A program made the position numbers and the translations under genes. Shown here piece after piece: positions 1 through 64,000 of a stretch of 64,000 nucleotides of DNA. The notes under the pieces are model-generated. The model worked only from the letters and a program-made list of their open reading frames with translations. It was not told the origin of the DNA and ran no database searches. The stretch's first letter is position 1. Each line of letters starts with the position of its first letter. The DNA is from Octopus sinensis (taxonomy: Eukaryota), in the NCBI RefSeq assembly GCF_006345805.1, contig NC_043002.1, positions 75,392,001 through 75,456,000 of the forward strand. The letters run 5' to 3'.

Positions 1-149
1 AAGAGGTCAGAGTGTATGTGTGTGTGCATGTGTGTGTGTAGAGGGGGCAATCAAAATAAAGTATCAATCAAATGTTAGGGCTGATTTAATCAACCAACAC
101 CTTCCTCCTAACAACTTTCAGGCCTCCTGCTTATTTGAGAAACAATTCT

Positions 150-308
150 TAATATTATTATTGTCAACATCAACTTTGCCTTTCATCCTCCTGGGGTCAA
201 TTAAACACACTGCAATCAAATACTGAGAATTGATGTAATCAACTAACACTTCCCTCAATATTTCTGTCTTGTGCCTATGTAAGAAATTGCTATTATTATT
301 ATTATTTC
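150..308 (+). mobile_element. 3' part of a decayed family C SINE
   Basis: caactttgcctttcatcc...ggggtcaat...cttgtgccta...(att)n. Confidence 0.65.
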
Positions 309-2884
309 TTTTTCCAACTTTCCTTTCTCCTTTCTTTCTTAAATGAAGTAATTTCCGGCTGCAATGTCTATTTGATTTGTAAAATAACTTCAGGTTGTTT
401 GCGGAATAATTTATTAGCGATGCCACCACCATATCCATGACGGTGGTGTCTGAGCATTCTTTCAAAGATGAATTCATTGAAGTTTTTCAAAATATGCCAA
501 CAAACTCCCCCTCACTCGCTCCATCTCCTTCCCTCCCCTGTTCAGCATAAATAATCATCTCTGTGTAGTTCTTTATTAGCCATTCCTGTTGCCTTCAGAA
601 GATAAGAGAAAATTGTTATTGCTAAATTGTTGATTTGGTAAACATTGTTATCTCTCATTCCCTTAAGTCTTTGGAAATTTATAAACAGCAAATATTAAAA
701 CAAAAAATTAGAGGAGGTTAAGCCAAGGCAAAAAATAAAAATAAAATTGAAAAATGAATAAAAAGAAGAAAAATGTAAAAAAAATATTTTTTTTTTAAAT
801 GTAAATGTAAAAAGATAGGGAAAAAAAATCGGTAATAAAGTGATTCTTTTGATTAACTAATTTTATCTATTATCGATTTAAGAAAAGAAAATTGCCTCTT
901 AGCACTCTAACCTATATCTTATCTTCATTTTAAAGTCCATCGCAGATTTATTATGGTTTTTAACAACTCATGTGTTTATTTTATTCTTTAATTCAGGTAT
1001 TTATCTTGGCAACTTTCTCTCTTTTCTTTTTCACATTTTCTTTCTCTTTTTTTTTTTTTTACCTTATATCTTGTTTTGATTGTAATGAAATTCTGAATTT
1101 GAAGTCTCATTGTAAAATTAACAAATCATTTAATAGTAATGACAATCTTTATATATTTCTTTTTTTGTAGTGATGGCATGGGGGTGGTCAGCCACACACA
1201 CACACACACACACACACAGAATCTCACTAAAGTTTGATTTTTTTTTTACTGTTAATGTTTTACCTGCTCTCATCACTGTTGATAGTTGTTTTAAAAAAAT
1301 CCTGTTCAAATACCAATAATAATGATAATCAAATAATAACAATAATGATAATAATGATGATCTCTTTCCTCGGTTTTTTGGTTTTTCCTGTGATACTTTG
1401 ATGTGTAAATTTGGACACAAGACTTGGATTTCTTACAGAATTAAATCACCAAAAATGAAATGGAATAAAAATAAAATAAATGACTCTGGGCTGTGGAATT
1501 AGTCATTCAGCTTTCCAAGAATCAATAAAACTAACTATGGTACCATTAAAGAGACAAGCTAGGGATTAGAAAATTGCAAATCTAGCCTCAGGTAGGAGAG
1601 TAGTTAATGAAAATCCCATCCTCCACCAACCGGTTAGTGTACATCTCAATGTACTTTACTCTTTTTATTAAAATATTTTCATATATTTATTTGTTAATCT
1701 AAGGAGGATACAATGATGCCAAGGAAGAGTTGTAGTCGGCATTCATAACACCATTATATTCACTTCCCTTTTATTTCTTGCTTGTACTTTATATTATAAA
1801 GTGTCCAAGAGTTTTGTTGTACATCAACAATCCTGTCATTGACACAGTTCCATTGCTTTTTCATTGCACTGCTTTGGTTGCAATGGTATCAGTGATCAGT
1901 TTGTAGCTGTAGGACACGTTTTTGACATTTCATCAACATTTTATGTCAACTTTCCCTGCTAACATGGATTGAACTTGTTGACATAATCCAATTCAGTTCT
2001 TATTCAGAGTTATGACCCTGCTAGATGAATCAGACGACTTTGTCTCAGTCCGTTATATAACTCCTCTTTGGTTTGTTTTCTACAGCTGGAGGCCCTTCCT
2101 ATCACCAACTGTTTCAAAGAATCTGCTACTGGTTGCATTTTATCATGGCTCCATTATTAAAGAGGTTGTCATGCCATTGACAAGTCTAAAAAAGTTTTCT
2201 TTCCCCACCATGTCATCTTTGCTCATTTGTCTGTCATTATACAGAGTGTATTGGGTGCATTCTTTTATGGCCTTGTGTCCTGTGAAACTGAAGAGTCCTC
2301 TGTATTCTATGTTGTGTTCATTTGTTCAAGGCAAAAACTGAAAATGATTGATTGAGAGATTCATAACAGATGGGTGGGGATGAGTGAAAACATGATGGTA
2401 GAAACTGAGTTATGGAGGTGAAAGGGTGTTAAAGGGAAGGAGAGAGTGTGTTATGCTTGGTTATACTTGTAGCGTAGTACACCGGATATGAGAGAAAGTG
2501 AGACTGGCTGACTGAGACAGAAATATGAACGACTGGGGAATGAGAGGGTAATGAATGGTAGAAGATAAATTTAGGCAATACAATCATGAAATTAAGTAAA
2601 AATGAATGCAAAAGTGTATACCTGTGTGTTTTATAAAGCTCTTATGTCTATTTCATGTTGTAATTGTTTTAGTTTCTACACAGGGATATTTGATTAAATC
2701 ACTTGCCAAGCAAGTTCAGTTCCAAAAGTTGCAAAGAAAGCAAACTGTTTTATGTTGCAAACTGATTTTTTATTGGCTGTTCTGTATTTTTGCAATAGGG
2801 AGAGAACATTTGGTGAAGGATATTTAGTACTGTTCTCTCTTTTGTACTTATTCCCCAAATAATTACTGAACATTTAATTTTCTG

Positions 2885-3670
2885 TCGTTATCATTATAAT
2901 GTCTGCTTTTCCATGCTTTCATGGGTTGGATGGAATTTGTTGAGGCAAATTTTCTACAGCTGGATATTCTTCCTGTTACCAACCCTTACCTATTTCCATG
3001 TAAGGTAATATTCCATCTGATCAGACCTGTTTTCATGGAAGATTGGTGACAAAGAACATGGCTTGTATGAATGGTGACACTTGTTTTACAAATATCATGT
3101 GGAGTCTAAGCAAGGAAAAGTAACACACACAGACACATCATCATCATCATCATCATCATCATTTAACATCCGCTTTCTATGCTAGCATGGGTTGGACGAT
3201 TTGACTGAGGACTGGCGAAACTGATAGCTGCACCAGGCTCCAATCTGATCTGGCAGAGTTTCTACAGCTTGATGCCCTTCCTAACACCAACCACTCCAAG
3301 AGTGTAGTGGGTGCTTTTACGTGCCACCGGCACGAAAGCCAATCAGGCGGTACTGTTTTATGTGCCACCTGCACATGAGCCAGTCCAGCAGCACTGGCAA
3401 CGACCTCGCTCGAATGCTTTTTCATGTGCCAGTAAGGCGACGCTAGCAACGATATGTAAACATGAATATATAATGGGCTTCTTTCAGTTTCTGACTACCA
3501 AAACCACTCACAAGGCTTCTGTCATCATCATCATCATTGTCATAATTTAACATCTGTCTTCCATACTGGCAGTGGTTGGACAATTTGACAGGAGCTGATA
3601 CATCAGAAGATTGCTCCAAGCTCTGTTGTCTACTTTGGTTGGGTTTCTATAGCTTGATTCCCTCTTTAAC
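2885..3670 (-). mobile_element. Cluster of three family B SINE-type elements with (ATG)n tails
   Basis: Repeated (cat)n-ttaacatc..ttccatgct.gcatgggttgga...tttctacagctggatgcccttcc at ~2885, ~3135 and ~3522. Further copies at ~15760(+), 22430, 26050, 43320, 52720, 55235. Confidence 0.8.
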
Positions 3671-4159
3671 ACCTTGTTTTTGATAAATGAAATTTTGAAT
3701 AAAGAATCTTGCAAACCAAATCCAAAAGCGAAATAGAATTTTGAATTTTAACATTAAATTGTTCCAGTCACGATTATAATAATTTAGCTGTATGTAATCT
3801 AGTGGTCCCTGTGATAAATCACTATTTTATTGTGGAATTGGTTTTATTAGCATGGTTGCATTATTGATCATTGAAATCAATGTCATATTCCATTTTGTTG
3901 TTGGTGTTGTTTTTCTAAGTTATTAATTTCTTATCTAGGTTTTCATTTATCTACAATTAGACTTTGAAGAGTAAGAAAATAAAACCCATTTACCTTCCCA
4001 CCACCATCTCGAACTGATTTTGAAGAAGACACTGCAAGTTAAGAGGTGTCATCTAAGCAGATAACGATAAATAAATTTGTGTGTGTGCGCGCACGCGTGT
4101 GTGTTGAATATTAGTTACATTAGATACTGCTATTTTCAATAATCATACAAGATATCTAG

Positions 4160-4385
4160 TAATATTGGTTTCAAATTTTGACACAAGGCCAGCAGTTTTG
4201 GGGGAGAATGGCTAAGTTGATTGTATTGACCCTAGTGCTCAATTGGTACTTATTTTTATCAACTTTGAAAGGATGAAAAACAAAGTTGATCGTGGCAGAA
4301 TTTGAACTCAGAGCATAAAGATGGATGAAATGCCGTTATGCATGTTGCCCCGGGATGGTTATGATTCTGCCAGCTTGCTGCTTTA
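4160..4385 (-). mobile_element. SINE family C
   Basis: gaatttgaactcag...ttctgccagcttgctgcttt. Confidence 0.78.
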
Positions 4386-4390
4386 TGGTA

Positions 4391-4768
4391 TTCTTTTACT
4401 CGTTTCAGTCATTTGAATGCGGCCATACTTAGGCACTGCACTTAGTCGAGCAAATCGACCCCAGAACTTACTCTTTGTAAGCCTAGTACTTATTCTATCT
4501 GTCTCTTTTGCCAAAGCACTAAGTTATGGGGACATAAACACACCAACATTGGTCGTCAAGCGATGGTTGTCAAGGGGGAGGGGGCAAACACACTCACACA
4601 CACACACACACGCACATGACAGGCTTCTTTCAGTTTCTGTCTACCATATTCACTAACAAGGCTTTGGTCGGCCTGAGGCTATAGCAGAAGACACTTGCCC
4701 AAGGTGTCATGCAGTGGTACTGAACCCAGAACCATGTGATTGGAAAGCAAACTACTTATCACACAACT
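4391..4768 (-). mobile_element. SINE family A
   Basis: Same head, body and tail on minus strand. Confidence 0.85.
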
Positions 4769-4974
4769 TCAGTAATATTAAAGAATATATGACATATCAT
4801 ATATCTGAGATTTGTCTGTTCTGTTGCAAGAATTTGGGCCAGCTTTCTGGTTTGAAGATAAAATTATTTCTCTCTTCCACTAGTCTTCAAGGTTCTGTAG
4901 AGAGCTATGGGCCTTGCCCTTTCCTCTTGACTAAAATATAATAAAAACCAGTAAATAAGTAGCAATAAAAGAGG

Positions 4975-5407
4975 TGAAAGCATGGCAGTGTGGTTAAGAA
5001 GCTTGATTCCCAAACCATGTGGTTTGGGGTTGAGTCCCAGTGCATGGCTCCTTGGGCAAGTGTCTTTTATTATTACCCCAAGCTGACAAAAGCCTTATAA
5101 GTGGATTTAGTAGATGGAAACTTGAAGAAGCTCATTGCATATGTGTGTCCCCATCCTTGTTTTGACATCATGTGAATATGTGATGGTTGTAAGCAAGTGA
5201 CATCATCATCATACAAGCAATATCATTCATTCTCCATCTGTCTTGAAAACATATCCAGTCATGGGAAAATGTTACTTCACGAGCAAACAGGTGAGGTTGG
5301 TAACAGGAAGGGCATCCAGCCATTAAAAAAAAAAACCTGCTTCAACAAATCCCATCTAATCCATGCAAGCCTGGAAAAATGGATGTTGAAACAATGATGA
5401 TGATGAT
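4975..5407 (+). mobile_element. SINE with family A head and family B tail
   Basis: Head as family A, then aggaagggcatccagc...ccatgcaagcctggaaaaatggatgtt(atg)n. A similar chimera lies at ~13440-13800. Confidence 0.75.
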
Positions 5408-6059
5408 ATATAGAGGGAGAGAGAGAGAGAGAGATTAATTAATTTGAAATATTTTTAAAAATGCAGCTTTTTAAATTCTTATTTTAGCTATGAATTAACA
5501 TATCGTCTCTAAATATGTTACGCTTTTCCTAAATATTCTTCAAACAGAACAGTGAAAGGTTGCAAAATGGAAAAGCAAAAAAAAAAGCAAAAAGCAGAAA
5601 ATATTCGTGGGGAGGGAAAAAAAACAAATAAAATATTTTTAAAAACCTCCAAAACAAGAAAATTAAAATATTGAAAAGGAAGAGAATATAATAATAAATA
5701 GAAATGGTAGGTGGATTGTGGGTAGTAAATGAACTATAAACTACTTTTCTAGTGTTTTTATTATTACTGTCTTTGCATCTAATTTTAAATTGCAGTTTAC
5801 CATTTTTTTTCCTGCCATTAAGTTTGGTGCCATTTAGAAATAGTAAACAAGATTTGCATTTAAGGAAAAGTCGAAAGAAATGAAGTAAAAGACGAGAGTA
5901 AATTATTGCAAAGTTGAGTGGTGGCAGTGGTGGTAGTGGTGGTAGGAAAAGGAGGAGGAACAAGTGAACCAAAAGGAAGGGGTGAGGGTGCAGGAAGACT
6001 GTTTGTGTGTGTCTTTTTTTGTTGGAATATGTTTGAAACATTTACTACTTATAACTTAC

Positions 6060-6171
6060 TATGTTGTTAGCCTGAGGTGTTGTTGGAACATCTCTTCCAT
6101 GAAACACCGTTCTAACTGTTTTTGTTGTTGTTGTTGGTGGTGATGGTAAGGGTGAAGGGTGGTGCACAGAA
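6060..6171 (-). CDS. Speculative internal exon, product unknown
   Basis: Long poly-T tract plus AAG acceptor, 112 nt, GTAAGT donor at 6059-6054. Two frames are open (SVHHPSPLPSPPTTTTKTVRTVFHGRDVPTTPQANNI or LCTTLHPYHHHQQQQQKQLERCFMEEMFQQHLRLTT). No homology recognised. Confidence 0.25.
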
Positions 6172-7816
6172 CTTTGAAAAAAAAAAACAAAGAAGAAAAA
6201 ATAAAAAATAAACAAAAAGCAATGAAATTTTGAAGTAGATAGAAAGCATGACATAGAAGAAAGTGAATTTGAAAGAAAGAAAGAAGGGAAGAAAGGAAGG
6301 AAGGAAGGTGTTGGCAACATGGAACATGGGTTGGGATAGAGTGGAATGGTTGAGAAAACTAAAATAATCCACATTTGGAAATCTAATTTAATTATTTAAA
6401 AAAAAATTAGAATAAATTAAGTAAATAGATAAAAATGGAGAAGAGAGATAGAGAGAGAGAGAGAGTAAAAGTGATAATATTAAGAAAAAAAAACCAAAAC
6501 AAAAGCCAATACAAAATTGTACTCTCAACCTGTCCCCCGTCCCCCCATCTATCTCTTCTTTCTCTTGTTTAACCAGCTTTACAGAAGCTGCTCTGTGTTA
6601 GTCTATATTCTATTTAGGTTTTTCACCATTAATGGGATTTTATTCTTTAGCAGTACCTGATTTTTATCAAATCAGAGAGTTAACATTTGCAATTTTATAT
6701 TACTACAGGACGACTGACTGTTTAATTTTGTTATGCATGTATGTATGCATGTGTATGTGTAACATACATATATACATGTGTATGTGTACATGCATACGTA
6801 TATATGTATATGTGTGTGTATGCACTATGAACATACATACACATGGACATATATATGTTTTCATTCATCTATTTACATTACTGTGTATGTGTTGGGCAAA
6901 CGCACACACACGCTTCTATGTGTGTATCTGTGTGAATATGTGTGCATACACGCAAACTTATCTGTGTGTATGTATATGTATGTACATCATATATGTATAT
7001 GTGTGTAAATGTATATATGTGTACATTTATATACGTATATATGTGTAAATATATACGTACATATAATCTCTTGCATGGCATTGTTTTGTAGAATTATTTA
7101 AAAACAGGAAGAAATTCATTTTTTTTTTATGTTTTAATGTAGTATAATATCCTCCATTACTGTAATAGTTTGTGTCCTCTACTCCAATATCATGGTAGAC
7201 TTTTGCTTATTTGAGTATTGTCCCCAGAAGGCAAAAAAGAACCCCAACCCTCTCCAACTAAATAAACAACAAAAAAAATAAGTTTCTTCATCTATTTTAA
7301 ATGTTTAGTGCCTTCACTTTTTTAGTCGTAATAATCAAATGAAGAAACAAAAATATCTTGTTATTAGACTGTGTCGGGCTTTCTGGAGTAGGACTCTCAT
7401 CTGTGTGGTAAATTAAGAGATAATTGAAAAGATCAGCTGTAGTTGTAATTTTTTAAAAAAAGGTACTTAAAAATGTGAATAGAAGGGGTAGATCTTATTG
7501 GAATTGGGTAGGATGAAAATGAAAATGACAAAGTTGTGAATTTGGGAGTCGTAATTATTATAAGAGAATTATAGGCAAGGAAATTCATTGTAATATCAAA
7601 CTAGGACACTAATCAATATGAGGTTTGCTTATCAGTGTAACTTAGCACATTTTTTTGCTTGTACTCTAGATATATTTCCCCACTATTATGATACATGTAA
7701 GGAAGTACTAAATCCAATCTTATTTCCTTGTAGTTCTTTTGTGTCTCCTTGTTTTGACATTGTGTGAGAGTTGTAAATGAGTGTTACCATCATACAAGCA
7801 GCTTCAACTCTTGTAC

Positions 7817-8128
7817 CTTTTATCTTTTACTTGTTTCAGTCACTTGACTGCCGCTATACTGGGGCACCACCTTGAAGGGTTTTAGTTAAACAAATCAACC
7901 CCAGGACTTTTTTTTTAAAGTGTAGTACTTATTCTATTTTTTTTTGGACTTGCCACTAAGTTACAGGTACAAAAACGCACCAACGCCTGCTGTCAAGGGG
8001 TGGTGGGGGAGAAGCATGCACACCCACACACAACAGCTTCTTTCAGTTTCCGTTTACCAAATCCACTCACAAGGCTTTGGTCAGCCTGAATCTATAGTAG
8101 AAGACACTTGCACAAGGTGCCCTGCAAT
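7817..8128 (-). mobile_element. SINE family A (5'-truncated)
   Basis: Tail ttttacttgtttcagtc... through agaagacacttgc. Confidence 0.8.
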
Positions 8129-8349
8129 GTTTCCATGATATGTACTATTGAGAAAGAGAGAATGTTATGTCCTCATATGGGCATCACAGCTTGAAGGTAG
8201 TGCAAGTGTGGAGTAAGATATCTAGATTTACTTGCATACACACACACATACACACTATGCATGATGTATTATACGTTCTCCTACTGCAATTCCATTTGTA
8301 AAGCATTGGTTAGAACTGAGGTCATACTAGAAGACACTTGCTTAAGCCA

Positions 8350-8538
8350 TTGACATTTACACTAGCCATATTGGACCATAATATTCTACCTGTTTTATGT
8401 TCAGACTGTAGAGTATGTGTGAGAGACTGGATCTGGTGAATGTCATTCTAAAAGTGAACAATCACATCATTGAAATCTCAGAGCTATGAGATAATGAATA
8501 ATTAATTCAATGCAATGTCAATAAATAATCATTACATC
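8350..8538 (-). mobile_element. Partial family P1 MITE
   Basis: aatattctacctgttttatgttc...attctaaaa...aattaattcaa matches P1 reversed. Confidence 0.6.
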
Positions 8539-9240
8539 ATCATCATTTAGTGTACATTGTCCATGCTGGTATGGGCTGATAGACTGAGGGGAATCACCAG
8601 ACTCCAGTCTGATTTAGCATGGTTTCTACAGCTGGGTGTCCTTCGTAATGCCAACTATTCCGAGAACGTAATGGGTGCTTTTATGCGCCATTGGCATGGG
8701 TGCCAGTTGTGTGACACCAGTATTTGTCACAACTATGATTTCACTTGACTTGATGGCTCTTCTTCCAAAGCACAGCATATTGCCAAGGATCTTGGTCATT
8801 TGTTATGGCTTCCATGAGGCCTAAAGCTCAAAAGGTGCTTTTTATGTGCCATTGGCACTGGTGCTAGTTATGTGACACCTGCATTGGCCACATTGTTTCC
8901 ATGAGGCCTAATGCTCAAAAGGTGCTTTTTATGTGCCATCGGCACAGATGCTAGTTACGTGACACCTGCATCGGCCACATTGCCTCCATGAGGCCAAATG
9001 CTCAAAAACTGCATCAGCCACATTGCCTCCATGAGGCCTAACGCTTAAAAGGTGCTTTTTATGTGCCATCGGCATGGGTGTTAGTTACGTGACACCTGCA
9101 TCGGCCACATTGCCTCCATGAGGCCTAATGCTCAAAAGGTACTTTTTATGGGCCACCAGTACGAGTGCCAATTACGTGACACTGACAATGGCCACAATTG
9201 TGATTTCACTTGGCTTGATGAGTCTTCTCAAGCATGACCT
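8535..9240 (-). mobile_element. Family B element with internally amplified segment
   Basis: (cat)n tail at 8535, family B body, then the 87-bp minisatellite. Confidence 0.75.
8812..9200. repeat. 87-bp minisatellite, ~4.5 units
   Basis: ccatgaggc recurs at 8812, 8899, 8986, 9029 and 9116 (periods 87, 87, 43, 87). Confidence 0.95.
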
Positions 9241-10565
9241 GAATGCTAGAAGGTTAAGGCGCCATACAATGAAACAGAACTCAAAACCAAATGATTATAA
9301 AACAAACTTCACATCCACACTGCCATATCTGTGCCTTTTATCAGGAATATGTAAAGCTGATGCACTTGTGCATACACATGTTTCTTGTGTTTTCCTTTTA
9401 TGGACTTGCCAGTTACATGTCAGATGATGCGTTAGTGGAGAAAGTTTATTGTACATTTATGAGTAGACGTGAATTCCTTGTCTCTTTAACTGGTCAATTC
9501 AGTTTCTGTTCCTACCATTCGTAACATTCTTATTTTTAAACATCATTAATTTTGCTATTCTGTCATGCTAAACTACTGCATAAAACATATTATTTCTGCA
9601 TCTTTACAGGAAAATTAATCATTGTTGATCTCTCATTATTTTCACTTTATTCTCACCACTTTTCTGGAGACAAAACAAAGAAAAGACAAAAAAAAAAAAA
9701 AAACAAATTTCATGTAATGGCTTTTATTGATAATTATTTAGTGACTCTGCAAGCAGGGAAACATCTTTTGCAGAGAGATTAGTAATTATGAAATCCCTAC
9801 TTTAGAAACAATTTTATTTTCATTAGCTGTAATTAATGACTTTTGATCTGGGGAGACAGTAAAATAATATGGTAGTCTTGGCATATGAAGAATGTCTTAT
9901 GTCTTAGGATTTTAAAAGTTATTTATATTGATATTTATCTTTTCTTGCTCTTCTGCTCAGTATTATATGCAGCTTCTGCTATTAATAAGTAATTTAGTAC
10001 AAAATCAGTTCATTTCGAAACGATCAGCCACTGTTCGTTAGTTATCTTCGCTAAAATGCTAAGAAATCATTTGGTTACATTATTAGCCTAATTAACATAA
10101 TTATAGCAAAGTAAAACTGGTTTATTACTTACAGGGATGAGATGAAGCTTCAGGCAAAATTCATATATTTTTAAAAGGTTCCAATGTTTTGTTTTTTGCA
10201 TCCAATCTTGGATAATGTAGTTGAGGTATTGAGCTATCCACCTTCAGTTAATGTAATTATTAGTACTGGCTTACATTTAATACTGCTTGACTTCTCAAAC
10301 AAAAACTAATTATTGTTTTACTCATTGTGGTAAACCGGGTTTTATTTATATTTTTTCTTTCCTCTCTTTAAGTGCAAGCATTCTTCCAAAGACTGTAAAC
10401 TGTAACAAAGAAAGACATACCTAGACACACTGATTAAATCATTTTAGTTTTAGTGGGCTTGCTTCCTCCTTACTAAGCCACTGTAATGCATGGTGTAAAC
10501 CATAGTATAAGTGAAATGTGTGTGTGTGTATGCATGTATATATATATATATATATGTATGTATAA

Positions 10566-10717
10566 AATATATCTTATTTTGGTTGAGTTGGTCTTTTGCT
10601 ACTCTGAGTTTCATCCGTGGGTGCACAGGATCTTCAGGCAAGCTATGGTTGCCATACCTTGCCTACAGGTGAAACTCAGTGTTGCAAGAGACCAACTCAA
10701 CCAAAATAAAATATATT
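10566..10717. repeat. 152-bp fold-back (head-to-head inverted pair), probably Penelope-like pLTR fragments
   Basis: Left arm aatatatcttattttggttgagttggtcttttgctactctgagtttcatc is the reverse complement of the right arm with few mismatches. Inner stem aggcaag-ctatgg/ccatac-cttgcct; 17-nt bulge at 10619-10635; lies between (TA)n tracts. Confidence 0.9.
10596..10641 (-). ncRNA. Minimal type I hammerhead ribozyme motif (Penelope-like-element type)
   Basis: Minus strand reads UUGC-CUGAAGA-UCC(U)GUG cacc CAC GGA-U-GAAA-CUC a GAG-UA-GCAA. This gives stem I UUGC/GCAA, core CUGAAGA, stem II, GAAA, near-palindromic stem III ACUC-A-GAGU and cleavage triplet GUA (cut between 10600 and 10599). One extra U precedes GAAA. 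Confidence 0.6.
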
Positions 10718-10819
10718 ATTAATCTCTACTATAGTACTGAGCACGCTTTTTCCCCCCCTAAACAGTCAACACAATCTCTCTCTCCCCCTCTATATATATA
10801 TGTGTGTATGTATATATAC

Positions 10820-10882
<63 letters not shown>

Positions 10883-11144
10883 ATATATATATATTGTTCT
10901 TTCTTCTTCTAATCAAGTTATTTATTTCAGCATGACTTCATATGAGTTTCAATATTAGATCTTTTTTTGCTCAGTAATTGTGAACTAGTGTAAACATGTA
11001 TATGCATACACCTACCTACTTATATATATATATATATGTGTGTGTATCCAATTGAAGTAACATGTACACACACATCTAAATATACATAAGCAAATATAAC
11101 CATATAAATTGTTGCCTGTGAAATGACTGTTTTTTAAATCAGTG

Positions 11145-11172
11145 TTTATTATTTTATATTTTGTAGGTAAGT
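11145..11172 (+). other. Candidate recursive splice site (TAG|GTAAGT)
   Basis: T-rich tract tttattattttatattttg, AG at 11165-11166 directly followed by GTAAGT at 11167-11172. Confidence 0.3.
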
Positions 11173-11261
11173 GTAAACAATTCTACTCTACTGTAAGGAG
11201 TTTTCTAAGAATGAGGTACAGTGCTTATTTTTCTTTTTTAATTGTCAATAGCAAACTCTTG

Positions 11262-11303
<42 letters not shown>

Positions 11304-11583
11304 GCAGTTTTGCCTGTAGTTGTAAACTCACTTTCTTCTTTCCTTTCCTTTCATTTTTGTAAATGTATCTTGTGTATTATTGAGGCTGTTGTTTCCCTGC
11401 TATTGTTCTTGTTTTTGTTTTGAAGCAGATTTTGTCTGATCAATAAAGCTTTAATGTATAAAATGTATGTATCCAGAGGCATCTAGCACATACCTTTTGA
11501 ACTTTCTAGAATTTTGCAATTATGGTTCTTGAAGCTGCAAATGTGTTGCTCTTATTCAATTATATATTGAGAATGTGTGTGTG

Positions 11584-11615
<32 letters not shown>

Positions 11616-11790
11616 TGCACATGTATGTGTGTGTATAATATATATATACATACATGTGCATATACTTGGAAAGAGGGCTCCTCTCTATAACCACATCTGC
11701 ATTCTCACACACACATATGTACACGAACACACATGTGCACGCTTGTACACACATGTAATTGGAATGTGTGTGTTTGTATGTATGTTTGTG

Positions 11791-11840
<50 letters not shown>

Positions 11841-12168
11841 AAATATAGGATTTGGCATATATGTTTTCCATGCATACTTTTGTATGTATCTAGACATGGT
11901 TGTGTGGTTAACATGGTGGCTTTGTAATCAAGAAGTCCCTGGTTGGGCAAATGACTTTTACCACAATACCTGGTTGTCCTCAAGCTTGTGATAGATGGAA
12001 ACTGTATGGAAGCATCAGAGAGGAACTATACTTGTAGCACAAAGTGCCAGCCTTGTCATTTTGTGTTATGCTGATGCTGCCTGAAAATTACATTCAGAAT
12101 ACAAATATTTGTGGAATACCCAGCGGTTTACACTATAATTCACTGAGTACATTGCTCAGCTGATTGTG

Positions 12169-12483
12169 TGGAGGCATGTGGCTAGGATATTTGTCTCATA
12201 ACCATAAGGTAGTGAGTTTGATTCCTGACTATAAGTGGTGTCCGTTTATTTTCACGTTGCTTCAGTTCACTCTGCTGGCAAAAAGGAGTTGTACCTGTAA
12301 TTCAATGGGCCAGCCTTATCATATTTGCTGTGACATGCTGAATCTCCTTGAGAGCTATATTGAAGGTGCACATGCCTGTGGAGTGCTTGGCTACTTGTAT
12401 ATTTGTTTCACGAGCAGGCTGTTCTGTTAATTGAATCAACCAGAACACTTGTCACCATAACTGATGACATGTCAGGAGTGAAC
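12169..12483 (+). mobile_element. Family D-related SINE
   Basis: ggaggcatgtggc head; body gggccagcctt...tgtggagtgct...ttcacgagcaggctgttc, which is also partly present at ~12030-12165. Confidence 0.6.
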
Positions 12484-13148
12484 ATCTGGTGCACACATTA
12501 TCAAAACTGACAGAGGATTCGTGTGTGGGTGTGTGAGTGAGCATATTTAAATATTTCTACATATAAATAGTAATTTCAAAGGTACATATCATAGTGGTTA
12601 AAACGTCCAGTTCATGACTATAAGACTACAGGTTCAATTCCTGGATTGTGCTGTGCATTGTGTTCTTGTGCAGGCATTTAGTTTCATCCTGCTCAGCTAC
12701 AATAATCACCAGCTGAGTGTTGGTACAGCCTGCTCTCCCTCTATGTTCTATTGAGTCAAGAATAAGGTAGCCTAAATGATGTCTATGTCTGCATGTGATT
12801 ATATGAACATCAAAACATCCATATTACCAAGGCATATTTGCTCATGGTATGATAATACAGTGTCGGTTCTTTGACTGGTATTTCTAGTGAACAACCATGT
12901 GAGAGCATTTGTTTAGGAAGATTAAGTTTTTTTATTGGCAGCAATATAGTGTAATGTTGGAAAAATACATATATGAAATAGGATAATGCAGATATAAAAT
13001 TTCCTGTCTGAAACATTAGATTTATCGTTTTATTGAATACCCATCTAAGAATTATTGTTCCAAAATTAGGTAAGAACATTTTTATTGAAAGCCATTTTTA
13101 TTTTTCTTAAGAGTTGAAGGAAAATGAGTATTTTTTTTTCATATATCG

Positions 13149-13373
13149 TAACTCTTTAGTATTCAGATTACTCTGTCAAATGTAATGCTTGTTTATTCTC
13201 ATTGTTTTGAATTAATCATGCATTATCTCACAGCTGTGGTACTTCCATCGTGGATTGTTTATTTTTAGAATGACATTGTAGGATATGTCTGAGAAGCCAG
13301 ATATGGGTAGTATGAACATAAAAGAGGTAGAATATTTGAGCTGGATATCTTGGTTTAACTGCTAAAGAGTTAA
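13149..13373 (+). mobile_element. piggyBac-type MITE, family P1
   Basis: taactctttagta ... tgctaaagagttaa inverted ends; ~225-bp body shared with other copies. Confidence 0.8.
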
Positions 13374-14913
13374 AAGAAAGGTGAAATTTTTAATGGATAT
13401 AGTCCCATGTTAATGATTGTATTTTGCACACGAACAAGCACATGCGTGGCTGCATGAGTTAAGAACTTTCCTTCAGAAATATGTGATTTGGGTTCACCCC
13501 TGTTGACATCCTTTACAGTATCTGTAGGTTGACCAATACCATGCCACTGGAATTTTGTAGATGGTAATTGGAAGAATCCCATCATGTGTGTGTGTTTATA
13601 AATACATACAAATATACACACACTCACTCATTGTAAATGGTTGGTATTGGGAAGGGCATCCAGTTGTAGAAACCATGCCAAAGCAGGCATTAAAACTTGG
13701 TACAGTTCTCTGGCTCATTGCTTCCTGTTAAATCATATAATCCATGCCAGCATAGAAAGCAGATGTTAAAGGGTGATGACGTTGATAATGATAATGATGG
13801 TGGCAGTGGTGGTGCCCATAATCTCCTTCTTTTCACTATTCATATACATGGTGTCGGTTGTTGGTGATTCTCTGCAGAAACATGTCTGGGTTGTTCATCG
13901 TTTGTTAGACTGGAAGGGTTATTGTTGGTAACAGGAAAGGCAATGAACTATAGAAAATTTTGTCTTAACAAATTTTTTGCGTGACCTACACATCGTGGAA
14001 GATTGGATATGAAAGTGATGATGACAAAGATGATGGCAGCGATGACCTGTTTAAGCTGCTTAGTATATATTTCTGTACAAAGTTCAGTTTACAAAAAATA
14101 AAGCTGGTTCCCAAGATTGGTGGTTTAACAGACTCTAGGATGCCAATGATATGATGCCGGTCACAGAAGGAAAAACAACTTGATACGAATGAAGTTGGAA
14201 ACCAAAATAAAACAAGAATCTCTTCGTGACTTGATACAAAATCAAAGCTATGTAAACGAGAATAATGGATGATTATACATTCTTGTTTTATATTTTTTAC
14301 TTTGCCCTTTGCGTATGATTGATAAATGAAAGTTGATAGGTTTTTATCCCCAAGATCCAAGGTCAACAGTGTCTCTGAATACAGAATTGAAGTTAAAAAG
14401 ATATGTGACATTGGCTCACATCATTCTGTCTTAAATGACTTCTGCTCTGGAAAATTTCTTTTCTCTCAAATGAAGGATCATCCCAGAAATGTCAGATTGT
14501 CCTTGCTCCCATGACACATAACCGTATCCAAACACATGAATTTCTCTGTATAGTTTTTGCCAATTTAGACTAACACTAAAATATGTAAATACACACACAT
14601 GTATTTACTTATGTTGGTTTATGTTAGATGAATGAGAGAGGAGTGCTCAACACATGTAGACGATATGGCTTAAAACATTTTTTTTTTTATCAAAACTAAA
14701 ACTGAGAGTTTATGCCACTGGTCTTCAGGTGAGAATTCTAAAAACTATGTGTGTGTGATGTTCATTGTTTTTTTTTTTTTTGTCGTTTAGAAATTTAAGG
14801 ATGTACTTATTGCATGAAAAACAAGTGAATGTTCATTTGGCATCATTTTCTAAGAAGGGCCCTGCCTGAGACACCAGAACTCACTTCTTTTCATGGTACT
14901 TACACACACTTTA

Positions 14914-15054
<141 letters not shown>

Positions 15055-15505
15055 GTAATCAATTTTTAATGAAAGTGTCATCGTCTTCAAAATGTGGTAC
15101 TGGCACAGGTTGCTTTAAGTCCTGTCGATGTTTTGAGCAGTGAATGTGGTGGACATTTTAAGAGATGACAGGAAAATGTTATCTTTAGAAGGCATAATTT
15201 TACTGCAATGAAACAGTGAAACTATATCAGTTTGGAGATATCTCCATGTGGAATGACTTCATTTTTTAGGCTGGTGATTAGTATCAGTGTAGTAGAGCTA
15301 AATGAGAAATGGTCAGACAACATAAAAGTGGCCACATGTTTTCATTTGAAGGAGTTGCATTTAATAGTCAATTATTTAAGATATTGGAGATCTGTAGTTG
15401 TGGACTGCCACCAGATATTCTATCTCAGTATCAATTCTTGTCCAAACCGTGCTAGCATGGAAAAGCAGACAAAACAGACTGTTGTAACATTTGGTAGACA
15501 AAAAG

Positions 15506-15736
15506 TTGATCCTTTAGCATTTCAACCAGCCAAATCTAGCCCAAATATACTACTTATTTTATGTTCAAACTGATTATAACTGGCCTCTCACACCCACTCC
15601 ACTGTGTTATTCCCAAAATATATATTATCATATCACTGAAATCGTGAAGCTATAAGATAATGCAGGATTAGTTCAAAAATGATGTGAATAAAGAAACATT
15701 ACATTTGACAGAGTAATCTGAATACTAAAGGGTTAA
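15506..15736 (-). mobile_element. Family P1 MITE copy
   Basis: cctttagcatt ... aatactaaagggttaa; body is the reverse complement of 13149-13373. Confidence 0.8.
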
Positions 15737-16029
15737 AGAAATCCTTCATATGTATATGTGTTTGTATCTCCTTGTCTTGGCACCTTGTGAGAGTTGTAAA
15801 TGAGTTTCAACATCATGCAAGTGATGTCATTTATTTCCAGGCTTCCATGAAAACATGTCAAGTCATGGGGATATATATATATTTCTTTGCTAGAAGTCAG
15901 GTGACAGTTGGTGACAGGAAGAGCATCCAGCTGTAGAAAATCTGCCTTAATGAATTCCATCTAACTCTTGCAAGCATGGGAAACTAGATCTTAAAATGAT
16001 GATGTTGATGATGACAGTGACTCAATTTT

Positions 16030-16430
16030 TGTGTGTAAACATGTTGGTAAGATGTCTGCTTCCCAACCTCATGGTCACAGATTCAGTCTCACTAAGTGGC
16101 ACCTTGGACATATGTCTTCCACTATAGCCATGGGTCAACCAAAGCCTTGTGAGTGGATTTGGTGGATGGAAACTGAAAGAAGCCTGTTGTGTGTGTGTAG
16201 GTGTAGGGGGGCTTTGTATTTGTCCCTCACCACTACTTGGTAACCAGTGTTGGTGTGTTTATGTCCCCCATAACCTAGCTGTTTGGCAAAAGGAACCAAT
16301 AGCATAAATACTACGCTTTAAAAAAATAAAACGGAATTAAGTTCTGGTATTGATTCGATTGACTAAAATTCTTCAATGTGCAGCCTCAGCATAGCCACAG
16401 TCTAATGATTGAATCAAGAAAAAGATAAAA
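16030..16430 (+). mobile_element. SINE family A (diverged)
   Basis: ggcaccttgg...aaagccttgtgagtggatttgg...cacagtctaatgattgaa. Confidence 0.8.
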
Positions 16431-19400
16431 TATATATGTAGTAATTTGCTCTGTGTGTGCACATGCATGCATGCATGAGGGAGAGAGAGAGAGAGAGAGA
16501 GAGAAAGAGGAAGCATCATATTGAAAACTCAATTTCTGAAGGGGACAAAATGGTGAATCCTTGTGGAATTTATTATAAAGTAAGACTATTCATTTCTTGT
16601 GAATTTCACCAACATGCATCTCATGTGGAATATGTTTAAGATTTTAAAGGAGTTGTAGTGTGAATTTTGTGCAGTTAGGTAAAGTTACACTGACAGTTAC
16701 CATAGCTTCCAGGGTGTTAAGTGTTTCAAAGATATCTTTTTGACATCAGTGCATCCCAAGAGAGGATTGAACTTCAGTATTGTAAGTTATCAAAACATCA
16801 GTTATACAGTAGTTGTTGTCATTTATAGTAAGGAACTGTATATTTCCATCATGCTTATTTAGTGACAAGTCAACTAAGGCTTTGAGAGGTAAATGTCTCA
16901 ACACAATGCTGAAGATTGAATGTGAACCCACAAACATTACATTTGTAAAAGTCTCACTCTAATCACATTGCTAGCTATGGCTGTCATATTTTATACTGAC
17001 TGGAACTTCATATTAACCTGTAAACCGAATATGTTTGAATGTAATTATTTCTGTAACTCTTCTTTGTGTAAATGTGCTACTCCTCTCTCTTTCTCTCACT
17101 CATACACACACACACACACACACTCTCTCAATATTTTTTGAAAGATTTATTTCTATTAAACCCTGGATTTCATTGAAAGCAAGTTTTGTAAAAAGAAGGG
17201 TTGTCAGTCTTGTCTCACTTGCACGGCTTCACCAATCCGTTTCTTTATTATATTATGGGTTTTTTTTATTTAAATATTTGTAGGTTCTTTTTTGTTTAAT
17301 GTTTTTATCTCTGTGATATTTCTCATAATGCAGTCATGTTCAAATACAGAGAATCTCCAAATTAAATTTTCTTTTTTTTTTAATTCACCATATTAATTAA
17401 TGTAAAAACAGAAATTATGAAGTTCTATTAACAATATGGAAAATGTGTAATGGAAAGAGCTGAGATGCAGAGAAAGGATGACTATTACACAAATTAGTAC
17501 TTTTTATGATTAATGATTCTAAGTAGAGCAAATATGGTTATGATAACATTTCACAGATGGTTGGCAGAAACAAGACTAGAACTATGTGCAGAGAGGTTAC
17601 TGGGTTAGTCTCTTTGACCCATGTTTCTTTGAAAATTTTTTTCACAGAAATGTAAATACTTGCTGTTATTTTTGTCTTCTTGTTTTGTCGCTGAGAAAAA
17701 TGGTTTTGAGTAGGTGGAAGGGTAAAGATCATATAATTACTGATGCAATATTGTTTTGACATTGAAAAGATGCCAACATTGAGGGTGGCATCACTTTAAC
17801 ATTTGAAAAGCTAGTGTGGAATCCTGGCATAAAGCACTTGGTGGTATCAGCGATGATAATGTGACAGCTTACTTTACTGATCAACTTAGCTTGTAGATTA
17901 TATTTTATTTTGTAGTTATATGCGTTCTGCCGCTTCAGCTACAGATGCTGATTAGATCTTTGTTTTCATGGTACCATCAAACTCTCATACATTCTAACAT
18001 TGAGAAACACAGTTTGCAACCATCCCTCCACATCACTCTGAACTGTTTTCATTCTTACATTCTTTCACATAATTGAATTACTTTCTTTGTTGTCTTGTGC
18101 ATTAAACTCTCTATACTAGCTGCTACCATCTACTTGCAAATCATAGAGATTTCTTTACCCAGCTCTTATTATTCATTCCATTTATATCTTTATACTAATC
18201 AGATTATCTTTCCCTTGTGTTTGTTTGTATGGTGCGTGTGTGAGATAGAGAGATCAGGAGAGATAGAGAGGTTGTACTCATAAATTCTTAGCCTCATAGT
18301 TCTGTTTATAGCCACTAATTTAACTTGGTATTTATACAGATCTAGATAATAATTCACTTGCTAACTGATGATAACTGAAGATAAACCCACAGAGAAGTGC
18401 TGTTCACATCTGTGGAATGGTGTTGTTTCTACATACACTAATATCATACACCAAGTCTAAAAGAAGGGACATTTGACTAATTATTAAAAATTCAATTGTA
18501 CAAACATAATATAATCATAAGCATACAGATTCCCTTTTTTACCCCTCTGTTTTCCCTCTTCTAACCAACTCAACTTGTTCTAGTCATCTTTTCCCCTCTT
18601 GTCACCCCTACAGTATTTTACTGCCCCCTCCCGCACAAAAATATTTTTCTTTCCAATCCTTCCTTCCAAGACCTGCAGCCTTCTGAAATCCCCCTTTCCT
18701 TGTTTTCCTTCCAAACACAGTAGATGTATTAGCTGAGTTTCAACTACATCAGTAACACCTAGCAACGTCTAGTAGGGCCTGCTAAAGTCAAAGAGAAACT
18801 ACATCTCATCTTCTCACTATCTCCTTTAAAAAAATGTTTCCAGTTTATTCAATTTATCATTTGAAGTGAGCGGAGTCAGACAAGATTCTAACTGCAGTTG
18901 ACTTGCCAAAAATTTATTCCAAATTCTGAAGTTATGATACAAAAGCTTCTATCCTAAATGAAGCTCTTATTATTGGATATGGAAAAGATGTGTTGATATA
19001 TAAGTTCTGAATCTTGTGCAGCCCTCATCTTTTGCATTGTTGAAACGGCACCATAGAACTGTAACTTACACATATTTTATGAATGTCTACAGTTATAGAC
19101 TGGTGTTGATTGTTTTTCGAATCATCATAACATTTTTACTTTGAACTGAATAGAGTTAGCTGAGGTTACTATGTGAAGGAGACATCCAGAATATTTCTCC
19201 AGATTTTACTCTTGCCTTGTTTGGTTGCTTACGGCAGCCCTTCAAAGGTGATGACAGTGTCGTCACCCCAAGACATTCATCCTCCTCCACCTCCAGCACA
19301 TGGTTTTCCAATCCCACTGCATAACCCCTTAGGCAAGTGTCTTCTACTATTGCTTTGGGTTGACCAAAAGTCCTGCGAGTAGAATTTTGTCGATGGACAC

Positions 19401-19455
19401 TACAAAAGTACATTTGATGAAGTAAACACTTAGGCGTCAATGGATGATAGCTTTT

Positions 19456-19556
19456 GAAACATCAGTTGATGATGTCTGCTGCTCTCTAATAAAACATCAG
19501 TTGGTGATGCCTGCTGTTTGCTAATGAAACATCAGTTGATGGTGTCCACTATTTAC
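19456..19556. repeat. 35-bp minisatellite x3
   Basis: (g/a)aaacatcagttg at 19456, 19491 and 19526. Confidence 0.9.
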
Positions 19557-21676
19557 GGAGTAAAAACTGCAAAATAGGTGTTTGTTGAGTGGGGAGAGCA
19601 GAAGGCATGATTATTTAATGAAGAAAGACCAAATGTGTTTCCAGTTCGCTGAGTGCATGTCATTGAAGGTTAATGGTGATTACCTATCTATATTTTCATG
19701 GAAGGTATTTAAAATGATAGAAACCTTGTGATCCATAAATGCATCGTATTATATCTGTATGTATGCAATCGTTAAGTATTGGAATGCATGGGTACATGCA
19801 TACGTTTATTTAGAATTATATATGCAAATACTCATATACACATCGCCCTCCCCACTCCATTTCTGCATATTCTCTTTCTCTCTCACACACACACCTTTCA
19901 ACAGTCCTCCACTAAGATAATGAGTTAGTGTGACAATGAGAAAGTGGCGAGAGAAAATATTTTTTCCCAAGCATTGCTACTTTTTTTTTTTTTATCATTT
20001 AAAATTTTTTAAATATTTTTTACTCTTATTATTTCAAATTGTGGTCTTGAATACTAATTAATTCCGATATGGATTCCAAGTGACATCTTGACTTTTTAAA
20101 ACATGTGAATTAAGTAAAGTAGAAATTGAAGACTTTGAAAATATTTATCGTTTAGACACACACAGTGAAGGCATAGCTATCACAAAACTATTTGACAGAT
20201 TATATTTAACAAAGAAATTAAAAAATAGAATAAAATAAAATGACTGACAAATTTGGTAATGCTTATTTTAAAGTTTGGTTATTTATGTTTTTTATTTATC
20301 CATTTATTATTGTTGTTGTTAGTATTTTTATTATTGATTAATTTGTTTTTGTGTTCTGATGTTTTGTGTCTGCAATTTATTACAAATTAGAAATGAAAAG
20401 AGAAGTGTGAAAATTCAATGAGGAATTTTCTGGTTTCCAACTTTACAGATAATATTCTTTGAGAGTAAGAAAAACAAAAACCCTTTGGAAAAAAATTAAA
20501 AAAGAAAGAAAAAGCAAAAATTAAATTATCTGTTGTAAATGATTGAAATTTTGTTGTTGAATGAAATGAGATTTAACAAAAGCATTTGTAAATCTGTCTT
20601 CTTTTTCTTAACCAGTCAACATAGATTTCTATGCTGCAAATTGCTCGACAGAAGAAAATTGCTCTCATGATCATGTTTTTAATCAGTACAGTTAGTGTGT
20701 GTGTGTGTGAGTGTGCATACATGGACATATGCACATGTGTGTGTGCGCGCGTGCATGCATGCATACGTGAATGTGTGTGTGTATGTATTTAAGGTGGTGG
20801 TTATTGATATTTGTCGAGATTTTTCAGATCATTATCCTCTTTGTTTCCACTTGTTAAACAACATATCAGTCTGAGACCTTACGCTTATCTTTAGCATTGA
20901 TATTATCTGTTTATCTCTGCAACAATGTCTACACATGCACGCATTTTTACTCATTCACCTGGATGCACAAATTCATTTTCCAAACACACACACACACACA
21001 CATTCTATGAAGCGACTATCGGCTTGCTTGCATGCACACACACATGCATGCATAAGTCTGTTGAACACATTTTCATCCTTACTTGTGAACACATATGCTT
21101 CATAAATATGCATTACACATAAACATAAAGCCATTCACATTTTCTCATCTTTCTCTTTTCTCTCTCTTTTTCCCAGTTTCTCTCCCTCTTTTGCTCTCTC
21201 TCTCCTTACCAACACATCCTGTTTTATTTTTGTTACTGTGTTAATTCAGATAATTACGTAATGAACTGCTCTTATTCCTTCTAGTTCTTGGCCCTGGTTT
21301 TGTAGCATTAAGCAAATGACAAGCAAATCTGCTTCTGGGAGAGGCTGTTAGTTCACCACAGGTAACCTTCTAAGACTTCAGGTTTTTGTTTGTCTGAGCT
21401 ATTTTAAACTGGAAGTTGTGAGCTAAAAGTTGAAAGTGTATCTTTCCCAAACATATAATAGAAGGTCAGCAGTGGATATTGAATTCATAACCGTGAGCAG
21501 GTTACTTAATACTGTGTTTATTCAGTCTCTTGATTTATTGACCTATGTTCTGTTGGACACATATGATACACGAGACTGATAGAATAATTACCAGGCTTTA
21601 AAAAATCCTTCAAGGCAATACCTCAGCTCTGGTTTTAGTCTAATGATTAAAACAAGTGTAAGATAAAAGATTTAGT

Positions 21677-21907
21677 TTAACCCTTTAGCATTCAGATTAA
21701 TTTATCAAATGTAATTCCTCTTTATCCACATTTTAAAAAAAAATCAATCATGTAATTACCTTGTAGCTTCAAGAGTTTGAGAATATGACCAGTTATTTTT
21801 AGAATTATATTGTGGATAGTTGAGAGAATCGGGATTTGGTCAGTTTCAGCATAAAACAGGTAGAATATTTGGGCTGGATATAGCTAGATTAAACACTAAA
21901 GGATTAA
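21677..21907 (+). mobile_element. Family P1 MITE copy
   Basis: TTAA-ccctttagcatt ... actaaagga-TTAA. Confidence 0.82.
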
Positions 21908-23476
21908 GTAGATATACTTGTTGTTCTTGTTATTTCATTTGTAACTCTTGTTTACTTTCATCTCATTCCACATGAAAATAAGATTTTGCTGTGATATTGT
22001 CATGGAGGTGGCCCCCAATTGTTATCAAGTTTAGCACCTTTTTTTTTTAAAGTTAGATGATACAGGTTATTACTATTACTATTTAATCCTGAATTAATTC
22101 TGACTGAACAAACTCTGAATGAAGGTATTGCAACTCTGATCATCTCAGCTTTTTAGGGGTACCTACAACTATGTCATATGTCCTCCCCCCACTCTTTATA
22201 AAAGAGTGTAGAGTTGATTTGAGGGGTATTTGATGGTTGATTCTAGAAGGTCAAATGACTACATGAGAGATCCTCTGTTTTGTATGATCAGTGCTTCCTT
22301 TATTGCAAGGTAGTGAAGATTGCAACTCTTGTTACAGAGTTGGTTATTATTCTTGGCAGAATTGTTAGAGCGTTGGTGAAAATTGCTGGTTTAGTGATAG
22401 GTGCAATGATCTGCTATTCTTTATTATTATCATCATCATCATCATTTAATGCCAATGCTAGCATAGATTGGATGGTTTGACAAGGATTTAATGAGTCAAG
22501 GACTGCATCATATTCCAGTGTCTGTTTTGGCATGATTTCTATGGCTGGATGCCCTTCTTAATGCCAGCCACTTTACAGTGTGTAGTGGGTGCTTTTTTCA
22601 TACCATTGGCATTATTGGGGTTGCCATTTAGCATTTTAATGGCAACAACTGATTGTATTTCAGTGAAAGCACATAGCCTAGTGGTTAGGGTGTTGTACCC
22701 ACGATTGCAAGGTCATGGTTTTGATGTCTGATCTCGGTAGTGCATTGTGGTCTTGAGCAAAACTCTTCCTTTTGTGTTGCTGCAGTCCACTAAGCTGTAA
22801 CTGAGTAACGCTGTGATGGAATGGCTTCTTGTTCTGGAGAAATGTTGTAATTGGGGTTTCTTAGAAGCCATGAAAATTGGGTGACTGGACCTATGAATCC
22901 TTGGACATGAGACACTAATGCCCAGTGACTGGTGATGCTGATTTTTTGTGCTTTAGGGATTCTCTCTATTAGCTTGATATCTACAAATGACAGCCCTCCA
23001 TTGGTGGACTGGTGGTAACTAAATTTCCAACTAATACTTATCGTCTGTTTTTCATTGGTTAAATATTAAAAACAAAAAAAAAAAAGGTAAAACAGGAACA
23101 TGGAAATTCTAACTTGTGTTTCTTGTTTCTTTCTTGAAAGTGGTTTATAAATAAAGCTATTTGTCTTCTTTTCAGAAATTTAAATAATCAATATCTTTCT
23201 CCCTTCTCTCCTTTCGCTATCTCTTCCCTCTCCCTCCTGCCCTCCTTCACCTCATTGTTAGATTTATCTCTTCAATTTTTTTTTTTTTTTGGTTTTCTAT
23301 CTTGCCTTGGTTTCCATCCTCCTGCTCTTCCCTATCTACTCCTCCTTCCTTTTGAATATTCTTGGTGAAGTTGTTTTGGCTTTTTTTTTTTTATTATCTC
23401 TTATTTCTCCCAGCCTTCTTTCTGTTTTTTTTTTACTCTTGTGTTTTTGTTCTTACAGTTGTTGTTATTATCATTC

Positions 23477-23511
<35 letters not shown>

Positions 23512-23919
23512 GAGCTTCTTCAGCAACAAACAATCTCTTTTTCTCTTCATGTAATTAAATGCATCCATTTTTTTTTCTTATTTATTTAAAAAAAATTTTT
23601 TTTCCATGATGTTTTCTGGAGTCTCTGAAAACAAAAACACTAACAAAAAAAACAAAAAACAAGCTGAAACAATTCTTCCTACATTAAAATATTGAAATTA
23701 CAGTGAAATATTCTATTTTTCAAGATTATATTATATTATAAAATATAATTGTCTGCAGGGCTGTTGTTGCTGAGTGGTTAAAATTCTTGGCTACTTACTT
23801 GCATTTCTAAAAAGGTTCAGAACTAACCAAAATAGTTTTACTCGGCCAACTGGGTTGCTGGATGAATTACTTCCTCACTAGGATTATGCTACCACTTCTG
23901 TGCTGGCTCTGATGATCTC

Positions 23920-24135
23920 TTTTTTTTTTACTCTTTTACTTGTTTCAGTCATTTGACTGTGGCCATGCTGGAGCACCGCCTTTAATTGAGCAACTCGACC
24001 CCGGGACTTATTCTTTTGTAAGCCCAGTACTTATTCTATCGGTCTCTTTTGCCGAACCGCTAGGTAACGGGGACATAAACACACCAGCATCGGTTGTCAA
24101 GCAATGCTAGGGGGACAAACATAAACACACACATG

Positions 24136-24170
<35 letters not shown>

Positions 24171-24332
24171 GACAGGCTTCTTTCAGTTTCCATCTACCAA
24201 ATCCACTCACAAAGCTTTGGTCTGCCCGAGGCTATAGTAGAAGACACTTACCCAAGGTGCCATGCAGTGGGATTGAACCTGGAAGCATGTGGTTGGTAAG
24301 CAAGCTACTTACCACACAGCCACTCCTGCGCC
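23920..24332 (-). mobile_element. SINE family A (full length, CpG-rich, young)
   Basis: Reverse complement of 59554-59932 end to end. Confidence 0.9.
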
Positions 24333-24795
24333 TGTGAATATTTAGATATTAAATATAACCCTTTTGTTACTGCATTTCTATTGAAATACCCTGCCTTTGT
24401 TTCAATGAATTTTGATACTTGAGAAGACCCATTGGAGCCAAGTGATATCATAGCCATAGCCGATACCAGTGTTGTGTAACTGGCACATATAAAGCACCTA
24501 CTACACTGCTTATTTATTTATCTCTTGGTCTTCCAGGTCGTCATTTCTCTTTGACAATTCTTTGTATCAATTTTGTTTCTGTTCTTTTTTCATTTTGTTT
24601 TATTACTTTTTTCTTCCTTAGCACGAATTGAATTTGATTGTAAATTGATTGGTATAATAATGAATGTATAATAATGAGTGAACTGTCATTCTCATACCAT
24701 GTCTTCCTTAATATACATATGATCTAGCTACCATCAATGCGTATAATAGGCAAGAAATTTCTCCAGCGCTAGAGGTTGGACTGTGGCTCACTATA

Positions 24796-26040
24796 TATAA
24801 GGTCATCTCTTAAATAATATGGTTCTTTATGCTTCTTTTATTTTTCAAAATTAAGATAAACAAAGTTCTTTTTTTATCTAAAATTTACCCTCCTTCAATT
24901 TCTACAATGCTCTTTCATCTATGTGGTAGACTTGCAAGGCCCATCTTCCAAAATTCACTTGTCTGTGACAAAAAATACTCCTTCAGTACTGTTCTGACCT
25001 CATCTACAGAATTCATATTTTCCCTGTCTAAATGCTTTTGAAGACTGCAGAATAAATGATAATGAGATGGGGCAATATCTGGCAAATATAGTGGGTGAGG
25101 TATCGTTTACCATTCAAACTACTCCAGCCTTTGGAATGTCATCTTTACTATCTGTGGCTGAGCATTATCCTGATGGAAGAACGCCTTTCATCTTGAAACT
25201 AAAGATGGCCGTTTTTCTCCTTGTGCTGACTTCAGCCACCCAAGCTGCTCACAGTAGATCTCCTTTGTTTTCATTTGGTTTGGGTTTAAGAGTTCAAAGT
25301 GGACTAAACCTTTCATATCCCACCAAACAGATAACAGTACCTTATGTGGTGAAGACCTCCTTTAATCTGGGTACCAGTGTTTCTCCTATCCTTACCCACT
25401 GTCTTTGGTGCCTGACATTTTTATAGAGAACCCATTTCTTGTCACCAGTCACTATTTATAAAGGTTCATTCGTGAGATATGGCAACAAAGAAGAACACAC
25501 ATTCACTCTTTGCATGCAATTAGATTCAGAAAGTTTGTGGGGAAACTCATTGACCCAATTTTCTGACTTTTCCGATGACACACAGGTGTCGATGAATGAC
25601 CAAATTCAAGCTTCTCTGCTAGTTCCTCAACAGTTACAATGGGATTTTGTTCCACCAGGGTATGCAGGATTTCCTTCTCAAGCTCTACAGATTTTCCAAG
25701 ATGAGGCTCATCTTCTAGGCTGTAGTTTCTGGCTCGGAATTTCTGGAACCACCATTGAGACTGGCTTACACTTGTTGTCTGATCCCCATATACTGCATTA
25801 ATATTCCTCGCACTTTCTGTTGCATTGTTGCCTTTATTGAACTCATAAAGCAAAATATGCTGAATATGCTCCTTTGTCAATTCCATTATAGCCTGGAAAA
25901 AATAACTGTTAAAATCAAACTGACTCTTCAAAACTTGCTCTAAGAATAAGTACAAGGTAAAATTACTACTTGCTTATATACCAAGTTGATGCAGGTAGTT
26001 TATCCTATCCCCCTCCAACTTTTATGGGATGACCCAATAT
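24796..26040 (-). mobile_element. Full-length decayed mariner (D,D34D) transposon
   Basis: HTH N-terminus MELTKEHIQHILLYEFNKG...; motifs IVTGDKKWVLY, FHQDNAQP and YLPDIAPSHYHLF (34-residue spacing, third D changed to H); C-terminus EFWKMGLASLPHR*. Stops and frameshifts present. TIRs tataaggtcatctcttaaa / tattgggtcatcccataaa (15/19) in TA context; ~1.25 kb. Confidence 0.93.
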
Positions 26041-26261
26041 ATATATATATCATCGTCATCATCATTTAGTGTCCATTGTCCATGCTGGTATGTGTTGAAC
26101 AGTTTAACTGGGGTGGAATGCTGGAAGGCTGCACCAGGATCCAATCTGATTTGGTATAGTTTTCTTCGGCTTGATCCCCTTTCTAATGCCAATTACTCCA
26201 AGAGTGTAATGGGTGCTTTTACATGCCACCGGCACAGGTGCCATTTGCGTGACACCGGTAT

Positions 26262-26930
26262 CTGATCAGAGGCAAAGTTGCAGAAAGTGTATGGAGAGGA
26301 GTGTATGAGCTGCACACAAGTGTATGAGTGGTTCAGATGTTTCCAAGATGGCTGAAAAAAATGTCGATATTGACGAATGTTTTGGTTGAGCCACTCCAGT
26401 AGGACTGAGAAAAACATCGCAGATCTGCCTACAGCTGTGAGGAGAAATCATTGAATCACCATCTATGAGTTATCAAAAGATGTGCAGATTAGTTACAATT
26501 CAGTTCAGTCCACTATCACTGAAGATTTTGAGTATGAGATGTGTGTCTGTGAAGTTTGTGCCAAAACTGATTTCAGCTGTCCAAAAATACACTCAGGTTT
26601 CAGTTGCACAAGTTCTCCATGATTGTGTTGAGTAGGATGAAAACTTTTTGTAAACTTTGCATAGGCCTCTGAGCAGGTATCGCCTAGTTTTTGGCAAAAT
26701 TTGATGCAGATTCTCTGATCAACTTTCTCTGTTATGTTCAATGTAATGACCACACACACACCTCCTTCCAAGCATTGCTGTAAACAGCAGAAGTGAGCTA
26801 GAATGTTAAAAATTAGTGCACATACACAGCGGGGTTTAAGGTCAATCTATGCTAAGCAGCTTCAGCTGGCATGCTTTAGTATCTTTACTATGATAACAGT
26901 CCAGGTACTTATTGATCAGACCACGTATGT
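26262..26930. mobile_element. Rearranged mariner fragment (5' part on -, continuation on +)
   Basis: Minus strand: TIR-like tacgtggtctgatcaataagta at ~26927, then EKVDQRICIKFCQKLGDTCSEAYAKF. Plus strand from ~26267: SEAKLQKVYGEECMSCTQVYEWFRCFQDG (mariner HTH continuation). Confidence 0.8.
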
Positions 26931-27207
26931 ACACACACATACATGACAAACTTCGTTAAGTTTCTGTCAACCAAGTTCACTCTCAATCCTTTGCTCTGCA
27001 TGGAGCTACAGTAGAAGATGCTTACCCAAGGTACCACACAGTGGAACAGAACCTAAATTTGGGAAATGAACTTCCTAACAACATAGTCATGCATGTGCCT
27101 GTCATATCAGTAAAGTAGATACCAGTAATAATCAGTACACTGATATCTAACTCTCGTCGTAAAACTTTCTCTGCCACTTAGAAATCTTATCAATATCTTA
27201 ATGCAGT

Positions 27208-27421
27208 AAGGTGGTGAGCTGGCAGAAACGTTAGCATGCTGGGTGAAAAGCTTAGCAGTATTTTGTCTGTCTTTACGTTCTGAGGTCAAATTCTGCTGAG
27301 GTCGACTTTGCCTTTTATCCTTTCAGGGTCGATAAATTAAGTATCAGTTGTATACTGGGGTCGATCTAATCAACTGGCCCCCTCCTCAAAGATTTTGGGC
27401 CTTGTGCCTAGAGTAGAAAAG
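27208..27421 (+). mobile_element. SINE family C with 16-bp TSD
   Basis: aatatcttaatgcagt at 27192-27207 and 27422-27437; head ggtggtgagctggcagaa...ggtcaaattc. Confidence 0.92.
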
Positions 27422-27489
27422 AATATCTTAATGCAGTTTTTCCTGCTGCCCTAAGGCCAACTCTAATGGCAGTGTCACTACACATTTGC

Positions 27490-27760
27490 TTACCCTGTTG
27501 GGAATGGTAGCCAAATCTCCTGCAAAACCACATCCTAACATCTTAGATAAAGAAAAAGGACACATCAGGTAATATAAGCCCTGATTTATGCCATGCCATG
27601 CCAAAAAAAAAAGACAAAAAAGAATGTTTAGGTGGTTACATACAAAACCCTTTTGATCATTGATCTGCTACAAAAGGACATGTAGGTCACAACTGGAACA
27701 CTTATGATCATAGGTCTGCTGGATCAGAGCTGACCTGGGGCTAAACAGTAACAACAGCTG
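27490..27760 (+). mobile_element. SINE-like repeat, family E
   Basis: Tail tgatcataggtctgct..atcagagctgacctggggctaaac; reverse copies at ~31138-31270, ~61263-61340, ~22080-22270. Confidence 0.55.
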
Positions 27761-28344
27761 CTGCATATGTCTCAAGTGCATTAACGTGTTTTGCATATGC
27801 AGCTTATTTATGACTCTCTTAGGAATGCATATTGTAATGCTATTTCCTTTTGTTTTCTTGTATTTAGGTTGAAAGTGCTGATAATGTTGCTTTTGGATTC
27901 TTTTTCTTTTTTCGTTCTTCTTGTGTTAACTATTCCTTCTGTTCCGCTATTAATGCCGTTTGTCTTTTTTACACTCTGCATTCACATGTACCTTTTATCT
28001 CTGAATGCTTGTAGTTTGATGAATTGTCTGCCTCATTTCAAACAGTGTTTTTCTCAGAAGGGATTGGTATCATCATCATCATCATCATCAACCACCTCCA
28101 CCACCACTACTGCACCATGGGTTAGACAATACATTGAAGCAAATTTTTTTTACAGCTGGATGCCCATTCCATTGCCAGCCTTCATCTGTTTCCAAAGAGG
28201 GTTATATTTCCTTGACAGCTTAGAAATGAAGAACGTCACTAGTATGATGGTGTTGCTCATTTATGACTATTTTGTGATCACACACACACTTCCGTGTATA
28301 TATATGTGTGTGTGGTGTATATGCATACACTTGTGTGTGTATTT

Positions 28345-28532
28345 GCCATGATAGATCACTAGCCACTATACATTCTTTATTTTCTCCCCTTGCTTCTTTC
28401 TGTGTGCCTTTCTGTGGAAGAGCATAGGCTCAAAACATCAAAAACTTTTTCACTTCCCAAACATTATACTAATACATGTGTTTGTTGTGTACACCATCTG
28501 TCTTTGTCATTTGTTTTTTTTTTGTGAATTCT

Positions 28533-28537
<5 letters not shown>
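28345..28537 (+). mobile_element. Possible Penelope-like pLTR remnant
   Basis: Decayed hammerhead-like motif ctgtgga-a-gagc atag gctc-aaaacatc at 28412-28439; ends in (TA)n. Confidence 0.4.
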
Positions 28538-28574
<37 letters not shown>

Positions 28575-28575
<1 letters not shown>

Positions 28576-28876
28576 GAGGCACAATGGCCCAGTGGTTAGG
28601 GCAGCGGACTCGCAGTTGTAGGATCGCGGTCATTCGATTCCCAGACCGGGCGTTGTGAGTGTTTATTGAACGAAAACAGCTAAAGCTCCACGCAGTTCCG
28701 GCAGGTGGTGGTGGTGGCGATCCCTGCTGTACTCTTTCGCCACAACTTTCACTCTTTCTTCTGTTAGCCTGCTCGCTTAGCCAGCAAGGTGGCGTCATTT
28801 GAAGGCTAAAACAATGCGAAGTGCATTGTGACCAGCGATGTGTAGCAACCTCTGATAGCCTGGTCGGTCACGGTGA
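28575..28876 (+). mobile_element. tRNA-headed SINE, family D (CpG-rich, young)
   Basis: A box tggcccagtgg (28585-28595), B-box-like ttcgattcc; sits between (TG)n and (TA)n. Related heads at ~12169, ~12590, ~22665, ~30434, ~35201. Confidence 0.85.
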
Positions 28877-29159
28877 TATATATATATACATACATATATA
28901 CACATGCACCCTTATGCATGCATATACATCCTATAAGGAAGTATTCTTTCTTAAGTTAATATTAACGTACTAGGCTTACAAGGAATAAGTCCTACGGTTT
29001 ATTTGCACAATTAAAGGTGGTGCTCCAGCATGGTCACAGTTGGGTGACCGAAACAAATAAAAGAATAAGGATTCTACCAAAAGTAACGTAAAAATGGGTA
29101 TAACATTTTTATTAACTGATACAGGTCTTTCAAATTGACTGATACAGGTCTTCAGGCAA

Positions 29160-30340
29160 AAACACTCAACATGACCTGCATCATAAGCGATGCATTTGTG
29201 TCATTGGTAAACCAAACTCTTGAATCCTCTAAAAAAAAAAATTCAGGTGAACACTGTTGTATCCACTTCTTCAAAGCCACTTTAACATTGTCTGTCTCAT
29301 CAAATCTGGAAGGTACCAGATCAGTAGATGGGGGCCCATTAACCAGCCCAATGTGCCTGATTTGTTGTCCAAGGTGTGCAATGTCTGTTGTGGTGAATAT
29401 GGATCCTTTTCAGATCCTTATTTGGCATCTTCCTCTTAATAGCTTTCTCTAAGTTTTTCAAGTGTCTTAACCCTCTAACATTCATATTATTCTGTTAAAT
29501 GTGATGCATTTATTTAACACTGTTTTGAATTAATTGTGCATTATCCCAAAGCTTCAAGATTTTTATGATGGGATAGTTTATTTTTAGAATGACAATGTAG
29601 GGTAGATGTGAGGAACCAAATCTGGCCAGTTTGAATATAAAGCAGGTAGAATATTTTGGCTAGATATGAACGGATGAAATGCTAAGGGGGTAATGTGCAG
29701 CTCACTCATCACAGTACAGCCATGTTCTAGAAAATAAAGGAAAATAATACTCTTGTCATCCTGCCAAACAATTACAAGGACTTTTTGTGCTACTCTCTGC
29801 CTCTTGAACTTCTCAGACCCAAGAAAAGAGGTCAGCACCATTCTTATCATTCGATTGCCTAAATTATCCTTTGTAGATTATAAATATACACCCACATCTC
29901 ATCCACTGGTACTGGATTGGTAAAAATTTTTTTTTTAATGTGCCTTTATTGGCTTCAAATGCTTCCGGCTGATCAGAGCAGATTAACAACTTTCTTACAT
30001 TTAAATCAAGTGTCAACTGCTAAAATACCAACTTTGCATACACTTTCCTATGCCCAAAGTTTTCCACAATCTTTTGTATAGCATTGTGACCATAGTGCAG
30101 TTGTGCAGCAAGCTCATGAAATGTGACTTATCTATCTGCTTGAACCAATTCCATTCACTCACTGGTGATTTGTGTGCAGTTGATGCTCTTCAATGCCAGT
30201 TTCCTCTTTAGATTTCATTCATCTGTGCACATTTTCCTTGTCAATGGTGTCATCTCTGTAAACAACCTGTAACCTTTCGTGAATATCAGACAGCCTGCAC
30301 CTCTCCTTTGTCAAGAATTTTGGAACTTGTTATTTTCCCT
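29160..30340 (-). mobile_element. Decayed mariner transposase interrupted by a piggyBac-type MITE
   Basis: Minus-strand pieces: SDIHERLQVVYRDDTID (HTH), KVYAKLV, VDEMWVY, KFKRQRVAQKVLVIVWQDDKSIIFLYFLEHGCTV, DLVPS, VKVALKKWIQQCSPEFF, GFKSLVYQ*HKCI. TIRs not resolved. Confidence 0.8.
29467..29693 (+). mobile_element. Family P1 MITE nested in mariner
   Basis: TTAA-ccctctaacatt ... aatgctaagggggtaa; its removal restores the mariner frame ELHIKTLEKLR. Confidence 0.85.
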
Positions 30341-30624
30341 CATTGAAGAACATCAAGAATCACTGTAAAGAAAAAAATAAATGGGTTACTCTACCAACAT
30401 GTGTCATTTGAACAACTTGTATCACTTATGCGGAGGGGCATAGCTGAGTGGTTAGAGTGTTGATCTCATGATTGTGAGATTATGGTTTCAATTCCTGGAC
30501 TGGTTGATGCAGTGTATTCTTGAGCAAAAATTCATTTCCCATTGCTCCAGTCTACTTAACTGGTAAAAATCAGTAATTCTGTGATGGATTGGTGTCCTGA
30601 CCAAGTATATATATATATATATAT

Positions 30625-30725
30625 TATGGCTGCCCCCTCGTTATCGAGTATGGCCATTGCACGAAGCTTAACTGTTGCTGGTGCTGTGATCGAATGTGAC
30701 TTTTTAGCCCAGCTAAAGATCTACA
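30625..30725 (-). mobile_element. ~100-bp 3' tip of an RTE-like LINE inserted in (TA)n
   Basis: Minus frame [15 protein letters not shown] resembles the C-terminal C2H2-like motif of RTE ORFs. 3' stem-loop ctcg-ataa-cgag; CpGs retained; TA repeats on both sides. Confidence 0.65.
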
Positions 30726-30739
30726 ATATATATATATAT

Positions 30740-30826
<87 letters not shown>

Positions 30827-32506
30827 CCAGAGAAACTGGGAAACCGGCTCTATGCCTCTTACTGAGTAATGTGGAATAACTAATATCTGTTATGGCCACT
30901 TTTGCATTTCATTTAATACAGCCCTCATATATCAGTCAGGTATTTTAAAGTTAACTCACTCAGCAATAACCCTTTCCCTACAGATTTATGGTTATCTGGT
31001 AGCTAAAGTTAAAAATCATTAGCATTAATATTATCTAATAGTATTATTATTATCAAATTGGTAATAATAATATTGTTGTTATTAAATAAATTATTAATAG
31101 CGTTATTATTAATACGAATAATAATAATATCATTGTGTAGCACCATGTCAGCTCTGATCAAGCAGACCTATTATCAAAGACAATCCAGCTGTAACCATTC
31201 CATGTTTTTTCTTTTTATTTTTTTATGTGTTATTAGACATAATGTATCAAGGACTACATTATCAAATAGCAATTATTTTCATTGCTAGCATGAGTTAGGT
31301 GGACTTAAATAATGATGAGTTTTCTCTTATCTGCATGCTGTGGTCAATAGTCGAGGCATCTAACTGTAAAAATATCCACTTCACTAACTCCTGCCTGGGT
31401 ACCTGTTGTAACCATCGTTATTGCCTGTGATGTCGATATGGTTGACAGATGGGGATTGAGCTGCCAGATCTAGATAACCCAGTGACAAGTATTGGAGGGA
31501 GAAAAAAAAAAAACATAATGGATGGTAAATGAAATGATGATAATAATGGTAGCAGTGGCTGTGTGATGGTACCTGCAAACAATATTTTGGTTCCGTTAGT
31601 CTTTGTTCTGTGAGTGTCCACCTTATTTAAATGGTTTGGCTATTTTTCATATTATTGCGACTTCAACATCCCTTCCACTAGCTAAAGAAATTCAGGACAC
31701 ACATGTATTGCCACACACATATGCATGCACATGCATGCATACACACACATACACATGCATATCCGTATATGCACACTCACACACAAAAGCATACACACAA
31801 TTTCTTGCAAGAAATAAATTTCTGCAACTTGAAATGATAATTTTTTCAAAAAAAAAAAAAAAAAAAAAAAAAAAAGATAATAAATAAAGAATAAAAAATA
31901 ACAAAACAAACCCCTGAATTACAATAAAAAAGAAATTATTAAAATTGATTTAGGAGTTGGCAGTGATAACATTTTAAAAGATAGTTTGTTAAATTCATTC
32001 TTTAATTATTTGCTTGATGAAATATAAATGCATTAAGCTCTAATTAACTCAGCTTTCATCCATGTTGCAATTCTAATTTGTTCTATTTCATTTTATCTTT
32101 TATCCCCCACTCTCTCCCCCCTCTCTCTCTATCTATCTATCTTCTTTTCCTTTTTCTGTTTTCTATTCTTACTTAAAAAAGTAGTAGTTTGTTAAATTAT
32201 TTTTTATTCATTTTTAATTTTACACATTTTTATTTACTTCTAATTTTATTACAACCACCACCATCACCACTATTCTTACAATGATAAGGGTGTGGGATTG
32301 GATGAATTGGTTGAGTGCTGGACAAAACGTTTCACTTCATTTCGTTACATTCCTTTATGTTTTGAGTTCAAATCTCACTGGGAGTTGAGTTAGCCTTTTA
32401 TCTCTTTGAACTTGATATAATAAGTGCCACTACTAGAAATGATTCAGTGAATTGCACCTCTTCTTTCAGATTTTCAGTCTAATGATAATCACGGAAAAAT
32501 ATCATC

Positions 32507-32725
32507 AAAGTGGCAAGATGCCAGAATCGTTAGCATGCTGGGCAAATGGTTTTGTGGTATTTCGTCCATCTTTATGTTCGGAGTTCAAATTCTGCCAAGG
32601 TGACTTTGCCTTTCACTCTTTTAGGGTCGATAAATTAAGTACCAGTCAAGTACTGGGGTCGATGTAACTGACTTTACCCCTCCCCAAAATTTCAGGCTTT
32701 GTGCCTATAGTAAAAAGGATTATTA
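32507..32725 (+). mobile_element. SINE family C
   Basis: Matches 27208-27421; (ATT)n tail. An older copy precedes it at ~32285-32500. Confidence 0.85.
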
Positions 32726-32740
32726 TTATTATTATTATTA

Positions 32741-32811
<71 letters not shown>

Positions 32812-33126
32812 GACACACACCTCTCTCTCTCTCTTTCTTTCTCTCTCTCTCTATCTCTACGGTCACTGTATCATCCATGTATCATTCATTCTATCATGGC
32901 TAGTTCTTCTTGAAAGGTGCCACCCCACTGGCTATGTAGGCAGGTAGACCAACATTCCCCTTGAACAGGATGATAGTCTGTCACAGGGTTATCCATTTAC
33001 AGCTGAGTAGACTGGAGCAACATGAAATGAAGTGTTTTGCTCAGAAACAATGCACCATTTATCTGAGATTAGAAACCATGATCTTGGGATCTTGAATGCA
33101 ACAACCTAACCACGAGGCCATGCATC

Positions 33127-33359
33127 TTATTTCATTATTGCCCACAAGGGGCTAAACATAGAGGGGACAAACAAGGGCAGACAAAGGGATTAAATTGATT
33201 ACATCGACCCAGTGCATAACTGGTGCTTAATTTATCGACCCCGAAAGGATAGAAGGCAAAGTTGACCTCAGCGGAATTTGAACTCAGAACGTAGCGGCAG
33301 ACGAAATACTGCTGAGCATTTTGCATGGCATGCTAACGTTTCTGCCAGCTCGCTGCCTT
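33127..33359 (-). mobile_element. SINE family C, alternative tail
   Basis: Reverse complement of the family C head and core; tail ...atgtttagccccttgtgggcaataa. Confidence 0.85.
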
Positions 33360-33399
33360 GCATCTTTGTACACACACACGCACACACAAACAGTTGCAA

Positions 33400-33443
<44 letters not shown>

Positions 33444-33899
33444 CTATATATCTATAAAACTTTATTTACATATTTGGCTGTGTCTTTTCTTATTGCTTCT
33501 TATCAAACTTGATGTCATACCTCCATTGTCTTTTAATATCCTTTATCCTTTGCCTGTAAGGTAAGGAAACAAATCACCATTGTCATGATCTTCTACATTA
33601 TTGTTATTACTATATTATATATTATTGCTGCCATCAGCAATTGTCTTGAGCCTTATTCCACTACTTCTCATTGAAAACTGCTGCAGTCATCAACATAATG
33701 GTTGGATGCTTTTGTACTATCAATTTCATACTTTGAAATGAGTTGAAATATTATGTATATATATCTGAAGGAAGGGACAGTGGGCATGACCTTTGCATTC
33801 TCTCTGTGAATGATGCCATTAATGAGTGAGCTTAATGCCATTAATGTTTAGTTTTAACTGGTGTAGGGCAAACACCTCAGAGAAGATATGAACAGAGAG

Positions 33900-33965
33900 A
33901 AGATTCTAGAAAGCTGGTATTCTAAGGAGAAGGAACTGGGTATTGTGATTAGTGGGAAGCTGAGG
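33900..33965 (+). pseudogene. Possible CR1/L2 RT remnant
   Basis: SKEKELGIVISGKL resembles EKDLGVxIxxxL; single short motif only. Confidence 0.3.
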
Positions 33966-36141
33966 AGGGAGATGGTTACTACATGAGGATGAGAAGTGGA
34001 GAGAAGAGTTGGTCAGCGGCACCTACATGAGGTAGGTAAGAGACCATCCAGCTCCAGTAAACAGAGACCATTATAGTACGAAGAGAAAAGAGACAGGAAA
34101 AATTATGCATGTGGGCCAAAGTGTGGAGTGTGTCAGCTAGTGATTGAAAACCGATCAGTTGAATGGCACTTCTGTGTGTGTGTGTGGTCCAAATTGACTG
34201 CATGCATAGTGCTGTGTCACTGTGGATATCACTTCAGCCTTGTAGATTGTCAGCAGTTATGGGGGGGGGGGTGAATATATCCTAGCCCTGCAGAGAAGGG
34301 CCAGTCTCTGGTTTGCAGTCCAAACTATGCGAAGGTTATGTTTTTGCCAGGGAAGATCCTTGGTGAGAGTGAAGCCCAACATTTGGAGTGAGCACAGGCG
34401 TTCTAGCTGAGTGCTACTCATGTTGATGCTGGAGCTTTCTTGTTAAGTGTAGAGCTTAAGGTGTATGTTTAATTTTTTTTTGTATTATTTAAAGAGACAA
34501 GTTTGTCATAGACTCACTGTACAATGTTCTCAAGGTCTGCATTCATAGAACCATTGCAAGTTAGATGCATAGTGTCTAGGTTGTGCATGTATGTATATTA
34601 TTTAGTGAGAGAGCAGTGCATGCCATCAAAGTGACACTGGGGGGAAATATACGAAGCCCAGTATACCCATCATGACTACCCATCTGGTAAGGGTATACCA
34701 GGCACATGCATCACAACTATATGTGCATGACATGATGATGTCTTATCAAGATAAACAGTAATGTATTTATATATGCATCTATGTATGTATGTAATGTATG
34801 TATGTATGTATGTATGTATGTATATGTGTGTTGCTTAGCATTTGTTATATAATAAAATGAATTGCCATCACTTCTTTCAGCAACGAGTATTCCAATTGTC
34901 TGTTCAACTATAGTACCTAGTAATTGAATTATCATGTAAGCAGTTGCTTGGTTCGTTAGGTATTACTAGAGTGTGATCAACCTTGATCTTTGAATTAGAG
35001 GTACAATCAGTATCCATCTAGCCGACTTCACTCACAAATTAGAGTTAACCCAAGGCTGTTCTAGCAGGTACATGGCCAAGATACTACACATGGATTTTGA
35101 GCCCAAAATCACATTATTGTAAAGTGAATTTCTTAGTAACTCAGTCATGCATGCATACATACAATATATATATGTATGTGTGTGTGTGTGTGTGTGTGTG
35201 TGGAGGCATGTGGCCTAGTGGTTAGAGCTATGCACACATGATTGCTAGATCATGAGTTCAATTCATTGCCCAGGTGGCCTATTGTGTTCTTGAGCAAATT
35301 ACTTCCTTTTACAGTGCTCAAGTGAATGGGAGAGCACCAGAATCATTTGTGCACAGGCAGAAATGCTTTGCAGTATACCTTGTAAACTTAGAGCTCTGTA
35401 CATTCTGAGTTTAAATCCCACCTGACTGAAGGAAGCAATGGGAAACCACTCCTGTATTCATCCCAAGTCTAAACATGGCTGTGATTGCAGTTATCCACTT
35501 AATGGTGGCAGGGTAAGGTATGGGCCCTCCCAGGTCATATAAAGATTGCTGGATAAAGTTAACATGCACAGGACTTGACTGAGGACAAAGAACCACTAAA
35601 TTAGATGTGTGTGTGTGTGTATTATAGTTCTAACTTTCATTTTTCCATGTGTGCATGGATTAGATTGAATTTATTGAAGCAGTTTTTTATTTGTTAATGC
35701 TTTAGTAGAAGACACTTCTCCAAGGTGCCATACAGTGGAACTGAACTCAGAACCAAGTGGTTGGGAAGCAAGCTTCTCAATGAAACAGCCATAGCCATAT
35801 ATATAGATATATATGTGTATATGTATGCATGTGTGTGTATATATATATATATAAAGTACATACACTACACACATGCGCATATGTTCCTTTCATTCTTTCC
35901 CCCCATTTTTTTTCATTTGGTCAGAATTCTTAGAAATATATACATTACAAAATTTGTTCTAATGGCCATTTTTTTTTTCTTTTTCATTTAAAAAAAGAAT
36001 TTAAATGCTTTTTTTTTTGTATTTTTTGTTTTTCTTTTGGCACATGTATTAATTTTTTATTTGCTATTTTATAGCTTTTCTCTTCGTTCTTTTGCTGTTC
36101 CTGGTTTGCTTTTATTTCCAATTTCACTGTTGTTGTTGTTG

Positions 36142-36776
36142 TTATTATTATTATTATTATCATTATTTCAACAGAAATCATTATTATTATTATTATTATT
36201 ACTACTATTATATTATTGTTATTATTATCAATTTTATTATTTTTCATTTTCAATTTACACCATTAGCAGTTGGCTAAAACACATTGCTGATTTGATAAAA
36301 CAGAATTAGATTTCACAATGTAATGTTTCTGACTATAATAACGCATCAACAACAACAACAACACTAACAACAGCAGTAGTAATAATAATAATAATAATAT
36401 AATAATAATAATAATAATGATTATAGTAATGATAATAGGGAAGAAAGGAAGAAAATATAATGACGCTGAAAGTAATACTAATATAATAAAGCAAAAAACA
36501 AGGCAACAATAATAAATAAAAGAGATTTGTTGCTGCTGGACTGCCATTAAATCAATAAGTTGCTAGATTTAGATTATAAAAGAGGACATTATCTCCCTCC
36601 TCCCTAAAATATTTTAGATGCTAACTCTATTTCTATATTGTATTTCAAATGATTCATATTCTGTTTAATTTTGTATACTATCACCATTAAAATTGGAGTT
36701 CACTTGCTTTAGTTTTTATTTGTTTTTTTTTTTGGTATTACTTTATAATTTCATTTTTCAGTCATTATTATTATCA

Positions 36777-36819
<43 letters not shown>

Positions 36820-37050
36820 CATTATTTCAACAGAAATCATTATTATTATTATTATTATTACTACTATTATATTATTGTTATTATTATCAATTTTATTATT
36901 TTTCATTTTCAATTTACACCATTAGCAGTTGGCTAAAACACATTGCTGATTTGATAAAACAGAATTAGATTTCACAAATGTAATGTTTCTGACTATAATA
37001 ACGCATCAACAACAACAACAACACTAACAACAGCAGTAGTAATAATAATG

Positions 37051-37081
<31 letters not shown>

Positions 37082-37438
37082 TTATAGTAATGATAATAGG
37101 GAAGAAAGGAAGAAAATATAATGACGCTGAAAGTAATACTAATATAATAAAGCAAAAAACAAGGCAACAATAAATAAATAAAAGAGATTTGTTGCTGCTG
37201 GACTGCCATTAAATCAATAAGTTGCTAGATTTAGATTATAAAAGAGGACATTATCTCCCTCCTCCCTAAAATATTTTAGATGCTAACTCTATTTCTATAT
37301 TGTATTTCAAATGATTCATATTCTGTTTAATTTTGTATACTATCACCATTAAAATTGGAGTTCACTTGCTTTAGTTTTTATTTGTTTTTTTTTTTGGTAT
37401 TACTTTATAATTTCATTTTTCAGTCATTATTATTATCA

Positions 37439-37480
<42 letters not shown>
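36142..37480. repeat. Near-perfect ~660-bp tandem duplication
   Basis: cattatttcaacagaaatc at 36161 and 36820; ttggagttcac at 36693 and 37355; junctions lie in (TTA)n. Confidence 0.97.
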
Positions 37481-37486
<6 letters not shown>

Positions 37487-39254
37487 TTATTCATCATTAT
37501 CATCATCATTGTTGTTATTTTTTGTTGTTGTTTGGTTGATGTTCCTCTTTAAAGACCTGCTTTTCGGTATTTCATATTTGTTTTCTTCTCCTCATCCTCT
37601 CCCCAACACTTCCCCCTCCATTAGGGACAATGATAACTTCAATTGCTTATCTTTTTTTCTTCTTTTTCCTCTCTCCCCCCTCCCAACTCTTCAGTGAAAT
37701 TTATGTTTGTATTTATTATGCCTTTAGTGTTTGCTGTCAGCTTGATATAGCATTTCTTAGCTACCGTTTCCCCACCTATTACCAACACCACCACCACCAC
37801 CACTACACAAACATGCACACACATTCCTGTTGCAGAATACTAAGTTACTAAAAACTTGTTGCAGTAGAAGTACAAGATATGTATAGGAGATAATTCTGGA
37901 TATTTAAATTTCGTTGCGCATTTCAATGTTTACCAAACTCATTCTTAGTACCATTTTCCATCATGTGATTTGTTTATCTATTTGATAAGTAGATTACAAA
38001 ACTGTGGGTGTGGGGTCTTTGAAAAAGATACTTTGTAAATATCTCTTTACACACACACACACACACATGTATAAAGCCTTTGTTGGTCACTAGGTTCACT
38101 ATGTAATTGCACCTGGAGAAATCTTTCAAAGTGCTGGCTTGGGCAGGTTTAACTGGAGAAGACCAGCAGTTGCCCGTGGATGCAAGCCTCTTCCTCCTGG
38201 TGCCACTGTTTTCCAAGGGAAAGGCAAGGCCAGTGCAGAATATCACTAGTAACCCAATGACCTAGCAGGTGTTGCCTTCAAAATGCTGGGAGCCGAGGGC
38301 AAATAACAATTCTGCCTGACCACAACCCCAGACGCGTACCTTTTTTTTTTATTGGCTCTGAAAGGAAGAAAAGCAAAGTTGATTTTTTTTACTGTAGAGA
38401 GCCAAAACAAATACTGCAAAGCAGTCTTTCTTGACTCCTACGACTTTGGAGTCACCCACACATAGCCACCATGCATGCATGTGTGTGCGCACACACACAC
38501 ACACACAGTACAAGGGAACAAAGGAAAAGTTTATAGAATGTCTATGTGATTGATCTTGGTGGCAGATTCAGTTCCACTGGGATTGGAAACAGGCTTCTAA
38601 GGGATTGAACTGTTTGCATACAGTATTAGCCATCTGTACTATTACTCCTCTGGAGATATACATTGGTTTTGCTTTTTGTATAAAAGTTACAAATTTGTAT
38701 CTAATAGATTTTGTTCATTGGTGCTTATTTTCATTCTGCTCATCCTCTTGGCCTGGACTGGTCCTTTTTTTTTTTTTTTCTATTTTAAAAGGATCAAAAG
38801 TACAGTTGACTTCAGTGGGATTTGAACTCTAAGCATAGAGGCAAAACAATTACCACAGAGTTTGCTTTGTTCAGCTATCTTAACATTTCTGTTAATACAG
38901 TGAATGAATTTTACATACTTGTGACATTTCACGAATAAAAAAACAAAATCAAGTTGGGTTAAGATATATTTTAGCAGCATAAGATTCTCAGTATCATTTC
39001 CCAAGTTTTTTATTCCAGAAAGGAAATGTAATATTTTATCCCTTTTAAAAATACTCTCTGATAGGTTATGGCTGTAACAAGAGATAAACAAATAAAAACT
39101 GAAAGAGTGATGCTGTTAAAATATGCCCTGGTCTACTAAAATATATTTTAAAAGCTATCTGATGTTAGTATTTTCTAAATAACGTTAGTGGCTTAATTAA
39201 TGGAAAGAGATTGAATATGGGTTTTCAATTCTGGCTTCCAAGTTTATGCCTACT

Positions 39255-39510
39255 TAAAGACTTCTGTTGGTCATAAATGACCATGGGATTGCACCTAGAA
39301 AGTTACCCTTCGAGGTACAAGTCTAGGCAAGGTTGTTTATGGAAGACCAGCAGTCACCCATGCATACCATCTTCTTCTCTCTATGCCACTGATGTTATCC
39401 AAGGAAAAGCAAAGGCTGATACAGCATGGCACCTGCGATGTCGCAACTCATTTCTACAGCTGAGTGAACTGCAGCTATGTGAAAGAAAGTGTCTTGCTCA
39501 ATAACACAAC
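39255..39510 (-). mobile_element. SINE-like repeat
   Basis: ttgcacct.ga...gaagaccagcag...ccaaggg/aaaggcaa shared with ~38105-38230; acagctgagt...aagtgtcttgctca shared with ~32995-33050. Confidence 0.6.
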
Positions 39511-39850
39511 ACACACACACACACACATGCGCGCATATGTATAGATGTAGCTAAGTTTTGGTTACTTGGATGTTAGTACAGGTGGTGGGGTAAAGTGGAG
39601 ATATGTGAGCAATAGGTGGATTCCACAAAGTGGCTATATAATGGCTACCCATTTGGGAGACTGACTCCAAATAAGAAGTGTTACAGCAGAGAGAGAGAGA
39701 GAGAGCACCAACTCTGAATAAGGATTGGGGGCACATCCCACATTATATAGCCTCCCAAATGCTGCTGACTTAATAATATGTTGAGAGTCTGCACTATAAG
39801 TAACAAAGTTGGTCAGTTTCTTGCTGCTCGATGTGCAGAGTGATGTAGAC

Positions 39851-40147
39851 TAGTGGTTCCTAAACTTTTGGGGGCTGCCACCCCCTTGGCAGCCAGGACA
39901 TGTTCCTAGTGCTCCTCCCCCACTTACCACCACAAACATAGACCACTTTCTGCAGCAAATTCAAAACAACTGAATTTCACAGATAAAACTTAACCTATTC
40001 AACCCATTATTTTGTTGTTTTCACTCCTTCGCCCCCTTTTGACTACCTCATTATTACCCCACTTTTCTTCAATGCCTATCACACCCCCGATCTTTTCACT
40101 ACCCTCGTGCGAGGAGGGGGGAGTGCTGCTGACTTCAGAAACCACTG
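39851..40147. mobile_element. hAT/Charlie-type MITE
   Basis: Ends tagtggtt.../...aaccactg; flanking 8-mers atgtagac and tggtagac (6/8) fit an 8-bp NNNTAGAN-type TSD. Confidence 0.7.
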
Positions 40148-42700
40148 TGGTAGACTGTAACAACCTATCCTACCTATATACAAGGAAAGATGGACATAAA
40201 ATGATGAGGTGTTTGTGTTACATGTGTGTATGTATGTGTGTGTGCATAAATGTGTGTGTGTGTATCATTGATTGACCAGAGATGTTTTTATACACAGCTG
40301 GTCACTCTGTGCTTTCTTGCATTGTTGTAAATTTTGAATGATGCTATTTTGCTGGCTTGGCAGGCAGGCAGGCAGGCAAAAATTGCCCTTAAAGAGAACA
40401 TCAGTCAGTTGCAGGGTTACCCATTTAGAGCTGAGTGGACATAGGGTACATGGTTTGGTAGTTAAGCTCTTGATTTGATTTCTGGACCAGGTGACTTGTT
40501 GCATTCTTGTGCAAGGCATTTGATTTCACGTTGCTCCAGTCTACTCTACTAAAATGAATACCAGTCCATTGTTGGTGCAGCTCTCTGTTTCCTTCCACTT
40601 AGCACATCTTGGACATTCCTCTGGATCAAGAAGAGGAGGTTGGGGCTGAGAGAGTGCCTTTCATTGTTTGCGACCACACAGACGCCTGAAACAATTAAAG
40701 AACACATGCTATCAAATCATTGTTGATTTCATATAACAGCTGTGTAAATATGTATGTCCATTTTCACATTGTTTGTACAAGTTTATAATATACTACTAAC
40801 ATTTCATGTGTCTGGATTCTATGTTACCACCCATCCTGTGAACAACACTAGCCTATATTGTGTTGAACTTTAGAGGTTTGAACAGTAACAAAATAGCATT
40901 ATCTTTATGATCATCAATGGAAGTTGAGTACGTCTACTTATTACTAGTCATCAGTACTTGAAAAAAAACATCAACTAACGAAAATGACCTGTGATATTCC
41001 ATATCATCTAAACCCATGCAACCTTGAAGCAGCAGATGCACTTGCAGTATACTTACAACGTTGCGCTGCTGTTTCCATCCTGTCTTGTTACATACACCAA
41101 CCGACTTGGAAGCATTACAAAATTTCAAGTCATTTTTAATTGTTTAACTCTTGTTTGTAAAATTTCTTGGCAAAGATTTAATCTCATTTGTGTGGCGCCT
41201 TTGTGCATCTCCTACCATATTTAAGGCATCTATGTTTGTCATGTATTGTATCATTTCATGTATGAGAATAACAGAGAATATATTGTTTCATCTTTCACAC
41301 AGCTTGAAGTGTAAGTTGTATTAGCCAGTCTGTCTCCTAATTCATTCTCCGAAAGTGTTGAATATCTTTTTCTTGAGTATTTTCTCACATTTCACTTCGG
41401 TTTTCTCTTTAAACAAAAGTCTGTGTATGCGTATGGATATATTTATTTATTTAGATATTTCCTAAAATATATTGCCATGTTGGAAAATGCAAATAAATAA
41501 ATAAATAAATAATAAGCAATCATGAATGAATAAATTACTGTAAAGAAAGGAATGTAGGAAGAAAAAATGTAAAAAAAAAAAAAAGGTAAAAGATAGAAAG
41601 CAGCAAATATGAATTCTCATAAAGAAATATTCTCATTAAACCAGTTTAAAGAAGCTATTGAAATTTACAATTCACACTTGTCTCTATGTACAGGCATGTG
41701 GTATTGTTTTACAATACACGCATTCAGGTATGTATGAGCATGTGGTATTGTCTTACAAGACACTTACACACTCACATTTGCCTAAGTGTGTGGCATTTGT
41801 TTTGCAATGCACACGCAAACACAAATACACACACAAGCAAGTATAAACATTCCCATACACTTGCATACATATGCTTACGCACTCATATTTAATACCCTAT
41901 CATATTGTAATTCACCATTATTTTCTAGTAGCCACTTTGACGTGACGATGATGCTAAGTGCTTAAGACTGAGCTGTTATTACAGATTAATTCCCCTATAA
42001 ATTTTTCTTTATAGATAATATTTCAATATGTATGTATGCGTATGTGTGTACATATACATAAATTTGTGTATGTATTCATAAATGTCTGTGGAAACGGAAA
42101 AAATATAATAAATAGGAAAGAAGAAAAATAAACTTAATGAAATAAATGATTTGTTTGCTTGTGTTTTTTGTAAGTTGTCTCTAAATATTAACATGTTTAA
42201 TATGTAAATATTTAAATAGATTTTGGTCTTCAACGTTTTCTGTCAATCCGTTAATTTGTCTTTAATTGAAGAAGCGAGATTAAGAACAATATTGCTAATG
42301 AATTAACTTGATAGAGTCACTCAGTGTTTAAAAGTATTACCGCTAATGAGGAAACTTGATAAATTAGATGTGTATGCATATATGTATCTACATTCATATG
42401 TTTGTGTATACTCACTCTTGCATATATATATATATATGTAAATTTGTACATGCACACCAATCTGCATACACACATACATACAAAATATAAGAACAATACA
42501 GTGAAAGAGAGAAAAATTAGAGAGGATACAACTAATTATCAATAATAGGATGGAGTATGTAGTTAGAACATACAATGCAAATTTCAATCAGTTGGAAATT
42601 TTTTGCATATGTCATCCAGTACATCAACTTCTGCCTGGTATAAGTAGAATATAGTTGATGTAAACAGAATTTGTTGTTGTTGGTTTTTTTTTTTTTTCTT

Positions 42701-42928
42701 TTGACCCTGTTGCAGTTAGATTATTCTGTTGAATGTAATGCATATTTATTTATATTGTTTCGAATTAATCATGCATTATCTTGTAATTTCGAAATTTCGA
42801 TTACGTGATTGTTTATTTTTAGAATGATACTGTAAGGTAGGTGTGAGAAGCCAGATCTGGCCGGTTTGAACAAATAACAGATAAAATATTTGGGTGGGAT
42901 ATGGCCAGTTTAAATGCTGAAAGGTTAA
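42701..42928 (+). mobile_element. Family P1 MITE copy
   Basis: ttgaccctgttgca ... aatgctgaaaggttaa; same body. Confidence 0.78.
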
Positions 42929-43789
42929 AAAATAGAACCACAAATGGCATATTCCTGATGTAGAATCTATCCAAAGAAAAGAATTTATTTGGCAAACAGA
43001 CTGCGATACAGAATTTATTTACCATGAAAAACTTCTGGCGCATCTTCATTTTGTGTGTGAAGAAACAATATTTTTTTGTGATTAATTGAAACAAAAACAC
43101 CCTGTATTCCTTTTAGTTACAGTTCCTTCTCTATTGGTCATTACACTTTATCTCTGATCCTGATAAAGTAATATCTGGTGTAGAAGTTGACTGTTATTTT
43201 AACTGAACTATCATAGACAGCCATGCTCTCTATGATCATCATCATTAACAGACTCATAGATCCATGATCTGTACAAGCATCATCACTAACACCACCACTA
43301 TTATTATCATCATCTTCAGTGTCATCATCATCATTATTATTTAGTAAGTATATTCTGTGCTGACCTGGATTAGATGGTTTGACAGGTCACAAGATCTGAG
43401 CTCCATTGACTGTTTTGGCATAGTTTCTATGGCGAGATGCCCTTCCCAATACCAACCATACTTTACCAGATCACTTCTATAACATTGTTTTGGAGTTATC
43501 TACGATGAACTAAAACTTTTCTTTTACCTGAGCCAATAAGGTATAGCATTTTCTGAGTTATGACTCTATGGATTGCACTTTGTCATCTGATTGTCTCCTT
43601 AGTTGACTTGCAACTAGTGAGTAACATTTGTCTCCTCTAAACTGTGACAACCAAAGCTTTATATATTGATACAAAACTACTAAGTTGTATCAATTGCTCT
43701 CTCCCAGAACTACTACTACAACTATTTCAACTGTCAAATAAGCTAGTTCTAAAATCTCTGTAAGAGATTAATGCAGTAGCTCTACTGGC

Positions 43790-44213
43790 AAGTAATGTTT
43801 GTCACCACTTCAACATGACTGTTCTATTTGAATGGACGTTAATGTGATTTTTTAACCTCAAAAGGATTGTGTTTATCTCTTACAGAGACTTGAGAACTAG
43901 CTTATTTGCTTGTTGCAAGATCAGCAACTGAATGTCACTTGAATTTATATATGTTACGAATGGAAGTGAGCTACTGCCATCTCTAGCAGACAAGGTGTCC
44001 AGTATTGAAAATGGGCAGAAAGTAGCCCAAAACCAGCTGGTCTACCGATCCTCTCGCTAGAAGGTGGTAGGGGTTTGCTCTCCTGCTTGCAGTATGCTGG
44101 ATGCAGATGTGCATCGTTGACCAGCTACAGGAAATGTTCTCTTCGGGTTAAAAAATCGCAGTAACGTCCATTCAAATGGAACAGCCATGTTGAAGTTGCA
44201 ACAAACATTACTT
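43790..44213. mobile_element. Long-TIR MITE (~75-bp TIRs)
   Basis: aagtaatgtttgtcaccacttcaacatgactgttctatttgaatggacgtt... pairs with ...aacgtccattcaaatggaacagccatgttgaagttgcaacaaacattactt. Confidence 0.88.
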
Positions 44214-45231
44214 ATTTCAACTGTCTTTGTCACCTAAGTGATTCCTATTCAACTTGCCATACTTTCTTTTGCAAATTTGTACTTCAAAAAAGATTTATAA
44301 TGAATATAATTTTTTAAAAGAATCACTCAGTTAAACTTTGTCTCTGACGTGTTTTTGTTGCCAAAACAGTGTTGATCAAAGTTACATTGAAACCTAACAA
44401 TGCCCATTCTTGTTTCTTCTGTCTTGTTGATTGATGTTTTGGGATTAAGAACTGTACTCACAAACACAGTTCAGCTTTTCTTTTTTTCATGTGATCAATC
44501 AGCACAAACCCCACTGCCATGAAACTGTAACTATCATTACCTCACTAATGCATTATCTCTAAAGATATGAGAGATAAATAAATAAATATAAATATTTTGT
44601 GGGATGATTGCACTGAAGAGTGGAATTCCTTCTTTTGAATAATGTTCAGAAAACAGAATCTTAGATCATTTTCTTTAGCAATTGAAAATAAAAATAAAAA
44701 AAATTTTAAATGTAAAAGAAAAACAAAAGAAAAAAAAGCTAAATAATAAACAAGAAAATTTCCTGAATAGTTTTTCTCTAATGTATAAATATAAAATATT
44801 TAAAAAAAAGTATATATATATATATATATATAATAAACATACAGCCATCATGTAAAAAAAAAAAGAAGAGAAAAACATGAAAAAAAAAAACTGTATGGCT
44901 ATCAAATAAATAGCTACCAAAACATACCTGCTGAAACCATTTCACATACCATTGGTGGTGTATGTTGCATACTGTGAAATTAACAGCCTATTTTAGAGAG
45001 AAAGATAAATTGTTTAATAGCTTTTACACATATATTCTTACCATATCCCATCCATAGTCTCCCTTTATCTTTTTCTGTTATCTCCTCTTTATTGATTGCA
45101 TTATTTGTTTCATTTTATCCATTCTTATTGGCTGGCTTTCGTTTGGTAAAGAGCCATGCTTTACTTCAACTAAAAGTGTGGCTCTTTACCAAATTAGGAA
45201 CCATTTTCTAAACTTTGATAATGTAACTCTC

Positions 45232-45265
<34 letters not shown>

Positions 45266-45749
45266 GTTGTGTTTTTTTTTCTTTCTCCCTTATGTCCATC
45301 ATCTTTCTGTTCTTTGTTTTTCATTTTATGATCTTTTTACGTATGGGTCTTTTTTTTTTTTTTTGTAAATTATTTTTTATTTTTATAGACATTACTGATA
45401 ACATGTTTAAAAAGAAAAATAGATAAGTGCATTAGTTTTCTGCAAGCTGTTAGTGTATCAGTTAATCTTATTTAGTACACCACTAACGATGTTTCCAATA
45501 GTTTCAGCAACTCCTGTTAGAATCTGTTAATAAATAAAACAGACTTGATTTTTAGTTGGGGAGAACTCTCTCTCTCTCCCTCCCTCCTGTCCCCACTTCA
45601 CTCTACGTTTGTCTCTAACTCTTTCTGTCCTTCTGTTTGTGTTTTTCTCTCTGTGTCTCTCTCTATATCTATCTTGTTCTATCTATCTGTATATCTCTTA
45701 TTCTCTCTTTCTATGTGTGTATATATCTAGCTATGTCTCTCTCTCTCTC

Positions 45750-45784
<35 letters not shown>

Positions 45785-46199
45785 TTCTCTCTCTCTATCT
45801 ATTTGTCTGTCTATGTATAGCTATCTCTAACTTCATATTTCTTTCTCTGTCTTTCTCTCTATGTATGTATATCTGTTCCTAACTCTCTTCCCCCCCCCTC
45901 AGTCTTTGTCTCTCTCTTCTCTCTCTCTCTCTCTCTCTCTCTCCATGCATTGTTTATTTTTTTACAGCTGAAATTTTCATTCATCAACTCGTTCACTACA
46001 GACATGCTCACTCCCCTCATCCTCTCTCTTTCTCTCTCCAACTCTTAATTAAAAGTTTCCTTGTTGAATACGAATTGTTTTCCTTGTGTTAGCTGAGACT
46101 AATTGTTGAACTTGTGTCACACTTGGTGTCTGTTAATTTTAGCTTTAAAGGATTTATCAAAATAAAAAGTTTAATCCTTGTGTCATTTTTTTCTTTATT

Positions 46200-46567
46200 T
46201 TTTACTTATTACATTGGATTGTGGTCATACTGGAGCATTGCCTTGAAGGGCTTTAGTAAAACAAATCAACCACAGAACTTATACTTTTTTCTTTTAAAGT
46301 CTGTACTTATTCTATTGGTCTTTTTTTTTTACCAATCTTCTAAGTTATAGGGATGTAAACAAAATAAGACTGGTTGTCAAGCAGTGGTAGTGAATGACAA
46401 ATAAAAACACACACACACACACACACGATAGGCTTCTATATAGTTGCTATCTACCAAAGTCGCTCACAAAGCAATGAGACCTGCCTAAGGTGCTGCACAG
46501 TGGGACTGAAACCAAAACCATGTGGTTGCAAAGAGAGCTTCTAAACCACGCAGCCACACATGCACCT
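46200..46567 (-). mobile_element. SINE family A (diverged)
   Basis: ctggagcattgcc...ggttgtcaagc...cagtgggactgaa. Confidence 0.75.
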
Positions 46568-46569
46568 AA

Positions 46570-46786
46570 TTATTTCCGTTTAAATATAGTCTCTCCCCCC
46601 CACCACCACCAATTAATTTAGAAAATAATGAAGTGTATTGTAAAATAACTTTGTTCTTATGAAGCTGATGTTTGGAACAGAACATGGAATTTTGGTGAGA
46701 AGTTTTAGTTTAGATCATTTTAATTTACAAAGTTTGTACCATAGAACCAGAGTTAGTCCTGGGGAAATTGGTATCAAAAGGGTTAA
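46570..46786 (+). mobile_element. Family P2 MITE copy (left end lost)
   Basis: Body matches 55721-55950; ends gtatcaaaagggttaa. Confidence 0.7.
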
Positions 46787-48349
46787 TAGCTAAGTTTCTA
46801 GTGTAGCTATAGCAGGTTCTAATGGTGGTAGTGGTGGAAAGCGCTATCAGGATTTATACTCATGTGTCTCTTGATACATATTTTGCAGATGGAAATTTCT
46901 AACTATTTAGTATTTGTTACATGAGCCCTTTAATGTTTATCTGTATTTTTTAAATCCTGACAATAAAAAAAAACAAAACAAACAAAAAACAAAATTCAGT
47001 TTTCCCCTTGAAAGCAACTATACAATTTTCTACTGAATATCTCATCTTAACCCCTATAGCATTTAAAGCATCAGCCAAAAGAAAACAAGCACACATGCAC
47101 ACACTGTTGATGTTGAAGTTCCAGTGAAGGAGCCTTGGATCTAGGTTAGAAACTGGATCTTTCTTTATCGGCAAGAAATCTTGAAATAAAAACTGAATAA
47201 TATGCATGCACACATGAGCAAGAGAAAGGGAGATTTCAGATGTCAACCATTCTGCAACAACTACCAAATATCTTTATTGTTTGCATGCAACAACATTGTT
47301 TAAATGTTAAGAATCCTTAGACTGTGTCCAAATCTTCAATTTTGTCATTTTCTCTTTGGTTCTTGTGTAGCATGTAAAGTATCAGAATTATTAACAATAG
47401 GTGTTATTGGTTTAAAGATTTCACTTGTTTGTTTTGAATTTGTCGTTTTGGGCTTTGCTAAAACTTCCTGCCCAAATAATGACGTTAATTGCTCTGTCAG
47501 CAAATATAATACTTTGGAGATAAAACATCATGTGAGTTGAAAGTTTCTATAATGTTCTGGTTACTAAATGTATATCCAAAGTATCTTATTTTATTATAGT
47601 CTAATAAGAACAAAAAAAATAGGATAAGGAGTTTGCAGAACTCCTATTCCTTTTTCTGTACGATTCCACAGTTAAGTAAATATGTTAACAGGCTACAATA
47701 TTAAAAAAATGGTTCACACTTTCAGCTCTGTCATCTGGGACTTGCTAAGTGACAAAATGATTATATTAGTATGTATACCCTGAACACATAAACAAGTCTT
47801 GTTTATCTGTTTAGATCACTATATTTATGATTCTGGTTTTCAGAATCCTCCTCCTCCTCATCATCATCATCATCATCATCATCTTCTTCTTCTTCTTTCT
47901 TAGCAGTGTAAACATATACTAGTTTTGTATTGAGATATATTAAAGAACAAAACACTAAATCCCTTCTTTTCAAAAATATGGATTTCTTCCAAAGTTAGAA
48001 GTGGTTAGAATGCTGTAACAGAAATAGTAAAGTGCCATTTGTTCCAGTGTATTCTGGGTTTCAGTTCCTGTCCAAGTCAACTTTTTCACATCCCTGGAGG
48101 TTGATAAAATAAGTAATAGGCATGTACTGGGATCAGTTGACTTGATCATAACTTGTATATTATTGGTGCAAGGCCACAGTATTGCAGCCTTATCTTAATA
48201 TCTTAGTTTGTCCCTTTGTTTAAGCCCTGTTAAAGTCATGCAATTCATTGTAATATTTGTTCCACCTGGGTTATATAGATAATCCCTAGTCAGTTTTACC
48301 CATTTGAAAATCCTATAACCAATCACACCATTGTTCACAAATTGTATAA

Positions 48350-49108
48350 TTGGCTGTTTGATTAAGAAGCTGACTTTACAACCAAATAGTTCCAGATTCA
48401 GCCCCACTGTTTGACACCTTGGGCAAGTGTCTTTTACTACAAATCCAGGCCACCCAATAGTTTGTGAGTGAATTTGGTGGATAGAAACTTTGTAGAACTC
48501 TTCGTGCATGATTTTGTATTTATGTGTGTGTGTTTGTGTGTTTTGACAACTAGTGTCAAGTCGTTTGTGCCCTTGAACTCAACAGTTCAGCAAAAGACAA
48601 GTCAATGGAGTATAAGTACTGAACTGAAAATAGGTCCTGGGGTTGATTGGGTTGATTTAGTCAACTAGAACCTTTGGAAACAGTGCTCAAGCATGGCCAT
48701 GGTCTAATGAGTAAAACAAGTAAAAGAATAGGCAATACTGTGTGAAAGCTTGCTTCCCAATTGCATGATTCTGGATTCAGTCCCACTGTGTGGCACCTTG
48801 GGCAAGTGTCTTCTACTATAACCTTGGACTGACCAAAGCCTTGTGAGTGGATTTGGTAGTCGGAAACCGAAAGAAGCCCAATGCATATATATGTGTATCT
48901 GTGTCTGTGTTTGTCCCCCACTGTTGCTTGACAACCAATGTTGGTGTATTTATGTCCCCATAATGTAGCTGTTTGGTGAAAGAGAACAAAAAAAATAAGT
49001 ACTCGGCTTACAGAGAATACGTCCTGGGGTTGATTTCTTTAACTGAAAAACCCTTTAAGGCAGTGCACCAGTATGGCCGCAATCAAAAGACTGAAACAAG
49101 TAAAATGA
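48350..49108 (+). mobile_element. Two head-to-tail family A SINEs (~48350-48730 and ~48731-49108)
   Basis: Head-body-tail sequence occurs twice with essentially no spacer. Confidence 0.85.
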
Positions 49109-50099
49109 AAACTCCTTCCCAATTACTCTTCCATCACAACTTAATCAGGTACCCTGACATGAAATTTGTCTTCACTTTCTCTTTTCTTTCTCTCTCTCTC
49201 TCTCTGATTTTCCTGTCATGTAACTGAGTCTGATGTTTCAGTAGTTTGTTTCCTAATGTCAAAACACAACACCATTCGCTGGATGTGAACTCAAGATTCT
49301 TCTCTTTATAGAAGAAAATGGACACTGCATTCAACAAGTCCTTTGCCAAATCCTCTCTCTACACCTGCCTGTCTGTCTCTGCCCCCCTCTCTCTCTCTCC
49401 TCTTTTCCTCTATCCTTCTCTTCCTCCACACTCCCTCCACTGCTTACTGCCATGTCTGCAGAGCCAGTTATCTGCAGTAGCTTCTGTTTAGATCTGAAAC
49501 ATCAGAGGAACCATTTTATTAGTTGAAGCTATTCTAACATGGAGCGTAAATGTCTTTATGAATGGCATCACATCCTCAAATTTTTTCCACCCCACTTGTT
49601 CTCTCTTTCCCGCCCTCCCTCCCTCTCTCACCTCGGTCTTCTCCATCTCTCTCTCTCTCTCTCTCCCTTCCCCTCTCTCATCCCTCCTCCCCCTCGTCAT
49701 CATTGTTAGTTGATTCAATTGACTTAGTCTCTTCTAATCGTCTACAGAGCTTCTTTCTATCTTTCTCTCTCTCTGTTCTCCCCCACATATACCATATATG
49801 TGTGTGTGCGCATGCGCGCATGTGTGTATACATGCGCACGCTCACACACACACACACACACACAAACACACATATAGACATACTTTATGTGGCAAAAACT
49901 AAAATAATGGCTGAGTGTGCAAAGTTGCATAGGTTTCTTTTTTATTGTTTTGATTTCGGTTTCCCATGTATGAAATATGTATTAGACACACACACACACA
50001 CACACACGCACACATATTTTTACAAAAATAAATTTTACTTATAGATATTTTTTTTATAAAATTAAGTCTACCATTCCACCTCATTTTATCTTTGCTCAG

Positions 50100-50225
50100 T
50101 CATGTGCAATATACATACTTACATACATAAATACATACATATGTATGTATTATATATGTATTTATTCATATAATGCATTGAATATATCTATCTATCTATA
50201 TTTATATATATATATATATATATTT

Positions 50226-50274
<49 letters not shown>

Positions 50275-50293
50275 ATTAAATATTTATATGCAT

Positions 50294-50325
<32 letters not shown>

Positions 50326-50676
50326 TATTACATACACACATATGTATGTATTACATACATACACACACACATACAAATGTAGACATTATTATTGTTATTA
50401 TTATTATCATTAATTTTATTGTTGTTGTTATAGTTATTATCATTCTCTGTAGTTTATTGCAGAGGACTATAAAATATGCAGTCTTATGTGTTTAAAACTA
50501 AAATGTTGTGTGACTATTACTGTTGTGAAAAATAGCTTATCTATTTCGAAAGAAGTCAGATATATTTTCATTCTTTTTGTTGTGTGTGTGAATGTGTGTT
50601 TTATTATTTTACTTTTGTAGTTTCACTTTTATTTATTTGTTTATTTATTTAATTATTTATATATCTATTTCCCTCA

Positions 50677-50707
<31 letters not shown>

Positions 50708-50785
50708 TGTGTGTGTGTGTGTGTTTCCATTTTGAGATATCAGAGCGTACTTTTGTGTGTATGTATCTAGCTACATGCATATATC

Positions 50786-50821
<36 letters not shown>

Positions 50822-51112
50822 ATATATATATATATATATATAAAACATATTCACAAACACTACATTTCTTGTGTGTGTATGTGTAATATATGTATGAGTA
50901 TATATAGATATAGATATATATATGCAGTCTTAATGGCTGCAATTAATGCATGTTTCATGGTTTGAAAGATATATTTATCATTTTCTTTCATATCATATGT
51001 GCAATATTTTTATGCTTCCACAGCATTAGAAAAAAATATAAATGATATGTACATATATATATATTTACATACATATATATATGTGTGTGTGTGTATATAA
51101 TATATATATATA

Positions 51113-51151
<39 letters not shown>

Positions 51152-51572
51152 CACTAAAACAAAACAAATGGTGGAGGAAAAAAAAAGGAATAAAACAATT
51201 CTATATCTATTCTACTTAGTCATTTTTGTGTTCAAAGTATTTATTAGAAATTCAAAGAATATATTTTGTGCAAAAATGGCCATCAATGAGAGAAAAAAAA
51301 AAGAAACAACAATACTAAGTAAAAACAAGCAAAAGAGAAATTATATATATATATATAGATATATATGTATGTATCTATGTATATATGTAAAAATAACAAA
51401 AAACAAATATATGAAAATAAGGAATATTGAAAAAAATGAAAGAACAGAAAAGAAAAAATCCTCTTTGAATTCACTATAATGTGTAATTTAGTTTGATGAG
51501 ATCTATTTGTCCTTTGAATAGCCTAGCATTTTATTGTTGAAATGGTGAATATATTGCTGGATATTAATTGAG

Positions 51573-51605
<33 letters not shown>

Positions 51606-51707
51606 TGTGTATTTATGTGTGGGTTTATATATGTATATAGATCTGCACATATACATGTATACAACTCCTGTGTGTGTGTGTGTGTGTGTGTATGTATATA
51701 TATATAT

Positions 51708-51739
<32 letters not shown>

Positions 51740-52242
51740 TATATAGATACATAGATACATACAAATATATATATACATTTATTTTCATGTGCATATATAA
51801 TTTTATATGTCTTCATGTGCACGTGCATGCATGCACACACGCACACATATATATACAATGTGAGTAGGTGTGTGAGTGTGTATGTGTATATATATATAAG
51901 AATATATTGTATGTGTGTATATATATATATATTTTTAATTTTTTGGTTCTTTCTGAAATTTCTTTTTGTTATTGTTTTTTAAAAGTCTTTTTATTTACTC
52001 TTATAGTTTTTTTTCCCCCTCATTCAATGCAATGAATGCTATTTATAATGTATGTATATATGTAAGTATAGATAGATATGTAGGTAGGTAGGTAGATGTT
52101 TCTGCATTATGTCTTTGTACATGTATATAATCAGCTTTGTATCTATGTGGTTATACATATATGAATCCTTACACACAGCCATAACACATAAATTTATTCC
52201 ATTTCTAAGATATATGTATGTATGTGTATGTTCTCTTCCTCC

Positions 52243-52273
<31 letters not shown>

Positions 52274-52345
52274 TCTGTCTCCCTCTCTATATATATGCAG
52301 CGAGTGAGAGAGAGGGAAGTATACAGGCATTCACAAACACATGTA

Positions 52346-52376
<31 letters not shown>

Positions 52377-52552
52377 TATATATATTGTGCATGTATGCGT
52401 GTGTGTGTGTAATATATATAAATTTATAATACATGTATATATATATATATGTTTATACTACATGTGTATATATATATATATACACATAAATACATATATA
52501 TATTGTATGTATATATTTATATACACATATAAAAATACATATATATATATAT

Positions 52553-52591
<39 letters not shown>

Positions 52592-53388
52592 TGTATATAT
52601 ATATTTATATACATTTAAAAATATGTATAAATATTACATGTGTATATATACATGTATATAAAAATATGTATACATATTATATATATATTTGTGTATATTA
52701 TCATTTAATATTTGCTTTTCCATGTTTGCCTGGGCCAGACTATTTGTTGAGGTACATCTTCTACAGCTGCATGTCCTTCCTGTTGCTAACTTTCACTTTT
52801 TTCCCCCTATAAGGCAACATTTCCCCATTGCCAAACATGTTTTTCATGGAAGACTGGAAAGGACCAGCCTCACTTGTATAACAATGATGCACATTTAAAA
52901 CCAGCACATTGTGTCTGGACAAGGGTACATACAAGGATTCTCGCTCAATCTCTCTCTCTCATACACAAACACGCACAAAGTAGATATGTTTTTTTTATTT
53001 TCTGTCTACTAAGTCCACTCACAAAGCTTTGGTCACCCTAGGGTTATACTAGAAGACACCTGCCTGAGGTGCTGCACATTGGGACTGAACTCAAGACAAC
53101 ATGGTTGAGAAGCAAGCTTCTTAGCTACACAGTCATGACTATGTATGTATGTATGTATGTATGTATATATGTATGTATGCACACACGTGTGTGCGTGACG
53201 ATATGCATACACAGACAATTATGTCATAGGTTTCCTTATTTCCCTCTACCAAATTCACTCACCAGATTTTCATTGGCCCAATATACATATACGTATATGT
53301 ATTGTTATGTGTATATAAATATATATATATATATATAAATATGTATATATTGGTATATATGTATATATATATATATTATATATATATA

Positions 53389-53430
<42 letters not shown>

Positions 53431-53560
53431 AAAGACAACATAGTTGGGAAGCAATCATTTTAACCACACACCTATACCTAGACTTTGATGATGACGGTGA
53501 TGACAACTATATGTGTGTGTACGTGTACAAGTACACACACACACACACACATCTATATAT
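50100..53560. repeat. Dense compound (TA)n/(TG)n/(GA)n microsatellite field
   Basis: Seen directly; explains the YIYI/VCVC/THTH ORFs. Similar fields at 6735-7065, 10790-11840, 14913-15050 and 61040-61136. Confidence 0.97.
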
Positions 53561-53639
53561 ATCTCGTGAATCTATAAAAACGTATGCATTTAATGCTTTT
53601 GAATTTCTTCTTGTCACTATGTCAAATTTATTTGATTCA

Positions 53640-53815
53640 ATATATATTTGTACTCATCCTTCCTACATCAATTCCCCCAGAATCAAATGCATATCACTGT
53701 CTCATTTGCTTTATGATAATCATAAGCATACATGTTTCATTGTTTCTGTCAACTATAATGAGTTTATTTTCTCTATTACTCCCAGACGATTATAAATTCA
53801 AGTCTTCAACACAGA
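53640..53815 (-). pseudogene. Possible R4/Dong-type restriction-like endonuclease remnant
   Basis: Minus frame RENKLIIVDRNNETCMLM resembles NRPDIxIxDxxxKxCxLID but lacks PD; very decayed. Confidence 0.3.
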
Positions 53816-55494
53816 CATATGCTTCTTCACTCTCAACCTCGTTTACAAATTCCAAGATAGGAAAATTTACAGTCTTTTATATGTGTGTCATGTGTATGCA
53901 TGTAAGTGTGTGTGCCTATGTATTGCATTTTTTCTCTTGTTTTTAATTCCAGATATAAACTTCACAAAATCTCCTGCTTTCTTGATGGGGGTATGATTGA
54001 AGTGTTTATAGAAGGAGTCAATATGTTCAGATTATTGTGTTTCTGTTCTAAGTGAAGTACACATTTCTGACTCTTGTTATTTTTACACAGAAATGACAAT
54101 ATCCGAGTATCAACTGCAGCTTTTAGAGATTTTTCTGCAGTTCAGTTGTTGTGAGCTAAAGGAAATGGATTCTTTTGTTTACACATTACGTTTCCTGGCA
54201 AATTTTTATACACATACAAAGGCTGTTTTTACCTGTGTGTGTGTAAACAGATCCACATAAACACACACACACACACTTTGCATATATAAATGGTGTCTTG
54301 TGTTGAAAAAACATCCTTTTAAATTTGATGAGCATTTGAAACTAAGTATGTGGAAGGGCATCAAAATCTTGTGCATGAGTTTAGATTTGTAACACTAGTC
54401 ATCTTATGGTAATGCATAGCCTCCTCCTCCTTCATATCATAATGATCACCATGACTACGATTATGTCTGTTTCCTTACTGTCATTTATTTGTTGGATGGG
54501 TCTGCATATCTATCACTACTTCTCTCAGCCTCTCAAGATCCTTTAAGCTTGTCTCTGTAATCTTTCTCAGCTCCCACTAAGCAACCGACCTAGGATTTTT
54601 ACTCTGTCTTTCTGTCTCTCTCTCCAGTGACTGATGAACAAGAATAAATAAATACAGCTTCTTTAGCCATATTCTCATTCAATATGACCATATTCCATCA
54701 TGACTATTGTAGTATCACTAATAGCAACTTTTGGGTTATTAGAATGTTTGAAGAAATCCATTATTTAGACAACATGAAGACTAGGATGATATTAACTATC
54801 ACCATTGCAGGTTATACTGATAGAGCCTATGATTCAAGGTCAATGCTCATGATCTTTATATGCTGCATCATATAACTGAGACAACATTTTAGCTAGAACT
54901 CAGATAACAACATTGGTGAAGATTTGAACTTAGGAAAATCTTGCATATTTTCACTCTTCTGCTTAAAGAATTTATTTTCTAACTGTGTTTCAGTAATTTT
55001 CTTTGCCTAAAAACCCAGCTTTCAAAAGATGGTTGATTAGACGTCTAGTAAGACAGCTGAATGGTCCAGTCATTAATTATAGGTACAAATATGAATTTTT
55101 AATGTGGCTAGAGAATCTAATGCTATCACCTGTGCTTGCTTGCTTTCAATTGAGTTTACTTTGTTGCAATCATTCAGCTACCTCTGGCCATTTGGAAGGT
55201 ATAATGTAAAATTGCATATATGACTGTTGTATGACATCATCATAATGTAATGTCTGCTTTTCCATACTAACATGGATTAAATAGAGTTTGTTAAGGTAGA
55301 ATTTCTATGGCTGGATAGCTCTCCTGTTGGCAACCCTCACCTGTTTCCAGGCAAGGTATTATTAATCCATAGCCAGGCATACTTTTCACGGAAGACTGGA
55401 AATGGACTACGTAGCTTGTATGATGGTGATGCTAAAACAAAGGCACAAACATATACACATGCACATGTATACAATAGACTTCTTCCAGTTTCCT

Positions 55495-55707
55495 GTCCAC
55501 TAGAGATAGCAATAACTCATTCGAGCTCGCAATATATAGAAAAATAAGTGACAATCAGTCGCTAATCTTGCAACATCTAGCTACTAACTAGCTATTTTGC
55601 AGATTGCATTGATAACCAGCTAGAGGAAGCATCCTCTTGGGGTTAAAAATGGTAGTAATGTTGATTCATACAGAACAGCCATGTTGAAGTAGTGACAAGC
55701 ATTACTT
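55495..55707 (-). mobile_element. Half copy of the long-TIR MITE
   Basis: Reverse-complement match to ~43790-43990, ending ...gttgaagtagtgacaagcattactt. Confidence 0.75.
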
Positions 55708-55720
55708 TGATAGGCAGATG

Positions 55721-55950
55721 TTAACCCTTTTGTTACATATTTCTGTTGAGATGCACTATGTTTCTTTCAATTGATTTTCAATATAACAAAGAATTTAGAA
55801 AAAACAACTTAGTTATCATTAAGCTAATGTTAGGAACATGAATTGTGACTAAGGTTTGGTGGAAGATTTTGATTCAGAACTTTTGAAAACAAGACATTTG
55901 TACTACAGAGCCAGAGGCAGTTTCAGGCAGGTTGGTATCAAAAGGGTTAA
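55721..55950 (+). mobile_element. piggyBac-type MITE, family P2
   Basis: TTAA-cccttttgttac ... gtatcaaaaggg-TTAA: 12-bp TIR (11/12) and TTAA on both sides. Related copies at ~46570-46786, ~61826-62019 and partial ~24356-24420. Confidence 0.85.
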
Positions 55951-58621
55951 ACAATGATGATGACTCAGTAATGCCTCACATTATTAGGATCAGCTTTATG
56001 AAACCCCAGGTTTATGAGCTTTTACAAGTTTTTATTTTCTGTTTGCAAGTTTTCTTATTACAAGCATTCTCCAGGAATTAATTAATTTCTAAATTGAGGC
56101 ATTACTGTATAAATGAAGCATATAAGCAATGCATAGTCTCCAACCCATCTATGATGGCAGTGGTACCTAATAGGAATCTGACTTGGATAGTGTTGATCTG
56201 TCTAACCCATGCTGACATAGAAAAGCAGATGTAGAATGATGATGATGGTTATACATTCAAACATATAGAGATACTTGTCTATAAACATTCTTATGTGTAT
56301 ATACACACAGAGAATTGTGAACAGAGAAATAGAGGAATGAGGAAACAGTAAAAAAAAAAAAAAAGAATAAAGAAATGACAAGCAAGAAGAAACTATAAGA
56401 GCAGAAAGATAAGTTGTGGGGACAGGCTATAGATACTGAATATATAAACTGTTCCAAAGTGGCATGCTTGGTATATTAATATACATATAAACATGTTGAG
56501 ACTAAAATATGAATGTAACACATATGCACAAACATAGAGTGTATTTACATGTGTATGAATGTAGACATGTTTATGTTTTATGTTTGAATGTAGGCATGCT
56601 TACGTTTTATACAGAATGTAGTGTCAATATTGACACCCAAGAATAAACATATTTACTCACGCATATGTATATATTGTACATTTATTTATATATTTACATG
56701 CACGTGCACATACATACACACACACACATACACACAAGTACATGTACATACACTGACAAACAGAATTTTTTTTCTTAGAAAGTGAGCATGGAAAAATGTT
56801 CGGACATGCTGCGACATGCATACATACAAAAATATGAGTAGACATACACACAAAGTTAAATGCAAACATAACAAATGCACATGTTTAGTTGGATTACAAA
56901 TATGTATACACACTTGTATGCACATGACCACAAATATAAGAAAATTACATATGTGCTTATATGCATATCAAACCCATGCATACATGAAAAAACACATTCT
57001 GGTGATAGCTATATGTTTATTAGTGTGAGAAAGAGAGAAAAGCTGAATGACAGATAGTAATAGCTAGTGACTAGGGTGTGAAGATTTGATGGTTGGGTTG
57101 TATTGCATGCTATCAAATAAGATGTTAGCCCTCATAGGCAGGCATCTTGATGGAGAGAGAGAGAGAGATGAAGTGGTATGGATGGTAGCTGTAGGAAGGA
57201 TTGAATACAGGCAAGTTCAGGGCCATATTTTGTTATATGGGTATCATGGTAGCTTGACTCAGAGAGAGAGGGATGAGTGTCAGAGAATGAAAGGACCAAA
57301 TAAATTCAACAGCATCTTTACTTGCTCAAGCATCATGGTATAGTTGACTGGTGAGGTATTGGTATCCTTAGTTACTGTGAATATGAAGGGGAAGGTGAGT
57401 GAAGAGAGTATTGTTGATACAGAGATGACAGCCAACTATCAAAGAATATCAGAGAGTGATGGGGAGGGGAGCAGATGAAGTGTAACAGGAATATTTTAGG
57501 TGAGAGATCAAAATGTGTCTATGTTAAATCTCCCATGGTCTACTCTGTCTCTCTTTCACTCTGTATTTGTGTGGGTGTGTATGTATATATGTGTATAAAA
57601 AAACGTGTATATACATATGGGTAAAATATGTCTATACATACATACAGATAATAGACATTGATGTAGTTCACATAGCACATAATTCATTTAAAAGCGAAAC
57701 ATTTATCATGAAAATGCTTGATTAAAATAAAAATGAAAATAATTTGTTAAAGCTATGACAACATCTATGCGAAAAATGGAACAAAAATTGAACTATCTTG
57801 AATTTACAATCCAGAGTAGATATTTGTGTACATATATTACTTTTAATCCACACACCCACATATATGTATGTATGCATGTGTATACGTATGTGTGCACATT
57901 TGCATGTATGTATATCTATATATTTAGAAGATTGGATACTTTATATATTTAATCTTATCATGTGGTCGTTTAATCATCCAAAAGGAAATTTTTATATAAT
58001 TTTAATTTTTATACATCTTTTTTTGTTTGTAATTTTGTCTTGTTTATATATATATATATATATATATATTTTGTTGTTCCTTAGTGTAGGTTACATGTTT
58101 TCTCTGATGCTTATAATTCTTTACAAATATTGGAATATTATGAAGCTTAATCCAAGATATTCTATTTTTCATTCATAAGTTTTGATCTGGAAGACTTAAA
58201 TTGTTACCAGTTGGGAAAATATTTACTGATATACAGATATCTCACTTCAGCCGAATCTAAAGGCATATTTATTATTTTGAATACAGCTTTGTCTATACTC
58301 ATTGGCATGAGAACAGTTGGTGGCTGGAGAAATATTTTTAAATTAACAGAAAAGCTTCATTTTTTTTTATATATTTGTGAAGTGTGTGTGTGTGCGTGCG
58401 TGTGCGCATCAAGAGTTTTCTAAGAACATTATATATATATTTGACATTTATTTCTTACTTATCTCTTAGACAATGAGGTAAATAAGAGCATATTTTTTTT
58501 TCTTCTTTGGAATAAACAATAATGGAAATGGAAAAGATGAACTTCTACTTGATTTGAAAATAAAATGATAATAGAATTGTCACTTTTATTTATTTATTTA
58601 TTTATTTATCTATTTATCTAT

Positions 58622-58656
<35 letters not shown>

Positions 58657-59553
58657 CAGACATGTCTTCTTGAAAGCATGCTTTTTCAGATTATAATTTG
58701 TTTAGATTTAGAAAAGATAGTTTTATTTTTTTTGGCTCATTTTAAATGTCTGTCTCCCTCTGTGTGTGTGTGTGTGTGTGTACACATATATAAATATTAT
58801 ATATTATATCTATAATTATATTTATATCAAATTGAAATGGGTTACAACATAGTGAAGGAAATACATGCACAGATGCTCTTTTTGTTGTATAATTCCCTTC
58901 TCATAGTTTTGGTGAATTGCATGTATTGTATATATCACATAGCACGATGGATGAGGTATAATTGAAATTGGGTGTGTGTATGTGTGCGCGTGCACACCAC
59001 ATTTTTTCTAATAAGTTTTTTTTTTTGCATTTTCTCATATTAGGTTAAAGATTAAAATACAATAATATAATTATGATACTACTACACATAGACATACCAC
59101 CCTTCTTTAATTGATGCAATAATATGAAAACACAGTTCTGTGCAAATAATAATGATAATAATATAAACCAGCCAATCTTGGCATATGTTTTGTTTATGTA
59201 ATAATATTTTTTGAAAATTGTAAATTTTTCTAGAAATGTTAGTTTTCAATGTAGAAAAATGAGTTTCTTATTTTTTTTTTTTTGTGTGTGTATGTGTGTG
59301 TTTTGATGATAGCTGAAGTCAATTTTTGACTTAAGAATCCATTTTACTTGTATCTAAAACAAATAGATATACCAAATACCATACAAAATAAATTCTTGAT
59401 TTATTAAAATTATCTCCATCTCTGGAAGGTGTATGATAATTAACAAATGGCATATAACAAGGGTTACTAAATATAGTATGGAGCACAGTTCTAGCTTGGT
59501 GGTAGTGGTGGGGAAACACTGATACAAGAACATTGTGTAATGAAGAAATGAAA

Positions 59554-59932
59554 GGCAGGAGTGGCTGTGTGGTAAGTAGCTTGCTTACCAACTACATGGT
59601 TCCAGATTCAGTCCCACTGCGTGGAATCTTGGGCAAGTGTCTTCTACTATAGCCTTGGGCTGACCAAAGCCTTGTGAGTGGATTTGGTGGACAGAAACTA
59701 GAAGAAGTGCGTCATATGTATATGTGTTTGTGTGTGTTTGTCCCCCCAGCATCGCTTGACAACTGATGCTAGTGTGTTTACATCCCCGTAACTTAGCGGT
59801 TCGGCAAAAGAGACAGATAAAATAATTACTAGGCTTACAAAGAATAAGTCCCGGGTTCAATTTGCTCAACTAAAGGTGGTGCTCCAGCATGACCACAGTC
59901 AAATGACTGAAACAAGTAAAAAAAATAAAAGA
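59554..59932 (+). mobile_element. tRNA-headed SINE, family A (full length)
   Basis: A-box-like tggctgtgtgg, B-box-like gattcagtcc, internal (TG)n, tail ggtgctccagcatgaccacagtcaaatgactgaaacaagtaaaa; many copies in window. Confidence 0.9.
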
Positions 59933-60059
59933 ATTAGACTAATCACTATCTGTTCAAGACAGTAGCTACTATCCTGTTATGGAAAGGACTAGAAACTTTT
60001 CTAATTTCATCTGGCAAGTCAAGTCTTGAGAGCCCTATTCAAAGTGTATATTTTGGAAC

Positions 60060-60300
60060 TGAATTAGGCTTCAGCCAAATTCCTTGTTGAGGAGACTGGA
60101 TATCATCTCCTTATCACATTAGGTATTGATATGATCAAGAATCATAGAAGCAAGAACGTTACCACTAACCGATAGAAGAGATATACCTTTGTGGGGTTTT
60201 TGTAATATGGCTTATTACTCTTACTCTCACACAGGTGAGCTATCTTTAATTGGAGCTTTCATAAAACTATGCATACCAGTTTTGGTTGACTATCAAATTG
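60060..60300 (-). pseudogene. Decayed RTE-like LINE fragment (pre-RT region)
   Basis: Minus frame HKGISLLSVSGNVLASMILDHI matches the non-LTR motif RGISLLSxxGKVxxxIILxRI; stops nearby. Confidence 0.65.
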
Positions 60301-61036
60301 TATGACTGTCAGACCAGCAGTATAAACCAAAGGTGACCAGACTGTGGCCTGTGAGCTATATGTGACTTGTAAAGTTATTATGTGCAGCATCCAAGAAAAT
60401 GATATTGGGTTCCACTGGTTGTATTTTTTTTAAAACACTGTGACTTAGAGATGCAGGAACAAAGGAAACTTCTAAATGTATATTATATTTCTCTCTCTCT
60501 CTCTCTCAGTATGTCTGCATGTGTGCCTGTATATTTTCAGTTTTGTAATTAAAAAGGAAGTGAATGTGTGTCCGTGTCTCTTTTTATGTTTGCACCAGTC
60601 TAAAAACTGGTGTTGTTTATGTTTGTGTATTATTGATAAAATAAATATACCAGACTGAAATATCTACTAGAATCGATATGATCAACTAAAAGCTTTGAAG
60701 ATAGTGTCCTAGCATGGCCACCACAAGTCAGACACTTAATGAATGCATGCATATTCTTGCAACAAGAGTGAAAAACCATGTAGACTACAAATCCAACAAA
60801 TTGTGTTTCTGTTACATTAGAGAAGACTCACAGAAGCTTCTTTTAACCTTTGAGTTTCATATATATACATGTAAATCTCATATTCACATGCCTGTATATA
60901 CAATGAATCTGATCAAAGCAATATAATGTTTATAAGTTTGAATACATGGAGATATCAAAACCACATTGTGAGTTTACAAGTGTTCAGAAAAAGCTGTGAA
61001 GCCATATGTGTGTGTATATATACTTATATACTTGTT

Positions 61037-61138
<102 letters not shown>

Positions 61139-61353
61139 CATTGAAGTATACAATAGTATTACATAACAGCATTCTCAGTAAAATAAAGGAACTAATGAGG
61201 AGAAAAAAGTAATGAGAAAAATTTTAAAAAGAAAAGTCAGTAAAATGCACCAAAGTGAGGAGTTTGTTGTTTAGCCTCATCATCCCTGATTAATCAGAGC
61301 TATGATGTAAAGCATTCCAGCTATGACCAACCTGCCTTTTATTTTTTTTAGCG

Positions 61354-61809
61354 TTTTCATTTTCATCTAGTTTCAGCTCATGAGCTGTGGGCATTCTGGA
61401 GCACCGCCATTCGGTGTTGCTACATGATTTTACTTCACGAATGCTTTTTAGCAATTGACATTTGGTGTATGAGAGAGTTTGATGCAGCTGCCCTCATCTG
61501 CACCTCCTGCCATGAAGCTGGTTCATCTGGGACACCTGACAGGAAGAGGTCCAGCTTTATTTTAAAGACATCCGCATCCACCCCATGCAGGTCTCTCAGG
61601 TCCTTCGGGAGGATATTGAAGATCTGTGGACCTCTGAAGCCCAGGCTATCGCAGTATCTTGTTCTACATCTTGATGGCAAATTTGGGGTCCTTGGCACTA
61701 TCCAGTGGCGCCCAGTTCTAGTATTTGTGTAACTCTCGATGCCAAAGTTTGAGACAAGTCCTTCCAAGATCTTCCAGATGTATATTATGGCATATTTTTC
61801 TCGCCTACA
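61354..61809 (-). mobile_element. 5'-truncated LINE 3' end (ORF2 C-terminus, CR1/L2-like) with 3' UTR
   Basis: IIYIWKILEGLVSNF...GPQIFNILPKDLR...FKIKLDLFLSGVPDEP...AASNSL is typical of CR1/L2-group ORF2 C-termini. It is followed by a short UTR with a stem-loop and (TGAAAA)n tail. Confidence 0.85.
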
Positions 61810-61825
61810 TATGAATTTTCTATTC

Positions 61826-62019
61826 TAAGCTTTTGTTACCATATTGCCTTTATTTCAATTAATTTTGAAAATAGTGGAGAATTTAGTAAAATAACTTCGT
61901 ATTTATTAAGCTGGTGTTTGGAATATAAATTAACATGAAATTTTGATGGAAAGTTTTAATCTAGACCACTTTGAAATAGGAACATTGTATCATAGAACCA
62001 GAGAGCACTCTGAGGTTAA
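61826..62019 (+). mobile_element. Family P2 MITE copy (decayed)
   Basis: cttttgttacc...gaatttagtaaaataact...catagaaccagag matches P2. Confidence 0.7.
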
Positions 62020-62881
62020 GACAGCAGAGTGTGATCTGAAGATTTGGTTACTATTTCTAGCTGTTTGAGTGTCTATATAGAGGCTCTCGAAAAAAACAAG
62101 TCATTGTGGAAGAAATAAGAGAAGCAATTCCCGGTGATTGTTGGACACCTGCAGGTAGATTACTGTTGGTGACCTGCCTGATCTGCTGTCACTAATTCAC
62201 AAGAATTTTGTCATTTAGTCATATTGGTATGTGTGTGCGTGTGTGTGTGTGTATGTGCATTGCAGGTGAATAGACAAGGAAAGAATTGGAGGAGAGAGCG
62301 TTAAGGATATTGAAATATAGTCAAAAGGTTACCTAGTAATAATGAAAACAGTTACAAGTTTCTTTGGAAAATATGAGTTACGTAATCAGACAATGCAGGT
62401 GTGCAATCAGGAATGTCTAGAAAATTGTCATCTTTTTTGTTATTTTTAAAATTTTACTTTTGTATTAGTCAGCAGATGTACTGCTAGAACTTTAGGCAAT
62501 TTGTACCCACACACGTGCTGTGTATGTATGTGTATTTGTGTGTGTGTGAGGTGTAAATGTAAGCATTAGACAGATAATCAAAGAGACTGACATTGCTATA
62601 TGTCAATAGTAAATAATCATGTAATAATAATAATAATAATAATCATAATGAAAATGGTGTTAATAATGAAGATTGATGTATTACAGAGAAAGAAGTGTCA
62701 GTTGTGGGTATTTCCCCCCCTTTTTTATTGTATTATTATTATTGTTGTTGTTGTTATTTTCCTTGTCTCTTTCTTTCACCTATATTGAAAGACAGTTAAG
62801 CCCTGTTGCCTGCTGGAACCAAATTGAAGTACAGCTCAAGAAATCAATTTGTGTTTTTAGTCAGCCTGTGCACACACATAG

Positions 62882-62912
<31 letters not shown>

Positions 62913-64000
62913 CACACACACACACGCAAGTAGTATCACTGCAGTAATTTGCAATGCAAAATGTCGATGTAACCACAGTTCTCGCTAAACTGTCAGGAAA
63001 CCGTCAAAAAAAAAAAAAAGATGACCGCAGGCTTTGCATTCCGTGTTCGATTGTTAGATGAGTAGCAACTAATGGCATCCTCGACATTGGTAGTCATTTC
63101 AGTTCTCCTTATTTCCTTGTTTTCCATTTTCTTCCCCACTCTCTCTCTCTCTCTCTTCTCCTGTCTTCATTCATTCTTTTCTTTCTTTGTTTTTTTATTT
63201 TATTTTGTTTTATTTTTGTTATTTATTTGTTTGCTCCTAGGAACTGAATTTGTTATGCATTTGCAATGAAGAAAAATCATTATAATGTAAATTGTTCCAA
63301 CTCGTTGACATGCCATATCATTTCCTATTTCTTTAATCTGGGTGATGAATTTCATTATATTAAAATACTGCTTTCACTCCAGAATAGTGGATCTCTCTGT
63401 CTCTCTTGTCTCTCTCTCTTTCTCCTCTCTCCTCTTAATCTTCTTTCTTCCTCTCCACCCACTCTCACTTAGATGATGTTACCACCACCACCACCAAGAA
63501 CAACACCTTATCACTATGACCACCACTATGACCTCCACCCTCACCACAATCACCACCTCCACTGTCAGTGCTATTCAACCACTATCACCAGAAGCAGCAC
63601 CACTATTTAACATATCTTGTCCATCACTGTTATGACTATTACTGCTGCTACTACTACTACTACTACTACTGCTGCGGCTTCAAATTCTTTTTTCGTTTTC
63701 TTTTTTGTGAACATGTCTTCAGTAATGACAATTTCATACAATTATTATTGTTATGATAATTATTATTCTTTTGTTAGTTTTATTATTTTGCAGCTGTTGG
63801 CAGTGTGTAGTATGGTGGTTGAGGCAGTTATAATGTCAGTAGTTACAGTGGTGATGATGATGATGATAGTAGGGTTACAATGGTGGTGGTGTGCAGAAGC
63901 AATGTTAATGTTGCTATTTATATTGATGTCATTTTATTCTGTTTATTCATTGTCCTTTTTAAAGAGCTCATGCCAAAAGTAAAGGACAGACGAAGGGGTT

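Follow-up and report, generated by a model that had tools for sequence, protein, structure and literature searches.

Penelope-like elements (PLEs) provide the closest described systems for the repeat reported here. Craig et al. (2021, PMC8557442) define the Hydra clade, which belongs to the C-terminal EN+ PLEs, by a CxCX5C linker that precedes the C-terminal GIY-YIG domain, RWK and DKT in the RT, an EN without CCHH but with CxxC and CxH close to its end, insertion into (TA)n and canonical hammerheads; they also report, for PLEs, 5' copies that are inverted and a tail that is one-sided. By our own count of 25 published Hydra families, U stands on both sides of stem II in 14 and a stem III of the form ACUC-N-GAGU is found in five (PMC8557442). 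Minimal type I PLE hammerheads show low, dimer-only cleavage, and most occur as solo decayed motifs, with opposite-strand pairs 100-700 bp apart (Cervera and de la Pena, 2014, PMC4209133). The U10.1·U11.1 apposition has been recorded in natural hammerheads (Perreault et al., 2011, PMC3088659).

Head-to-head pseudo-LTRs (pLTRs), junction palindromes, microhomology deletions and, in one pLTR, a TATA box plus initiator were reported by Arkhipova et al. (2013, PMC3846280), and Schostak et al. (2008, PMC2377424) placed an intron and a promoter without a TATA box in the Drosophila pLTR. In the anole Poseidon element PAc, both strands are nicked and extended and two internal RT starts bound the tail; the PAc hammerhead is protein-assisted and was dispensable for insertion in vitro (Frangieh et al., 2024, PMC11167929). 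An inverted pLTR with a one-sided tail is described as a PLE footprint (PMC8557442, PMC3846280, PMC8969392). The one-sided PLE tail measures 30-40 bp in print. Definitions follow Goubert et al. (2022, PMC8969392) and a preprint on retrozymes (bioRxiv 10.64898/2026.07.22.740005).

The hairpin studied here lies at positions 10566-10717 of the window (the whole 64,000-nt stretch of Octopus sinensis DNA that was analysed) and very probably consists of two decayed pseudo-LTR (3'-end) copies, joined head-to-head, of a Penelope-like retrotransposon of the Hydra clade, likely derived from one insertion into (TA)n and likely neutral since. Arm alignment gave an inverted, tail-less arm carrying the hammerhead (10566-10651, minus strand) and a direct arm (10651-10717, plus strand), which is the same unit reversed, without 17 nt of the core and stem II and with a stem III change at 10680. 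The arms are identical at 59 of 67 aligned positions, with one 17-nt gap; both the inverted repeat and the exact 17 nt named as absent in a sequence-only reading were thus reproduced. All eight arm differences are one-sided and none is compensated. The left arm matched positions 4-88 (E 3e-23) of a family profile built from tail-bearing arms of other loci.

The right arm, also matched by the profile, goes on past 10717 as a one-sided family tail of about 57 nt (10718-10774, plus strand), homologous to the tails of two younger Hydra families (S and Y, below). The bounds first proposed for the element (10566-10717) were consequently right for the inverted repeat but too short on the right, where the element ends at about 10774. 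The left target flank is a (TG)n/(TA)n tract (10518-10565) and the right flank a (TC)n/(TA)n tract (10775-10895); a microsatellite also stands beside the tail in family loci. Folding of the hairpin gave z scores of -12.8 (minus strand) and -12.5 (plus strand), and none of 200 shuffles folded equally well. The predicted fold contains 59 arm-to-arm pairs and a 7-pair side hairpin, so that the long hairpin expected (~65 bp) was recovered, but not the simple 17-nt bulge in which the core had been placed.

A minimal type I hammerhead was delimited at 10596-10641 (minus strand) from the sequence, column tallies, stem status and the published Hydra hammerhead design. On this strand, stem I pairs UUGC (10641-10638) with GCAA (10599-10596), the core CUGAAGA occupies 10637-10631 and GAAA 10612-10609, and stem III is ACUC-A-GAGU (10609-10601), with the predicted cut between 10600 and 10599. 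In the family register, a U·U at 10630/10613 opens stem II, which is normal for the Hydra clade; it is followed in this copy by a C·A mismatch at 10629/10614 within the stem II-loop segment (10629-10614), and the predicted fold draws A9 into stem II. The claim that all type I elements stand in order was accordingly borne out for stem I, core, GAAA, stem III and cleavage site, but not for a clean stem II. The hammerhead differs from the family majority at 10616 and 10614 (stem II) and at 10595 (fifth stem I pair), and changes at the first two positions are shown in other copies too. The CUGANGA core, GAAA and NUH are all present on the minus strand of the left arm and likewise in the family majority, which also keeps all three stems, the conservation on which the ribozyme reading had been staked.

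The detail agrees with Hydra-clade PLEs (Hydra-1_Ajap, Penelope-3_HM and Penelope-13_HM; PMC8557442) in a core ending in U, a U before GAA and an ACUC-N-GAGU stem III, which is the same ACUC-A-GAGU in Penelope-3_HM; for Penelope-13_HM an inverted 5'-truncated copy was noted, as in the studied family. As in metazoan PLE minimal hammerheads (PMC4209133), helix I is short, helix II longer and helix III palindromic, whereas the U·U replaces the extra nucleotide plus G10.1-C11.1 of those ribozymes. Both the family and the published Hydra elements support the assignment: a minimal type I hammerhead of the Penelope type, its stem III quasi-palindromic, in an inverted pseudo-LTR fragment. The search with covariance models that had been suggested as a check gave a different outcome: an Rfam scan of 8000-13000 returned no hammerhead family at E<=5, and generic hairpin models only, below their cut-offs. 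A relaxed hammerhead scan, which gave 0 matches in 30 shuffles, overlooked the studied copy because of the stem II mismatch.

The copy belongs to a dispersed repeat family of hundreds: a search of the same genome with the studied copy gave 295 first-look candidates (40 scored) and a second query 230. Fifty-six distinct loci were analysed, of which the two DNA searches supplied 48 and a pattern search 8. The family unit comprises the hammerhead and about 85 nt after the cut site. It starts about 12 nt ahead of the core, where an extended helix I has its 5' edge, and its last ~57 nt form a tail, carried by one arm only. A head-to-head, tail-less second arm was found in 37 of the 56 loci and a single arm in the other 19, counts of arm types that are not unbiased because the queries derive from the studied copy. 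The inverted arms end at a median profile position of 79 and none of the 37 reaches 129, whereas 47/56 long arms extend to position 129 or beyond; the median ends (79 versus 136) set the tail at about 57 nt, compared with 83 nt in family S. Of 49 loci, 41 have a microsatellite no more than 40 nt from the tail, versus 35 of 196 background windows (TA, CA and TG runs pooled).

The parent element was approached by walking upstream with a profile of 62 homologues, and Hydra-type ORF remnants were recovered in 2/14 loci (L360 and L364). In both, linker/GIY-YIG remnants are followed on one strand by a UTR and then the unit (i-E 9e-6 for L360; 3e-12 and 2e-4 for L364), with the tail after the unit in L364; L360 repeats the layout of the studied hairpin on a larger scale, with an inverted tail-less arm joined to a direct arm that starts in the linker and runs through the UTR into the unit. 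The two loci share the UTR (65% over 1052 nt, E 8e-55) and the ORF (73% over 66 nt). The CxCX5C linker spacing is intact in L360 and decayed in L364, both copies are heavily decayed, and the RT region of the family was recovered in neither. The predicted adjacency to Penelope RT/GIY-YIG ORFs was therefore confirmed for the GIY-YIG/linker part in these two of 14 loci, and not for the RT. A pyrimidine-rich upstream region is common to some copies. The unit itself is homologous (0-1 of 500 shuffles) to that of family S, a younger family that leads into a Hydra ORF, and the tails of families S and Y are homologous to the family tail (0-2 of 500 shuffles).

Pfam does not recognise the Hydra-type proteins here, and a Pfam GIY-YIG search for the parent found other PLE families, none of which carries this unit. 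ORF remnants beside two further loci (L272 and L274) were tried as the parent and rejected: none of 40 relatives of the L272 piece carries the unit or the UTR. The (TA)n target and the CxCX5C linker are those of Hydra-clade PLEs (PMC8557442), whereas the tail of about 57 nt, the UTR of over 1 kb and an ORF surviving only as fragments set the family apart from published Hydra families. Neither the stem III-cut-site motif nor the tail motif of the family was found in the part of the supplement of PMC8557442 that was covered. The repeat is very probably a new but ordinary family of the known Hydra clade, distinct and extinct, and dead at this locus.

Decay was assessed across the family. Across 92 arms, identity to the column majority is 85.6%; arms from the same locus agree at 76.3% and arms from different loci at 74.8%, and minority variants are shared at 1.73 within a locus versus 1.08 between loci (0/3000 permutations). 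Since same-locus arms share more minority variants yet are poorly alike, each insertion would have used one template, followed by independent decay. The hammerhead stems are paired in 80% of cells versus 30-46% when slid, and no covariation above shuffles was found in them (0.160 versus 0.172). At A/T positions, core changes (7.7%) were rarer than non-core changes (12.4%, p=0.001) over all columns, a difference that shrank (core 9.4%, p=0.26) on dropping three subfamily-variable columns chosen by the analyst; G/C positions showed no core versus non-core difference in conservation. The core is kept in 18 of 80 DNA-search arms, of which four also pass the stem test. Judged by these patterns, the family appears old and its copies bear no sign of selection. 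In several alignment columns where few copies keep CG, paired TG/CA variants were observed, which suggests CpG decay in a methylated genome.

The 17-nt deletion of the direct arm sits between two CCT words, leaving a CCT microhomology at 10662-10664 (plus strand). Its junction is private to this copy: a genome-wide pattern search (1 mismatch) found this locus and one unrelated site only. The gap is likely a later accident at this locus. Long palindromes tend to lose central sequence. Central losses were counted in 12 of 37 two-arm and 3 of 19 single-arm loci, counts that are biased by the queries and by local alignment.

Many PLE families, of the Hydra clade and others, populate the genome; they differ in age and in their hammerheads and have crisp ends. 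Family S (L163-L192, L233-L238; 1273 candidates, about 95% alike) has the same stem III as the studied family, and its ORF carries DKT, CxCX5C, CxxC and CxH marks, with an EN that lacks CCHH, a part of the protein that the remnants of the studied family do not preserve; DK[TS] is present in 57/62 homologues of the family S protein. In the hammerhead of family S, C takes the place of U4 in the core (CCGACGA) and stem II opens with an A-U pair. Family Y (L099:2140-2277, L118-L162; 1907 candidates, 99% alike) has the same U·U, and in 2/15 loci (L154, L156) clear remnants of a Hydra ORF precede it on the same strand; its stem II is 3 bp long and its UTR is microsatellite-rich and several kb in length. 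Inverted tail-less arms were found in 14/30 loci of family S and 8/30 of family Y, and some inverted family S pieces are joined through helix I homology.

Further PLE sequences were observed as follows. An abundant PLE (L091, L092) has RT plus GIY-YIG ORFs of 883 and 780 codons, and a hammerhead with a U3-A8 core swap and a CAUG stem III lies at L092:5163. A second PLE family at L093:4245-6569 has a 775-codon open frame, with a downstream hammerhead near 3736 (U·U, GUAC stem III). A young head-to-head pair (L103:3810-4245) is 94.6% alike with hammerheads on both strands, and the likeness of its arms breaks off just 5' of stem I, as if one RNA had been spliced and the other not, or the two had started at different points. 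At six loci (L321, L330, L334, L336, L341, L347), a Hydra ORF is followed by a hammerhead whose CCGAUGA core is flanked by A·A and whose stem III is of the CAGCUG type, and over 8000 candidates for Hydra-like ORF pieces were counted in the genome. A GTA(T/C)TGAG(T/C)AC-like motif occurs in the tails of the studied family (here at 10730-10745), S and Y, and also near the 3' end of the published Hydra-2_Amil consensus; it is a candidate RT recognition signal. Such families are good material on RT start and stop and on inverted-end formation, which the papers cited call unresolved.

For the studied hairpin, the preferred reading as a decayed head-to-head pair of pLTR copies would imply the following course. 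The RT/GIY-YIG protein of the element would have nicked AT-rich DNA, and reverse transcription would have begun on one template at two internal sites downstream of the hammerhead, giving the two tail ends. Both short cDNAs would have stopped near the 5' edge of helix I and then been joined, or self-primed, head-to-head. Later point changes and the CCT-microhomology deletion, as expected in a near-perfect palindrome, would have removed one core. The parent hammerhead would have worked only as a dimer or with protein help. PAc (PMC11167929) resembles this reading in its AT-rich targets and in a tail set by two RT starts downstream of the hammerhead in AC-rich sequence. Its RT starts lie 111-118 nt inside the ORF and its cut at +26; in the studied family, the end of the tail falls about 85 nt past the cut. 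PAc belongs to a different clade, and the studied family has no ATG in the core.

The position at which the arms stop was considered separately. Upstream sequence (the UTR) is absent from 47 of the 48 DNA-search loci, and the starts of 63 of 93 arms fall within 7 nt of a single position, figures obtained with queries that themselves began at the helix I edge. A TATA-like box stands at -27 to -33 in 13 of 19 long copies, which, being homologous, amount to one observation; family Y has TATAAA at -29 and family S a weak box only, at about -36. With the same reservation about queries, 24/30 copies of family S have their start between -6 and +8 relative to the helix edge; two of 18 incidental family S arms start further upstream than -1. 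For the 5' ends of family Y, a search of the same genome gave no candidates, and the one incidental family Y copy among the loci at hand extends upstream.

These ends allow a tentative, somewhat doubtful proposal, namely that the short Hydra hammerhead cassettes would be RT run-off products at the RNA 5' end and not random 5' truncations: the RNA would start at the first helix I base, ~30 nt after a TATA box, the RT would initiate at the tail sites, and the cDNAs would be joined head-to-head. If this is true, the start sites of PLEs and of their RT can be mapped from thousands of fossil 5'-RACE products in the genome. A fold-back at helix I that sets the boundary would also explain the ends, and fold-back through helix I is visible in L035, L163, L167 and L176. 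So would a 3' splice site in this place, where pyrimidines precede CAG, although no shared 5' exon was seen before the short copies. Searches of the open-access literature listed no report of run-off at a PLE start site, nor of PLE hammerheads silenced by an antisense arm.

The same missing UTR and clustered starts would suit a different origin, in which a Hydra RT copied the short unit or the palindrome in trans as an independent, non-autonomous element (SINE-like or retrozyme-like). Non-autonomous PLE derivatives have been described (PMC8557442; bioRxiv 10.64898/2026.07.22.740005), and non-LTR retrozymes are likewise non-coding, carry a type I hammerhead and come from PLE pseudo-LTRs (bioRxiv 10.64898/2026.07.22.740005; see also PMC7229834). 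However, retrozymes form head-to-tail tandem units (bioRxiv 10.64898/2026.07.22.740005), whereas the studied family is solo or head-to-head: no head-to-tail same-family pair within 1.5 kb was found in the 56 loci, among which the one same-strand pair is a family S copy. Palindrome centres vary between loci, 19 of which are one-armed, longer copies with graded 5' ends exist, and the ORF-tied family S gives the same short forms. Independent propagation of the unit is accordingly improbable.

A role for the host, in which the copy would have been kept for its self-silenced ribozyme or for dsRNA on which ADAR or Dicer acts, is more improbable still. It draws on a very stable hairpin on both strands, a surviving core that is intact, and arms that are more alike (86%) than the family average (76 +/- 5%). 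The prediction that a transcript would be locked in the long hairpin also stood up: the hammerhead fold is predicted to lie 31 kcal/mol above the ensemble inside the repeat, in energies that ignore non-canonical core contacts and are meaningful as comparisons only. By the same measure, though, the left arm alone is disfavoured by 9.5 kcal/mol, compared with 5.6 to 18.1 in five other natural copies, and the hammerhead bears three stem changes. The 59-pair antisense arm offers no switch, and the uncompensated, one-sided arm differences also speak against maintenance. In this family, an intact core often faces a broken one (exactly one intact in 18/37 two-arm loci, two intact in 0/37).

A designed device is not supported, because the head-to-head arm is the standard insertion footprint, found in younger families of the same genome as well. 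The proposals of a selected self-silencing device, a consequential ADAR/Dicer substrate or an element that propagates itself were thus not upheld, given this standard footprint, the private deletion and decay without covariation. On the preferred pLTR-pair reading, a read-through RNA of the studied copy would form a long hairpin that blocks the hammerhead as a by-product. The locus itself is one dead copy among hundreds and of little weight; as a caution, hairpins of a hammerhead and its antisense arm are a routine PLE footprint and will recur in such genomes. A MITE or fold-back DNA transposon, or a microRNA precursor, with an incidental hammerhead is the least credible origin, since the terminal-looking inverted arms in a TA tract and a 65-bit score with the Rfam MIR6135 model (below its cut-off of 99, and following hairpin shape) are outweighed by an asymmetric tail, variable ends, the single-arm loci, long copies that lead to a PLE ORF and an exact core plus stems I and III pattern present at 13 sites genome-wide versus 0 for the reversed control, target duplication being unreadable in the microsatellite flanks.

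Sequencing runs and the surroundings of the locus were also inspected. Three runs guessed to be RNA and one other yielded only pieces of paralogous copies, none across the hairpin, and the deepest run was also bare at the hairpin centre. For a host gene, Pfam was applied to 210 of the 478 stop-free frames of at least 50 aa (the remainder were dropped as low-complexity), a search in which short exons would be missed, and only mariner transposase pieces were returned. Broken mariner-type transposase pieces lie at 25191-25973 and 29587-29877 (minus strand).
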